Positions 1 through 64,000 of a stretch of 64,000 bases of DNA are shown here, piece after piece (the first letter of the stretch is position 1; the number at the start of each line of letters is the position of its first letter). Below the pieces are notes generated by a model that had not been told where the DNA came from, made no database searches, and worked only from the letters and a program-made list of their open reading frames with translations. The DNA is from Heptranchias perlo (Eukaryota), in assembly GCF_035084215.1 (NCBI RefSeq), contig NC_090352.1:26350001-26414000 (forward strand), given 5' to 3'. The translations under genes and the position numbers were made by a program.

Positions 1-392
1 CCTTGCAACAAAAATAATCAAATCATTAAATAGGTACTGCTTCATTTGCTACTGGGAACCTGAGATGGAACAACTTTTGGGACCCAGGATGTTAGATATT
101 TTGAATGTGACAAGAGGTAGAAAGAATAAGGAAACTTCAAACTTGTGTATCTATAAAGAGAAAGTTTAATTTACTACTTTAAGTCTTTGATTAGTGGGAA
201 GTGAACTTTGATGCTTTTTTCTTAGAAATATAAAAGTTGCACAGAAATATTCACTTTTGGCAATTTTATCTGTGGCATTATGCTTTCTTTAGCACCATAG
301 GAATAATTTTGTTGAATTTACATTATGAGAGAAACACAAAATTAATGTGTTGATTTTATAAAATGTGAAAGTATTAATGATTATAAAATAAC

Positions 393-765
393 AGGCCAGA
401 TCTCTAACAACAATTTACTACATGCAAGAATGAGATCGAACAATTTAAATTCTTCCCTTTCCGGGCCAGAGAGGTTGATTGGCACTGCATTAGCAATTAT
501 CACATTAAGCTCCAGCCCTAACTTTCTGCAGTGAATTTAATCAGCAATTATTGTGCAACTTCAGCAAGTTCTTAAAAATAACGGAGACTCAGAGCGAAAT
601 GCCGTTTCTTTGAAGCAAATGGCGAAGTGGCATAAATCGATCAGCAAGTTCTGGAGGTTCGCAACTCACGGCATATCTCAATCACCTGAACGTGCTGGCC
701 AATTTGCGCATTAATAATGGCATGTGTCGTTAACACGCTGTTATTTTTCTGGCAAGATCCGGCCC
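393..765. mobile_element. MITE-like element
   Basis: TIR-like GGCCAGATCT / AGATCCGGCC around a CpG-richer interior. Confidence 0.5.
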
Positions 766-1779
766 AATCCCATAGTTTTATTTAACACTTCTTTAAATGA
801 ACAGCAAGAAAAATCTCAGCAACAGTGGGAGTCAGGTCACAGATCACATCGAATCATATCTTTTATGATGTTTTAAGGGGCTACAAATACTTTTAGGAGG
901 TTTCCCATACAGAAAAACATTTGAATACTACAGATACAATTTGTTCACTGCTCTTTTCTGATTTGTTGGAATATTTTATTGGCCCATTTCTACATAATCC
1001 CACATAAACATATTTTAGGGATAAGATACAGAAGCTTCTTTCAATTGAAAAGGGTGAAAAATTCAGTGTCAATTTTTTTTTAAAAAAGTTAACATAGCCA
1101 CTATATTATACATCACAAACTTTTTCATACACATTCACAATGGACATTTTCCAAGCAAAAAAGCTTGAGTAGGGGCCAAGCATGAGGAAACCAAGTCTCT
1201 GGAAATTCTCTCTGTATCCTGCACTATGTTCATTCAACGGACAGTTTAATTTCATCTAGCCTACTTACTCTGACTTGATTTACTAGCGAAACTGGTCAAG
1301 TAAGGAAAGTGCTCAGTTTAAAAAGTAGCTCAGTACATCCAATAATAGATGTCAAATATGTGTTTCATGTAGTAATATCTGCTTAGGAAAATGATACTTC
1401 TCTTACTGTAATATATTAAGGGGACGGATGAATGAAACCTGAAGTTTGCAGTTTATTTTATCTAGTTAAGGTGAAACTTCAAATTGCAATCATATTTTTC
1501 TTAGTTTTTATAGGCCTTTGTCAATAGAAGTCAGGAATGTAGAGTTGGTGGAGAAGAAGTTAAATCGATGATGGCTAACCAAGGCGTGCCCAAAGTGGCA
1601 CAAGTTGCAACATCTAGTGGCACATTGAAGACATGGAATCCAAATATTTAAAATCTACTAACAGTAACATTACCAACATTGAAGAAAATGAACTGGTGCT
1701 TCATGTGCAATCAAATATATTTTGCCATGACTTACATACACAAACAATGCAACTATTTTTCACACAAACATCCATGAGG

Positions 1780-2010
1780 TGAATGACCACTTAATTTATT
1801 TTCTGGCAGGGTTGGTTAAGGGAAGAATATTGGCCAGGACACTAAGAGAAAGAGCCTCAACTGAACATGTAATCTGTAGGATGGCACCTCTGACAATGTA
1901 GCACTCTTTCACTAGTGCACTGTAGTATCACCTATGTGCTCAAGACCTGGAATGAGACTTGAACCCACAACCTTCTGGTGGAGAGGCAAGAATGCCACCC
2001 ACTGAGCAAT
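1780..2010 (-). mobile_element. Diverged Deu-domain SINE copy
   Basis: Reverse complement of the SINE head and body (gacttgaacccacaaccttctg, aatattggccaggacac). Confidence 0.6.
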
Positions 2011-2163
2011 GCTGATAGTGAGAATAAGAAAGCTCAACACGCAAAGGACCCAACCGTAACATATTTATTTGTTTCTTTTTCCCACAAGTTTACAGCAGCT
2101 TTAACTCTCAGAATACCATCACATTGTGCACCAACACAACTACAGCATGATTGGCTTCCTTAC

Positions 2164-2202
2164 CTGAACATTTTTCCTTGCCTTCAGTAAGCCCGATGAA
2201 GG
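2164..2202 (-). CDS. MYO18A: Candidate 39-nt in-frame cassette exon of MYO18A (PSSGLLKARKNVQ)
   Basis: Minus strand ttttactttcag|CCTTCATCGGGCTTACTGAAGGCAAGGAAAAATGTTCAG|gtaagg: strong acceptor and donor, phase 0/0, no stop. Confidence 0.55.
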
Positions 2203-5200
2203 CTGAAAGTAAAACTGAAGTCACAGTTCATCGGTTCTATTAACATGTTGAATTAAGAAGTTTCACTAAAATCAAGTAGATTTGGTGAAAGGTACTGTTT
2301 GTATTAGTTTTCATGCTGTTAAAAGTTATAATAAACTGCATGACATTGTACTGCTGACAAATGGTCTCATGACTGAGTTACTTTTATCAGTCAATAAAAC
2401 ATTTATGAATCAAGGGAACATCTGCTAACTGCCACAACACATTATCTGAAATGCAAGCTTCAGCAGTATAATAGTTGTAGTAACTTCACTCACAAAACTA
2501 GGGAGATAAAAGACAAAAACATTTCTGAATGTTACTATTAAAAAGGTAATTTGGTGCATGTTAACTGCTGTTAAAAATTCAGCATTCAGGCAACCAAATT
2601 CATTTTTTATAAACCCATAAATCTTTGAAGCACGGTGTGGCCGAGTGAGTTTGGAATGAAAGTTGTGGAGGCTAAGGAGGGAATAAAACAAAGCATGGTT
2701 AAGAACATAGAAAGCAGAGAAAGGCAGCACAAAGCTGGGCCGAGAGGAATACAGTGTTGGCCAAATAGTTATCAATGACATAGGTAATACAGAACGTGTA
2801 AAAGGACAGTAAGAACAAAAACGTACCCAGGACAGGGAAAAGCAAAGAGTGGATCAGACACATAAATGGACCCCAGCCAAAATGAATATCCCGGTCAATA
2901 AGGCTAACAGTTATGAAAAAAGTGCATCTTATAAATTTAAACCTTGAAATCTGTTTAAATTTTTTTTTAAATGGAGTAAAATTTACAATTATTTAAGGTG
3001 GTCAGACCAAGCATGAAATTCTGGAGAGCTGCCTGTTAATTGTGGGATATGAGGCATGCTTCTGGAAGTACAGCTAGATTTGCATTCCCTACCAGACAAC
3101 TCCCAAGTATAACTTACGCTGAGACCACACTCTGCTATGGTTTTGAAGGAAACAGCATCATTACACATCTCCATATGCAACAGCCTATTTTAGCATAGGA
3201 GTGTTCACTGACATCGGCAACAAAAAAAAAGGGAATAGTCCATAGCTAGAATGGATCGCAGCTGAGTAACTGCTACTGTATGTAAAAAAAAAGTAAAGTA
3301 CTGAACTGAGGCCTAGAATTCAGTACTGCAATGGAACATTTTTCTGATGCTTTTCATTCGCAAAGCTAGTACAACATCTATATTTAAAAATAAATGTTGT
3401 GGTGCTCCCCAATGGCTCAGTTGGTAAAGCCAGCGTGGAACTGTGCCGTACAAACAGAAAAGGTTCATACAGTGTAATTGGATCTCAGCTGGGGCAGCAT
3501 TACACTGCTACAATTGGATCTCCCTGGGATAGGTAGGAAGAAGAAAAAAAGCTAGTGACCATTACCTGCAAGAAAATTCACGTGAGATCATTTGAGTGAA
3601 AAACAGGATCAGGCTCAGCACGTCAATTAGCCTACTCACGCTGAGCTCAACTCAAACATGCATCAATGCTTTCAGAAGGGAAAATACAGGGAGGATGTTA
3701 AGTTTGTAATTACATGCAAATCTAAAATAAAACTAGGTTTCAATCTGAATTAATTCTACAGTGAACTAAATAGATTACAACTAGAACATTATCTAGTTAA
3801 AAAGTGCATTCCACAAATATAATATTCCGATCAATCATGATCAGGGCATCTTGCCAAATACAACAATATTCCTCGCTATTAACCAGCCTATACATTGCAA
3901 CACGACACTAAGTAGAAGGTACTAGCTAATTTGGTGCCTCTAACCTGTCCATAATGACTTCAATCCTATTCAGAAACTATTTCTGGCTTGAAATAAATAT
4001 GATGTTAAGAAGGCAAGGGTGTACCATAATGATGGATCTGTACAAAATCATTCTGTAAATAAGAGTCAACTGATCAGTTACTGAAAGTTTTAATTATTAA
4101 CCAAGCTTTCTGACAATTAGGACAGAAATTTTGGAAAACATTTTATTGCCTTTGGTTATTCTACTAAAAATATAACGCAACATCCCTAATGCTCCTGCGG
4201 GCACAGTTTATAATGGTGCAATTGTTGTTTGATGTACTTATTGACCAAGTTGACATTCAGAACTTGTGACCATGAATGTTCCTCTCAACTAATGGAACAA
4301 CTTCAAAAATATAGACAAAACTAACATTTGTTTTATTACCAGTAAATTCAAAGGGCTGAAAAGCTCATCCACAAGATGAAAAGTACAAATCTATTATACA
4401 AAATAAACCATGCTAATTCCAGCACGTGTAAATGCACTTCACATAAGTGCTTACCAATATCAATGGTTTTCTACAGATTTCATCAATAAGCTTTCACTCT
4501 TAATAACCTGTCAACCTCAGGTCTTTGCAATTTATTGATTTTGACATCATATGGATCCTGTAGGCTATTTCAAAAGTGAGCATGTTTGCATGTCAAAAGC
4601 ATTAGAACAAGAGGAAACAAAAATCTGCTGGACAACAGATTGCAGACATTCTTGTATGATGAATTAGTATGTCCTAAATTCACACTACTTTGATTTATGC
4701 AAGTTCACAGTATGCATTTCTAACCCATTAAACATTCAATAATCAGTCATGTGCATAAATTGGATTGCTATCATGTAAGGATTCCAAAATCTGGGAACAG
4801 CATGTTCCGAATAATACATATATCTTACATCATTACAACATTGAATTTATGTTAGCTGCTGTATGCTGATTTCTACATTAGTAAGCTAATTTAAATAAAA
4901 ATACAATCATCACCGCAGGCACAATACCGAATCAGTAAGGAATAAATAAAACCACTTGCCAAAATACAGCATCAAAAATACACAATTCTCAAAATTGAAG
5001 AGTGCTTCATGATTCATTGCACCTTTCCCCCAACCCCAAAAATATTATTAAAAACAAACAATGTGCTTGCATTCTCTTATAGCTACCTGTACGCCCTTTT
5101 AATCAATTTGCTTTCAAGTGATTGGATTGGGCTTTTTGAATCATGTGCCACATGCTCCTATTGCTCTTCTAGTAATAAGATTTGACATGATTCCCATGGA

Positions 5201-5440
5201 CCACAATAGTGATGGGAACACCAGTTTTTTTTTTAAATTCTAGTAATAGCAACCACTCTTCCCATCTTTTCTGCCTCACTCCACTTCAAAATCACTGGCC
5301 TGGGGTTGCAGGTATCCCTGCAGTCTCACTCTCATTGTCCTCTTGCCACTCAATCCCAACCCCACTCCTCTTACCCCAGCCGCGTGACAGTAAGTGCACT
5401 TTGAAGATTTTAACCCGTTCCACGCACTGTTGCCCTCCGG

Positions 5441-5471
<31 letters not shown>

Positions 5472-5490
5472 GGGGGGGGGGGGAGGGGGA
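5441..5490. repeat. (GT)n followed by a long poly-G run
   Basis: Seen directly. Confidence 0.9.
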
Positions 5491-5949
5491 TGGAGGGATT
5501 AAAATCGATCCCAATGTATTGAAATCAAGACTGTATGGCAGTGGATGTCAAAGCTTGGGAGACATTTAATGAGGCATTGGATGCTGTGATGGAGGCACCA
5601 TAGATTTATCTATATGGATGAGCCAGATGGGTGAATGGCTTTCCTCATTTATAGTTTTTCTGTAGCCGTCACACACAATCTCCCGTGTTTGTTCATTCTT
5701 TATGCAGAAGCTCAAAACACCAGCCTACCTCCCTCAACTTTTCCTTCCTCCCACAATCTTTAGGCTTTGAAAACCAAAGCTTAGTATCAACTAATCTCTA
5801 CTGCCTGATTTATCTGGTGTTTTACTTTTTTCAACCTTAGTGGCGTCCTATATTATGTGCATTGGTCCTTTATTTTAGTCTTTCAACAATAATGAAAATA
5901 ACCACAAATCTTTTGGGCAAGCCCAGATGAATCAACTGTGCTCACTTGG

Positions 5950-6265
5950 CGGAACTCTCTCTCAATAAGACTACAATTAGAAGGTTATGGGTTCAAGCCT
6001 CATTTCAAGACGTAAGCACATAATCTAGGCTGACTTGTTCCAACATTAAAGGAAACCAAAGAGAGGTGGTCCAATATCCTGGTCAATATTCAGCTCTCAA
6101 TTACCATCAAAAACAGATCAACTAGTAATTCATCCCACTGCCACTTGCTTTGAGTAAATAGGCTGCTGTGTTTAACTACATTAACAGTCACTTCAAAGTT
6201 CATTGAAGGTGAAGCCTTTTGAGAGGTTTGAGATTTGATATGGCACTATATAAATACAAGTCTTT
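5950..6265 (+). mobile_element. Diverged Deu-domain SINE copy
   Basis: gggttcaagcc...cacataatctaggctgac...ggcactatataaatacaag. Confidence 0.6.
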
Positions 6266-6411
6266 CAGTGTCTAACAAATTACTATGTAATGTATCATGG
6301 GATCACCAGTTAGTATTCAAGAATTGTTATTGAAGCAACACTAACATACTCTGAATATCTGCTCTTACTCTACTGCCATAAAAGAACAGACAATAAGCTA
6401 TTAAATAACCA

Positions 6412-6545
6412 AGTCTGATGAAAGATCATCAACCTGAAACGTTAAGCCTTTGTTTATCCATAGATGCTGCCTGACCTGAGTGTTTGCAGTACAGCATTTT
6501 CTGTTTTTATTTCATATTTCCAGCATTTGCAGTATTTTGCTTTAG
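6412..6545 (+). mobile_element. 3' end of the older PLE family with a degenerate hammerhead
   Basis: CTGATGAAAG...CCTGAAACGTT followed by the same tail as 31560-31640; further tail copies at about 20165-20250 and 33925-33990 (minus strand). Confidence 0.6.
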
Positions 6546-6599
6546 ACAATACATCATTGTACATTTGTTCTCAATTTGCAATACAGAGATAAGGAAAAC

Positions 6600-7160
6600 A
6601 AGGAGAAAATTTTTAAAAATATTAAAAAGAACAATAAGGTATGCTTCAATTATATCTGTAAACAGAGAATTGTTAAATTGCAAGGTGGGACCCCAGAGTG
6701 AAGAGGATAGCGAGTTAGGGGGGGATAAATGGAAATCATCTAAGATACTTAATAAGTATTTCACAAAAGAGAAGTCTGCGAGGTGACCTGATACAGGTCT
6801 TTAAAATTATGTCAGGGTTCGATAGGGTAGACGTAGAGAACATATTCCCATTTGTGGGAGAGTCCAAAACTAGGGGCCATAAATATAAGATAGTCACTAA
6901 TAAATCCAATAAGGAATTCAGGAGTGGTAAGAATGTGGAATTCACTACCACATGGAGTGGTTGAGGCGAATAGCAAAGATGCATTTAAGGGGAAGCTAGA
7001 TGAGTACACGAGGGAGAAAGGAAAAGAAAGATATGGTGATAGGGTGAGATGAAGTAAGGTGGGAAGTGGCTCATATGGAACAAGGCTCGTGTAGAGCATA
7101 AACACCAGCATAGACCTGTTGGGCCAGATGGTCTGTTTCTGTGCTGTAAATTCTATGTAA
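6600..7160 (+). mobile_element. CR1 LINE 3' fragment
   Basis: LRGDLIQVFKIMSGFDRVDVENIFP-like coding remnant plus CR1 3' UTR (ttgggccagatggtctgtttctgtgctgta). Confidence 0.8.
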
Positions 7161-8148
7161 AACATTAAGTAATCTCTTCAATTTTTTTGTCCTTCTCAAT
7201 CCTGGAGGCGGCTCGTCAGGTGAGGCCTCAACTAAAATGATCGCAAACAGGCAGTGGAGATTGTGTGATTTTCCTGTTTTACCACGGTGTGCTTGTGGGA
7301 ATAGCTTTTTTTTGTTTACCTGGTTAATTCCAGTAGGCGTTTGCAGCCAAAGATCTGCTGTTGCGTTACGTTAATGATGAGCCACCTCGCTCCACTTTTG
7401 AGTTCCTTTATAGTGGCCAGGGTTTTTTTTTTGTTTTAAGGGCAATATCGGAAAGAGTTAGTTCAAGAAAAGGAGCTGGCTTTGCCAAAGTGATTATTGG
7501 CTTTCTCTCCACCCATCTGTTTATCGATTCCCTCTTACTCAATTCTTTGACCTTGCATTCTTCTTAATGAAAGACTGCTATCAACAAGAAAACAAAATGC
7601 ACTACGCATGCGCGAAGTACACGATGCCATGGTGGCTTCGGTAGGCACGTAAAGCGTGTGTCTCATCTGTCAAAAAGGTTACTAGCCGCCACTGCTTAGT
7701 CCACATTCAAGTCAGCCTTCAGATCAGAAAAGGATGCTAAGTCCAGCTTACAGGCATCTTCATGAATGCAATTAATGTTGTTTCTTAGTTGTCCCACCGA
7801 CAGTTGGATTTGATACTCTAAAACTGCATTTTCATTACAACTTTAGTTGACACTCCAGTATAGTACTGAGGAAGGCCAATTTATATTATAATCTTAGTAG
7901 TTTCACTCACTCCATAATCAGGGCCTGACTTGACTCAAGAGAAAAGTGATGCAAGACCCCCCTGCTTTCGTTTGGTACCATATGGAATCTTAGCTCCAGT
8001 GCAATGTCAAAAGATGGGTTTAAAAAGTGCAGAAGGAGTCCCTATCTAGTTAATTTAAATGTTTCCAGGGTGCAGTCACTGCCACCTACACAACAAACAT
8101 TTCAATTTTTTTCAAAACTGTTGGGAGAGATGGTTTACACATACATAC

Positions 8149-8230
8149 CATCATGCATGCACAGAGTTCTCCCCTGCGCAGAAGAATTGGAATTCCATCC
8201 AGGCAGTGCAAACAAGACGCTGGTCAGAGC
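8149..8230 (-). other. Candidate alternative 5' exon of MYO18A ending ATG ATG|gtatgt (beta-type, PDZ-less start)
   Basis: Acceptor cattccgcag| at 8231/8230; two in-frame Met codons (8154-8149) directly before a phase-0 GTATGT donor. Confidence 0.35.
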
Positions 8231-10602
8231 CTGCGGAATGCAGCGTTCAAAATTTTCTCCCCCTTTTTCCGATGACCAAGAACATCAAACACATCTAATT
8301 CATTTCATTCAAACCACAACAATAAACAAAAATTAATTACCAGATAGCTGAGGCTTTTCAGATCCATAAGGACACTTTTATTTGACCAACTACCAGATGG
8401 CAACTTCAACCTCTAATTCAATTCCTACGGTTGTAATTATGCTGAATAGTACCGTCCAAAAGGCTTAAATAATTGACGATGTACATTCCAAATTGATTAT
8501 TTTTGGACTGATCTGCTATAAAGAAAACAACTTCCCTTCATCATGAGGAACTACACCTTTGTTCAGCTGTTATTTTCAATGCAGGGAAGTTTCTGGTTAG
8601 AAGTAAAGTGTAACAAATCACTTTTGATCTTTGTCAACATAAAAAAGATCTTCCATCCTCTGAAAAAAAACTGATGTTTTGTTCATCCACCCTCTCTTCC
8701 TAAAAAAAAATTATACAAGCCAGAAGCTTGAACTAAATGTTGCCTCAGCTTGTTCAAACTATCTCAACAGTGCACTGTATTTATTTTACAAAGTTAAATA
8801 AATACAAGCATATTTCACTAACTTCACAAAATCATAACCACCATTCTTAAGTTATTGGCAAAGAGCTTTTCCAAAACAAATGTTTTAAAACAAAGTGTTG
8901 GAGTAAACAAGTATGGTTACACAAAGGACTGAAGTAGTAAAATTAAATGAAAATATGCCAATACATATCTAAGAACAATGCATCCATGTGAATGAAAACA
9001 ATTAATCTAAAATGTAAGACTTTTTAATGTGTTGTTCAGCAGTTGGAGAGAGGAAGGTAGGGAACATTTCATGTTTTGTGCTTTTTACGTGTTACTTCTT
9101 CCACATTTTGGGAGGTGGAGTAAGATTTCAAAATTTGCTATTCAAGTCTAAATGTATAGCTGCTTCTTTAAAGACTTTATCCCACAGGACTATTATTCAG
9201 CCTAAACATTATAAGGACACAACAGTGCACAAATGTCTTTACTGTGTTTTATGATTTTAGCTTCCTGATAAAATTAAATTATTTGAAGACCATAAGATCT
9301 TATTGTTAGCATATTTTGTTAATATTGGATAGACAGTCATGGATCAGCAATATTGCTTAGAACTCTCCCCAGGAGCGTCATCGTACACACGTGCGCACAC
9401 ACACAGTAGGTGTATCAGTAGGATACCAGCATCTTAACAAAAGCAATACTCATTCCAAAGCTCACTACGTAATCAATTCACTTCTGCAGAATCTTAGTTA
9501 TATCAGAGTTTTAGAAAGCTATCAGCACACCACAGCCAAGCTTCAAGTTTGTTTTTGAGTGGTTGAACACCATTGTTTTCATGGTGTTCTTCATTTAAAG
9601 ATCACTTTGTGGCAGCTCAATGCAAACACCTTTTAACTGGTCATTTTCAAGTTCACATCTCAGAGTTCTGCAAGTCTCTCAAATATCTTGTGAAGTGTTT
9701 TTTGAGGCTTTTCAATCAAGTGGCTAAATGGGACACCAGTGAAATGCTGCTGACTGGTATGCTCCATTCAAGTGTCACGTAGAGATGATCTATTCCAGTC
9801 GTGTAGGTAATCCATTCCACCTTTTTAGCTAGGACAAAAAATATGGTAGCAACTAGACTACAAACCAAATAAAACTGAAAAGGAAAGGCCAAACTTTTGA
9901 CAGGACTGTGGAGGGGACAAGGAAGTTCACAAAATCTTATTGATTACATTAAAAAAGGTGTTACATACTGTATCACAGTGTGCTACAATTAGCCATGTTG
10001 CAGGTTTATGATCAGATAAGCAAATCAAGAGAATTCAGAGTACAGCAGCATAAATCTTAATCAATAAGACCTCACAGCAAGTACAGTTTTCCCATAAACT
10101 CAACAACCATTTCCCTAACCCACTTGTTGGTCTCACATTGAAAAACATACAACCAAACAGCTGAACAGCTAGTGCTGGCAAACTTTACACTCAGCAGGAG
10201 CAAACTGCTGCAGTCCTGGAAGCAGCGGAGGTCAGGAAGCCATTCACTTGCCCTAGCACACGCTGGCCTCTACATTTCCTGTGTGGATGAGATCACTTCC
10301 AAAATAACCAGGAGTTATAGCTCTTCTCTATTAAAAGCTGCTGTACACAAAGGGGTCATTTGTAAACCATGAAAAATATCAAGTATAGTCCCCACTGCAC
10401 ATTAAAAATAACTTGGAATTTCAAATCAGTCCCTTTTTAAATTGTTTAGTATGATCCATTGCAGTCATAAGCTTTAATGGTGCAATTAATTCTACATAAA
10501 AAGTTACTTTTACATCATGTTACAGTATTACATATTGTTGCAGTACAAATAGTCATGTATCCTTCATTTAATCTTATATACATAGTAGTTTGGTAGAATT
10601 GG

Positions 10603-11434
10603 TGTTTACAGAATGCCCCTGCAACTGCCCGTTGCCAAGGCAATCACCGTGTTCAGACAGAGAGGTGTCACCTGCAGAACCCCCGAATACACATTCAACA
10701 AAAAAACAAACAGGAAAAAAAAGAGAGGCAGAAACATCCGGAAGGCAGAGAAAGCCAGCAAATGACCCATTATATTAAAAACAGATAACATTTGTTCGCT
10801 GGTGGGGTAACGTGTAGCGTGACATGAACCACGCAACAATCGCCAAACAGGAGGGTTCCCTCCCAGTCGGGGAACACTTCAGCAGTCATGGACATTCATC
10901 CACCGACCTTCGGGTAAGCGTACTCCAAGGCGGCCTTCGAGACACACGACAACGCAAAATCGTCGAGCAGAAATTGATAGCCAAGTTCCGCACCCATGAG
11001 GACGGCCTCAACCGGGATCTTGGGTTCATGTCACGCTACACGTTACCCCACCAGCGAACAAATGTTATCTGTTTTTAATATAATGGGTCATTTGCTGGCT
11101 TTCTCTGCCTTCCGGATGTTTCTGCCTCTCTCTGTTTTTTTTCCTGTTTGTTTTTTTGTTGAATGTGTATTCGGGGGTTCTGCAGGTGACACCTCTCTGT
11201 CTGAATACGGTGATTGCCTTGGCAACGGGCAGTTGCAGGGGCAGTCTGTAAACACCATGTATTGTTCTATATGTATAAATGCGTAGGCTTCGAGGAGCTC
11301 CTGAACATTTACCTGAGGAAGGAGGAAGTCTCCGAAAGCTTGTGAATTTAAAATAAAATTGCTGGACTATAACTTGGTGTTGTAAAATTGTTTACAATTG
11401 TCAACCCCAGTCCATCACCGGCATCTCCACATCA
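10603..11434 (+). mobile_element. Young Penelope-like retroelement, 5'-truncated, with inverted 5' segment and 12-bp TSD
   Basis: The ORF fragment PVGEHFSSHGH..DLRVSVLQGG...RKIVEQKLIAKFRTHEDGLNRDLG is the C-terminus of a GIY-YIG endonuclease. 10601-10830 is an inverted copy of about 11023-11256. TSD TGGTAGAATTGG at 10591-10602 and 11435-11446. Confidence 0.88.
11307..11347 (+). ncRNA. Minimal type I hammerhead ribozyme motif in the PLE 3' end
   Basis: AUUUAC-CUGAGGA-A-GGAGG(AAG)UCUCC-GAAA-GC-UU-GUGAAU: stem I, conserved core, stem II, palindromic AGCU stem III. Confidence 0.75.
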
Positions 11435-13764
11435 TGGTAGAATTGGAATAGTGGTGGACAATCAACCATGCCAATCAGCAAAATTAAAAATGCATCTTAA
11501 TAACATTTCTTGCATACATAAGTCACTTTTCTTCTTCCCCATTGACTACACATATAATCTGAGTTTTTCTCCTTTCTAATTGGTTATTTTTATTATTCAA
11601 ATTATATTATGCAAAATCTCAGTACATTCCATCAATTACCAAATTTGCCCCCAGTCACATATCTCAGCCAGAAAAATAACTCCTCCCCCCCCCCAGCCAC
11701 AGTTCTAGATATAACAATATCCAACAAAACCAGATATCCTCATCTCTATATACCCAAAAAAGCTATCATACAACACGTTTAAAAAAATACAGAAAGTGGC
11801 TCCAGCAATAATTCTTCCCGCACCCATGCTTCAGCGCATCCCTGTACACTTTCGCCCACAACTCCCTGTCGCAACCCTCCCCCAACGACTCACCCCAAGC
11901 CTCCCAACACACCCCCATCCAACCAACATCCCATCTCCCAAAAAGACATGAAATTCCTAAGAACGTCAGACTCCAATACATAACAGTCGTTTAAAGTGAT
12001 TTAAACCCAAGTTTGATGGAAGTTTTGTTCGGAAACTACATTCACCTGCAAATGTGATCTATGGATCACAGAGGGCTCCAATAAAACATTTCATCACAAC
12101 ACTATCTTTTCAGTTGTTCTATATCTGAAACAAATTTTTTTCCCACATTTACCAATCCTCTTTTTACAAAAAAAGTAAGGAAATAGCTGCAATTTACACT
12201 TATGTAGTGCCTTTAATGTAACATACATCCCAAGGTGCTTTACAGAAGATCAGGGGACAAAAAGCTGGATAGAGAAAAGAGAATATTGGGGTGGGGCTGT
12301 TCAGATTTAATTAATTTATATGAAAGGCTGTACAAACACATGTAACTTTATAACAGCATTTAAAAAGTGAAAAAGATTTTGAAGTTAATTTCCTCCATAA
12401 ATTCGAAGGCGGCCATTAGGGAGCCATTAGGCAGGCTCAATTCCTACAACCAAATACAACCTGCATGGAAAATTACTCTACAACACCATGTTGTCCACAG
12501 CAGACGATATTCTTTGTCTGCTGTTCAGTGGTCTTAGTGCTGCGAATTAGTCAGAAGTCAGACTGGAGAGACTCAAATCGGAAGTAGTTGGAAATGAGCG
12601 AGTTGTTGCATGGCAATGACTCATTCAAGATCCTTGGAGCGCTTAGGAGAATTAAGCAATCAAGGAGTGTTGTGGCGATAGTGGTTTTAAGAGGAGGAGG
12701 AAAAAAGAAAGTGGTCTACAACTTGCATTTATATAGCACCTTTAATGTACAAAAACTTCTCAAATGTGTTTTACAGAGGAAAGAAAAAGTAATGGATTCC
12801 AAAACATGGCTGGAGTGTTGAGAGATGACAAAGCTTGATCAAAAAGATGAGGAAGCCTTTTAATCAATAATTGCATATTATAACAGTTTGTAATTTAAAC
12901 AAACAAGCAGGATACAATAACATATGACTTATAAGCAATTACTTTTCAATAATTAGATGATTTCCGGTGCCTTCGCACACAGGTATTCAAGACCAATGGC
13001 AGAATTCAGGTCCAGCATTGTTAGAAGGTGGGGAACAAAGCAGAGAGAGAGAGAAAAAAAAAATTGAGAAAGAAAGAAAAGATACCATGCCACTACAAGG
13101 CCTCAGAGTTACGAGGTTTCTTTTGCTATATTCCTCGGCTTTCACAGATTTTGGACATTGCTCCATTTTCTGTTCAAGATGTATGGAGGCTTGGAAGACC
13201 TGCTTAGTTGGGGGGTCTCTGCTCAGGGGGAGTCGGGGCAGGGAGTTGATTCATGCTGGTTTTCCCCACAGCCTTTCGACTGCCACCATAATTTACTTTG
13301 CTCTGAGAACTTTCACTACTACATTTTGCAGTTTCTGCGTGTTGCTCCTTTTCCTGCTTTGCTATTTATTTCTTACGTTTCCGTTTATGAGTTATGTAAA
13401 TCAAGCATTTCTTGCTTCTTCTGCAAACTTGCTTAGCAAGGAGAGGTGGGGGGATTGTTGCGCTAATACTACAACTTAGCCACCAAAGTTCCTTGACAAC
13501 TCTCTCCCTTTGCCACTATCAGGCCTCAGATTCTCAAAGTTCATTTTGCTTGGGGAAATTTTGTACTTCTTCTTCCATAGATTTCAATCTTTGCTCAGTT
13601 TCTTGCTCTGCCTCACTTTCAGGTTTCCCTGCTTGTTATTTTCAAAAACTTTGGGCTTTTGATTACATTCAAATAACATCTACTTTACTGATATCACAAT
13701 ATTATCTGCTCAAGGCAGTTCTTAGGAGTCCACAATTGCTACTTACTTTGAAAGACAAATACAT

Positions 13765-13902
13765 GGGCCCTGAAATTCCTCGGACTTTCTGCCACCGTGC
13801 TGTGATAACTTCGGCGGAAGCGCAGCAGACACCCCGTTTACGTCACACTTCTGACGAAATTGCACTGGCACAGTGGCCAAAAGTCTGAAGAAATTCAGGG
13901 CC
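13765..13902. mobile_element. Short MITE
   Basis: TIRs GGCCCTGAAATTC / GAAATTCAGGGCC with a 3-bp ATG duplication. Confidence 0.6.
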
Positions 13903-15779
13903 ATGATGCTTATTCAAGGTACCGCTTGGGACTGATATTTAACATTAGGTGGCGTCCCATTGTTTTCAATTTGTCACATCAGGTTGTGTTGCTACCACCA
14001 CCTACTGGTGCAGTACCTCTGGAATTCTGAGATTGCCCACCATTTTTAAATTTATAATAGTCACAGTGTGATAATCAAGTACTGCATATCTGTTAATATT
14101 TTTTACTTTGGATTATTTCAACTTTCAGGGAAAATTGGTGAATTAGTAAAATACTGGTGAAGCAAGATATATTTCAAGATTTTAAGACTGTCAAAATTAG
14201 TGATTCAACAGGTCTTTTTGATTGCTGGACATTAAATCAATTTTTTGTCAAATACTATAGTTTGAAACAATATTCATTACTTGGAATTAAAATATATTTG
14301 CTCACATAAAAGCTGGTCTGGATCACCGACAAAATTGTCATGAACTGAAAGTTGACAGCCTGTGTACAAATGCATACTATACTGACTAGTAACTGAAATT
14401 TTTGAACACCGTGAACCACCTATTCACACATTCTGGTACAGTACAGTGCTTTGTGCTTTTCTGAAGCTCTTTTCAGAAAACTGGAAATAGGATAGAAATA
14501 TTGTCAATATGCTGGAATTGCAAAACAGAATGAAGTGTATATATTACTGCTAATCTTGAAAATTTACTGAAGAAAATTTTTGCATATTTTTTTAGTAAGG
14601 AATATGTTGCTGTGCTACAAATGAGGAATTAAACATAATAGTTTTAAAAGCCCACAAAAAGAGAACTAATAACCACATCTGAATCTAAAGGGACAAGCAA
14701 CTCTGAACAGAGCACAGATTTCATTATCTGAAACCACAATGGCAAACCCACATCCTCACCATACAAATTACATATAAAAAAGAAAAAGGAAGAATAGCCG
14801 TTTCATTTTCAGCTTCTCAAACAATATATGCATAATTGAGGAGTTTTTGTATTAATTTTCATTTAAAAAGTTTGAAATTATATGATGCTATATATGCAGA
14901 GTCCGTTAATACACACATGCTTCTCATGCACCACACTGCAAATAAACAATCATTCCCTGACTAAGTGCTCGGTAACCATCATATCGATTGTGCCAGGGTT
15001 CAATCACCTAATTTTCCTTTCTTCTCTATTCCATCCATGACTGGGAAGAATCTCAAATTTCTCAACATAATAAATGCTGAATATTTAGTCCACCATACAA
15101 AATCAGCCAAGTAGACCCCTTCTAGCCAAGAAACCTAGTGTGACAGGTTATCTTGCAGGCAACTTTTTGGAGTGGGGTAATGGGAGAGTACTCTAGACTG
15201 AAAGCACTTCCTCCCAAAGAATACTATTCTCATTACAAGAAAAATTTAAAACTTTGTTTTGAACTAACCATATTAGAGAGCTAGATTTTCTATCGTCGAC
15301 AGATAATCCAGCCCAGAGTTTTTCCACAGTATCTTGTAAATGGTAAATAAATAATCGAGCAGTAGTTACTTAATTTGAAGGAATCTTCGCTGAATCAGGA
15401 CTTAATTCAATGTTTCACAAGTGGCAATCAATTCTTATTCTTACAAATCAAAAATGCAACACACATCAGGAAACTAGCACACAAGGCTCATCAGTTAGAC
15501 TAAATACGGATGTCAACACATTTCAGTACGGAATTGGAGTTTCCTCACATGTCCACTTTCTCTCCTTGGACAATGAGAGGCTGGAACAAAAATAACTTCT
15601 AACAGGCAAACAATGTTTATAATAGTTTTAATGTGCTGATTTAAAAACTTCAACATTGACTCAATCTTGGCTTCTCTCTAGCAACATCAAACTCAGAGGC
15701 CTTGCCAGGTCTTTGTGCTTGAAATCATGTTACAAGCCTATTCAATTGACCATTCCCCTTCTTTGTGAAATTGTGGATC

Positions 15780-16170
15780 ATCCGTGACTGGATACCGGAC
15801 TAGCAATCGAACAGCACAAAGACAGCGTAGGGGTCGAGGAAGGTGGTGGAGCGGTAGAGCTCAGTATCAGAATATATGTGGAAGCTGACCCCATGTCTGC
15901 AGATTTCACCAAGGAGTAGCATGTGGATAAGAAAGAAGAGTGGGCCAAATATGGATCTTTTGAGGATTTCTGAGGTGACTATTCAGGTAGGGAAGTGGAG
16001 CCATTGCTAGAGATGCTCTGGTATGGGGGAAAAGGCGTTGGAGGAGGATGGTGTGGTCAGCCATGTCAAATGCTGTAGAAAGGTAGAGGATGACAAGGAG
16101 AGACAATGCATTGTGGTCAGTCACAGAGATTGCTGTTCACGATTTCACTTTGGGCTGTTCAGTGCTATTA
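15780..16170 (-). mobile_element. L2 LINE RT fragment
   Basis: SLLVILYLSTAFDMADHTILLQRL (LLDLSAAFDTVDH-like). Confidence 0.7.
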
Positions 16171-16950
16171 GAGGCAAACTACCTTAGGAAATGTCTCTAG
16201 TTTATATGAAAAGTTTTTTTTTAAATGTGAATTTACAGTGTGTTGATGCGTATGCAATTTTAAAACTATTATCCCCATGAGTAACTGATGATTCATGCAA
16301 ACAAGGGACAGATCCCAAAGAAGTCTGCAAGGGACAAAAAAGCCTTCAAATGCAACTTAGGATACAGACTGCCAGAGTTTATAGTGGAGAATAAGTCGTC
16401 AATATTGACCTTCTGCCCACAAACTTTTAACACCTAATGGGATAGTTTGTTGATTTTTATTTGCTTCATTGGATTTTGTTTTTTTAGTGACAAATAGAAG
16501 ACAAATTGATTGAGTTTCTGCATCAATTAGTTCCTGGTTGTTACTCTGGTACATAGCTTAAATGGTATTTCTTGGTATTTTTAAAAAGTATAAGCCATTC
16601 ACAATTGTATTTAATAATTATTTCAAAATCTTAATTTTCACTTTGAAGAAAAAGCTTGCATTTATATAGAAGAGTTGTTCAACAATTTGATTTACATGTT
16701 ACAGATCATCTGTATTCATTTCTAGACTTTTGTGTTTGAAAAGCCACAAACTGTTTAATTTTTATTATGTCACTGGTCAGGAGAATTAACATTAAAGTAT
16801 GAATCAAGAAAACTAACAAAACATTCTGAATATAAAAATTAAGATAAAACGGAGAAGGGTTATAATGACGAATATAAACAACACAAAAATACAATGTGCA
16901 ATGAACCTATAATCTTGCTCTTTGTCAAAGAACTTTGAAGCAGACTTGAT

Positions 16951-17693
16951 GGGCTCATTTTAAACTTAAATTGCAGGTGCGTTGGGGGCGGGGGGGGGCT
17001 GCGAAAATTGCAGAAATGCACAGTGGGTTCGAAAGCCGGCTCCAACCCACCGACTCCTGAGTTTCCCACAGACGCACCTGTGAGCGCGCAGGTGTCCTGA
17101 ATCCAGAAGTGTACCTCATTGAGGTACTTAAGGCACTTTACTTGTGACGTTTTAGGTAGTTAGATCAATTTTTAAACTTACCTGGGTGGCTTTCCCAGGA
17201 CTTCTGATTCACGCCTGGTGAAACCAGGTGTGAAGGGCCGGATCAGGCCAAAGAAACAAAAAAAATTAAACAACAAACCATTTCACAAAGTTAAAACACA
17301 AAATCAACCTACCTTTCCACCCTGCTCTGATGTCCGATGTCTCCCTCTCCAATCTCCCCTTCTACTACCACCCATCTCCCCCCGCCTCCCCGATCTTCCC
17401 CTCTCCCCCCACACCGATCTTCTGTTCCAGTGCGGATGACGTCTCGGTCACTCTCTTTCCACCCCCGCCCATCCCCCCGATCTCCCCCTCTTCCTCCCGA
17501 TCTTCCCCCCCCACCCATCAATCAGGCTGGCTGCCAGGTGCGAAACCCGGAAAGAACTTTAAGCACCATCAATTACATTGCAATTGCATCGAAAACCCAA
17601 GTTATTTTTAAATTCGGGTTTGCCAGGCGCACCTTCGCACCCCCCCCCCCCCCCCCAACGCTGCCAACCCGCCACCATTTCAAAATTGAGCCC
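16951..17693. mobile_element. Harbinger-type MITE
   Basis: TIRs GGGCTCATTTT / AAATTGAGCCC, 3-bp TSD GAT on both sides, CpG-rich interior. Confidence 0.7.
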
Positions 17694-18809
17694 GATATCT
17701 CTGAAATGTCATACGTTTCATACTTTGCACAGGATCTTAAACATTATTTCTAAGCTAGAAAACCTACAAAAGCTAATCAAAAACTTTCCCGGAAGCTGAA
17801 GGGAGCTCAAACAGCAGAACTGCCAAGGGCTTTTGAAATAACTATTAAATATAACTCATACTATTGCAAGAGGGCCTGACTTCCTGTGCAGTACATCTCT
17901 ACAATCAGCAGTTTAGCCTTTACTTAAATTAGCTTCCAAACTCTTCTAGCAGCCCAGAGACAGCACAATATTTTATTAACCCAATGCCTTGTTTCTGTTC
18001 AAGATTCCATGAAAATGTGTATAATAACTGAATTTCAAACAACAAAAGATCTACTCCAAGTAGAATTTGAAAAACCACCTGTCTTTAATAAGAATTCCAA
18101 AAATACCAGAAAGGAAAGTTATTCTTTAAAAAAATTGCAACAAAGCTGTATTTTCACAGAACTGAGTTAAGGGGACTTCAACGCCTGCATTCACACTGTT
18201 AACTACTTTTTAATCTGCCACAATTATGTTACCAAGGTCTGTCTTTCTTTTAATCCATTCAGCAAGGATTCATAAACAATTGCAGTTTGAGTAAACAACC
18301 CTGTGTACACAATTTTTCAGGCAAAACATGCCTAAACAATACTCAGCACTGTCTGTTATTTATTAACAAAAATCATAGCTTTTGTAGTCAAGATGCAGTG
18401 TTTGCAATTATGATTGTAATTTGACTTACAGGAACAAACAACTTTTGAAATTCAAAATTAAATAAAACCATCTGCTGGAAAAAGGTCCATGCACAATGAT
18501 AAAATATGTCCCTTTGGCCACAGGAATTGAATGGCATCAGCATTACGTGAAGGCCTGTGCGCATTTGCAAAAGATTTAGGTTTTGCTACATTAGTTACTC
18601 ATAACTGTACAGATGGTAGCAACATCCCTTTACACATCTAATACTTTTACCTACAACTAGTTTTATTTACACTAAGAAAATTCTGTACATATAACCTAAG
18701 AGAAAATAAACTTGTGTTTGCTACTCGGCTTGTAATTATCTTGAATTATATTTATTATTTTGATATTTTGTTTATTAGAAAGAAAAGGGACACACATGTT
18801 GGTTATATA

Positions 18810-20131
18810 GGGGTGGAATTTTCTGTGGGGGCGTAATTGAGAAGTTACACCCATTCATGTGCCGTTTAGCCGATGTCTATTTACAGCTACGTTTCCTGCC
18901 AATCTCATTAACATATGCCGGAACGTAAAAATGGGTGTAAACAAAGCAGAAATCAGCAGAAACAATCGGGGCCCAAGAAAAGCACTAACTTCAAACCATT
19001 TATTCCTTCTTTAAGTATGAAAATTCAAGTTTCAAGCCATCCAACGATAATTTCATTGCATAATAAGTGCAGGATGTTGGCCTGGAATTTTCACCATGGG
19101 TGCAACCAGGAAGTAAGACCCGAAAATACCCCCATTCCTGCGCCCATTCTGCCGATGTCAAATTACACACAAACTTCCTGCCAATCTCATTAGAATGCAC
19201 CTGAACTTAGTTTCAACTCATTTAACCATAACTTATGCACATTAGGTACAGCTTGTTTACGAACCTTCAATCAGGGAAGCTTTCCAATTTTTAACCTGAC
19301 TTATACCCATGCCATAAAATTACATTAAAAGAAATAGAAGACAGAGTGCTGGTCTCAAGTGAGGATAAATTTAAAAAACGCTCAATTTCAATAGAACTTC
19401 ATAGAAAATCTGGTCATAATTTTAAGAAAGCCTCTGAGCAAGCGCAATTACAGGAAACTCGTATACGAGGTTCTGTAACCTGGGGGCGTGGCCAGTTTCA
19501 TGGGTGGAGATGTGTTCGGGCAGATGGATCAACAGACGGCAGTAAAGGACTGAGGAGATATGGGCATACTTTAGTTATGCACGTAACTCACTTACGCCCA
19601 AAATCCCGCAATCTTTTAAGCCACCAATTTGGTTTGCGGCCAGGTTACGTGTGTCTCTGGGCAGAAATACGGAGGAAATTCAAGGCTATGCAATCACGGA
19701 AGCTTTTCAATTTTTAACATGACTTATACTGATGCCATAAAAATGCATTCAGAGAAACAGGAAATACAGTGCAGATCTGAGGATAATTTTTTCTATTGCT
19801 CAAAAAAAAAAATCACAACGAAACACCAGAAGAATGACTTCATTGCTTTCTGCGTCTAAAATTCTGGGATTAATTTTCCACCCTTTTTGAACAAGCGTAA
19901 TTGCAGGAAATTCATGTGTACGGCTCTTAAGCCTGGATGGGGGGATGGAACCATTCTAATGAACCAAGATGTGTTCAGGTGCAGGGATCAATAGATGAGC
20001 GCAAAAGAGTGAGGAAATTCAAGTGTAGGGTAATTACGCACGTAACACGATTGCTGCAGAGTTTTTTCGATCTTTTACGTTGGGTATTTGCCTCGTGCCT
20101 CTGGGCGCAAATATACAGGAAATTCCACCCC
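18810..20131. mobile_element. Non-autonomous DNA transposon with internal duplications
   Basis: TIRs GGGGTGGAATTT / AAATTCCACCCC; interior homologous to 62960-63575. Confidence 0.7.
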
Positions 20132-20942
20132 TATGTGTTTTGACAATGAAATTCAGTGTTCACTCAAAAGCAAAATATGTGGATGCTGGAAATCTGAAAT
20201 AAAAACTGAAAATGCAGGAAATACTCAGCATGACAGGCAGCATCTGTGGAGAAAGAGTGTTAACTGGATTGCAGCAATGGCTATAGGCAAAAGCCACAGT
20301 GCATATATTTGACACACACATATATAGATAATTCAGAAATACAATAGTTTTATACCGTGCCCAAAAAATTGGGCACTATGTAAAACTATTCGCTATCATC
20401 CGTTTTGCGCACTGACCAATTTCACATCCTCACGTTTCACTGCACCTAAAGCAAATGATCTATTAAACATGGCACATGAAAGGTTGCGAAATTTTAAAGA
20501 CAGCAGCACAGAGGTAACAACTAGAGCAAATAAAAACAAATTGGGTTTGCCAGCAAAGCTCCTGAGGGTATAACAGCTTTGGGAACCACATCATTTTTAA
20601 CATGCAGAATTGTAATCATAGAATCCACTTGCAACACATTCTCTAATATCCATACCAAAAAGAAATGCATTATGATGCACTGATATATAATCCCACTGCA
20701 CAATGAGAAATCTTAAAAGATTACAGTTCAGTAATAAGTGAACAAGTGTCTTATTTGTGGGATGTCAGATTCTTGCTCGATAAAGATCTCAGAATTATCA
20801 TTTAGCAGGACCTCTGACTTGATAAGTTTCAAACAGTAGAATTCCTCCGGTGGTTTGGAGCTGCAACAGGACTACAATTTTAAAGCTGAAGACTGGATAG
20901 AATCATAACGAGAGTTAAAAAAAAAATTAAATTAGCACTTAC

Positions 20943-21953
20943 ACCAAAGGCATCTCTGCGAATCCCTTTATGGTTTCTCAACCAAGATCGGCTGAGCTCA
21001 TTCAACTCAAGAATTGGCTGCACTTTCAATCTCACAGTGTCTCCAGATTGACGGATCATCTCAACTATCTCATCCCGTGATTTATTTTCAACATTCCTGC
21101 TGTTAATTTCCACCAGTCTATCGCCTGGCACCAGACCCAATGCTAGATCTTTAGTACCAGCCCCAGGCTCTGCAAAATGAACCATCCTGCGGTATGCTTG
21201 TCCATCAGGTCCTCTGTCCAGCATGGTTGTTCTCCGCAAAGAGAACCCAAAGTCTCCTGTATTTCTTCTCTGCAATACAAGCTCTCTAGGTTCCGTAGGC
21301 AGAGGTGGTACTACAGGAGGCAGCCGTAGATCAGCAGCAAAACTTTTATCCACAACTTCTGGAATCTGAATATTAGGACTTGCCATTAACACAGTATTTG
21401 ACAAATGTCTCGGCATTTCTTCTAGGTACTCAAGCAGTAGACCGTCATTTCTCATTTCTACTTGTGGTGAAGGAGTTGCAGAATTTTCTGATGGAGTTGA
21501 CACTTCTGATGTTGACTCTTCTCGACTCTTTTGTGAAAAAGAGAACCTCTTTACTAGTTGGACTGAATTCTGTTTAGCAAGAGAGCCAAACAGAGCTGCT
21601 CGCTGAAGCACTGATCCCTTCACAGTACACTCATCTATTTTGAGATCATCACTGGAACTGGCAGTACTCAATTGCTCGGAATCAATAATCATGCTTCCTC
21701 TGTTACTAATAGTGTCTGAATCAATATCAGTAAGATTGAGATCTGAACTACTAGCTACTTTTATTGGGATAGGGGCTGAAATTTCCAGTTTGGTCTTTGA
21801 TTCCCGCTTTGAAGATCGACTCAAATTAAAGAGCCCTCGACGTAGACCAACTTCCTCAAGACTTTTCAATTCTGCTACAGACATTTTCTCCCTCTTTTCC
21901 TTCTTTTCTTTCTTCTCCTTTTTATCTTTGTCTTTTTTGATTAAGTTAAACAT
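20943..21953 (-). CDS. MYO18A: Unconventional myosin-XVIIIa, first coding exon (KE-rich N-terminus + PDZ domain), alpha isoform
   Basis: [34 protein letters not shown]... and PDZ ([40 protein letters not shown]...GDRLVEIN) match the MYO18A N-terminus. ATG at 21953; donor GGT|GTAAGT at 20943/20942 gives 1011 nt, phase 0. Likely acceptor (ctgattgcag|) at 22031/22030. Confidence 0.96.
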
Positions 21954-22699
21954 TTTCAAATTTTACTTTTGTGCAAATTATTAAAGAATGAAAAAATAAT
22001 TAATAAAGACAGAATCTTTTATTGGTCCAGCTGCAATCAGGGGCAAGTCACTTTTCTTCTTATTCAGGTATGACCAGGTGTAACGTTCTGTATCTGAAAT
22101 GACATCAAAATGATAGTTACAACAGAAATACAAATATAACAGTAAACTTAAGTACACAATTCCAATATCCATTTTTCTAAAAAAAACTATATTCCCCTAG
22201 TTACTATTTCAAATAGGAAATATCTACGGTTATCCACATCACCTCAATTTTGGATAGTATGAGTATAAATAATAAAAATTAAAATGCATCCAGATGCACC
22301 ATAATATCTTTAAAGTATTTCTACTTCCCAAATAGCTAATTTAGTTAACTTGCTAGTCAGTACAGAACTGAGTCATGTAAGCCAGAATGGTCCCAAGTTC
22401 AATTCCTGATCTGTGCTGAGTTAACTGATCACAGCCAAGTTACTGGTGTAACTGCTACAATTAGCCAGTGTTCCTAAGCAACGGGGAGGAAGAAGTAAGC
22501 TACGGCCAAGTTTCCCTCAACCATCATCCTCAGAAAATCCTGATGGCAAAAGTGTATATGTGGATGCCAAGTGAGGAATGGATTGGGCTTGACTGTGATA
22601 TTTCCCAACAGCCTAGTGGTTGGGAATTAGACAGTGGTGTCTGAGAGATGATCTTAGGAGGTATATAGGACTGTTAAAAAGAAAAAGTTAACCTGGAAT

Positions 22700-22980
22700 A
22701 TAACTTTAAATTAAACTGTGAAGTAGAACTAGGGGACATAGATTCAATCTACTAAAAGGCAAATTTAGGACAGATATCAGTAAACACTTCTTTATACGAA
22801 GAGTGGTCAATGTGTGGAATAAACTTTCAGAGAGAACAATGGTGGCAAAAACCTTGGAATTATTTAATAAACAATTGCATATGGGATATTGGAGGGGGAT
22901 ATTAGGATCTCTCTGGATTGATGAACTAAAATAGGCATAATGGCCTTCCATAATAGGCATAATTATCTTGTGATCTTCTG
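22700..22980 (+). mobile_element. CR1 LINE 3' fragment
   Basis: agaactaggggacatagattcaatcta...FFIRRVVNVWNKL remnant. Confidence 0.65.
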
Positions 22981-24729
22981 AGTCAGCAAACTTCAGAAAA
23001 GGATAGGAGAAAACTAAATGAGAAAAAAAAAGTAACACTGTCCTTTTGAAAATTAATTACAGGATAATTATTCATTTTTTTAATATGTTCATTTGTCAGC
23101 TTTAATTTTTTGTTTACAGCAATGGTTGCTGATGGCAATATTCATCATAAAAAGAATTAATGAATAAATAGCAGTTGAGATGCATCAATAAATACAAACA
23201 TGATATAGCATCAACCATGTATCCTGTGTCAGATCCTTCACACTCCAAGGCTCAGCAACTCCTTAGTTAGTAACCCTAATTACATGATCAACAAAAAAAA
23301 TGAAGCAAAATGGAAAACACAAAAGAATGTTAATCAGAAGTTTATATATAATTCACTTTTTTTATTTAAATTAAAAAAAAGTCCTCATGGTGACATTCAT
23401 TAGGGGTATTATCCTATTCTGAGGCACAATAATCCAGATGCTAAGAGGTTCCTCCACACCTCCACCCAAACTGGTAGTACAATTTTTGTCAATATATTAT
23501 TTGGTTTACTTCACCTATTATCTGGTCATCTTTCAGGAACAATAATTGAAAATCATCACAATAGATTTTTAAAACTAAATCAAGACTCAAGTGTAACTAT
23601 AGCAGGTTGTAATTAGTGCCACTTCCGTGCTCCACATACAAACTTCCCTAATTACAGATCATATTTGTACAACACAATTGGGAGCAGATAGCCGTAAATC
23701 ATTAGCCCGAGAGTTACAAAACCGGCAGGAAGTTTTATAATATTTAAAGATAAATGATAGTATTACACACTGGGGGTGGGGAATTTCTATTTCTAGTTAT
23801 TTCACAGTAAAATTGTGATGTCATGTATGAAGAATACATTGATAACTTCACCACAGACGGCAAACAAAATGAAATTCTTCATTCAAGACCACTTCTGGGG
23901 GTACCTAAAAGACAACAGTTTACCTTATTAAATTGCGAGTAAAACAAATCTTGGCTATAACCTTAGTCTAATTTTATTAGGGAAATAGCAAACACTTGCA
24001 CCCATTTTGCAAAGGCTAATGCACAAATTCCTCCATTTAAGACCCTTAATAGTCATTAAAAAGACTCATGACATTTCATATTTTGCATTGCTGCAAGTTT
24101 CAATTTCACATAGATGCAAGATTCAAAGCAAAGCTACAGCCAAACTGGCATCAAGGAGGTATGCTCACAGTTTTGGTCTTATACCAACTGCATAATTCTT
24201 TTCCCCCCCTTCAGAGAGTTATCTCTGTCAGTAGCATTCTCATTATAAACAAGCTAACTTTCTTGCATCAGAGGCAGTTACAATTTTATGGTACATGGTT
24301 TTTCTTAACTATCTTCAACCCAAATGTCCACCAACAAACAAACAGTACATGTGGCAGAAAGTCAATTAGGTGCACCATTTTGGGTTCGGCCCATGGGCAT
24401 GCTATATGGTCAACTCACCCTATAGACCAGCAACGATGGCCTCTACACTCCCTCCCCAACAATGGGGCAAGTCCTTGGCCAGAAATGCAAAATTATAACT
24501 GTGACTTTACACAAACTACACGTTAAGTCATATTGACATCGTCTGAAAAGCTTAATGCAGTTTCCCATTACTTCTGAATCCATCCCACAGCATGTGTGGT
24601 AGATTCAGCACAACAGAAATCAGCGCATATTTCTGAGCTGTTTCCATAGACAGTTCACTGGATCTCAAAGCTCTTTACTAACATTAGAACAGACTGCCTT
24701 GTTCACTCTTCTCCAATATAAAAGAAATC

Positions 24730-25035
24730 AGTAGCCAACTTGTGGACAGCAAGATCATCATGACCAGTTAATCCATTGCAGGTTGAGAAATCATGGCAGG
24801 ACACAGAGAGAAATTGTTGCTCTACTTCAAATAGTGGCATGGGATCTTTCATGAACACTAGGAGATGAACAGGGCCTGAGTTTTAATGGTTTCATCTGAA
24901 GGACAGTCCGTAACAATGCAGTGCTCCCTCACTACTGCATTGAAGTCCCAGTTTAAATTATGTGTTTATGCCCTGGAGTGGGATATAAACCCACCACTTT
25001 CCGACACAGAGGTGAGGATATTACCAACGGAACCA
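24730..25035 (-). mobile_element. Diverged Deu-domain SINE copy
   Basis: aaatagtggcatgggatcttt, gcagtgctccctcactactgca. Confidence 0.6.
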
Positions 25036-27958
25036 AACGGACACGTTTTTTCGTCTAAACGCTCCCACACTTATGAACCACAAGCACCTTTCTTTGTGTA
25101 TACCATTACTCTATTCCCACCTCATTACAATTACTAGTTTATTTCACTTATGAAAGTAACTACTACTTTAATTATGAGAGCATTGTTGTGCAGCAACAAC
25201 ATTTAAAATTCCACAATACAAATTAGTCAAAAATTGATAATATATTTCTATACATAGATATTATTAACTACTCAATACTAATTAATTCTTCAAACCCAAA
25301 CTGTGCAAGAAAAATTATTTTCTTAGAAAGTTTTATATCAAATCATGTGAAACTTGAATAAAATTGTCCCAGGAAGTATATTGACGTTAATGTATTTTTT
25401 TTAAACAAGCAAATCATTTAATTTGCTCCCTCACTGTGTACTACCTTCAAAAGCCTTGTACAAGAATAAAAGCACCTATTGGTGCCCACAGCTTGGGCCT
25501 GACTCCATTCCAGAGCTTAGCTTTTCTTATTGAGAACCCCAAGTTTTAATTTTTTTTTAGTTGTTATCCTTAAGATTAGAGCTGGGTTTTGTTTTAAATG
25601 CATTCAAAATGTAACCATTTTCCAAATACTCTGGATGTGTTTTCTGGAATTATGCCATTGACCTTCTTCACCAAATTAAAATGTTTGGAACAACGAAATG
25701 CTAACGAAATGCCAAAATGCAGCAATTATTCAAACTGTTTCCGTAAAGTAGCATATTACCCAGCTTACTTACCTTCACAGTAAAAAAGGTACACGACTAC
25801 TCTCAGCATGGTCTTAAAGTCTATTTGGGGATTTGAAAGAGTGTGTTTGTTAAGCTTTCAAATAGTAAATGGCTTAGTATATTGAAAGCTTCTATGATCT
25901 ACACAAAATTCTCCAAGTCCTTTTTTTTTTCCACTTAGCCCTTTAAAAATACATGTTTCTCCCACTTTGATGCTCCCAGACAACAGTTTCTTTTGGATGC
26001 AGCACATAAGTTGCCTTGATCATTTACCTCTGCCAACCCAACCCGGATTCAGCTACTCAAAAGGTGTGCAAGAGTCAAAAGTAACTCACCAGTGAATTCT
26101 ACTTTCTCCACAACTAAGACCTGGAACCGGTGTTTAAGGAAGTCACAAGAATCTCACATTAATTTGTAATGCAATATATAGGAACATCAATATGCTGTGC
26201 GCCATCACATTACACATAAGTCCCCTTTTAAACAAGCAAGTTATGTCACTGCACAACGCTGTAATATAACAATACTTCAAAAAGGGAGCATTAAGATTTT
26301 TTTTTTTACAAAGTCTTAAACCTTACAGACATGAACACCAATTTACATCTCTAGCTCGATAAAAAGTTGTTTTGTGTTGCTAATATCCTGGTGTAATACA
26401 GCAAGAAAAACAATTTATATGTCTAAACATCAGTTTTACTGAGGATGCCAGTAAAATGTCACTATATTGTAATCAAATAAGTACCCAACTAAAATTTTCT
26501 ATACGACATAAGGGGTAAAAGTCCACAACAACAAAAAAAATGGGAGCATGCCCATTCTTTCCCATAATAAACGATCCACTAATTAAATTGCACTTTTCCT
26601 TTTTTTGTTAGCGGGTATTAATTACTAAGAAAAATAAGTACTCCCCCTTTTTCAATAAAAGAGGAATGTCACCCTCAAGTTGCATTAGGGTGTTTTGCTG
26701 CAGTGAAAACTAGTGCTCACCAGTTTTGCAATAGCTGTATAAATAGGCATATGGAATCTCAAAACTATTATATGTGTAAATAATTATAACAGTTGAGAAC
26801 ACCAATTCTAAAGTGGAGGGTAAACAATACCTAAATTATGTTGTTAATATCAATTTACGTTGCAAGCAAGATCAAGCTTGCCTCAATGTTTTTTTAGCAT
26901 TATTAGACTTGGTGCTAAACAGCAACATACAAACTTAACCTATTCATGAACAGAACAGTTATTATTCAGTTTTATTATCACTATAAGTTAATGGAAGGTA
27001 TATGCTACAAATGCAATGTATAGTACAATGAATTGTAATCAGTGGCATAATTCTGAAATGTTTGGTAAAACATAACACTTCACTTCTAATAAGGAAATAC
27101 ATGAGAAACTTGACATAACTGCTTATTCAGCTACAATGTACTGAGAGAAATCATTAAATATAATCTCGTTAGATACATGGTTTAAAAAAAACTGAAGGAG
27201 CGATCCATAATTACCAATGTTTTCTCGACTACAAATGGTATTCTCGAACAGAGGGTAATTTTAACAGCACTCTGTGGAGGTTAAATAGTAATCTTTGTGA
27301 TTTTTATTAAAAAAAACAATTATTGTTGGGCCTTGATACAGCTCGAAAACAATTTTATTTTAAGTTTGTATCATCAATATGTCAATTTTGCAGCAGCTCA
27401 TAATTTTTAGTCTTGACATGTTGCAGTAATGTAGCTTGAACATAAGTCGGTCGCACTTGCGTGCAATATTCATCTACTGTAGTGTACTGTATCTTTAAGG
27501 GTAAGCCCTACTTGTACCTCTTACCTTGCGAAATTCACATTCCCAGCTGTAAGGTAGGCCATAGCTGTAGGTACTGAGCTTGGCCTACAATCGAAATTAG
27601 CAACACAATAGGCACTTTCCAGAAACAATAGGGAAACTCAGCACAAAAGGATCTTTTTTGTCAAATCTGTCGTTCACTGAAACAGCCATCCCGGGTTTTA
27701 ATTTCCCTTACAGATCACAGCTTCATCAGTGTCCGTCTCTTTTTTTCCCTCCTGGAAACGCCTGGCATTCGCTTCCTGAAAAAACTCGAACCTCCCTCCC
27801 TCCCTCCCTCTACCACAAAGAAAGCCCAACATAAAATATATCACTCAGGAATGTTAATTCTGCCAAAACTCACGGGATCTTTTTTCTCTTCACAAACAAA
27901 AACTACGAATAAAATAGGATCACGGGGATGGAAAAAGCTGAATAAAAGAGATACTCAC

Positions 27959-28290
27959 CGAGAGAAGCAAGAGCGTGCATTATTTGTGGGTGTTGCTGCT
28001 GTTATCCAGCCGTTGACAGCCCAAGCCTGCCTGCCTGCCTGCCTGCCTTCCTTCCTTCCTCCCTCTCTCTCTCTCTCTCTCTCCTCCTGCTGCTGCTGCT
28101 GCTATTACTACCGCCCGGCTCCGGCGTACACAGACCGTTAAAATGGCGCCGCGTGCGTGTGCTCGCGTGAAGAGCCGCGAGCCGTGGAGCTGCGAGCCGC
28201 GAGCCGGGACAAACACCAGCCAGGGAGCGTCCGTCACTACGCAGCTCCCAGCCACACGCCGCCCACCCAGCTGCTCCGCTGAGACCACGA
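27959..28290 (-). promoter_or_regulatory. MYO18A: MYO18A CpG-rich promoter and non-coding exon 1
   Basis: Strong CpG cluster (about 28110-28300) 6 kb upstream of the coding exon; YY1-like AAAATGGCG at about 28140; minus-strand donor CG|GTGAGT at 27959/27958. TSS not resolvable. Confidence 0.7.
28025..28103. repeat. Compound microsatellite (CCTG)(CCTT)(CT)(CTG) in MYO18A exon 1
   Basis: Seen directly. Confidence 0.9.
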
Positions 28291-30249
28291 CTGGCGTTTA
28301 AGCAACTAGAGACGGCCCCTTGCTCTGGATATTTTAAAGAAAACCGAACAGGCTCGTCAGGTTCTTATTTCTGAAGTGTCATCTCCTTTGCCAGTAAAAT
28401 ATTCGGCAGAGAGAGGTATTGGAAACAGGCAAGCGGCGGTAGAAAGATAATCATATTACTTGACATGTCTATGAACTGTCAACGGACGCATTTAGTGCCA
28501 AAGGTAGTTGTCAAAAGACACGTTCTGCAGAACGTGGTGTCAATAGTGACTCCGTGTTAAGGAATGCAAATTAAAGGAATTCATAGGTGATGTGCTAGCA
28601 AACCAGAGCTCAATACGCATTTTAGGATCAGTGAGGCACAACCAGGCTTAAAATTATTGGCATTCTTCCAATTAAACTTGGTAATCCACTCGAGTAATAT
28701 TTGACAAGGGCTTTAGGGATGAGCTGTGAAGTTATTACTGAATCTGGGTCAATTGCCTCTATATTTAGATTTTTTATTCTTTTTGAATTTTCCCACTGGT
28801 GATAAATTTAGTGTTTTTCAGCAGATTGGCCTGTTCCAAATGATGCTTAAGTTATACTACATGTTTGGTACAAATGCAATGCAATGACACCAAATGACAC
28901 TGTTGATTTTGCCTTGGTTGGTGATTTCATATTATTTCAGTTTCACATGTTCTGTTCCCCACATGGCAAATTCTTGCTCTGAAATATGCTGTCAGAAAGC
29001 AGGGTTGCCTTTTTTTTAACCATTTCCAACATTTTTATAACTAATAAATGAAAGTGTTCAAAAAAACACAATTTCTTTTAATGCTCTTATGGCTCTTCTC
29101 CTGGGTTGCTCGCAGCAGCGTCCAGCAGATTAATCTTTAATTCCTGGAACCCTCAAAACAATCTTGGAGGGTTAGAAACCCTATCGGGAAGAGGTGCAAG
29201 CACAGAATTGGTGCTCCACCACAGGAAGAGAGGGAATACCAAAAAAAAAACAAGACAACCTGGGCTACTCTCAGCACTTCCTAATGCCCAATTTCAGGAT
29301 GGTGTGTGGCAAGGCAGAAGGACTTGTCAGCTGGCCTCACAGCAAAGGGATATCAGAGAGACACAAACAGGAAGAAAGATACATTTCGCAATTAGGACAA
29401 GATGAAAGAAATCCAAAGAATAATATGCAGAATCAAAGATTCGGATTTTGATTCACACAGCAATCTCAGGGGCCATTTGATGTTCAATACACTTCATTGG
29501 AGAGTGTAATTGGAGCCATTAGTTTACAATTGTGTGCATTGCTAATGTCTTTGTTTGGAAATAGTGAGTGGAGAAAAATAAAAAAGAATCTTTTTTTCCA
29601 CCTCAGGGAGATCAGCTGCTCTAAGTTTTGTTCTTGAGCCAGTCACCAATGGCCAGGGATAACTTGGCCTCTGAATTTTTTTCTTCCTCACTGCAGGGAA
29701 ACGACTGTGCCTCATTCAATGCCTTCTTTCAATTACACAGCCTGGGTGAACCTTAGGTGTGTAGGGAATCATGGGTATGAACATACATCTTACCACTCCT
29801 TAGCACAGTACATTGCATTGAATGACATAGATTTTTACTTCACAATAGTTGTGAAATTGGGCTATTAGTCACACAGCAAAGAATGTGCAAGTTGCATAAT
29901 CACAAAGTGACACCTTACTGCTGTGTACCAAGCAATGTTCCCATCAGAATTTTTAAAATATCTTTCAGTACTTGTCACTTAGTATTTTCATATTAAGATT
30001 TCATTCTATTTAGCTTAAGTGATATATGATAATCCTTCATTGTGCCCAATGTTTTTTTATGACTACCTGACAGCTTTATAGTCACTTTTAGTGATGCCAA
30101 CATTTTTATTTCCAAATTTTTTTTTTAAATGAATTTAAATCCTCAAACTGCTGTGGTGGGATTTGAACTCACATTCTCTGGATTATTAGGGCAAGATCTC
30201 AGGATTACTAGTCCAGTGACATAATCACTGCAGTACCGTACCTAGCAAA

Positions 30250-30570
30250 AAGTTTTGATAGGGTGAATAGGGAATGACTATTTTCTCTGATTGGGGATTC
30301 AGTAATGAGAGGTCATCAATTTAAAATTGTCACTGAGAGGTCAGGAGAAATTTCTTTACGCATTGGGTTGTTGGAGCATGGAATGCTTTACCATGGGGAA
30401 TGGTTGAAGCAGAAGCAATTGCATCGTTTAGCAGAAAATTGGATAGATACAATAGCTGGAGGAGAGTGAGGTGCAGTGGAATTAGTTTTGGATTGTTCTA
30501 GAAAAGTTCCAGAATAGCCATGATGGGTTGAGTGGCCTCTTTATGTGCTGTAAACTTTTATGGTTCTAAC
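30250..30570 (+). mobile_element. CR1 LINE 3' fragment
   Basis: FDRVNRE*LFSL...FFTHWVVGAWNALP remnant and 3' UTR. Confidence 0.65.
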
Positions 30571-30920
30571 CCCAACTCATCTAAAACTCCACCACCCACA
30601 TCCTGTCCCTCACTAAGTCCCATTCACCCAACAGTCCTGTTCTCACTGACTTCCACTAACTCCCTGTCCCCCAATGCTCCAAATTCAAAATCCTTGTATT
30701 AAAATCCCTTCATGGCTTTGCTCCACCCTACCTGCAACTTCCTTCAGCCCTACTTCCCAGGCTAATCACATATTCTCCAACTCAGGTTTCCCGGCCATGC
30801 TTCAGTGCTCCTCACAGTGGCAGAAATTTCAGCAATCTTGGTCCTACCTTCTGGAATTCCCTGCCTAAACCTCCTCACCTTGCTGCTTCTCTCCCCACTT
30901 TTAAATACGTAAACACCTCC
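30570..30920 (+). mobile_element. L2 LINE 3' fragment
   Basis: Pyrimidine-rich L2-like remnant (aaatcccttcatggctttgctccaccctacct...tctggaattccctgcctaa). Confidence 0.55.
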
Positions 30921-31029
30921 TGGAAACCTTTCTTTTTGACTGTGCATTTGGTTAACTTTCCTAATTTTTCCACATGGAGTGCCTTGGCACATTTTATTAC
31001 ATTAATGGCACTAAACAAATACAGGATGT

Positions 31030-31640
31030 TAGTCCACTTTGCTGAACACCTCCACTCCTTCCACAAGCGTTACCCTGACCTTCCGGTCACTTGCCATTTT
31101 AATTCCCCGTCCCACTCCCACTGTGACCTCTCTGCCCTTGGCCTCTTACACTGTTCTGATGAAGCTCAATGGAAGCTTGAATAACAGAGCCTCATCTTTC
31201 GATTAGGCATTTTACAACCTTCTAGACTCAACATTGATTTCAATAACTTCAGATCATAACCACTGCTCCCCTTTTTTCGGACACTAAGTGCTGCTAATAA
31301 TTCTGATGTTGCTATTTACAGCTCCTCTACACCCATCTTTTGTTTCGTGTCCCATTACCACCTTCCTTGCCTTGCACCATCATCCCTTTTGTCATTTAAT
31401 CACTCCTGCCCTCCACCTTATCAGAGGTCTTCCCTTTTGTTCTTTCCTCCCCTCCCCTTACTCCACCCCCTTTCCCTGGCTCTGTACTTGCTTAAAAACT
31501 GTTTAATCCTCAACTTTTTCCAGGTTATGGACCTGAAAGGTTAACTGTTTCTGTACAGTTGCTGCCTGACTTGCTGAGTATTCCCAGCATTTTCTGTTTT
31601 TATTTCAGATTTTCAGCATCTGAGGAAATTTTGCTTTTGA
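31030..31640 (+). mobile_element. Older Penelope-like element fragment (GIY-YIG C-terminus + 3' end)
   Basis: HFAEHL...PDLPVTCHFNSPSHSHCDLSALGLLHC..EAQWKLE*QSLIFRLGILQPSRLNIDF with an in-frame stop, followed by the common tgcctgacttgctgagt...cagcattttctgtttttatttcag tail. Confidence 0.75.
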
Positions 31641-31854
31641 AATGCAGGATGTTGCTGCCAACCTGTTAGAACAAATCTTCAATAAAGTAATTTTGGGGAT
31701 AACAGAGTATCACCCACTGAATAACTTGCTTAGTGAATTTATATGTAATCTTCTCCTTTGTTGTTTTGACTAGAACAACCCACATGATCCTTAAATTAGT
31801 TAGAAATTGTTCAGCTTTAGGAACGCAGTTAGTGTTCAATGTGTTATAAAATGT

Positions 31855-32087
31855 ATGATGTGGAGATGCCGGTGATGGACTGGGGTTGACAATTGTAAAC
31901 AATTTTACAACACCAAGTTATAGTCCAGCAATTTTATTTTAAATTCACAAGCTTTCGGAGGCTTCCCCCTTCGTCAGGTGAACGATTTCACATCGTTCAC
32001 CTGACGAAGGGGGAAGCCTCCGAAAGCTTGTGAATTTAAAATAAAATTGCTGGACTATAACTTGGTGTTGTAAAATTGTTTACAATT
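31855..32087. mobile_element. Palindromic non-coding PLE insertion (96-bp perfect arms, 5-nt loop)
   Basis: Arms 31891-31986 and 31992-32087; TSD TTATAAAATGTATG at 31844-31857 and 32086-32099; same family as 11300-11434. Confidence 0.9.
31995..32035 (+). ncRNA. Minimal hammerhead ribozyme motif (mirror copy on the minus strand at 31943-31983)
   Basis: GUUCAC-CUGACGA-A-GGGGG(AAG)CCUCC-GAAA-GC-UU-GUGAAU. Confidence 0.75.
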
Positions 32088-33007
32088 ATAAAATGTATGT
32101 CTGCTTGCTGAATAAATTTAGAGCTTAATAATTGATCAAATGCTTTGTAACATGCTTACTGCTAAGGTATTTCTAGGTTAGCAGAATAAAGGAAGGTAAT
32201 AAAGATGAGCAATGTTTAGAAGAGGGTTGCAAACCAGGGGGAAAAGAAGAAGGGGGCGGGGGGAAAGGAAGAGAACGAAGGGAAGGGAAGAGAAAAGGAA
32301 AAAAGAGATGGGAGGAAGATTAAAAAGACAGAAGGGTGAAGGTAATGTGGGAGGGAGATTTGATAAACTTTAGGAAGAATTTTTCGATAGTATGTCTGAG
32401 ACGCCTTTGTCATTGAAATCTTCAGACAAACTGTGGTATCTGGGATACATCGAATGCTTCAATAAAAAGTATTAACAATAACAATAAACATTATCCCACC
32501 TCCTGCTGGTATTATCCCCCTGAAAGTTATCAGCCCAGCTCCTGTTCCAATTCATTTTTTAGTGTCCATTTTGGTTAAAGGGAGTTATTTTGGCACCAAT
32601 ATACAAACCAGTTTTGCATTAATTAATTTATTTTTTTATTTTTCTAAGTTATAATTGAACAGACAGCAGAAGTGAAAACATTCTGAAAAGTGACACACTG
32701 GGAAATATCAAATTGTGTATTTTTTAAAAAGACAGATCTTTCTAGTACAGGCAATACATAACTAATGTTAGTTATTAACATTTAGCTTGTTGATTACAGC
32801 TCAATATTGTTGTATAATATTCTGACTTTGTTATCACAAACATACACCAAGGTTCGCAGAATCAAAGGGAGTTTATCCATTACTTAATAACATTTAGACA
32901 TTAGGTAAAAGTTTTTTGTTCCAAGACTAATGGTACACAGCCATATGACAAGTGTCATGTACTAAGTGTGACTTATTGTGATGCACTTCTTACTCAAGGT
33001 GTCAATC

Positions 33008-33420
33008 CCTTGGCTCAGTGTTATACTCTTGCATCTGAGTCAGAAAGTGATTGATTCAAGCCCCATTCTAGAGATTTGAGCATGTAATCTAAACTGACAC
33101 TTCAGTGCAGCATGAGGGAAGTGCTGCACTGTTGGAGGTGCTGCCTTTTGATGAGCTGTTTAAACTCATCAAAAGGCAGCAACTTTATGCTCCATAAATG
33201 GATGTAAAAGATCCCACGGCACTATTCGAAAAACAGCAGGGTAGGTCTCCTGGAATCCTGGCCAAATTTATCCATCAACCAACACCACTAAAAACGGATT
33301 ATCTGGTCATTTATCTCATTGCTGTTTATGGGACCTTGGTGTGTATAATTGGCTGCTGCATTTTCCGACATTACAACAGTGATTACATTTCAAAAGTACT
33401 TCATTGGCCATGAAGCTCTT
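33008..33420 (+). mobile_element. Deu-domain SINE copy
   Basis: Collinear similarity to 40758-41225. Confidence 0.8.
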
Positions 33421-33989
33421 GATTTAATAAAAACTGTTTTGGCCAGTTTTGAAAAAAAACATTCAAAAAGCTGTAATACTGCATCATCAACCAGAGTATC
33501 AAATCCAATGTTCTTGCTCATTCCTATTTCTTGAGGTTACAGTGACCTCATATACAATATCAAGTAAATTTTTGCAACATTGTATACAGGTCACCATGTT
33601 TGTCCATGAAGGTGAAATATTTCAGCTGTTACCAATCTGTTTGTTAGAGACATATGTACCCATACAAAAAGATTGTCATATTATAGTGAGGAGGTGTCTG
33701 GTTCTCAGAAATATCCTGTTTGTGTTAAGTGCCAATGCCTTCACCCAGGCACAGTATGCGTATTGGTTGATCTCCATTCACACTGCTGACTCTCAATGGG
33801 GTAGCGGCATGCATGTAATAATTTTAATTTTGTTTCATTACCAACATGTCCAAGCAAAGCTTTTTGTTTGCTATCGTATTTGTTGAAATGGCAAGGAGAA
33901 CAGATCACAGAAATAATAGTAAAATAAAAAGAAAAAAACTGCAAATGCTGTAAATCTGGAATAAAAACAGAAAACTGCTGGAAATACAT

Positions 33990-34509
33990 ATGATTTTATC
34001 TTGGAACTAAGCTCGCCTTAGATATTTGGGTGGGGAACCTGAAAATCAAATGAGTGTGCCGCAATCTGTGATCACAACTCAGTTGAAGGTGAGTATTTGT
34101 GCTTCAGGGTTTCCCACACGCCAGATCCAGCCAGCATCGGGATCGGGGGCGGGGGGGGGGGGGGAGGTGGTCAGCCAGAATCGGGATCGGGATAAGGGGG
34201 TCAGCCAGAATCGGGATCGCGATAAGGGGGTCAGCCAGAATCGGTAAGGGTTTAACTTTTGCAAAACACAAAGAATTAAGTACCTCAACTATTTCAATGA
34301 GGTACTTTGCTCTTTTAAGTAGGGGCCTGTTGGCTTGAAGTGGGGGCGGGACTTCCTGGTGTTTGTTGTATGCAGGCAACCAAACGCGCCTGGGTCAAAC
34401 CCGGAAGTGGACGCATTGGAGCCGGGATGTGGTCCCGCTCCAAAAAGCTGTTATATTAACCTCCCACCCGTCCCCAACCCACCCGTTCTTGGGGGTTAAA
34501 ATTACCCCC
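33990..34509. mobile_element. Harbinger-type MITE with an internal 31-bp tandem repeat
   Basis: Right TIR GGGTTAAAATTACCCC; GGTCAGCCAGAATCGGGATCG(G/C)GATAAGGG repeated about 2.5 times at about 34168-34244; left end uncertain. Confidence 0.55.
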
Positions 34510-35351
34510 ATCTGTGAAGAGAAAAGGCAGTTTATTGACATATAGGGTGTATAGACCTTCATCAAAACTGGAAACAGTGGAATAGAAGCAATATGAGAAC
34601 AGATCACGTCCAACTCACAGAAAAGGACAGATGCAGCGAGTGATTCACAATGAATGAACTGGAAAGTGTGGCTCCCTGATGACTCGGTGAGTAAATGCAC
34701 CGTTTGATATGGTCCTGAGCCATTCAGACCATAAAGGACCCAAATTCCATCACTGTTCTACGCTAATCTCAGCCACAGTGGTGATAGGGGCATTACATAG
34801 TGCCCCTGGATGAAATCACAAGATAAATACTTATGAGGAAGGCCATTCGGTCCATCTTAATTCATTCATCCAGATAGATCCTAAACTTCCCCCACGTTGT
34901 AGCATCCAACTGAATGATTCCAGGAGATGTAGGGAAGAATCAGTGGGGTTTATCTCTATCCTGATTATTATCTAGTGACCCTTGCTGGAAAGTGCACATG
35001 TGTGAATCAGGTGTTGTCTCCTGCATTCAAATAGCATGCTGACACTCATTATCCACACTTACACATAAAGAATGGCCACATGAGCAAGGTACTAGAGGGC
35101 TAGCACCGCCCATGGATCCTAACGTCAGGATGAGTCAGTGCCTTCAGCAGAAAACAAATCTGGCAAATGTTTACCATCAAATTGGTCTTAGCATGAAATT
35201 AACCTCAAGTATTTGGTTTAATTTATTCAGAATACAAGATCAACTGAGTTCATACTGGCAAACACTGTGTCCATTCTGACCTCAAACTGTTAGTGCAAAC
35301 AAAGACTATTTACTCAGCTAGGTTACAGAAATGTTTAGACTGGAGAAAGGA

Positions 35352-35674
35352 GGGCCGGTTTTAACTCCCGGTGGATCACCGGCGGGAGCAGACAGCAATC
35401 CCGCATGGGAGTGGGAGTCAGAGGTGGCTTTGGTGCGCGTCCCGCTCAGGACCGGGTTAAAATTCCTTCGGGGGCCCAGTTACATCATGGGACCCCCGAT
35501 TTTCATTTATTAATGAGGCTCCTGCTAGAGTCCGGCGGTACTCATCCATTGCCAAAACCAGCAGTGTTATAATTGCAGATCAACGGGAGCGGAGCAGGAA
35601 ATGGAGCAGCACCATTTTGACTGCCCCCCCACCCCACTTCTTTCCTGCAGATTGAGGAGAGTTAAAATCACCCC
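35352..35674. mobile_element. Harbinger-type MITE
   Basis: TIRs GGGCCGGTTTTAACTC / GAGTTAAAATCACCCC. Confidence 0.6.
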
Positions 35675-35860
35675 TCACATGTCTGTTATTGCAGGAAATA
35701 GAACTTCACTCAACTGGTGTCATTTACATAGTTAGCATGGAAACAAGACTTACAGGTTAGAATCCTCCAGAACAGGTGATATATTGCGTAATGAAGGATA
35801 GATTACACTAAAATGTTGATTGCAATCTGAAATGCTGGTTGCTGTAAAATTAGAAAAACT

Positions 35861-35876
35861 TAGCACCCCCTGGTGG
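35861..35876 (-). promoter_or_regulatory. Candidate CTCF site
   Basis: Minus strand CCACCAGGGGGTGCTA, close to the consensus CCACCAGGGGGCGCTA, in non-repeat sequence. Confidence 0.45.
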
Positions 35877-37096
35877 AAGATGCTTGCAGTTTGAGACTTA
35901 ATGTCTTGCATTGTACTTGTTTTCATTAAAATTTCAATTATTTAGTATATTGTATATAGAAGTGTGAAGTGATGCATTTTGGGAAGAAGAACGAGGAAAG
36001 TTGTATTCTGTAACATGCTGTAATTTGGAATATCGTGCACCCTTGAAGCACTTCCATGATGACCCAGTCAAGATGGATGAGATTAAACCTGTCTCTTAAC
36101 TCTTGGATTTAGATCCACAGCACTCTGGTTATGAAGCCACTATTTTATACCATGAAGCACCTTGGTCTATGGATGATCCAGAAATCTTGATGAGACAGAC
36201 AGTCTTGATGCTGATACCTATCTCCAAGGCTCCAGAACAGATGGTGAAAACCTATCTTTAATCTTTTAATGTAAAAATAAATGCCTTTGAACAGCTGTCC
36301 AATGATACAGCATCATTGACATCCGCAGTTTCCTGCATTGCAAGTTCACAATTTCAACTGGACCAATGGGTTAGAATATCAGAGAGCCTATCAGCACTGG
36401 CTGTTCTCCTGCACCCAGTTGCACAGTGGCATAATACCACAGTGCTTAGCATAGGTTGGTTTTATGCTCTTTTCATTAAGGTCTAAAGGCAGGGAGCAAA
36501 ATGAACTACAAGATGGGAGAATCAACTAGCTTACTATAATCAATTTGTTTTCTCCATCTGGAAAACAAAACTTATTTTGTATTTTCTTCTGACTGCTTTA
36601 TAAACAATTATGTTCTACAGTTTGTAATTATCAACTGTTGTAAAGCATAGTAGCTTCTGTACTTTGGGAAGTAAATTTATTTGATAATGATCATAATATT
36701 TTTCACAAAAATGTATCATTTTATTAAAATATTGGTAAATATAAACTATTTTAAGGATGGCAAGAAAACCTAATATGATAGAAAAATGTTGGGCTTTGCA
36801 TTGTTTTTGAATTCTGGTTATTAACAAAAAACATGAATATGGTTTAAAATTTCTAAGAAATCTCATACAAGGTGAATTGTTATTCAACAGCAAGGAAAAT
36901 ATAAAGAAAGCACAAACAGTGTGTGACTATGTAATTTTTTAATTTTTACGTGATGATTAACATTGCATAGTAGAAGATAAGTTTTAACTTGGCAAGTAAC
37001 TATTTCTAATTGCCTAAAATAATCAAAGGAACAAGTTCTGGCCAATATGACATTTAGCATCACAGAATGTAGATGGTTCACCCAGTTATACTTTAA

Positions 37097-37099
37097 ATA

Positions 37100-37134
<35 letters not shown>
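37097..37134. repeat. (TA)n microsatellite
   Basis: Seen directly. Confidence 0.95.
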
Positions 37135-37142
<8 letters not shown>

Positions 37143-38074
37143 ATTGTTGATTGTATGATTTATGTCAATTAGTGATAATTGTATTCAGGTGGTGGGTATC
37201 AATTGAGGACTGTCTTGTATCCTTTTTATAGGCGAGCTTAGCTAGGGTGTGGTGTGTGTGTAAGGGCAATCTCTGTGAATAGAGGTTGGAAGCAACTAAA
37301 TACCAGGCTCTGGTATTCTATCCTTCACCACATGGCTATCCAATTTTAACAATCATAGATATCCCTGTCTCACCTCTTCCTGCCTAGTGATGATATCACT
37401 GTAAATCCAATTGTAAGCAACTTGAAACTTCTCACCTTCAAAATAAGCTACTGTTTTGCCTATTCTTTCAAGCAAAACATCCTATTCTATTTTATTAATC
37501 TATAATTAATGAATGCCAATTGGTTATCAATATTGTATTTCTCTGCTATGAAGCTGCTTACAATTTGATTTATAGTAATATTATTATCTGATATCAGGAA
37601 AAAGCAGCTATGGATATTTTGATTATTCATTATATCAAAACTTACAAGTGAATCTACCTCATATAGCCCAATTATATAATACATTTTTCATTGATAAAAA
37701 GCAATTTTAACTTAGCATTGACACAAACTGTGTAGTGTACCTTGGGTGTGAAGTCATCCAAATCAAATTTAGACAAGCGAAGTGAGATAATCCCAAGGAG
37801 CTACTCTCACAATACTTTGGCAGGGAACTTTTGAAATGTATTTTTAATCCTGTTGGCTTTTCAGCAACATTAAACTTCTGTGCAACATGCACAGACCTCC
37901 ATTCCCTGCCCAGAGAGTAATGTGGAACTGACACTATAATTTGAACCTGCTGACTCCACATTGCTCTCAACATGTATCAGTCTCAAACTGGTACATCTAC
38001 TTTAACTACATCCACGATCTATTTAAACTGACACGTTCAGACTGGAGCAAATAAAGCCTAGACTAACCAATAAA

Positions 38075-38305
38075 GTGATGTGGAGATGCCGGTGATGGAC
38101 TGGGGTTGACAATTGTAAACAATTTTACAACACCAAGTTATAGTCCAGCAATTTTATTTTAAATTCACAAGCTTTCGGAGGCTTCCTCCTTCCTCAGGTG
38201 AACGTTTGTTGGAATGTTTGTTTCACCTGAGGAAGGAGGAAGCCTCCGAAAGCTTGTGAATTTAAAATAAAATTGCTGGACTATAACTTGGTGTTGTAAA
38301 ATTGT
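38075..38305. mobile_element. Palindromic non-coding PLE insertion (84-bp arms, 19-nt loop) with a hammerhead on each strand
   Basis: Arms 38119-38202 and 38222-38305; TSD TAACCAATAAA at 38064-38074 and 38305-38315. Confidence 0.9.
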
Positions 38306-38561
38306 AACCAATAAACAAATTCACAGTGTAAACACACTTTATAGTATTGCATTGGTATGAAAACTCACCCATCCGTTTATGGCGGTTTGCACTGAATTTT
38401 TTTAAGCTGTTTTAGAAGTAGGTCATCTAGCACCTCGAGCTGTTTCCACCATTGTATTAGATTGTGGCTGATCTGTACCGCAACACTATTTGCTCACCTT
38501 TAATCCATATCCCTTGATACCCTTACCAAATCTATCCATCTCAGACTTGAAAATTTCAATT

Positions 38562-39340
38562 CATAGAATTATAGAAAGTTACGGCACAGAAAGAGGCCAT
38601 TCGGCCATCTTGTCCGTGCTGGCTGAAAAAGAGCTATCCAGCTTAATTCCACTTTCCAGCACTTGTACCGTAGCCCTGTAGGTTACAGCATTTCAAGTGC
38701 ACATCCAAGTACTTTTTGAATGAGTTGAGGGTTTCTGCCTCTGCCACCCTTTCAGGCAGTGAGTTCCAGACCCTTACCACTCTCTGAGTGAAGCAATTTC
38801 TCCTCAGCTCACCTCTAATCCTTCTACCAATTACTTTATATCTACGCCCCCTGGCCACTGACCCCTCTGCTAAAGGAAATAGGTCCTTCCTATCCACTCT
38901 ATCTAGGCCCTTCATAATTTTATACACCTCAATTAAATCACCCCTCAGCCACCTCTGTTCCAATGAAAACAACCCCAGCCTATCCAATCTTTCCTCATAG
39001 CTAAAATTCTCCAGCCCTGGCAACATTCTCGTAAATCTCCTCTGTACCCTCTCTAGTGCAATCACATCTTTCCTGTAATGTGGTGACCAGAACTGTACAC
39101 AGTGCTCAAGCTGTAGCCTAATTAGTGTTTTATACAGTTCTACCATAACCTTTATATTCTATGCCTCGGTTAATAAAGGAAAGTATCCCGTATGCCTTTT
39201 TAACCACCTTATCTACCTATCCTGCTACCTTCAGGGATCTGTGGACATGCACTCCAAAGTCCCTCTGTTCCTCTACACCTCTCAGTATCCTTCCATTTAT
39301 TGTGTATTCCCTTGCCTTGTTTGCCCTCCCCAAATGCATT
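38562..39340 (-). mobile_element. CR1 LINE 3' fragment (young), nested in an older CR1
   Basis: 167-aa open ORF2 C-terminus LYKTLIRLQLEHCVQFWSPHYRKDVIALERVQRRFTRMLPGL..SYEERLDRLGLFSLEQRWLRGDLIEVYKIM. Confidence 0.9.
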
Positions 39341-40090
39341 CTGGAATCTGGAACTCTCTCCCCCAGTTGACGCTGCATCCATGGCCTTTTGGGGGAGAGA
39401 GTTCCAGATTTCTACTACCCTTTGTGTGAAAAATTGCTTCCTGATTTCACTTGTGAATGGCCTAGCCATTTTAAGATTGTTTCTGCTTGTACTGGATTCC
39501 TCCACCAGAGAAAATAGTTTCTCTTTATCTACCGTATCGAATCCCTTTATCATTTTAAACACCTCAATTAGATCATCCCTCAATCTTCTAAACTCAGGGG
39601 AATACAAGTCAGGTTTATGCAGCCTGTCCTCATAATTTAACCCTTTTAAGCCCCGGTATCATTCTGGCAAAATTGCCCTATACCCTTCCAAGGCCAACAT
39701 ATCCTCCTGAAGTGCAGTGCCCAAAACTGAACACAATACTCCAGATGAGGTCTGACCAAGGCACTGTATAACCGAAACATCGCTTCCTCACCTTTGTATT
39801 CCAGTCCCCTTGAGATAATGACTAATATTCCATTAGCCTATTTGATTACTTTTTGTATCTGTGCACTAGCTTTTAGTGATTTGTTTACCCGGACACTCAA
39901 ATCCCTTTGATCCTCCACAGCTCCTAGTCTCTCTCCATTAAGAATATATTCAGATTTGTCTTTCTTGAATCCAAAGTGGATGACCGCACACCTCCCAGCA
40001 TTGAACTCCATCTGCCACAGTTTTGCCCACTCACTTAATTTGTCTACGTCCTTTTTGTAGCTTCTTGCTCCCATTTACACAGCCTACTGT
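39341..40090 (-). mobile_element. Older CR1 LINE fragment (its 3' end lies at about 38405-38561)
   Basis: LYSPEFRRLRDDLIEVFKMIKGFD..., LSEWAKLWQMEFNAGRCAVIHFG; frameshifted. Confidence 0.85.
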
Positions 40091-40757
40091 GTTTTTTTTG
40101 TCTTTCAAAACGGCTGCTGAAGTTCTATGGAAATCTTAGTGAACCTCAACAGCCATAAGTTTTATAATTTGACACTGTGGGTCTGCGTCAGTGGGAAGCA
40201 CTGACATCCTGGCGTTGCCCCACCCCATTTAATCAGATCGAATAATAGAGACATTGGAAATGTTAAAAATCAGTAAAAGACTAGAAAACAGCAAAATAAC
40301 ACAAAGGGAAAGTAAAAAGTAAAAGCAGTTACCAAAAAAACAAGAAAATCAGAGGAGAACATTAAGAGATTCAGAAGAAAATGTAGCAACAATTAAAAGG
40401 CACTCCGCTATGCAGATAGAGAGAAATCAAACTGAGAAAAGCAAATAATGGAAAACAGAAAATTAAAAACCAAAGACGCAAAAAGAAAGCAAAGTAATAA
40501 ATAATATGTAACTTACTTTTCTGAATACAACACAGTTTTTCCCTGGATTTTCCACCTTGCATCAATATTTCTTAATAATTCAATTATTCCTTGCTGTGTT
40601 CTCATCCAAAAGTACACATGAATAAATAGTACCAAGAAAATATAGGGAAAGTATAAAGGAAAAGTTTGAATAATCTATAGGATAAGTCTGATCATTCCCA
40701 AAAAGTAATTCTTTTGATGTAGCCTAAAGAATAACAAAGCAATCCCTTTCTTAAATG

Positions 40758-41225
40758 TCAGCCTTGGCTCAGTGGTAGCACTCTCACCTCTGAGTCAGCA
40801 GTTCATGCGTTCGAGAACCATTCTAGAGACTTGAACACGTAATCTAGGATACAGATCTTCAGTGCAGTACTGAGGGAGTGCTACACTGTCAGAAGTGCCA
40901 TCGTTCAGATGAATTGTTAAACCGAGGACCTGTCTGCACTCTCAGGTGGATGTAAAAGTTCCCACAACACTATTCGAAGAAGAGCAGGGGGAGTTTTCCT
41001 GGTGTCCTGGACATTATTTATCCCTCAGCCAACATCGCCAAAAAACAGATGATCTGGTCATTTATCTCATTTCTGTTTGTGGGACCCTGCTGTGTGCAAA
41101 TTGCTTACTTCTTTTCCTACATTATAACAGTGACTACGCTTCAAAAGTACTTCATTGGCTGTAAAGTATTTTGGGACGTCCTGTGATCATAAAAGACGCT
41201 TTATAAATGCAAGTTCTTTCTTTCT
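40758..41225 (+). mobile_element. tRNA-derived Deu-domain SINE (SacSINE1-like), near full length
   Basis: A box tggctcagtgg, B box gttcgaga, Deu-like ggatgtaaaagttcccacaacactattcgaagaagagcagggg, L2-like tail tataaatgcaag. Confidence 0.8.
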
Positions 41226-42787
41226 TCTTGTTGGAATCTTGTTATACAGAACTTTTGAGGACCTTCGGCGAGTATTGAATGCAAATTATAGATGATTTTT
41301 AATACAAAAATACTAAGAAATGAGCTGCACTGTATCAGATGATACGAATAACTTTAATTTCTTTCTGGATGATATTGATTTGTTTTTCCAATTCATTTTC
41401 AGTTTGAAAAATTTACAGTTGAATTCAGATTATTTTCCAAATATTTACATTTCTTATTGGTGTTTTGAATTGTCATTATTCTCTTGTATTAATTTTTTTG
41501 GTTAAACTTTTGTATATATCAAAATGAGGGATGTCAGGAATGGAGAATGGAACAATGTTTCACTTCTGGCGCCAACTGTCAGAATAAAAACCTCCCAGTT
41601 CAGGTATAGCAAGGACCAATTGTAGAGTAAAGCACCATATATTCTTCACCCTCTACTCAAAACACTACTCCCCACTACATTATTATAGATATTCTAATTT
41701 CTCACACCTACTATCTTTGTGGCCTGCCTGAGCAAGACTGTTAATTTAGTGTCAAATTATAGACAATCTTGTACTGTAGATTCACACCATATGGAAATGG
41801 GTTAAGACTGCCCCAAACTAATTTCACATGGACCCTTACCAGTAATGGCTAGATTGATGCACAGGTCCCTAAGGGCAAAAGGATAGTGTGCTTACACAAT
41901 GCACTAGCCAAAACTTTAAATGGTTGTTTTTAATGGTTTTCTGTGGCACAAAGAAATTGCTATAATTTGTCACCAAAAAGCAAGATTGGCTATGCCATGG
42001 AAGAACCTGTCCATTTAAACTCTGAATGGAACATGTTTATTGATTTTCATGGAAAATTTGTAGTTGGCGCTGTACTAAATGCAGTCAAGCTTTGAAAAAC
42101 AATTTAGATCTTGCTATGAATTGGCCAATTGTTTGATAAATCAATTGATAGATATAGGATTTAAAAACATAGAGAAGGAAACTTGGCAATCGGGATTGCA
42201 CTATAGTGAGGGAAGGAAAGTGTGTCCTGGAACATTTTAATGGTGAGGCAAAGCATCTACTATCTTTAAATGTTAGGGGTACTATTGGATGGAATTTCAC
42301 CATTGTTGGACTCAGGTACTGTCTAGAGACAGTATACTGAATATTTACAATGGGAAATTGTAAACCGTACAACTTCTGAGTAGGTTGAAAGTCTTGAGCT
42401 AGAACTTTCCTGGTGAGAAAAGTCTGGCAAAGTGGCTATTTAGGTTTTGAGGGTATTGTTGGTTGTTATATCCTTGGGACAAGTGAGAATTTAACACAGA
42501 ATGAGAAATTTCAATTAGCTTTCCAGAAGTGTGTTCTCTCCATTACAGTTTCAAATAAAGTTATTTTCCTAATTTCTGATTCGCTGAACTGCCTTTTGCA
42601 ACACAATAAAGGGGTATTCCAGTATCAGACCAGGCTTATTATTCAATTTAACTACTATTTTCTACTTTTCAGTGACAAGCTGTTATATTTACTAGCAAAC
42701 ATTTTGTTACTGTTTTGTAATTTAAAGAACCTGTAAACATTATATTCAAAATGTAACTAAATCTGTTGCAAACCCTCTCTTATTTTT

Positions 42788-43870
42788 TTAAAGCCAAACC
42801 TTCTTGCTATTTCCAGGCTTATTTAGACTTCCACGTTTCAACTTGCCACATTCCTTGTCATCAAGATTATTTTTTATGCTTTCTACTGATTCAGATTCAA
42901 ATGAAATTGTTGCCTGACTTGGGAGGTAGCCTGGTCTCTGCTGCAATAATCGTGCCGATGACTTCAATATTAAATTGTCATAAAATGAATCTTTTAGTGC
43001 CAAGAGAAGAGGGTTTTTCTGTGAATACTGATGCACTGCTTCCCTTTGTTTCTTCTTCTTGCAACAGGGTGAGCAAGTAGTACATAACACACGTGCAATG
43101 TAGACCCAGCCCAAATAGTGAAGCTCAACAATGTTCAGCAAGAAGCATGCTAGACTGACACAAAACATAAAGTTCAAAAAGATGGTCTTTTCTGTTGCTC
43201 TGGATACGAAGCAGTCTGTTGTGGTTGGACATGGATAGGTCCAACAGACAAACAAACAAGGAACATTAAATCCATACATATAGTACTGTCCCAGCAAAAA
43301 TGTTATCTCCATAACTGCTCTGAGCATTACATGTATAACATATACAGTTAAAACCTTATTTGATAGATAGATTGGGTCACTGCTTTTATTACTTTTAATA
43401 TGCTCTACTTCATATTCTCCATCTCTTGACTCAAATTCAATTTCCTGTGAGGTGCTCTCATCAGTTCTTTGGCTCAAGATGCCATCTTCTGGGAGATGTC
43501 CACTAGTTATAGGACTGTTTGATAACTCCAGCTCATGTGCTTTTTCCATTTCATATTTTTCATCTTTTGCTATTTTGTGCAGGACATACACTATGTAGAA
43601 AATGGATGGTGTCGAAACCAGAACAATTTGGAAAACCCAGAATCTCAGGTGCGAGATAGGTGCAAAGGTGTTGTAGCAAACATTGTTACACCCTGGCTGG
43701 AGGGTGTTACAGGTGAATTTGGACTGCTCATCACTGTATACTGCATCACCCACTAATGTGACCAGCAGAATACGAAAAATCAGCAACATTGTCAACCAGA
43801 TCTTCCCAATCACTGTGGAATGGTGCTGAACTTCAGTTAGGAGACGGCCAAGTAATGACCAATCACCCAT
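42788..43870 (-). CDS. Gap junction protein (connexin), Cx39.2 / gjd2-like (delta) group, 360 aa, single coding exon
   Basis: MGDWSLLGRLLTEVQHHSTVIGKIWLTMLLIFRILLV; extracellular loop 1 C-x6-C-x3-C (CNTLQPGCNNVC), loop 2 C-x4-C-x5-C (CWTYPCPTTTDC), SRATEKTIF motif, four hydrophobic TM segments. Acceptor (tttctacag|) 7 nt upstream of the ATG. The subgroup call is from recalled similarity to fish cx39.2 and is less certain than the connexin call. Confidence 0.95.
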   Translation of the reverse strand: MGDWSLLGRLLTEVQHHSTVIGKIWLTMLLIFRILLVTLVGDAVYSDEQSKFTCNTLQPGCNNVCYNTFAPISHLRFWVFQIVLVSTPSIFYIVYVLHKIAKDEKYEMEKAHELELSNSPITSGHLPEDGILSQRTDESTSQEIEFESRDGEYEVEHIKSNKSSDPIYLSNKVLTVYVIHVMLRAVMEITFLLGQYYMYGFNVPCLFVCWTYPCPTTTDCFVSRATEKTIFLNFMFCVSLACFLLNIVELHYLGWVYIARVLCTTCSPCCKKKKQREAVHQYSQKNPLLLALKDSFYDNLILKSSARLLQQRPGYLPSQATISFESESVESIKNNLDDKECGKLKRGSLNKPGNSKKVWL

Positions 43871-44883
43871 TTTTTATCTGTAGAAAAGAAAGGAAATTAT
43901 ATTGACATCAGCCAAATGTGGTATAATATTAACTTAACCTAATATTACCCAAGTGGCTTGAGATAACTGTTTTCTTTGACAAGGTTCTCCTTTAAGTTAG
44001 TAACTACGTTAACACAAGAATAATATGCCATGGATATTTGAGTTTCAACTAATATAAATAATTCAAAGTTTTGAGGGGTAAAAAAAATAGAATGTCCCAT
44101 TGTTAGTGGTTTGGTGCCATTGTGGTGGAAATGACTGCAGCACACAGGAGGAATGAAGTTGTGCATTATTTCCAATTGAGTCCATAAATTGTATGATTAA
44201 TGCTTTCAGATGCTTTTAGAGATTGCCATTCACACAAGTAAAATGATAAATAGTGTCAGCACTTTCATTATAAAGCAACCATTTTGCTTCACCATAAATA
44301 TTTTTTTTAATCAAGGTTTACATGTATGTATTTGCATGCCTAGACACAAAGCACAATCCCATGATGCAGTCTTACTTGTACTGCTGCTATGGTAGCTTTC
44401 TAAGGTGGTTTAGTGACGTCCATGAGATGTAGTATCAATCCAGTGATACCAAGCCAGTTTTCATCATATAATTGCAGATTCAAAAATCAACAGATAAAGT
44501 TAGCACAATTACTTTGCATGATTTGTATAGAAAATATAAGACATTAACTTTTCTGGCTGGAGTATTCCAAATTGGATTTTTTTCAATAAGGTGTACCAAT
44601 ATAAATTGATGCTTTCTCATGAACACTATCTCCGTACATTTATTTTTATACATTTCAAAATTTTTATATTATATTTAATTTTTATAACTCCAAATATAAA
44701 TATGTGACTACAACTGCAAAGTATCAATCATTAATACTACCTGACTTTGTTCCAATTTACAATGGGTTCCTATGGTGAGGTACCAAGGAAAATAAACAAT
44801 TGTGCTTTGAAAAATTGTGAACACTAGTTCTACAAATATTCTTCTTATATGGCAGTGCAGAGAATGTATAGGTATATTAATGG

Positions 44884-45048
44884 GAAATAAAAACAGGAAA
44901 TGCTGGAAATACACAGCAAATCCATCAACATCAGAAAAAAAGACAGGTTGACATTTCAGGTATAAAACATTAACCTGTCTTTTCTATTTCCAGATTTTGA
45001 AATACCTGCTGTCTATTTTCAGTATTTCCGGTTTTCATTTCAGATTTC
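44884..45048. mobile_element. Decayed inverted pair of older-PLE 3' ends
   Basis: aaataaaaacaggaaatgctggaaatacacagca...agacaggttga is mirrored by ttaacctgtct...tgctgtctattttcagtatttccggttttcattt. Confidence 0.6.
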
Positions 45049-45419
45049 TATTTTTTTTCTTTTTATTTGGTGTATTTATTTGGATTCTGCAAATAGAAAG
45101 TCCCCACTCCCGGTCAAGCCATCTAGAAGATAGTGCAGAATAGTGGTGAGGTGCAGTAAGTCATCTAGACCTTTGTTAGACATGTTGAAATTGCACGTTC
45201 AAGAGCAGAATTTGGCAGATCCATGCCCGTAGGCTGCTTACCCACAATCAGTTGGGATAGGCTGGTTGGGCGAACGAATAATTAAAATGGGGTGGGGAAA
45301 TCAATATTTAAATGATTAAAACTGATAATACAACCTCAAGAACCTAAGCAGCCCCTTATAAAAATATTAGAACAGACCTAGTGTCATTGATATGACCATA
45401 CCAAAAACTTTTTAAAAAG

Positions 45420-45542
45420 AAAGAACTTGCATTTATATAGTGCCTTTCACAACCTCAGGATGTCCCAAAGTGCTTTACAGCCAATGAAGTACTTTTGAAG
45501 TGTAGTCACTGTTGTAATGTAAGGAAACACGACAGCCAACAG
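45420..45542 (-). mobile_element. Deu-domain SINE 3' fragment
   Basis: cttgcatttatatagtgcctttcacaacctcaggatgtcccaaagtgctttacagccaatgaagtac. Confidence 0.7.
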
Positions 45543-46042
45543 CATTATAAATATGAAACAAAGGTTACAGAAGTAATTAAAGATAAAAACTTTGCTAATA
45601 ATCAAGAATACATTTTGATATATTCGGAAGAATATATTTTTTTGCAACCTAATAAACTTCAAATTAAAAAAAAGCCCAAACAACTGAAATGCATTTCAAA
45701 AATAAATGTTACTCTACTACAATGTATTGGAAATGACATGTACAAAAGCTTGGATAGTTAGTATCAATAGCTTGCAAGTCACAAAGTATTATCATCACAT
45801 GGAGCATGCTAAAAGAAAACTAGTGTAATGTGTACTTTAGCTCACAACAGTAATGCAGTTTTTACTTGAATCGTCTGAACACAGCCAATTCCAAATTTAT
45901 TTGTCAATCAATAAATTTTTTACAGTAGGATTTAACAAGTATGAAAGATTGTATTTTAAACTGTATCTACAAACTCTTTTTCTTACAAGCTACTTCCAAG
46001 TTTTTCATTTTTCTAACTTACAGGTTAACAAAATTTACTCAC

Positions 46043-46150
46043 CTGGATGAGAATTATTTTTGCTCTAACTTCTCCAATATTCTGGAAAGAGGTTAAAAAG
46101 AGCAAAGTGGAATGACAATATATCAGAGCCAGAAACACTGTTGTCCCGAT
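46043..46150 (-). other. Candidate non-coding exon 1 of the connexin gene
   Basis: Consensus donor CCAG|GTGAGT at 46043/46042, about 2.2 kb upstream of the coding-exon acceptor. The 5' boundary is a guess. Confidence 0.4.
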
Positions 46151-47739
46151 GGTACAGTTTGGGCTTTTGATGATTGGACTGGGCTGACATTACATAGGTC
46201 AAACTAAAACTGTCCCTAAAACCGTTATTGTAGTGTAAATGACAAAGAAGTGTTTACAGATAATCCAGGATGAATGGTATAACTGAACACCTTCTCTGTA
46301 AACTATTCACAGCTGAAAACAAAGAATGTGCTGGAAATGAATAAAAGCAACAAACATGCTCTCTGGAGTGTTGCAAAACACGATGTCATTTGCATCCATG
46401 ATTAACATGAAGGCTTTTTTGTCATTTGCTTAATTTTTTTGCCACAGTAATGTATTGAATCATGAAAACATTTGTATAAACAGTATGTACAAACTAATTT
46501 ACATATTTCCAGCACATTACATTTTATTTCAAAACAAAAAATGAGACAGCAGTTTAAAATAAAGAACCCAGAGGGGTTTGTTCTTCACTGCAAAGGATTT
46601 TCTGTCTATATTCAGAGTCAAATGATTGATAATAATGTAAAAAGCATTTGTCTAATGTATTATTCTGCCCAAAATATCGAACATATTTTCTATTGAATAT
46701 TATCCTATTTACTGTGTACTTCTACTGAAAGCCATGTAAGCCATTTACATGTTTGTATTTTCCCAGGGATTTATCTTCTTTACAGGAAACACAAATAGAT
46801 AGATGTAATGAATAAAAATAGAGAATAGGTAAAGAAACAATGTCATAAATGTATTTTTCTTTTTTTAGTTTTGTACCGGAATCTCAACTATTTTATTTTA
46901 ACAATTATCAGAGGTTGCTGCAGAAACGTGTGTATACAATCTGCCAGTCTGAGTTTTCAATTGTTTGACAAAATTGCTGTGATGAAAGGAGGGATTACAT
47001 ATAGTGATGGGAATGTTAGTCAACCCATGCATACAATTGGTCAGTTGATTTAATGAGGGATGCCAGAAAATGCCTGAGAATTAAATTAACCTTTAAAGCT
47101 GTATTCTTCATTTAATCAATTTGATACCTTAAATATACCCTTGGCAATATTTTTATTCTCAAAACTGTTTCTATCTAATAATATGAAATCAGCTTTCCTG
47201 AGGAAAAAGGTTGTTCTGTTGTAAATTGTTAAAATTGACCCTGACCCTGATTTAACATTATATTTTCAAAATTTCATCACCTAGTGGGTGCCTTATCATA
47301 ACTCACTGTTCAAAGATTCAAAATGCAGAATTTATACCCAAAATGGTATTCACAAAACTATGTCACTCTGCTTTTTCCTATACAATCTCCCATTAAATGT
47401 CATAAGTTGAGTAGATAGGTAGCTAGGATTCAGTCACGATATTTTCAGGATCTCCTCACGTGACAACATTCCCTTCACCCCCTCCCCCAGCACTCTCAAT
47501 AAATCCATCTCCTCCATCACATCCTTCGCCACCAATCACAAGGGCACACTAGACCACCTCTCTCATTCCAAACACACTCACCTCTTCCTTTGCTGTCTTC
47601 TCACCAGAAACTAACAGCAATCTCTTCTTACATGATAGCGCTTGTAAAACCAGCAACTCCTCTCAAGGGGGTAACAAGGACTTTTGATGCAGAGGGTCTT
47701 TGTTCAAGTTTTCAGGGAAGGGGAAAGAGCCAGTCACCG

Positions 47740-49242
47740 AAATCGCTTTGCAATTAACTCATCCCTGGCATCCCTGGCTGCAAGACATTGAGGTGGCCCT
47801 CCTTTTTCTGTTCCTTCCTCACCTTCACCCTGGTCTTCCTCATTTGGTGAGGACTGCTGTTGTTGCTGTGCCTCTCTGGATGGCAAGGCTGTGCAGGATG
47901 CAGCACACCACTATGTTGTGCAGCATATTGTAGGGAACTCCCAGACCTGTTGAGGTACATGAACCTTTATCTGAGGAGCCCTATACTGTGCTCAATTATG
48001 ACCCTGGTGTTTCCATGGCTCTGATTATACTTGTGTTGTTCAGGCATGGTGGAGTTACAGAAAGGTGTCATAAGCCATGTATGTAGGCGGTATTCCTCCC
48101 CAGCAGCCATCTTGTCATGTTTCTGGAAGAGTCAAATATTGGGTGGGATAGTTGAGTGTCACAGGATAAAAGCATTGTGATAGCTGCCTGTGATCCACAC
48201 ACAAACTTGCATTTTCCTGTTTTTATGATCAGAGATGAGCTGCACATTGAGTGATAGCCCTTCCTATTTATGAAGGCTATTGCTGGCTGGTCTTCTGGTG
48301 CCCTTATGGCAACATGTGCACAGTCTATCATGCCCTGGACGTGAAGGAATCAGCAACTCTGTAAATCCCTGAGCTCTCTCCTGCTGACTGTTGATGTCAA
48401 TGAAGAAAGCAATGTACTGGTTAGTCGTGGTGAACAGGGCATTGGTGACCCGCTTAATGCAACTGCGCACTTTAGACTCGGATATGCGGGTGATGTCCCC
48501 GGTAGCAGCCTGGAAAGAGCCAGTGGTAAAGAGGTTAAAGGCTGTGATGAATTTGACAGTCACTATGCAAAAACATGGCCTCCTGGTCCAGCAGGCAACA
48601 GGTCTTGTTGCAGAAGGCTGCAGAGGTCTGCAACAGTCTGCCTGAAGAAGCACAGCCTCCTAATACACTGCTCCTCAGATAGATCCAGAAAAGTGACTCG
48701 GCTTATAGAGACTGTGGGCTGGATAATGCCTCTTAAGAGCAGCCAACCTTATCTGCTGTCTTCTAATAGATAAACCTCCTGCTCATGCTGGTTGTTAAGG
48801 CTGCTGCTGTTGCTCCTCTTGTTCCACCTCTTCCTCCATCCATATCAATGTGGCTATAATTACACCTACGATAACCTGTGAGAACTTGATGAGGGTAAGT
48901 AAGGCAAATCATCTCAGAAAGAAGCAACCTGGAAGCTGGAAAATCACCTGGCATTCCAAACAGCACAATAGGACTCAAATCCCTATGATCCAATTACTTG
49001 CAGCTGAGTGCCGCTTTAAATAGCACTTTCAGAGGCCCTGAGTTACCAATCCCACTAGCTTTTACCAGAAGGTTAGGCACTTGACGGGACTTTTGCGATT
49101 TCACATTAAAATCACATTGGGGTCCTAATGACGTCATAGGACTCCAGTTGCATGCTTTCATGAGACCTTGGTTAATTGGTGAGAAAGCAATGGAAGCGGA
49201 ACGATAAGTACTCACCCGGGCGGGGTGGGTTAAAATCATCCC
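47740..49242 (-). mobile_element. Decayed PIF/Harbinger DNA transposon (DDE transposase remnant + one TIR)
   Basis: VTVKFITAFNLFTTGSFQAATGDITRISESKVRSCIKRVTNALF and (G)MIDCAHVAIRAP...FINRKGYHS match the Harbinger/HARBI1 DDE_Tnp_4 motifs (ATGSFQ..GD, GAIDCTHVAI, NRKG.HS); frameshifted; TIR-like GGTTAAAATCATCCC at 49228-49242. Confidence 0.82.
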
Positions 49243-49644
49243 TATACCTCCACGGTGAGTAAGGCCAATTAAAGCATCTAGTAAGTTCTCTCTTTTGCTA
49301 TTTCTGTTCCCTTCTCTGGAATTGCCACTGGTAGCTTAATACTTCCTTGAACCATCTCCAGCTTTTGTGTTGCTGCAGAAAAGTTTTAGTATAACTGCAC
49401 TGTTAGATTGCCTCAGTTAAAGCATATGATAGATCCTTTAAACAGTCAGTATATTATTTTCATTACTTTGACCCTCTCCAACTTATTTAATTTCTTGAGG
49501 AAGTGAATAATCACCAGGAAAGTTTGAAACAAAATTTCATGAAATTTCTCATTTAAGCACATGGTTAACAATAAAGGTATTTTTGTTTTTATTTTTAGAT
49601 TTACATGTAACTATATCACTTTCTAAGTTTAATTGTAAAATATT

Positions 49645-50030
49645 TAATTGGCTCAGTGAGTTTAACCAGTGAGTAGCTGAGCTATAAAGCCCTAGTTTGA
49701 TTCCCAGTCTGTGTTGAATTAGTCCATCACAGTCAGGGCAGCAGTTGAGACATTACAATTGGCCTTAGTGCCCTGGGTTAGAGAGCGGAAAACTGGCCGT
49801 GATTCATGCTCGATTGCTATCTAGTGAATTTTGCTACGTGAGTATATGGAAGTCGGGGAAGGACGGAATCAGGTTTGACAGTGTACCCTCCCACAGTCAA
49901 ATAACCTACCGACAATCAATGTCAAGGGTCAAACATTAATAATGGCTATTTGGGTGAGATACTGGCATGTCCCCAGTACCCAAGAAACTGTATGCTAGTC
50001 AATGCCTTCAAGACAGGAAGGGAAGGCCCA
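49645..50030 (+). mobile_element. Second tRNA-derived SINE family (unnamed); related copies at about 3410-3650, 22350-22620, 34670-35150 and 57775-58070
   Basis: Shared tggctcag(t/c)..ggt, ctgagccat, gttc/ttgattcc..tctgtgctgagtt, tacaattgg, tctagtgac...gctggaaagtg blocks. Confidence 0.6.
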
Positions 50031-50860
50031 TAGAATAAGCAAATAAAAGTGACTTTTATCTGATTAGTCTGGGCTACATTGGAGCCTAGATCACAGAGAT
50101 GAACCTTTCACAACCTTTGTTGCGAAGATTAGTCCATGTACTAAAGGTAAAGTGGCAGAATTGATAGAAAGTGGAGAGTACCTTTGAGAGTGCTACCACT
50201 ATGTCAAGGTTAACATCTTAGGGTGCCTATGCAAAGTGGTGATAGAATTCAGGAAACTACCAAGCTCACTAAAGGCATGAAATATGAAATCCCTCCAAGG
50301 GGCTGTTTGACACAGTTTGTATTTGCAAAGAATGCAGTATAAATCCAGGCTTCCTCATATCTCTTTCATTATCTTTCTTGCAAAATGTACCACTTCATAT
50401 TTATGTATTTGTTACAAATCTGCCCACTCACCGAATCTGTCTGTGCCCTCCTGCAGTCTCCTGCATTCTTCCTCATAGTTTTCCATGCCTCGTAGCTTGA
50501 TATCATCAGCAAATTTTGATAGTTTCTCGATACACATATCTTGTATGTAGACAAAGAGCAAGAGAAATCCGAACACCGATCCCTGGAACACACCACTAGC
50601 TACTCCTGCCAACCAAACATCCATTTACTACTCTCCACTTTCTATCAATTTTGCCACTTTACCTTTAGTACATGGACTAATCTTCGCAACAAAGGTTGTG
50701 AAAGGTTCATCTCTGTGATCTAGGCTCCAATGTAGCCCAGACTAATCAGATAAAAGTCACTTTTATTTGCTTATTCTATGGGCCTTCCCTTCCTGTCTTG
50801 AAGGCATTGATTAGCATACAGTTTCTTGGGTACTGGGGACATGCCAGTATCTCACCCAAA
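49949..50860. repeat. 232-bp near-perfect inverted duplication with a 448-bp spacer
   Basis: 49949-50180 is the reverse complement of 50629-50860; two mismatches seen. Confidence 0.92.
50410..50628 (-). mobile_element. CR1 reverse-transcriptase fragment
   Basis: SGVFQGSVFGFLLLFVYIQDM..LSKFADDIKL (GVPQGSVLGP and FADDTKL motifs). Confidence 0.8.
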
Positions 50861-51220
50861 GCCCAACACCAGAGACTTGAGCATATAATCTAGGCTGATG
50901 CTTTAGTGTAGTAGAGGGAGTGCTGCACTATTGATTAAACCTATCTTCCCTCTCAGGTGCACATAAGAGAACCCATGGCACCATTCAAAAAAAAAATCAG
51001 ATTTCTCCTGGTATCCTGACCAATATTTATCCCTCAATCAGCATCACTAAAACAGATTATCTGCTCATTAATCTAATTGCTTTTTGTTTCCTTGCTCAGC
51101 ACTACTTGGCTTCTGCATTTCCCTACATTACAACCGTGACTGCACTTCAAAGATAATTCATTATCTGTGAAGTGCAATCCTGAGGATGTGAAAGGTGCTA
51201 TAGAAATGCAAGTCGTTTCT
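50861..51220 (+). mobile_element. Deu-domain SINE copy, 5'-truncated
   Basis: ccagagacttgagcatataatctaggctga...gaaaggtgctatagaaatgcaag. Confidence 0.75.
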
Positions 51221-52986
51221 TTATTCTTCCTTAAGATGCGAATTTCAGCATGGATCCCTCAGATTGATTTTCATTCAAGGCTGCATCTGCAGATGGGAGT
51301 CTTTTGTTTCCCTATTTTTATCAGCCCCCCTTTTGATTGAAATATATTAATTAAATATAATCAATATGTGTTTATGAATTAATTTCTGTCTTATTTCTTA
51401 CTTTAAAAGCTTCCAGCAAAATCTTTCTAAGACCATTGTGAAAGAAGTGGAGTACATCATGCTTCAAACTATAACGTTTCTTTATTGTATGTTTTCTTAT
51501 GATGTTAAAGCAAAATTGGCTGTGATAGGGTTCCTTTGTCCCTCTGGGACAAAAGAACAATATACAAAATCAGAGATATCACCAGTGGAATTACATATCT
51601 GTATTCATAAACCAATTGCAGTAGAAATCACCTCATGCTTTTGAAGTCTTAAATTTATAAAAACTTGTGGACTCCTGTCTCAGAGTTTATTCACAGAGCC
51701 AAGCTGTTTATTTGAGAGCAGGTAATTGTTTCATATGTAAGTCAGGTATCAAGAACACATGAAACCCACCGAATGACCAGAAATCTACTGTTCACATCCT
51801 ATCTATTTGAATGGTAAAATTGATTAATAACATGATTGCCTGCTATTAGGAAAGATTCTTTTTGATCGGGTGTGTCAAAACATGCTTTTTGGAATCGTAT
51901 AAGTTCTGATTGCTTTCCTTGCAGCTCCATTTCCCTGCTTCCATACCTGTTTCCACAAGGTTGCAATGAGACAGGGTCCATGGAGTTGAATGCCCACATT
52001 ACATTCTTCAGAAAGTTAATTTAAAGAGTCTAGTTGGAACTGCTATGAATTGTGTTCGTCAAAATTGTACTGGTGGGTTGGATCTCATGCAGGCATCAGA
52101 ACTGTCCTGACTTTGCTTCCATTTGAAATGAATGGAAGGAAAATGAGGCAGGTTCTGTTACCTGTGTGCAATCCGCTGCCAGACTTTCCTTGCTGGACTC
52201 CGCCCAGGTGATGCTTAACACCTAGGTAGTAAAGCCCAAATACTACCTCCATGTTTCTCCAAATTGGTAGATTATGTGGTCAGTCACAGAATTTACAAGT
52301 CACTAAATTTTAATTTCTTTAAAATAAGTGTTGAAATGGAAGTTCCTGTAGATTGACAACTTACAGATAAGTGCTATTAACTGTTAGTTTCATCAAGACT
52401 CCTGAATGACAACAACCATGTTGTGTGATAAATTAACAAACTGTGGCCAGCTAGTTGAAGCTATAATTTTATTATCTCTGTAAGACAGCAGAGATTACTT
52501 TTATTGGTAAAAGGAATGACATGAGTTACAAATATTGTAAGCAATGGAAATGAAAAAAAGACAAAAACTGAATGTTGTGGTATGCCTGCGAGGTTTGCTA
52601 AAGATGTCTGCATCCCTGAGTAAGACACAATAAAGAGTCATCCACACTGCAGGGGGTCATCCATTCTCCATTTTCCTAAAATCATATTCAGGGCCACAAA
52701 TTAATAAGTATTCATAATGCACTCCAAAGACAGAGAGCTGAGAAACATAAGCTGGACTAAAACTAGATGTCATTGTTTTTTAATGGCTATTGGATAATTG
52801 AAATTTGTTGTCTTCAAAAGAAAATAATGTCAAGGACATTAAAATTACATTGTAATTTAACAACGGGAAGTGATGATATATAACAATACTTCAGATGTAT
52901 GAATTTTACTGGAAAGATGATTTTTAATTTCTGTATGCCTGATATGAAAACAATAAAATTATTCCCATGGCTGTCTCGAAGTATGC

Positions 52987-52992
52987 TTTATT
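52987..52992 (-). terminator. Polyadenylation signal AATAAA directly after the betaB1-like stop codon
   Basis: Minus strand ...GTA AAC TAA AATAAA g. Confidence 0.5.
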
Positions 52993-53161
52993 TTAGTTTA
53001 CAAGCTCGAAGCAGCCCCTTTTGTACCATTGCTGGTCCTTCACACGGCGCATGGACTGAATCAGAGGTTGCTGAGCACCCCATTCGTTCCAGTGCTTGTA
53101 TGATCCACACTCAAGCACATACTGATATCCCCTGTAGCCTGGATATTCGTAGCCAACCCAT
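52993..53161 (-). CDS. BetaB1-like crystallin, Greek-key motif 4 exon and stop
   Basis: [55 protein letters not shown]; 169 nt; spliced CDS is 630 nt = 209 aa + stop with all phases consistent. Confidence 0.93.
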
Positions 53162-53974
53162 CTATAAAGTACAAAAGGACAAAAAAAAATGTATTAAAGG
53201 GCAAGTCTTCAATTATAGTACCGAGTAAATAGAGTGAATACCACTGCTTCTTGTATACATCGGATAAAATATAACCACTCAAGTCTGCTACTTTATCAAT
53301 TGTGTATATGTACATGTATTCTGTAAACTAAGCTGAGCGTCGAAAAGGAACTGATTTTTGTACTAGGAAAAATTGTCGGTGATAGAGAAGCCAGTATTGA
53401 TGTGGCCAGCTCTCAAATTGTAACAACTGCATAAACTGCATCTATTTTCTGTACAAACAGTGTATGTTTTCTGTGAAATGGTGTACAGCTTTCATATAAT
53501 ATAAATGTAACACACAAGCTGGTATTAAGATTTACATGGGATGTATTGATGTACAATAACTATTGATTGGTAAAGAATGGCACAGTGGCCATGGAGAAGA
53601 CTATGCCCCAGGCCATCCAATTCTCCCAGCTGGAGGAGAACTTTGTGAAGGTGGGAAGGTAACAGGACATATAAAAAAAATCCCTGTTTATTCAAATAAT
53701 AAAACAAGTAAAAATCTTTTTGAAAAATTACTTTTTTTATCTAGACTAAAGAAAAAATATAAACTTTTACAATGTTATGAATTTTGTACTTATGATCTAG
53801 CAGATAACTTGTAGAGACTATTCCAAATAATTTCTCTTGCTTAAATTAAAATTTCATGACCTTTTAGAAAATGGTCATCATCAAACCCTGCTTTCTTATC
53901 AAGTATTGTAATTTCAAAAAACAAATTTGGAAGTGAAGTGTTTTACTGCATTAATATTAGCATTATTTCCAAGC

Positions 53975-54430
53975 ATCCATCCTCCACCGTCCATAAACCT
54001 CAGTTGTTCCAGAACGCAGTGGCCTTAGTCATCTCTCACACAAAGTCCTATACCCCCTCACCTCTGTCCTTAAAGGTCTTCGTGTTCATTTTCAAATCCC
54101 TCCAGGTCTTACGCTACCTTATCCTAGTGATCTTCTATAGTCACATGTCCCAGCCCACAACCTCCACTCTGGGGTGCTATTAATCTACTAGTCCCTTCAC
54201 CACCATCAGAGGCAGATCTTTCAGCCACTATGTGTGGCTGCCCTTTTGAAGACTTTCCCAACAATTTCGCTTGCAACTTCTCTCCCTTCCTTCAAAAATC
54301 TCTTTGACCATGTCTTTGTTTCCTTCTCATATCCTTTCCATCTCCTGTTTTGAATCCTCCTCTTCCCCCTTGGAAAGTGTTCTGAGCTATTTTTCTATAT
54401 GAGGTTGCCATATAAATACAAGTTGTTGTT
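53975..54430 (+). mobile_element. L2 LINE 3' fragment
   Basis: HKPQLFQNAVALVISHTKS, KVFVFIFKSLQ; tail tataaatacaagttgttgttg. Confidence 0.6.
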
Positions 54431-54556
54431 GCATAAAATTAATACTGAAATGTGATTTCCTTCAGACACTAAAGATACATTGGTTTTTGTTCGAATTTGC
54501 CAAATAGAAGATCAAATTTTTAAAATCCGTTCTATGAGGAGAGGGCTGTTACTTAC

Positions 54557-54699
54557 GTTCCACCAATGACTTTAATACTGGCAACTCTGTCCTGGAAACC
54601 ATAGGCCCATAAGCTGGGAATGTCCTCATCACAGATCTCCATTTTTCTTCCATCAAAATTGGCACATTCATGAAGACAAATTTTATGGTCCTGACCATC
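54557..54699 (-). CDS. BetaB1-like crystallin, Greek-key motif 3 exon
   Basis: [48 protein letters not shown]; 143 nt; absent from the ORF track, translated by hand. Confidence 0.93.
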
Positions 54700-54789
54700 C
54701 TATAATGATTTGACAATTTTATTTGGACAATGCAGTATTTACAAAAAAGATAGCATTTTTTTCTGGCTTCATTTAAAATATATCTTAAA

Positions 54790-55720
54790 GCTTATTATAT
54801 TGTGATCACTACTCCCTAGATGTTCTCCCATGCTAACACTGCTTATCTGTTCTGGTTCATCACCCATTACTAGGACTAGCAGTGCTTCCTTCCTTGTCGG
54901 GCTTCTTAAATATTGGGTCAGACGGAAATCTTGTATATCCTGTAAAAACTCTACCTGTCTCCCCTTTTACTCCCTCTACCTTCCAGTTTATTTTGGGGTA
55001 GTTGAAATCCCCCATGATTATGATTGTGTTTTTTTACTCATTTCATATATTTTCCTACATATTTCTCCCTCCGCTTCCTTTTCACAATTTGGTAATCTGT
55101 AGTATACCTCTAATAGCGCAACAAATCCCTTCATATCCTTCATCTCAATCCATTTGGATTCTGTTTCTATCTCTTTGTTAGTTATGTCCTTTCTTGCTAC
55201 TGTCACAGCTACCACCCCTTCTTCTTTCCCTATCATTTCTAAATACATTATAGCCTGCAATATTTAACTGCCAATCCTGTCCAGCCATTTCCATTATTCC
55301 TATTACATTTATTTCTTCACTTCTAATTATTGTCTCCAATTCCCCGGTTTTGTTGCTGATGCTCTGTACATGGCTATACAAGCAATTTAATATGCACTTA
55401 TTTTTCATTACTCCTGCTTGATTTTTAACAGGTACTTTATTATTACTTCTTTAACCTTTTCTGTTTCTTGAGTATTTATGTCATCTCCTTTTGTACTCTG
55501 ACCTTTGCTCTCATCCCTTTTTCTCATCTTTAGATTACTAATATATCCACACGAACCCTCCCTCTCTTTACTAGTTTAAAATCCTTTCTAATTTCTATTT
55601 TTCCTCTCTGCGAGGACCCTGATCTCAGTCTGGTTCAGATGCAGTCCATCCAAGCAGTACCCTCATTCGTGTCTCGGTACTGGTGCCAATGTCCCGTTCC
55701 TGCTCTGTTTTCCTCATGTC
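54790..55720 (-). mobile_element. CR1 LINE endonuclease-region fragment in a crystallin intron
   Basis: LNCLYSHVQSISNKTGELETII...WQLNIAGYNVFRNDRERRRGG, VYYRLPN, IMGDFNYP: APE endonuclease motifs. Confidence 0.8.
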
Positions 55721-55987
55721 AATTACCACCCTCGAGGTCCTGCTTTTTAATTCTAGAATATAGAAGTTATCTATTATACTATATTATAATTTCTATTCAT
55801 TCCCTCAGGAATTATGTGGTAAAGATTTGATAAATGTTCCATTACACATTGAAAAATGTCATTTATAAAGAAAATTGTACTCATTGTTTATGCAATAAGT
55901 AAACACATTTCAAATTCATTTATATCTCACAGTCTAAAATTCATTACAGAAGTACAATATAAGGTCTTGCAGTGAATCCCTTCTTAC

Positions 55988-56120
55988 CATTCTGACAGGT
56001 CTGAAAGACATCACACAGTCAGTGCGATAGCTATTGGACCAGGAGTCCCAACGAGGATATTCTCCCTTCTCCAACATGAACATCTCACCACAGAAGTTCT
56101 GCTGTTCATAACCCACCCAC
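55988..56120 (-). CDS. BetaB1-like crystallin, Greek-key motif 2 exon
   Basis: [44 protein letters not shown]; 133 nt; basic beta-crystallin signature. Confidence 0.95.
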
Positions 56121-56384
56121 CTGCACAACAAATAATTGCAACAACATCAGATTTGCCCTCTGCAATCAATAAAATAAAACTGATTGAATGCTTTTAAAAG
56201 GATACCACTTTTTAATAATGTTTTCCAAGTTAAAAGTTCCATATGGCAAAATTGGAAGTATCCAACTTGTCATTGGTCATTGAGTGCACTGCAGTTTGGA
56301 CAATGACATTTTAAAACAATTTCAAAATGTGTGAAGATTACATCTATGAAACAGTTCAAAAATTGTTATTCTGAAGTAGTACAT

Positions 56385-56700
56385 TATGGAAAAAGAAACA
56401 AAGAATAGAAATATATCTTAAATGGTATCATTTTCAATGGAGTAGAAAAACGGGAAGATTTAGGGATGTAGATACATAAATCTTTGAAAAAAGGACGCTC
56501 ATGGAAAAAGCCATAAACGAGGCAAATAGAATTCTGGGTTTCAAGCATTGAATAGAAGGAAGCGATAATGAACCTGTACATGCTATTGTGTGCAGTTTGG
56601 GCATCCCATTATAGAAAGAATATCATATTTATGAAAAAGGTTCAGTGTAGATTTACTAGGATGATACCAGGAATGAGAGACTATAATGATGACACATACG
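56385..56700 (+). mobile_element. Decayed CR1 ORF2 fragment
   Basis: YILNGIIFNGVEKREDLGM*IHKSL, YCVQFGHP remnants. Confidence 0.6.
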
Positions 56701-57521
56701 CATAATAGAGTCTGATGAAGCAAGCAAGGAGTTACAAAAGGACCTACATTTATATCTTCAACTTTGAATGTCTTCATCATTTCATGGGATGATTTTTGTT
56801 TTACATTACAACTAATGAGTACATGATATCACTTTTTAATGAGGCCATAATCACTTCTGTAATGTCACAAAATCTCTGTGCTATTATAAAGCAGTTATGA
56901 TTTGTTCCATAAATTTAAAGCAGAGCTAAATAATTTTATTACTATGGCACAAATATCTTGCTGACACCCAATGGTTAGGCTGAAATAACCACTAAGGCAA
57001 GATACCAGAGGACTACTGCTCCCTATGCAACCATACCAAAGTATAAATCAGGAAAGCAGTAGTACGAGAAAAAATGTTCAATGCTCAGTATTACTCCTGT
57101 TTATTTATGTGTAACTCTCTCCCTGTACATGCAATGAAATATTTGAGGATCTTATCTTCAAAATTATAATATGTTTTAATAATTATGTATGTTGTGCACT
57201 CCTTATTTGAGGATCACCATTCTGTGATACACAGTTACACCTGCAGCTGTACACTTCTACCATTGGATGGAGCTTCATAAGGTGCAGAAGCTGTAGATCC
57301 CCATACCTGTAGCATCATGAATGTACACTGAAGGGAATGGTTTACTATTGACTGACTATGTATGGGCTCAATCACAAGTCGTCAGAACCACTATCAATTT
57401 AAAAGACTGGTTTAGCCTATTTCCACTCTGTAAAAGTTAGGGGAAACTCTCATCCATCAGAATCGTTAACACACAGCTGCACTCCAGTACACATGATTAG
57501 ACTGTTATAAAAAGCACTTAC

Positions 57522-57640
57522 GGTCCACATTCAACACGGATGGACCCCACTCTATCGAATCCCCGATCGCAGATGTTTCTGCACTCTGTGTTTAAGTCTA
57601 CCCTGCGACCTTGGAAGTTTTCATACTCATATATGATAAT
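57522..57640 (-). CDS. BetaB1-like crystallin, Greek-key motif 1 exon
   Basis: IIIYEYENFQGRRVDLNTECRNICDRGFDRVGSIRVECGP; 119 nt, AG/GT boundaries. Confidence 0.93.
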
Positions 57641-58572
57641 CTAAGAACAAAGAGGCAAAAAAGAACCTCAATCACCATTATACAATTGAAGCATTGAAGG
57701 TGACGTGCAATTCACAGACTTAAAACCTAACTTAGTATCATTAGTCAAAAAAAGCATACCATACACAGCAACCATAATGGTTCACTCGGCAAATGCTTTG
57801 TTTAGTATGGCACTGAGCCATACAGACCAGCAAGGTCTCACATTCAACCGCCAGTGTGTGCTGAGTTGGCTGAACTCAGTCCTTGGGCAAGACAGTAGAA
57901 AGAAATCAGCCAGTGTTCCCACTCCCGGTTGCTATCCAATGACTACTGCTGGAAAGTGCACATGTGTGGACATCATTGAGGATTGGTCTTGTCTGCAAAG
58001 CACTTCATGGCAAAATAGCCTTCTGACACTCACTGCCTAAGCTCACCAATGAAGGTTGATCATTTGAGCAATACACTATCGAGTTGCTCTTTCCCGAGCA
58101 ACCAAAACTCAAGAAATAAGGAGGAACAAAAAACAATATCCAGAACATTATATTTTACCCCATAACCTTTTCAGACTTAGTATTATTTTCAGGAAAATGT
58201 AAGTCTGCTAACATTGTCTCAGACAAATGAATACTACAATGTTTCTTGAGCAAAACAAAATAATAAGGTGTAGTACAATATAGAGTACTTCACTAATAAT
58301 GTTTTAATAATTTCAAGACCCCATTGTGCATGTCATGTAGACTCAGTCAATATGTGGACTGGCATTGTGTCAAATATCGTAACAAACCTTCTATTCACCA
58401 CCCACAAGTTAGCTCACATTAAGATATTTCTATAATTTTTTCTTTAGGAACCATTGTTTAATGGTAAATGCTCATTTGCACTAATCTGCACTCTGCACCA
58501 ACATCAATATTAATAATAGGTTATTAATAACATTTAAATCCGAAACACATCAATACACATCAATACACCTAC

Positions 58573-58638
58573 CCTGTTACTGCGAAGACTTGAAGCAGAA
58601 TGGCTTCCAATGCTACCCTGAGTTCCACTGAGAGACAT
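58573..58638 (-). CDS. BetaB1-like crystallin, coding exon 1 (N-terminal arm MSLSGTQGSIGSHSASSLRSNR)
   Basis: Acceptor tattttag|, Kozak GCCACAATG, donor AGG|GTAGGT, phase 0 into the motif-1 exon. Confidence 0.8.
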
Positions 58639-58808
58639 TGTGGCAACTGCTAAAATAATAATCAAGACATGACAAATTTATTTGGCCTGGATGCTAAATA
58701 CATTTCATACATATTTGATTAACTTGTTTTTTTCCTGAATTGCATATTTTATGAAGTTTTTACATCAGATGATAAATTTAACCCTTTGCAAGTATTCCAA
58801 AGGCTCAC

Positions 58809-59050
58809 CTAAAAACAGCTCAATCTTTTGCCAGACAAGAGAAAATATGGAAAGTGATGTTTAAACCTCAGCTCATCCTATTTATGTACCCAGTGGATTT
58901 GCTTATTGCTTTTTTTTCTTCTTTTGAACCAGGTTAGATCATAAAAGGATAAACAAAACAAAACTGCATTGCACTGAAGCAGCAGAAGCTGATGCTAGCT
59001 CTTTGCTTTGTTTCACTTTGCAACATCCCACAGATCAGCAAAATCAAAAG
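58809..59050 (-). promoter_or_regulatory. BetaB1-like crystallin promoter / non-coding exon 1
   Basis: Donor TAG|GTGAGC at 58809/58808; TATA-like CATAAATAG at about 58877-58885; AT-rich half-MARE ATTTTGCTGA at 59035-59044, typical of lens crystallin promoters. Confidence 0.55.
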
Positions 59051-61429
59051 TCTACAGCAGACACAAGTGCAACCCAGAACAAAGAGCTGACCTGGTAGAC
59101 AGCTTTGTACAGCTTTTGTTTAATTTGTGCTGCAAGTGTCATGAAAAGTTTTCAGCTTAGCAAAAATACAAGCCAATGCTTTGGAGACTATGTATTGTTC
59201 TAACTAACAAGTTTCACCTTATAGACTTCATCTCTTTCAGTGCCGTAATTATTTTAATCTGCAGTCCAGTATTTTAAATGTGAAAATGGAATATCAACCC
59301 TCCTCCCTGGTCAGAGCTGGATTAAAAATTCCTGGGAATTCTCTGGGCACAAGAACATTTGGGGACCCTCCAATAACCGCCTGCCCCCAAACTATTAAAA
59401 CACATACATGAACTGCAACAGCAAGTGTCAGTATTTATATTGTAACTAAATCAGCCAACTCTGCCTCGACCCCGGCCCCCCTTCTGACAGTAGTTTTAAA
59501 TGATAGAATATTTTGATGCAGTGGTTGTATGCAGTTTTTCTGCGTTATGGTAAGTTGTACCAGTAGCCCCATATTTGGCTGGGGCCCCTGGGCAGGGGCC
59601 TAGAGGGCCTGAGGATGTCTTTTCTTGACTTTCTCATATGGTACAGTCAGTCATCTAAACTCTCATAGTTCTACCATACAAAGGAATCTTCGAAAAAAAG
59701 ATTTTCAACATGGAGTTACGTGCTTTCAAGTGCCATTAATAAATTATATGACGTGTGTGTGATATGTGCAGGATATATATCAGGATCCCATTGAACACAT
59801 TTATCTAGTGGGAATAACTGGTCAAATAATAGTCACTGGTTTGTTATGCTATTGGGCCCCCTTGCTACATAAATATTGCATGCAGTCAACCCCAAGATGT
59901 GTTTGCTGTTAATTAGCCCCCTCCAATTTTTAACCCTCTTTCCTGGTGGCACTGACATTCTGGGGGTATGATTCAAGAAGTGCTTGCTATCCTCTGGTAT
60001 TTCACTTAAATGGCCATTCTTTATGTGTGAGCCTAGATAGTGTGTTGGCAGGCTATTTAATCATGGAAGGAAGACATTACCAGTGAGTGCAATCCTCTCC
60101 TATGTCCACACATACTCATTTTCCAGCAGGAGTCACAAGTTAGCGATCAAGAGAGGGAGCTGGCAGATTTTTCTATGCCTGACTCCATGCCTTGTGCACT
60201 CCGGCCAATTGTAGTGGTCAATGTTTTAAATTTAGAGCTTGTGTTATGGGAAATGTGTGAAATTATACTTCTGTGATATTTAGGTCCTAATTGTCTTGTG
60301 CACATGAGGCTGCTGCCAATATGGGACAGCAGGGAAGAAATGCTCTGTGTAACATGCCAGACTGACACCCCAATGGAACATTTCTCCAAATTAGTCTTCC
60401 ACTGAAAATCATTGAAACTGAACAAAGGCAAAACTCATTTTCAATTTCCATTGTTCCATGGGTGGAAGGATCCAAGCTCCGGTGCAGAATAAATTATTAC
60501 AACTTCATATCCTGAGAGTAAACTTGAACAACTAAAATGGAATCATGTGGCATAATCTGCACTATCGGCATCCACATGAGTAGAGCAAAATAAATTTGCC
60601 ATCTGTGATGCCAGAAACAACAGCATAATGTATTTCTTCATCTTAATTCACAGATTTAAAACTGGACTGTTTCTGCTAATATGTACCTATTCGAGTTCTT
60701 GAATAAGTTTGCATTTTCACTTTGTATATGCAACATTGTCTATTTTTATAAAAACAAAATTATTTTTGTTTGAAGAACTGAAATTACTAACTTCATTCTG
60801 ACAACAAATGGATTGCATATAAAAGTTGCAGTATTTACATTTTTATAACCCTGATAACTCAGTGTTTGAAGAGTTCCAGATCCTAAACCTACACCTTTAG
60901 TGTAACTCGAGTGTAGTGGCAAACCTGGGTTAAATATTGCTATGGGGTATTTTAAACTACCTGGGCACTTTATCAATTTACTCAAGAGAAATGTGGATCG
61001 TCTCACCTGTGCTCTGAAAACATACTGTCCAGGAGCAGGACTCTGTGCATGTTAATATTCTAAGTATATAAAATTGTATATAAACACAGCCTTTGCTGGT
61101 CAGTGAAATTCCAAACATCTAATATTATACGGTAATCCTTTCAAGTATATGGGCCGTGGGATAATAGCAGTCGAAAGCTAACCAAGTTTGTCTGAGATTT
61201 CTCTCTCTCTCTGCTATTTTACCAGCAGTAATAACTCAATTATTCTAAATGGGTTAACTGAAATAGCGGAGAGAGGAATTTCAAACAAATGTATTAGCGA
61301 TCCTTCGTTAGCATCCCACGATATAATTTCAGGGTCACAGTGTTTTCAAATAAACTGTATGTATTCGGAGTTATTTTCTGTTAATAAACTGTATTAAACA
61401 TGGTTTTATTTCACTTTTTTTTAGCCAAG

Positions 61430-61615
61430 GGTTATTCACGCGTATCCTGGACATGCAGATTTTAATCTTTCTGCTCATACCACAGAGTTGAAACAGAAAT
61501 CCATGGGATCAGCCACAAACAATGAGATGTTGGCGTTCGGTATCTGCTGCTCGCTGGACCACAAATCAGACTCGCTCACCACTCACTTTCTATTCAATGG
61601 TTGACTATAAATAGT
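61430..61615 (+). promoter_or_regulatory. CRYBA1: CRYBA1 promoter
   Basis: TATAAATA 61606-61613; Pax6-paired-like TTCACGC 61435-61441; SOX-like AACAAT at about 61518-61523. Confidence 0.6.
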
Positions 61616-61619
61616 ACAG

Positions 61620-61673
61620 ATGAAGCTCAACACAGAATCGTTTTTGGAACCTACCCTGTACAGCTCGGCTCTG
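61620..61673 (+). CDS. CRYBA1: CRYBA1 exon 1 (possible betaA3-type N-terminal extension)
   Basis: Donor CTG|GTAAGT at 61673. The frame is open and in phase with exon 2 from ATG 61620 or TTG 61644; which start is used is uncertain. Confidence 0.5.
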
Positions 61674-61907
61674 GTAAGTTGTGTGTTCCTCATTTTTATT
61701 TTATCCAATTTTAACTTCAAACTCCTCTAATTTGCCTCGATCTGTTTGACGTTTATTCCTGCTTCGTAAATTACTCCATAGTAACAATTTAGTCACATAA
61801 ATTGGAACATTGTATGGTGCGCTGGCGGATTTTTAATGCATCAAATTTTGACAAACTTCTGAAAACTGTCACCCTTCTGAAGAGAGACATGTGATTTTTT
61901 TCTTTAG

Positions 61908-61964
61908 GATAAAAATCTCCGAACTACAAACATGGCGCAGACAAACCCCGCGGGACTTTTTAAG
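61908..61964 (+). CDS. CRYBA1: Beta-crystallin A3/A1 exon 2 (DKNLRTTN-MAQTNPAGLFK; betaA1 ATG at 61932)
   Basis: tttttctttag| acceptor, MAQTNP signature of betaA1, AAG|GTACTG donor. Confidence 0.9.
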
Positions 61965-62073
61965 GTACTGTTTATTTTTCTAGAATATTTAATCAGAATT
62001 GAAACTTTTGGTTTTGTTTACTGTCCTTTTTTTACTGAATACCACAAAAAAAGCAAATATTGTTTTATTGCAG

Positions 62074-62192
62074 ATTACTGTTTATGATCAAGAAAACTTC
62101 CAGGGCAAGAGGATGGAATTTACTGCATCTTGCAAGAATATTATGGATTGTGGTTTTGACAATATTCGATCTTTCAAAGTCGATTGTGGAGC
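62074..62192 (+). CDS. CRYBA1: Beta-crystallin A3/A1 exon 3 (Greek-key motif 1); gene continues beyond the window
   Basis: [40 protein letters not shown]; 119 nt; ttgcag| and GC|GTGAGT; MYO18A-CRYBA1 synteny as in human 17q11. Confidence 0.93.
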
Positions 62193-62547
62193 GTGAGTAA
62201 ACACCCTTTACATATTTTTGCAACAAAAAACCCAGCCCTGACAGTTACTGTCAAACATATTCCAAAGCAAACCTTATCAAACTTAATCGAAATGCAATCG
62301 TGGATTTTTTTTAAATTCCACGGTCATTTGCAAATCAAAGTAAACAATTCGGAGAAATGCATTTTTAAAAATGTTTTCACCCTTACACACTTTAATACAA
62401 ATCAGTATTGTTGATGTTCATTTGCTCTCTTGGTTAATTTAGATACTGACATCAAAGGAGAGAATTAGATCAGCATCAAATATGTTAATTACCTAAAATT
62501 AGTACAAATGCATTTTAGGGTGCAGTTACAGTGCTACCTTTGCTTTG

Positions 62548-62669
62548 ATGATGTGGAGATGCCGGTGATGGACTGGGGTTGACAATTGTAAACAATTTTA
62601 CAACACCAAGTTATAGTCCAGCAATTTTATTTTAAATTCACAAGCTTTCGGAGACTTCCTCCTTCCTCA
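62548..62669 (-). mobile_element. Truncated copy of the same PLE 3' end in CRYBA1 intron 3
   Basis: Matches the reverse complement of 11314-11435; truncated inside the hammerhead core. Confidence 0.88.
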
Positions 62670-62959
62670 CATCAGGAATCCCATAAAAACAATTTATGGT
62701 TTGTTTCCCCTCAAATGTTTTGATTCAAACCAGCATTCTGTGCCTTCTCTACGAAGTAAATCAGATTTCAAAACTAGTTTGCACAACATGCACATCCCAT
62801 ACATGAATGTGTGTGGGTCACATCAACCTTCATGGTATGTGCTTGTCGTGGGGCCTGAAACTGGCTTTCCCATTCCAAAAAAATATAAAAGAGCTAAGTG
62901 ACAGGATAACTCTGGTCTGTGAACCCACTGCATGCACACATGCCCTAATCTCAGGATAG

Positions 62960-63575
62960 TACAGTTTGGAGTTTCCTCCTTGAGTGTAACCCGGAAGATA
63001 GACCTGAAAATGCGCCCAATGTTGCGCAGAATTTGCTGATGTCAAGTTACACCCAAGTATCCTCCCAATCTCATTAGAATACGCCCAAACTTAAAATAGC
63101 CGTAAATGGGCATAAAACAGCGTAAACAATCGGGACCCAAGGAAACGCCGAATCCACACCAGTATATTTCTTCTTTGAGTCTTAAAATTTAAGTTTCAAC
63201 TCATTTAACCATCATTCATGCACATCAGGCTCAGCATGTTTAGGAACCTTCAAATCAGGGAAGCTTTTTAATTTTTAATGTGATTTATATTTATGTAATA
63301 AAAGTGCATTAAAAGAAATAGAAAATACAGATCTCAGTGAGGATAAAGTTCTTCAAAAAAAGCTCAAAAAATTACAATTGAAAGGCCAGTAAAATTACTT
63401 TGTTGGGTGGAGATTTGTTCGGATGGAGGGTTTGATGGACGGACGTAAAAGATCAAGGAAATTTGAGTGTAGTGTGACTCACTTACGCCCAAAATTCTGC
63501 ATTCTTTAAAGGTATGTAATTTGCGCACAGATTATGGGTGTATCTGAGTGCAAATGCGGAGGAAATTGAAAGCCT
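62960..63575. mobile_element. Shorter copy of the 18810-20131 family
   Basis: Shared ccaatctcattagaat, aacaatcggg.cccaag, aaccttca..tcagggaagcttt and actcacttacgcccaaaat blocks. Confidence 0.7.
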
Positions 63576-64000
63576 ATGTGCAGTAATAATTTATTGCCAA
63601 AGCAGTGGGCAGACTCACTCGGTAGCTACAGTTTTAGGGCTCAGTTGGGTAATGGTTTCAGACTGAGGCAGGAGCATGTGACATATATTCTGGATGGCAG
63701 GAAGCACTAGCCAATAGACTAAAAGACTCAGATTGCATACTCAGATTGCATACTCCAGTCTTTCAGAGGAATTATTGTGAGAACAGGTCTGCAATTTCAG
63801 ATCTTGCTTATCAAGGGGAGTCAATTGGTTCTAGATAGTTTAAGAGATGGAACCTCATTTTAACTATTGCTGCAAAGATTACTCAATACAAGATGTACTG
63901 CACCTCAGCAGTTGCTTCACAGCTCCCTCAGGTCAGTGCTTATATGCTTTATTGTGTAGGTACAGTGACTGTTCTGATGAGTGAATCAGCAAATGATTGC

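Follow-up and report, generated by a model that had tools for sequence, protein, structure and literature searches.

The hairpin at 31855..32087 of the window, by which we mean the whole 64,000-nucleotide stretch of Heptranchias perlo DNA analyzed here, is the 5' UTR part of the pseudo-LTR (pLTR) of an autonomous Penelope-like element (PLE). We consider it probable that stubs of this kind, in which the tail-bearing 5' UTR lies head-to-head with itself, are made anew at each insertion by both nicked target strands priming on uncut RNA. We directly observed the family of the element, the anatomy of the hairpin, variable junctions, a 12-bp duplication, symmetric loop orientation, microhomology at the outer ends and a truncation peak tied to a TATA box. 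The hairpin is real, young and ordinary in kind, with a layout already described for the Penelope-like class.

Two perfect 96-bp arms (31891-31986 and 31992-32087) enclose a 5-nt loop, and the corresponding RNA folds into a single hairpin (-180.9 kcal/mol; z = -26.5), a stability that none of 200 shuffles attained. The hairpin is flanked by a 14-bp direct repeat whose left copy (31844..31857) contributes its last 3 nt and whose right copy (32086..32099) contributes its first 2 nt to the element ends, which are the overlaps of the repeat with the 233 bp. Coordinates and fold confirm the target-site duplication (TSD), arms and loop described in the earlier note, which had not described a one-sided 36-nt tail (31855..31890, - strand) that extends to the ORF start codon in intact copies. 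Because the tail is present on one side only, the hairpin is asymmetric. We place the putative outer reverse transcriptase (RT) start site at the outer end of this tail, the meaning of tails for PLE priming being taken from the open text of PMC11167929. The tail-bearing long arm (31891..31986) carries the element 5' UTR in sense orientation on the - strand; the tail-less short arm (31992..32087) carries it on the + strand and stops at the putative inner RT start site. The junction (31985..31991, + strand) comprises a 2-nt microhomology common to both arms (31985-31986) followed by the 5-nt loop, which is element sequence and part of the short arm, as it matches the upstream sequence in copy L057.

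With the tail found only in the left arm and the five loop bases only in the right, neither arm contains the other, and the hairpin is therefore not a simple copy of one arm. The second arm had been proposed to be copied from the first on account of two variants, CUGACGA and GGGGG, which are indeed present in both arms and missing from the three other copies in the window. As these variants are also found in copies with a single arm, with every combination represented, they are subfamily alleles. The three sister copies are a hairpin with a different, genome-unique junction (38076..38312, + strand), a longer inverted copy that includes the TATA box, the 3' UTR and the C-terminal end of the ORF (10600..11435, + strand), and a single-arm stub whose truncation falls within the hammerhead core (62548..62670, - strand).

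The window hairpin is flanked by two ORFs on the - strand: a 359-aa open frame that encodes a PDZ domain close to its end (20880-21962; E=1.7e-8) and a single-exon, 360-aa ORF matching Connexin (42788-43873; E=2.6e-91). Pfam returned no match for the 23 other ORFs among the 25 scanned of 59 listed in the window. The window also holds a 232-bp inverted repeat (49949-50180 and 50629-50860; 99% complementary, 448 bp apart), unmatched to the Penelope family, and three tandem 30-nt repeats (34165-34254).

The assignment to the pLTR 5' UTR follows from longer copies, in which the piece is linked upstream to a conserved TATA-like box and then the 3' end of the ORF and in which, downstream, the tail passes directly into the start codon. 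The box reads exactly TATAAA in 22 of 24 long arms. Copies L095 and L132 contain an intact 902-aa ORF, with its start codon at the tail end, that includes an RT domain (RVT_1, E=3.3e-10) and a GIY-YIG domain (E=6.3e-4; 20.4 bits, slightly below the Pfam cut-off of 22.6). L095 is a tandem of two consecutive ORFs whose tail matches lie 3,086 bp apart, corresponding to a unit of ~3.08 kb. The family thus combines the attributes of EN+ Penelope-like elements, namely an ORF with RT and C-terminal GIY-YIG, tandem pLTRs, an inverted truncated copy with a tail, and a TSD. The Penelope-like origin put forward in the earlier note is borne out by this ORF and the tandems; its description of the piece as a PLE 3' end is right only in the pLTR sense, as the piece is the 5' UTR/pLTR directly before the start codon. 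The family is also young and abundant, as had been claimed, with 25,210 exact genomic matches to the 39-nt tail end and near-identical full-length matches to the hairpin (see below). A second, related subfamily (L176, L183, L187-L189, L203) differs in arm sequence and stem II variants and likewise forms hairpins and long inverted pairs.

Insertions were sampled from the first 100 listed tail matches, in the first 10 Mb of one contig. These gave 97 distinct contexts and, once seven rows had been dropped (five internal tandem junctions recognized by the sequence upstream of them, one of these a reciprocal view, one further such junction and one host duplicate), 90 insertions. Inverted structures make up 55 of the 90, and 48 of the 90 are hairpins of at most 300 bp (111-283 bp), with the hammerhead core present in both arms in 27 of these 48. 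Host-like DNA patches or a second fold-back occur in the center or at the 5' junction of L041, L056 and L036. For 43 of 55 inverted insertions, the second arm begins 32-37 nt inward of the tail end, typically at ~34 nt. The TSD measures 12 bp in 40 of 64 cases and 12-14 bp in 61 of 64 (45 of 55 in the tail-anchored sample), and a simulated 12-bp duplication was read as 14 bp in 935 of 7,533 trials. The outer ends overlap the duplication by 1.64 and 1.72 nt, compared with a simulated null of 0.75 and 0.87 nt (0 of 10,000 resamples as high). Such an excess of microhomology at both outer ends is expected if each nicked strand primes on the RNA. The flanks of L038, L053, L093, L114 and L170 share a similar AT-rich target within another abundant repeat, a CR1-like LINE as judged by translated frames, which hints at a preferred site.

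The two arms reach to different extents: the tail arm extends further in 14 of 48 hairpins, the other arm in 21, and the arms are equal in 13, while a second count over 47 gave 25, 20 and 2. Across the genome, the loop of one haplotype lies in either orientation relative to the tail at equal frequency (27 vs 27). The exact center of the window hairpin occurs in 12 copies, four in the same orientation, seven flipped and one without a tail in view; orientation calls on these 12 matches stood in for a direct count of the flipped exact haplotype with its tail. Loop inversion after insertion could be a source of the 1:1 orientation. The two arms agree completely in 25 of 30 hairpins, compared with 9% between hairpins, and differ in the other 5, one of which has 4 differences; the differences fall partly at segregating sites.

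These arm comparisons bear on the closest alternative, which starts from the same element and priming sites and in which the first-finished cDNA would fold on a short inverted match, copy itself and pair with the shorter cDNA. The high arm identity fits two cDNAs made from one RNA or one source locus and fold-back alike, and is to that extent a point against twin priming as the sole account. Many junctions, that of the window copy included, have a loop of 3-10 nt with a short inverted match at its base, the kind of structure that fold-back would leave behind, and the process would account for the 1:1 orientation provided that folding is open to either cDNA. Self-priming has moreover been proposed for PLE palindromes, there on an antisense template, in the open text of PMC3846280. 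However, loops of 0-2 nt, found in 10 of the 48 short hairpins, are hard to form in this manner. The unlike arms also argue against it, as do the centers of L041 and L056, with their long one-sided spacers and patches of host DNA. We therefore rank twin priming followed by end joining first, on the strength of the 0-2 nt loops and unlike arms, and fold-back of either cDNA second, as an unlikely origin of the stubs.

The earlier note had left two branches open, a by-product of integration and a retrozyme-like unit. The latter would make the hairpin a non-autonomous retrozyme-like or MITE-like unit, itself transcribed and mobilized in trans. In its favor, each of the 40 BLAST candidates that were scored, out of 689 first-look candidates, aligns over the whole 233 bp at 98-100%, a similarity that is misleading with regard to copying since the search favors look-alikes, and 821 hairpins have their turn-around no more than 10 nt from that of the window copy. 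Those 821 are heterogeneous, however, with 35 junction types among the 50 examined; the short-hairpin junctions sampled are distinct in 48 of 48 cases; an identical junction is seen on differing subfamily backgrounds; and the complex junction of the sister hairpin at 38195 has a single genome match, itself. As junctions vary, loop orientation is 1:1 and the variants occur in all combinations, the hairpins are not copied as one unit, and the recurrence of identical hairpins reflects repeated joining of the same ends at one and the same short microhomology. We found single head-to-head insertions and saw no head-to-tail arrays of hammerhead units such as define non-LTR retrozymes, and the orientation and junction counts do not indicate a fixed unit that propagates on its own. 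Furthermore, there is no TATA box in the stub, which probably cannot give rise to further copies. The retrozyme-like or MITE-like reading is thus largely refuted and we regard it as highly improbable, while formation as a by-product of integration is supported. A stub could nonetheless retain promoter activity since the D. virilis Penelope promoter is internal and TATA-less, as reported in the open text of PMC2377424.

Arm ends are concentrated at a set distance from the TATA box. The farthest arm end lies 27-33 nt past the first TATA base in 28 of the 69 insertions ending in the reference span, where 2.9 would be expected under uniformity. The TATA-to-core spacing differs by subfamily (38-40 vs 44-47 nt). 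Over the 44 ends lying 5-25 nt upstream of the core, which the spacing test covered, the median end is TATA+30 in both spacing classes (n=21 and 23; p=0.30), whereas the end-to-core distance differs between them (-10 vs -16; p=0.014). Because the peak falls ~30 nt after TATA in two classes of different TATA-hammerhead spacing, the turn-around likely marks the RNA 5' end, where the cDNAs would run off. In the subfamily of the window copy, TATA+30 is the A of a pyrimidine-rich initiator-like motif. The short arm of the window hairpin starts on the A of this initiator-like motif, as judged by copy L057, and position 31985 is the predicted first RNA base; the RNA start site of the element is in this sense a prediction from sequence. 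Ends 10-26 nt after TATA in 12 of the 69 insertions, together with 21 of the 90 insertions running through the whole reference, mean that upstream or read-through RNAs are also needed. Hairpin centers of L146, L159, L065 and L145 carry A/T runs of 6-7, compared with 3-4 in long copies, and the longer runs may reflect slippage or untemplated addition at the template end. No splice joints over the 5' UTR were listed in the sequencing-run contigs, so an intron that had been supposed to separate the cut site from the tail is unsupported.

We also counted ends around the predicted ribozyme cut. Matches numbered 166 for ends at the cut, 131 one base upstream and 221 one base downstream; among 30 inspected per set, 26, 16 and 16 were true ends (one point-change row reclassified in the downstream set), giving estimates of ~144, ~70 and ~118. 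Any pile-up of ends at the predicted cut site is therefore weak at most. Among the 50 listed out of 110 hairpins with a turn-around near the cut, four have a single arm that stops at the cut and none has two. Loop-less palindromes centered on the 6-nt palindrome of the hammerhead (32 of the 50 listed) were considered as proof of two annealed cDNAs and rejected, because a deletion between the 6-mer copies of a longer hairpin gives the same product. That the turn-around reflects RT stalling at the hammerhead or a ribozyme-cleaved template, and not the RNA start, carries very little probability: arm ends do cluster just upstream of the core and the estimated ends at the cut exceed those one base upstream, but the end peak tracks TATA and not the core, ends occur at roughly the same frequency one base further downstream, both-arm ends at the cut are absent from the near-cut hairpins listed, and the window copy crosses the cut site on both arms.

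Each strand carries one candidate hammerhead, as the earlier note had recognized. The hammerhead of the short arm (31995..32035, + strand) has a stem I of 6 bp and a stem II of 5 bp, with C3 at 32001 and a predicted cut after 32029; by symmetry of the perfect arms, its mirror in the long arm (31943..31983, - strand) has C3 at 31977 and a predicted cut after 31949. Core boxes, palindromic stem III positions and an extra base before stem II bear out the assignment to the minimal type I class. The minimal core pattern returned 86,045 genome matches, compared with 28 for a reversed control; the core boxes belonged to the search pattern, so their invariance in the matches is built in. Stem II pairs vary among G-C, A-U, C-G and G-U in the pattern matches listed. 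Stems I and II show compensatory changes in 18 hand-picked, related variants, with 89% of cells paired and two-sided changes in 3 of 11 pairs; 5 of 500 stem-pairing shuffles scored as high on pairing and 263 of 500 on pair count, the variants being related to each other. An Rfam scan over the window did not report any hammerhead family at E<=5, and Rfam miRNA/sRNA matches over the hairpins scored under their gathering thresholds.

Activity of these hammerheads within the hairpin is another matter. Constraining the RNA to the hammerhead fold carries an energy penalty of 71.3 kcal/mol for the whole hairpin, compared with 0.8 kcal/mol for a single arm, and in a transcript from either strand the antisense arm precedes the sense arm. 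In a transcript through the hairpin, the two arms are thus predicted to pair over 96 bp and to enclose the hammerhead in duplex. At this folding cost, the ambisense ribozyme activity proposed in the earlier note is unlikely and that proposal is unsupported; the hammerheads of the stub would be passengers, locked in the duplex if transcribed. As reported in the open texts, minimal PLE hammerheads are inactive as monomers in vitro and show low activity as dimers (PMC4209133), and the hammerhead of Poseidon of Anolis carolinensis (PAc) requires protein (PMC11167929). The PLE hammerheads described in PMC4209133 share with ours the core boxes, the extra base before stem II, palindromic positions 15.2-16.2 and the lack of a stem III loop, and include opposite-strand pairs 100-700 bp apart, as here. 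In contrast to them, stem II measures 5 bp here and the ribozyme is a candidate known from sequence.

We infer the following steps from promoter to end joining for the twin-priming origin of the stub. The TATA/initiator promoter of the pLTR would yield an RNA beginning ~15 nt before the hammerhead, and the element endonuclease would cut the target with a 12-nt stagger. One 3' end would then prime at the tail site and the other ~34 nt further in, synthesis of both cDNAs would continue across the still uncut hammerhead until run-off at, or close to, the RNA 5' end, and the cDNA 3' ends would be joined through 1-6 nt of microhomology, followed by fill-in. For the window copy, copying of the short arm would have continued to the predicted +1 base and that of the long arm would have ended 7 nt short of it, leaving a joint with a 2-nt overlap. 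This resembles L1 twin priming, in which both target nicks prime on the RNA and the cDNAs are joined by microhomology. L1 twin priming inverts non-overlapping parts, whereas here both cDNAs would span the same stretch and produce a palindrome.

Biochemical data agree with two-strand priming. According to the open text of PMC11167929, a PLE protein nicks and extends both strands in vitro; it works with uncut RNA, and extension begins at two internal sites located on either side of the tail. PAc shares with our model the two RT start sites around the tail, the nicking and extension of both strands, the predicted dimer and uncut RNA as the main template. In PAc, the RT starts fall within the ORF, at 111-118 nt, and there is overlap between the hammerhead and the start codon, whereas both are located in the 5' UTR here; its main text reports no homology at priming, whereas we detect a small excess of ~0.9 nt per end. 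That main text offers no explanation for inverted copies and leaves later steps unvalidated.

The insertions described for EN+ PLEs in the open texts on Adineta vaga Penelope (PMC3846280), on PLEs in PMC8557442 and on D. virilis (PMC2377424) share with those reported here the head-to-head inverted 5'-truncated copy, a 30-40 bp one-sided tail, the TSD, partial tandems, a TATA/initiator-like pLTR motif and palindromic junctions. Unlike in the Adineta vaga and D. virilis elements as described there, the ORF-less stub is the commonest product here (48/90), the tail ends at the start codon and the duplication is mostly 12 bp. For palindrome formation, PMC3846280 proposed antisense self-priming; our data are better explained by two cDNAs templated by sense RNA. 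Non-LTR retrozymes, as described in the open text of bioRxiv 10.64898/2026.07.22.740005 (see also PMC7229834), are likewise non-coding, PLE-derived and endowed with a type I hammerhead; those of bioRxiv 10.64898/2026.07.22.740005 are head-to-tail tandem units, whereas the window hairpin is head-to-head, asymmetric and probably formed de novo.

The value of the hairpin lies in the data that it provides on how PLEs form inverted repeats, the origin of which is described as undefined in the open text of PMC8557442. In the openly searchable literature, we found no paper naming twin priming as their source. The orientation count and the TATA-spacing test are what is added to the known PLE picture, and the 27:27 orientation, the TATA-tracking ends and the outer-end microhomology together provide a concrete, testable model. 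Extrapolating from the first 10 Mb of one contig (48/90 x 25,210), we estimate ~13,000 short hairpins in the genome. Perfect dsRNA is a substrate of Dicer and ADAR, and any host transcripts running through the hairpins would supply perfect dsRNA against the leader of the element itself. Finally, we give even chances to a broader reading, in which these thousands of stubs would record symmetric twin priming by a dimeric RT that copies the front of the RNA twice, their centers would map the transcription start site, and the 1:1 orientation would settle the choice between sense twin priming and antisense self-priming.
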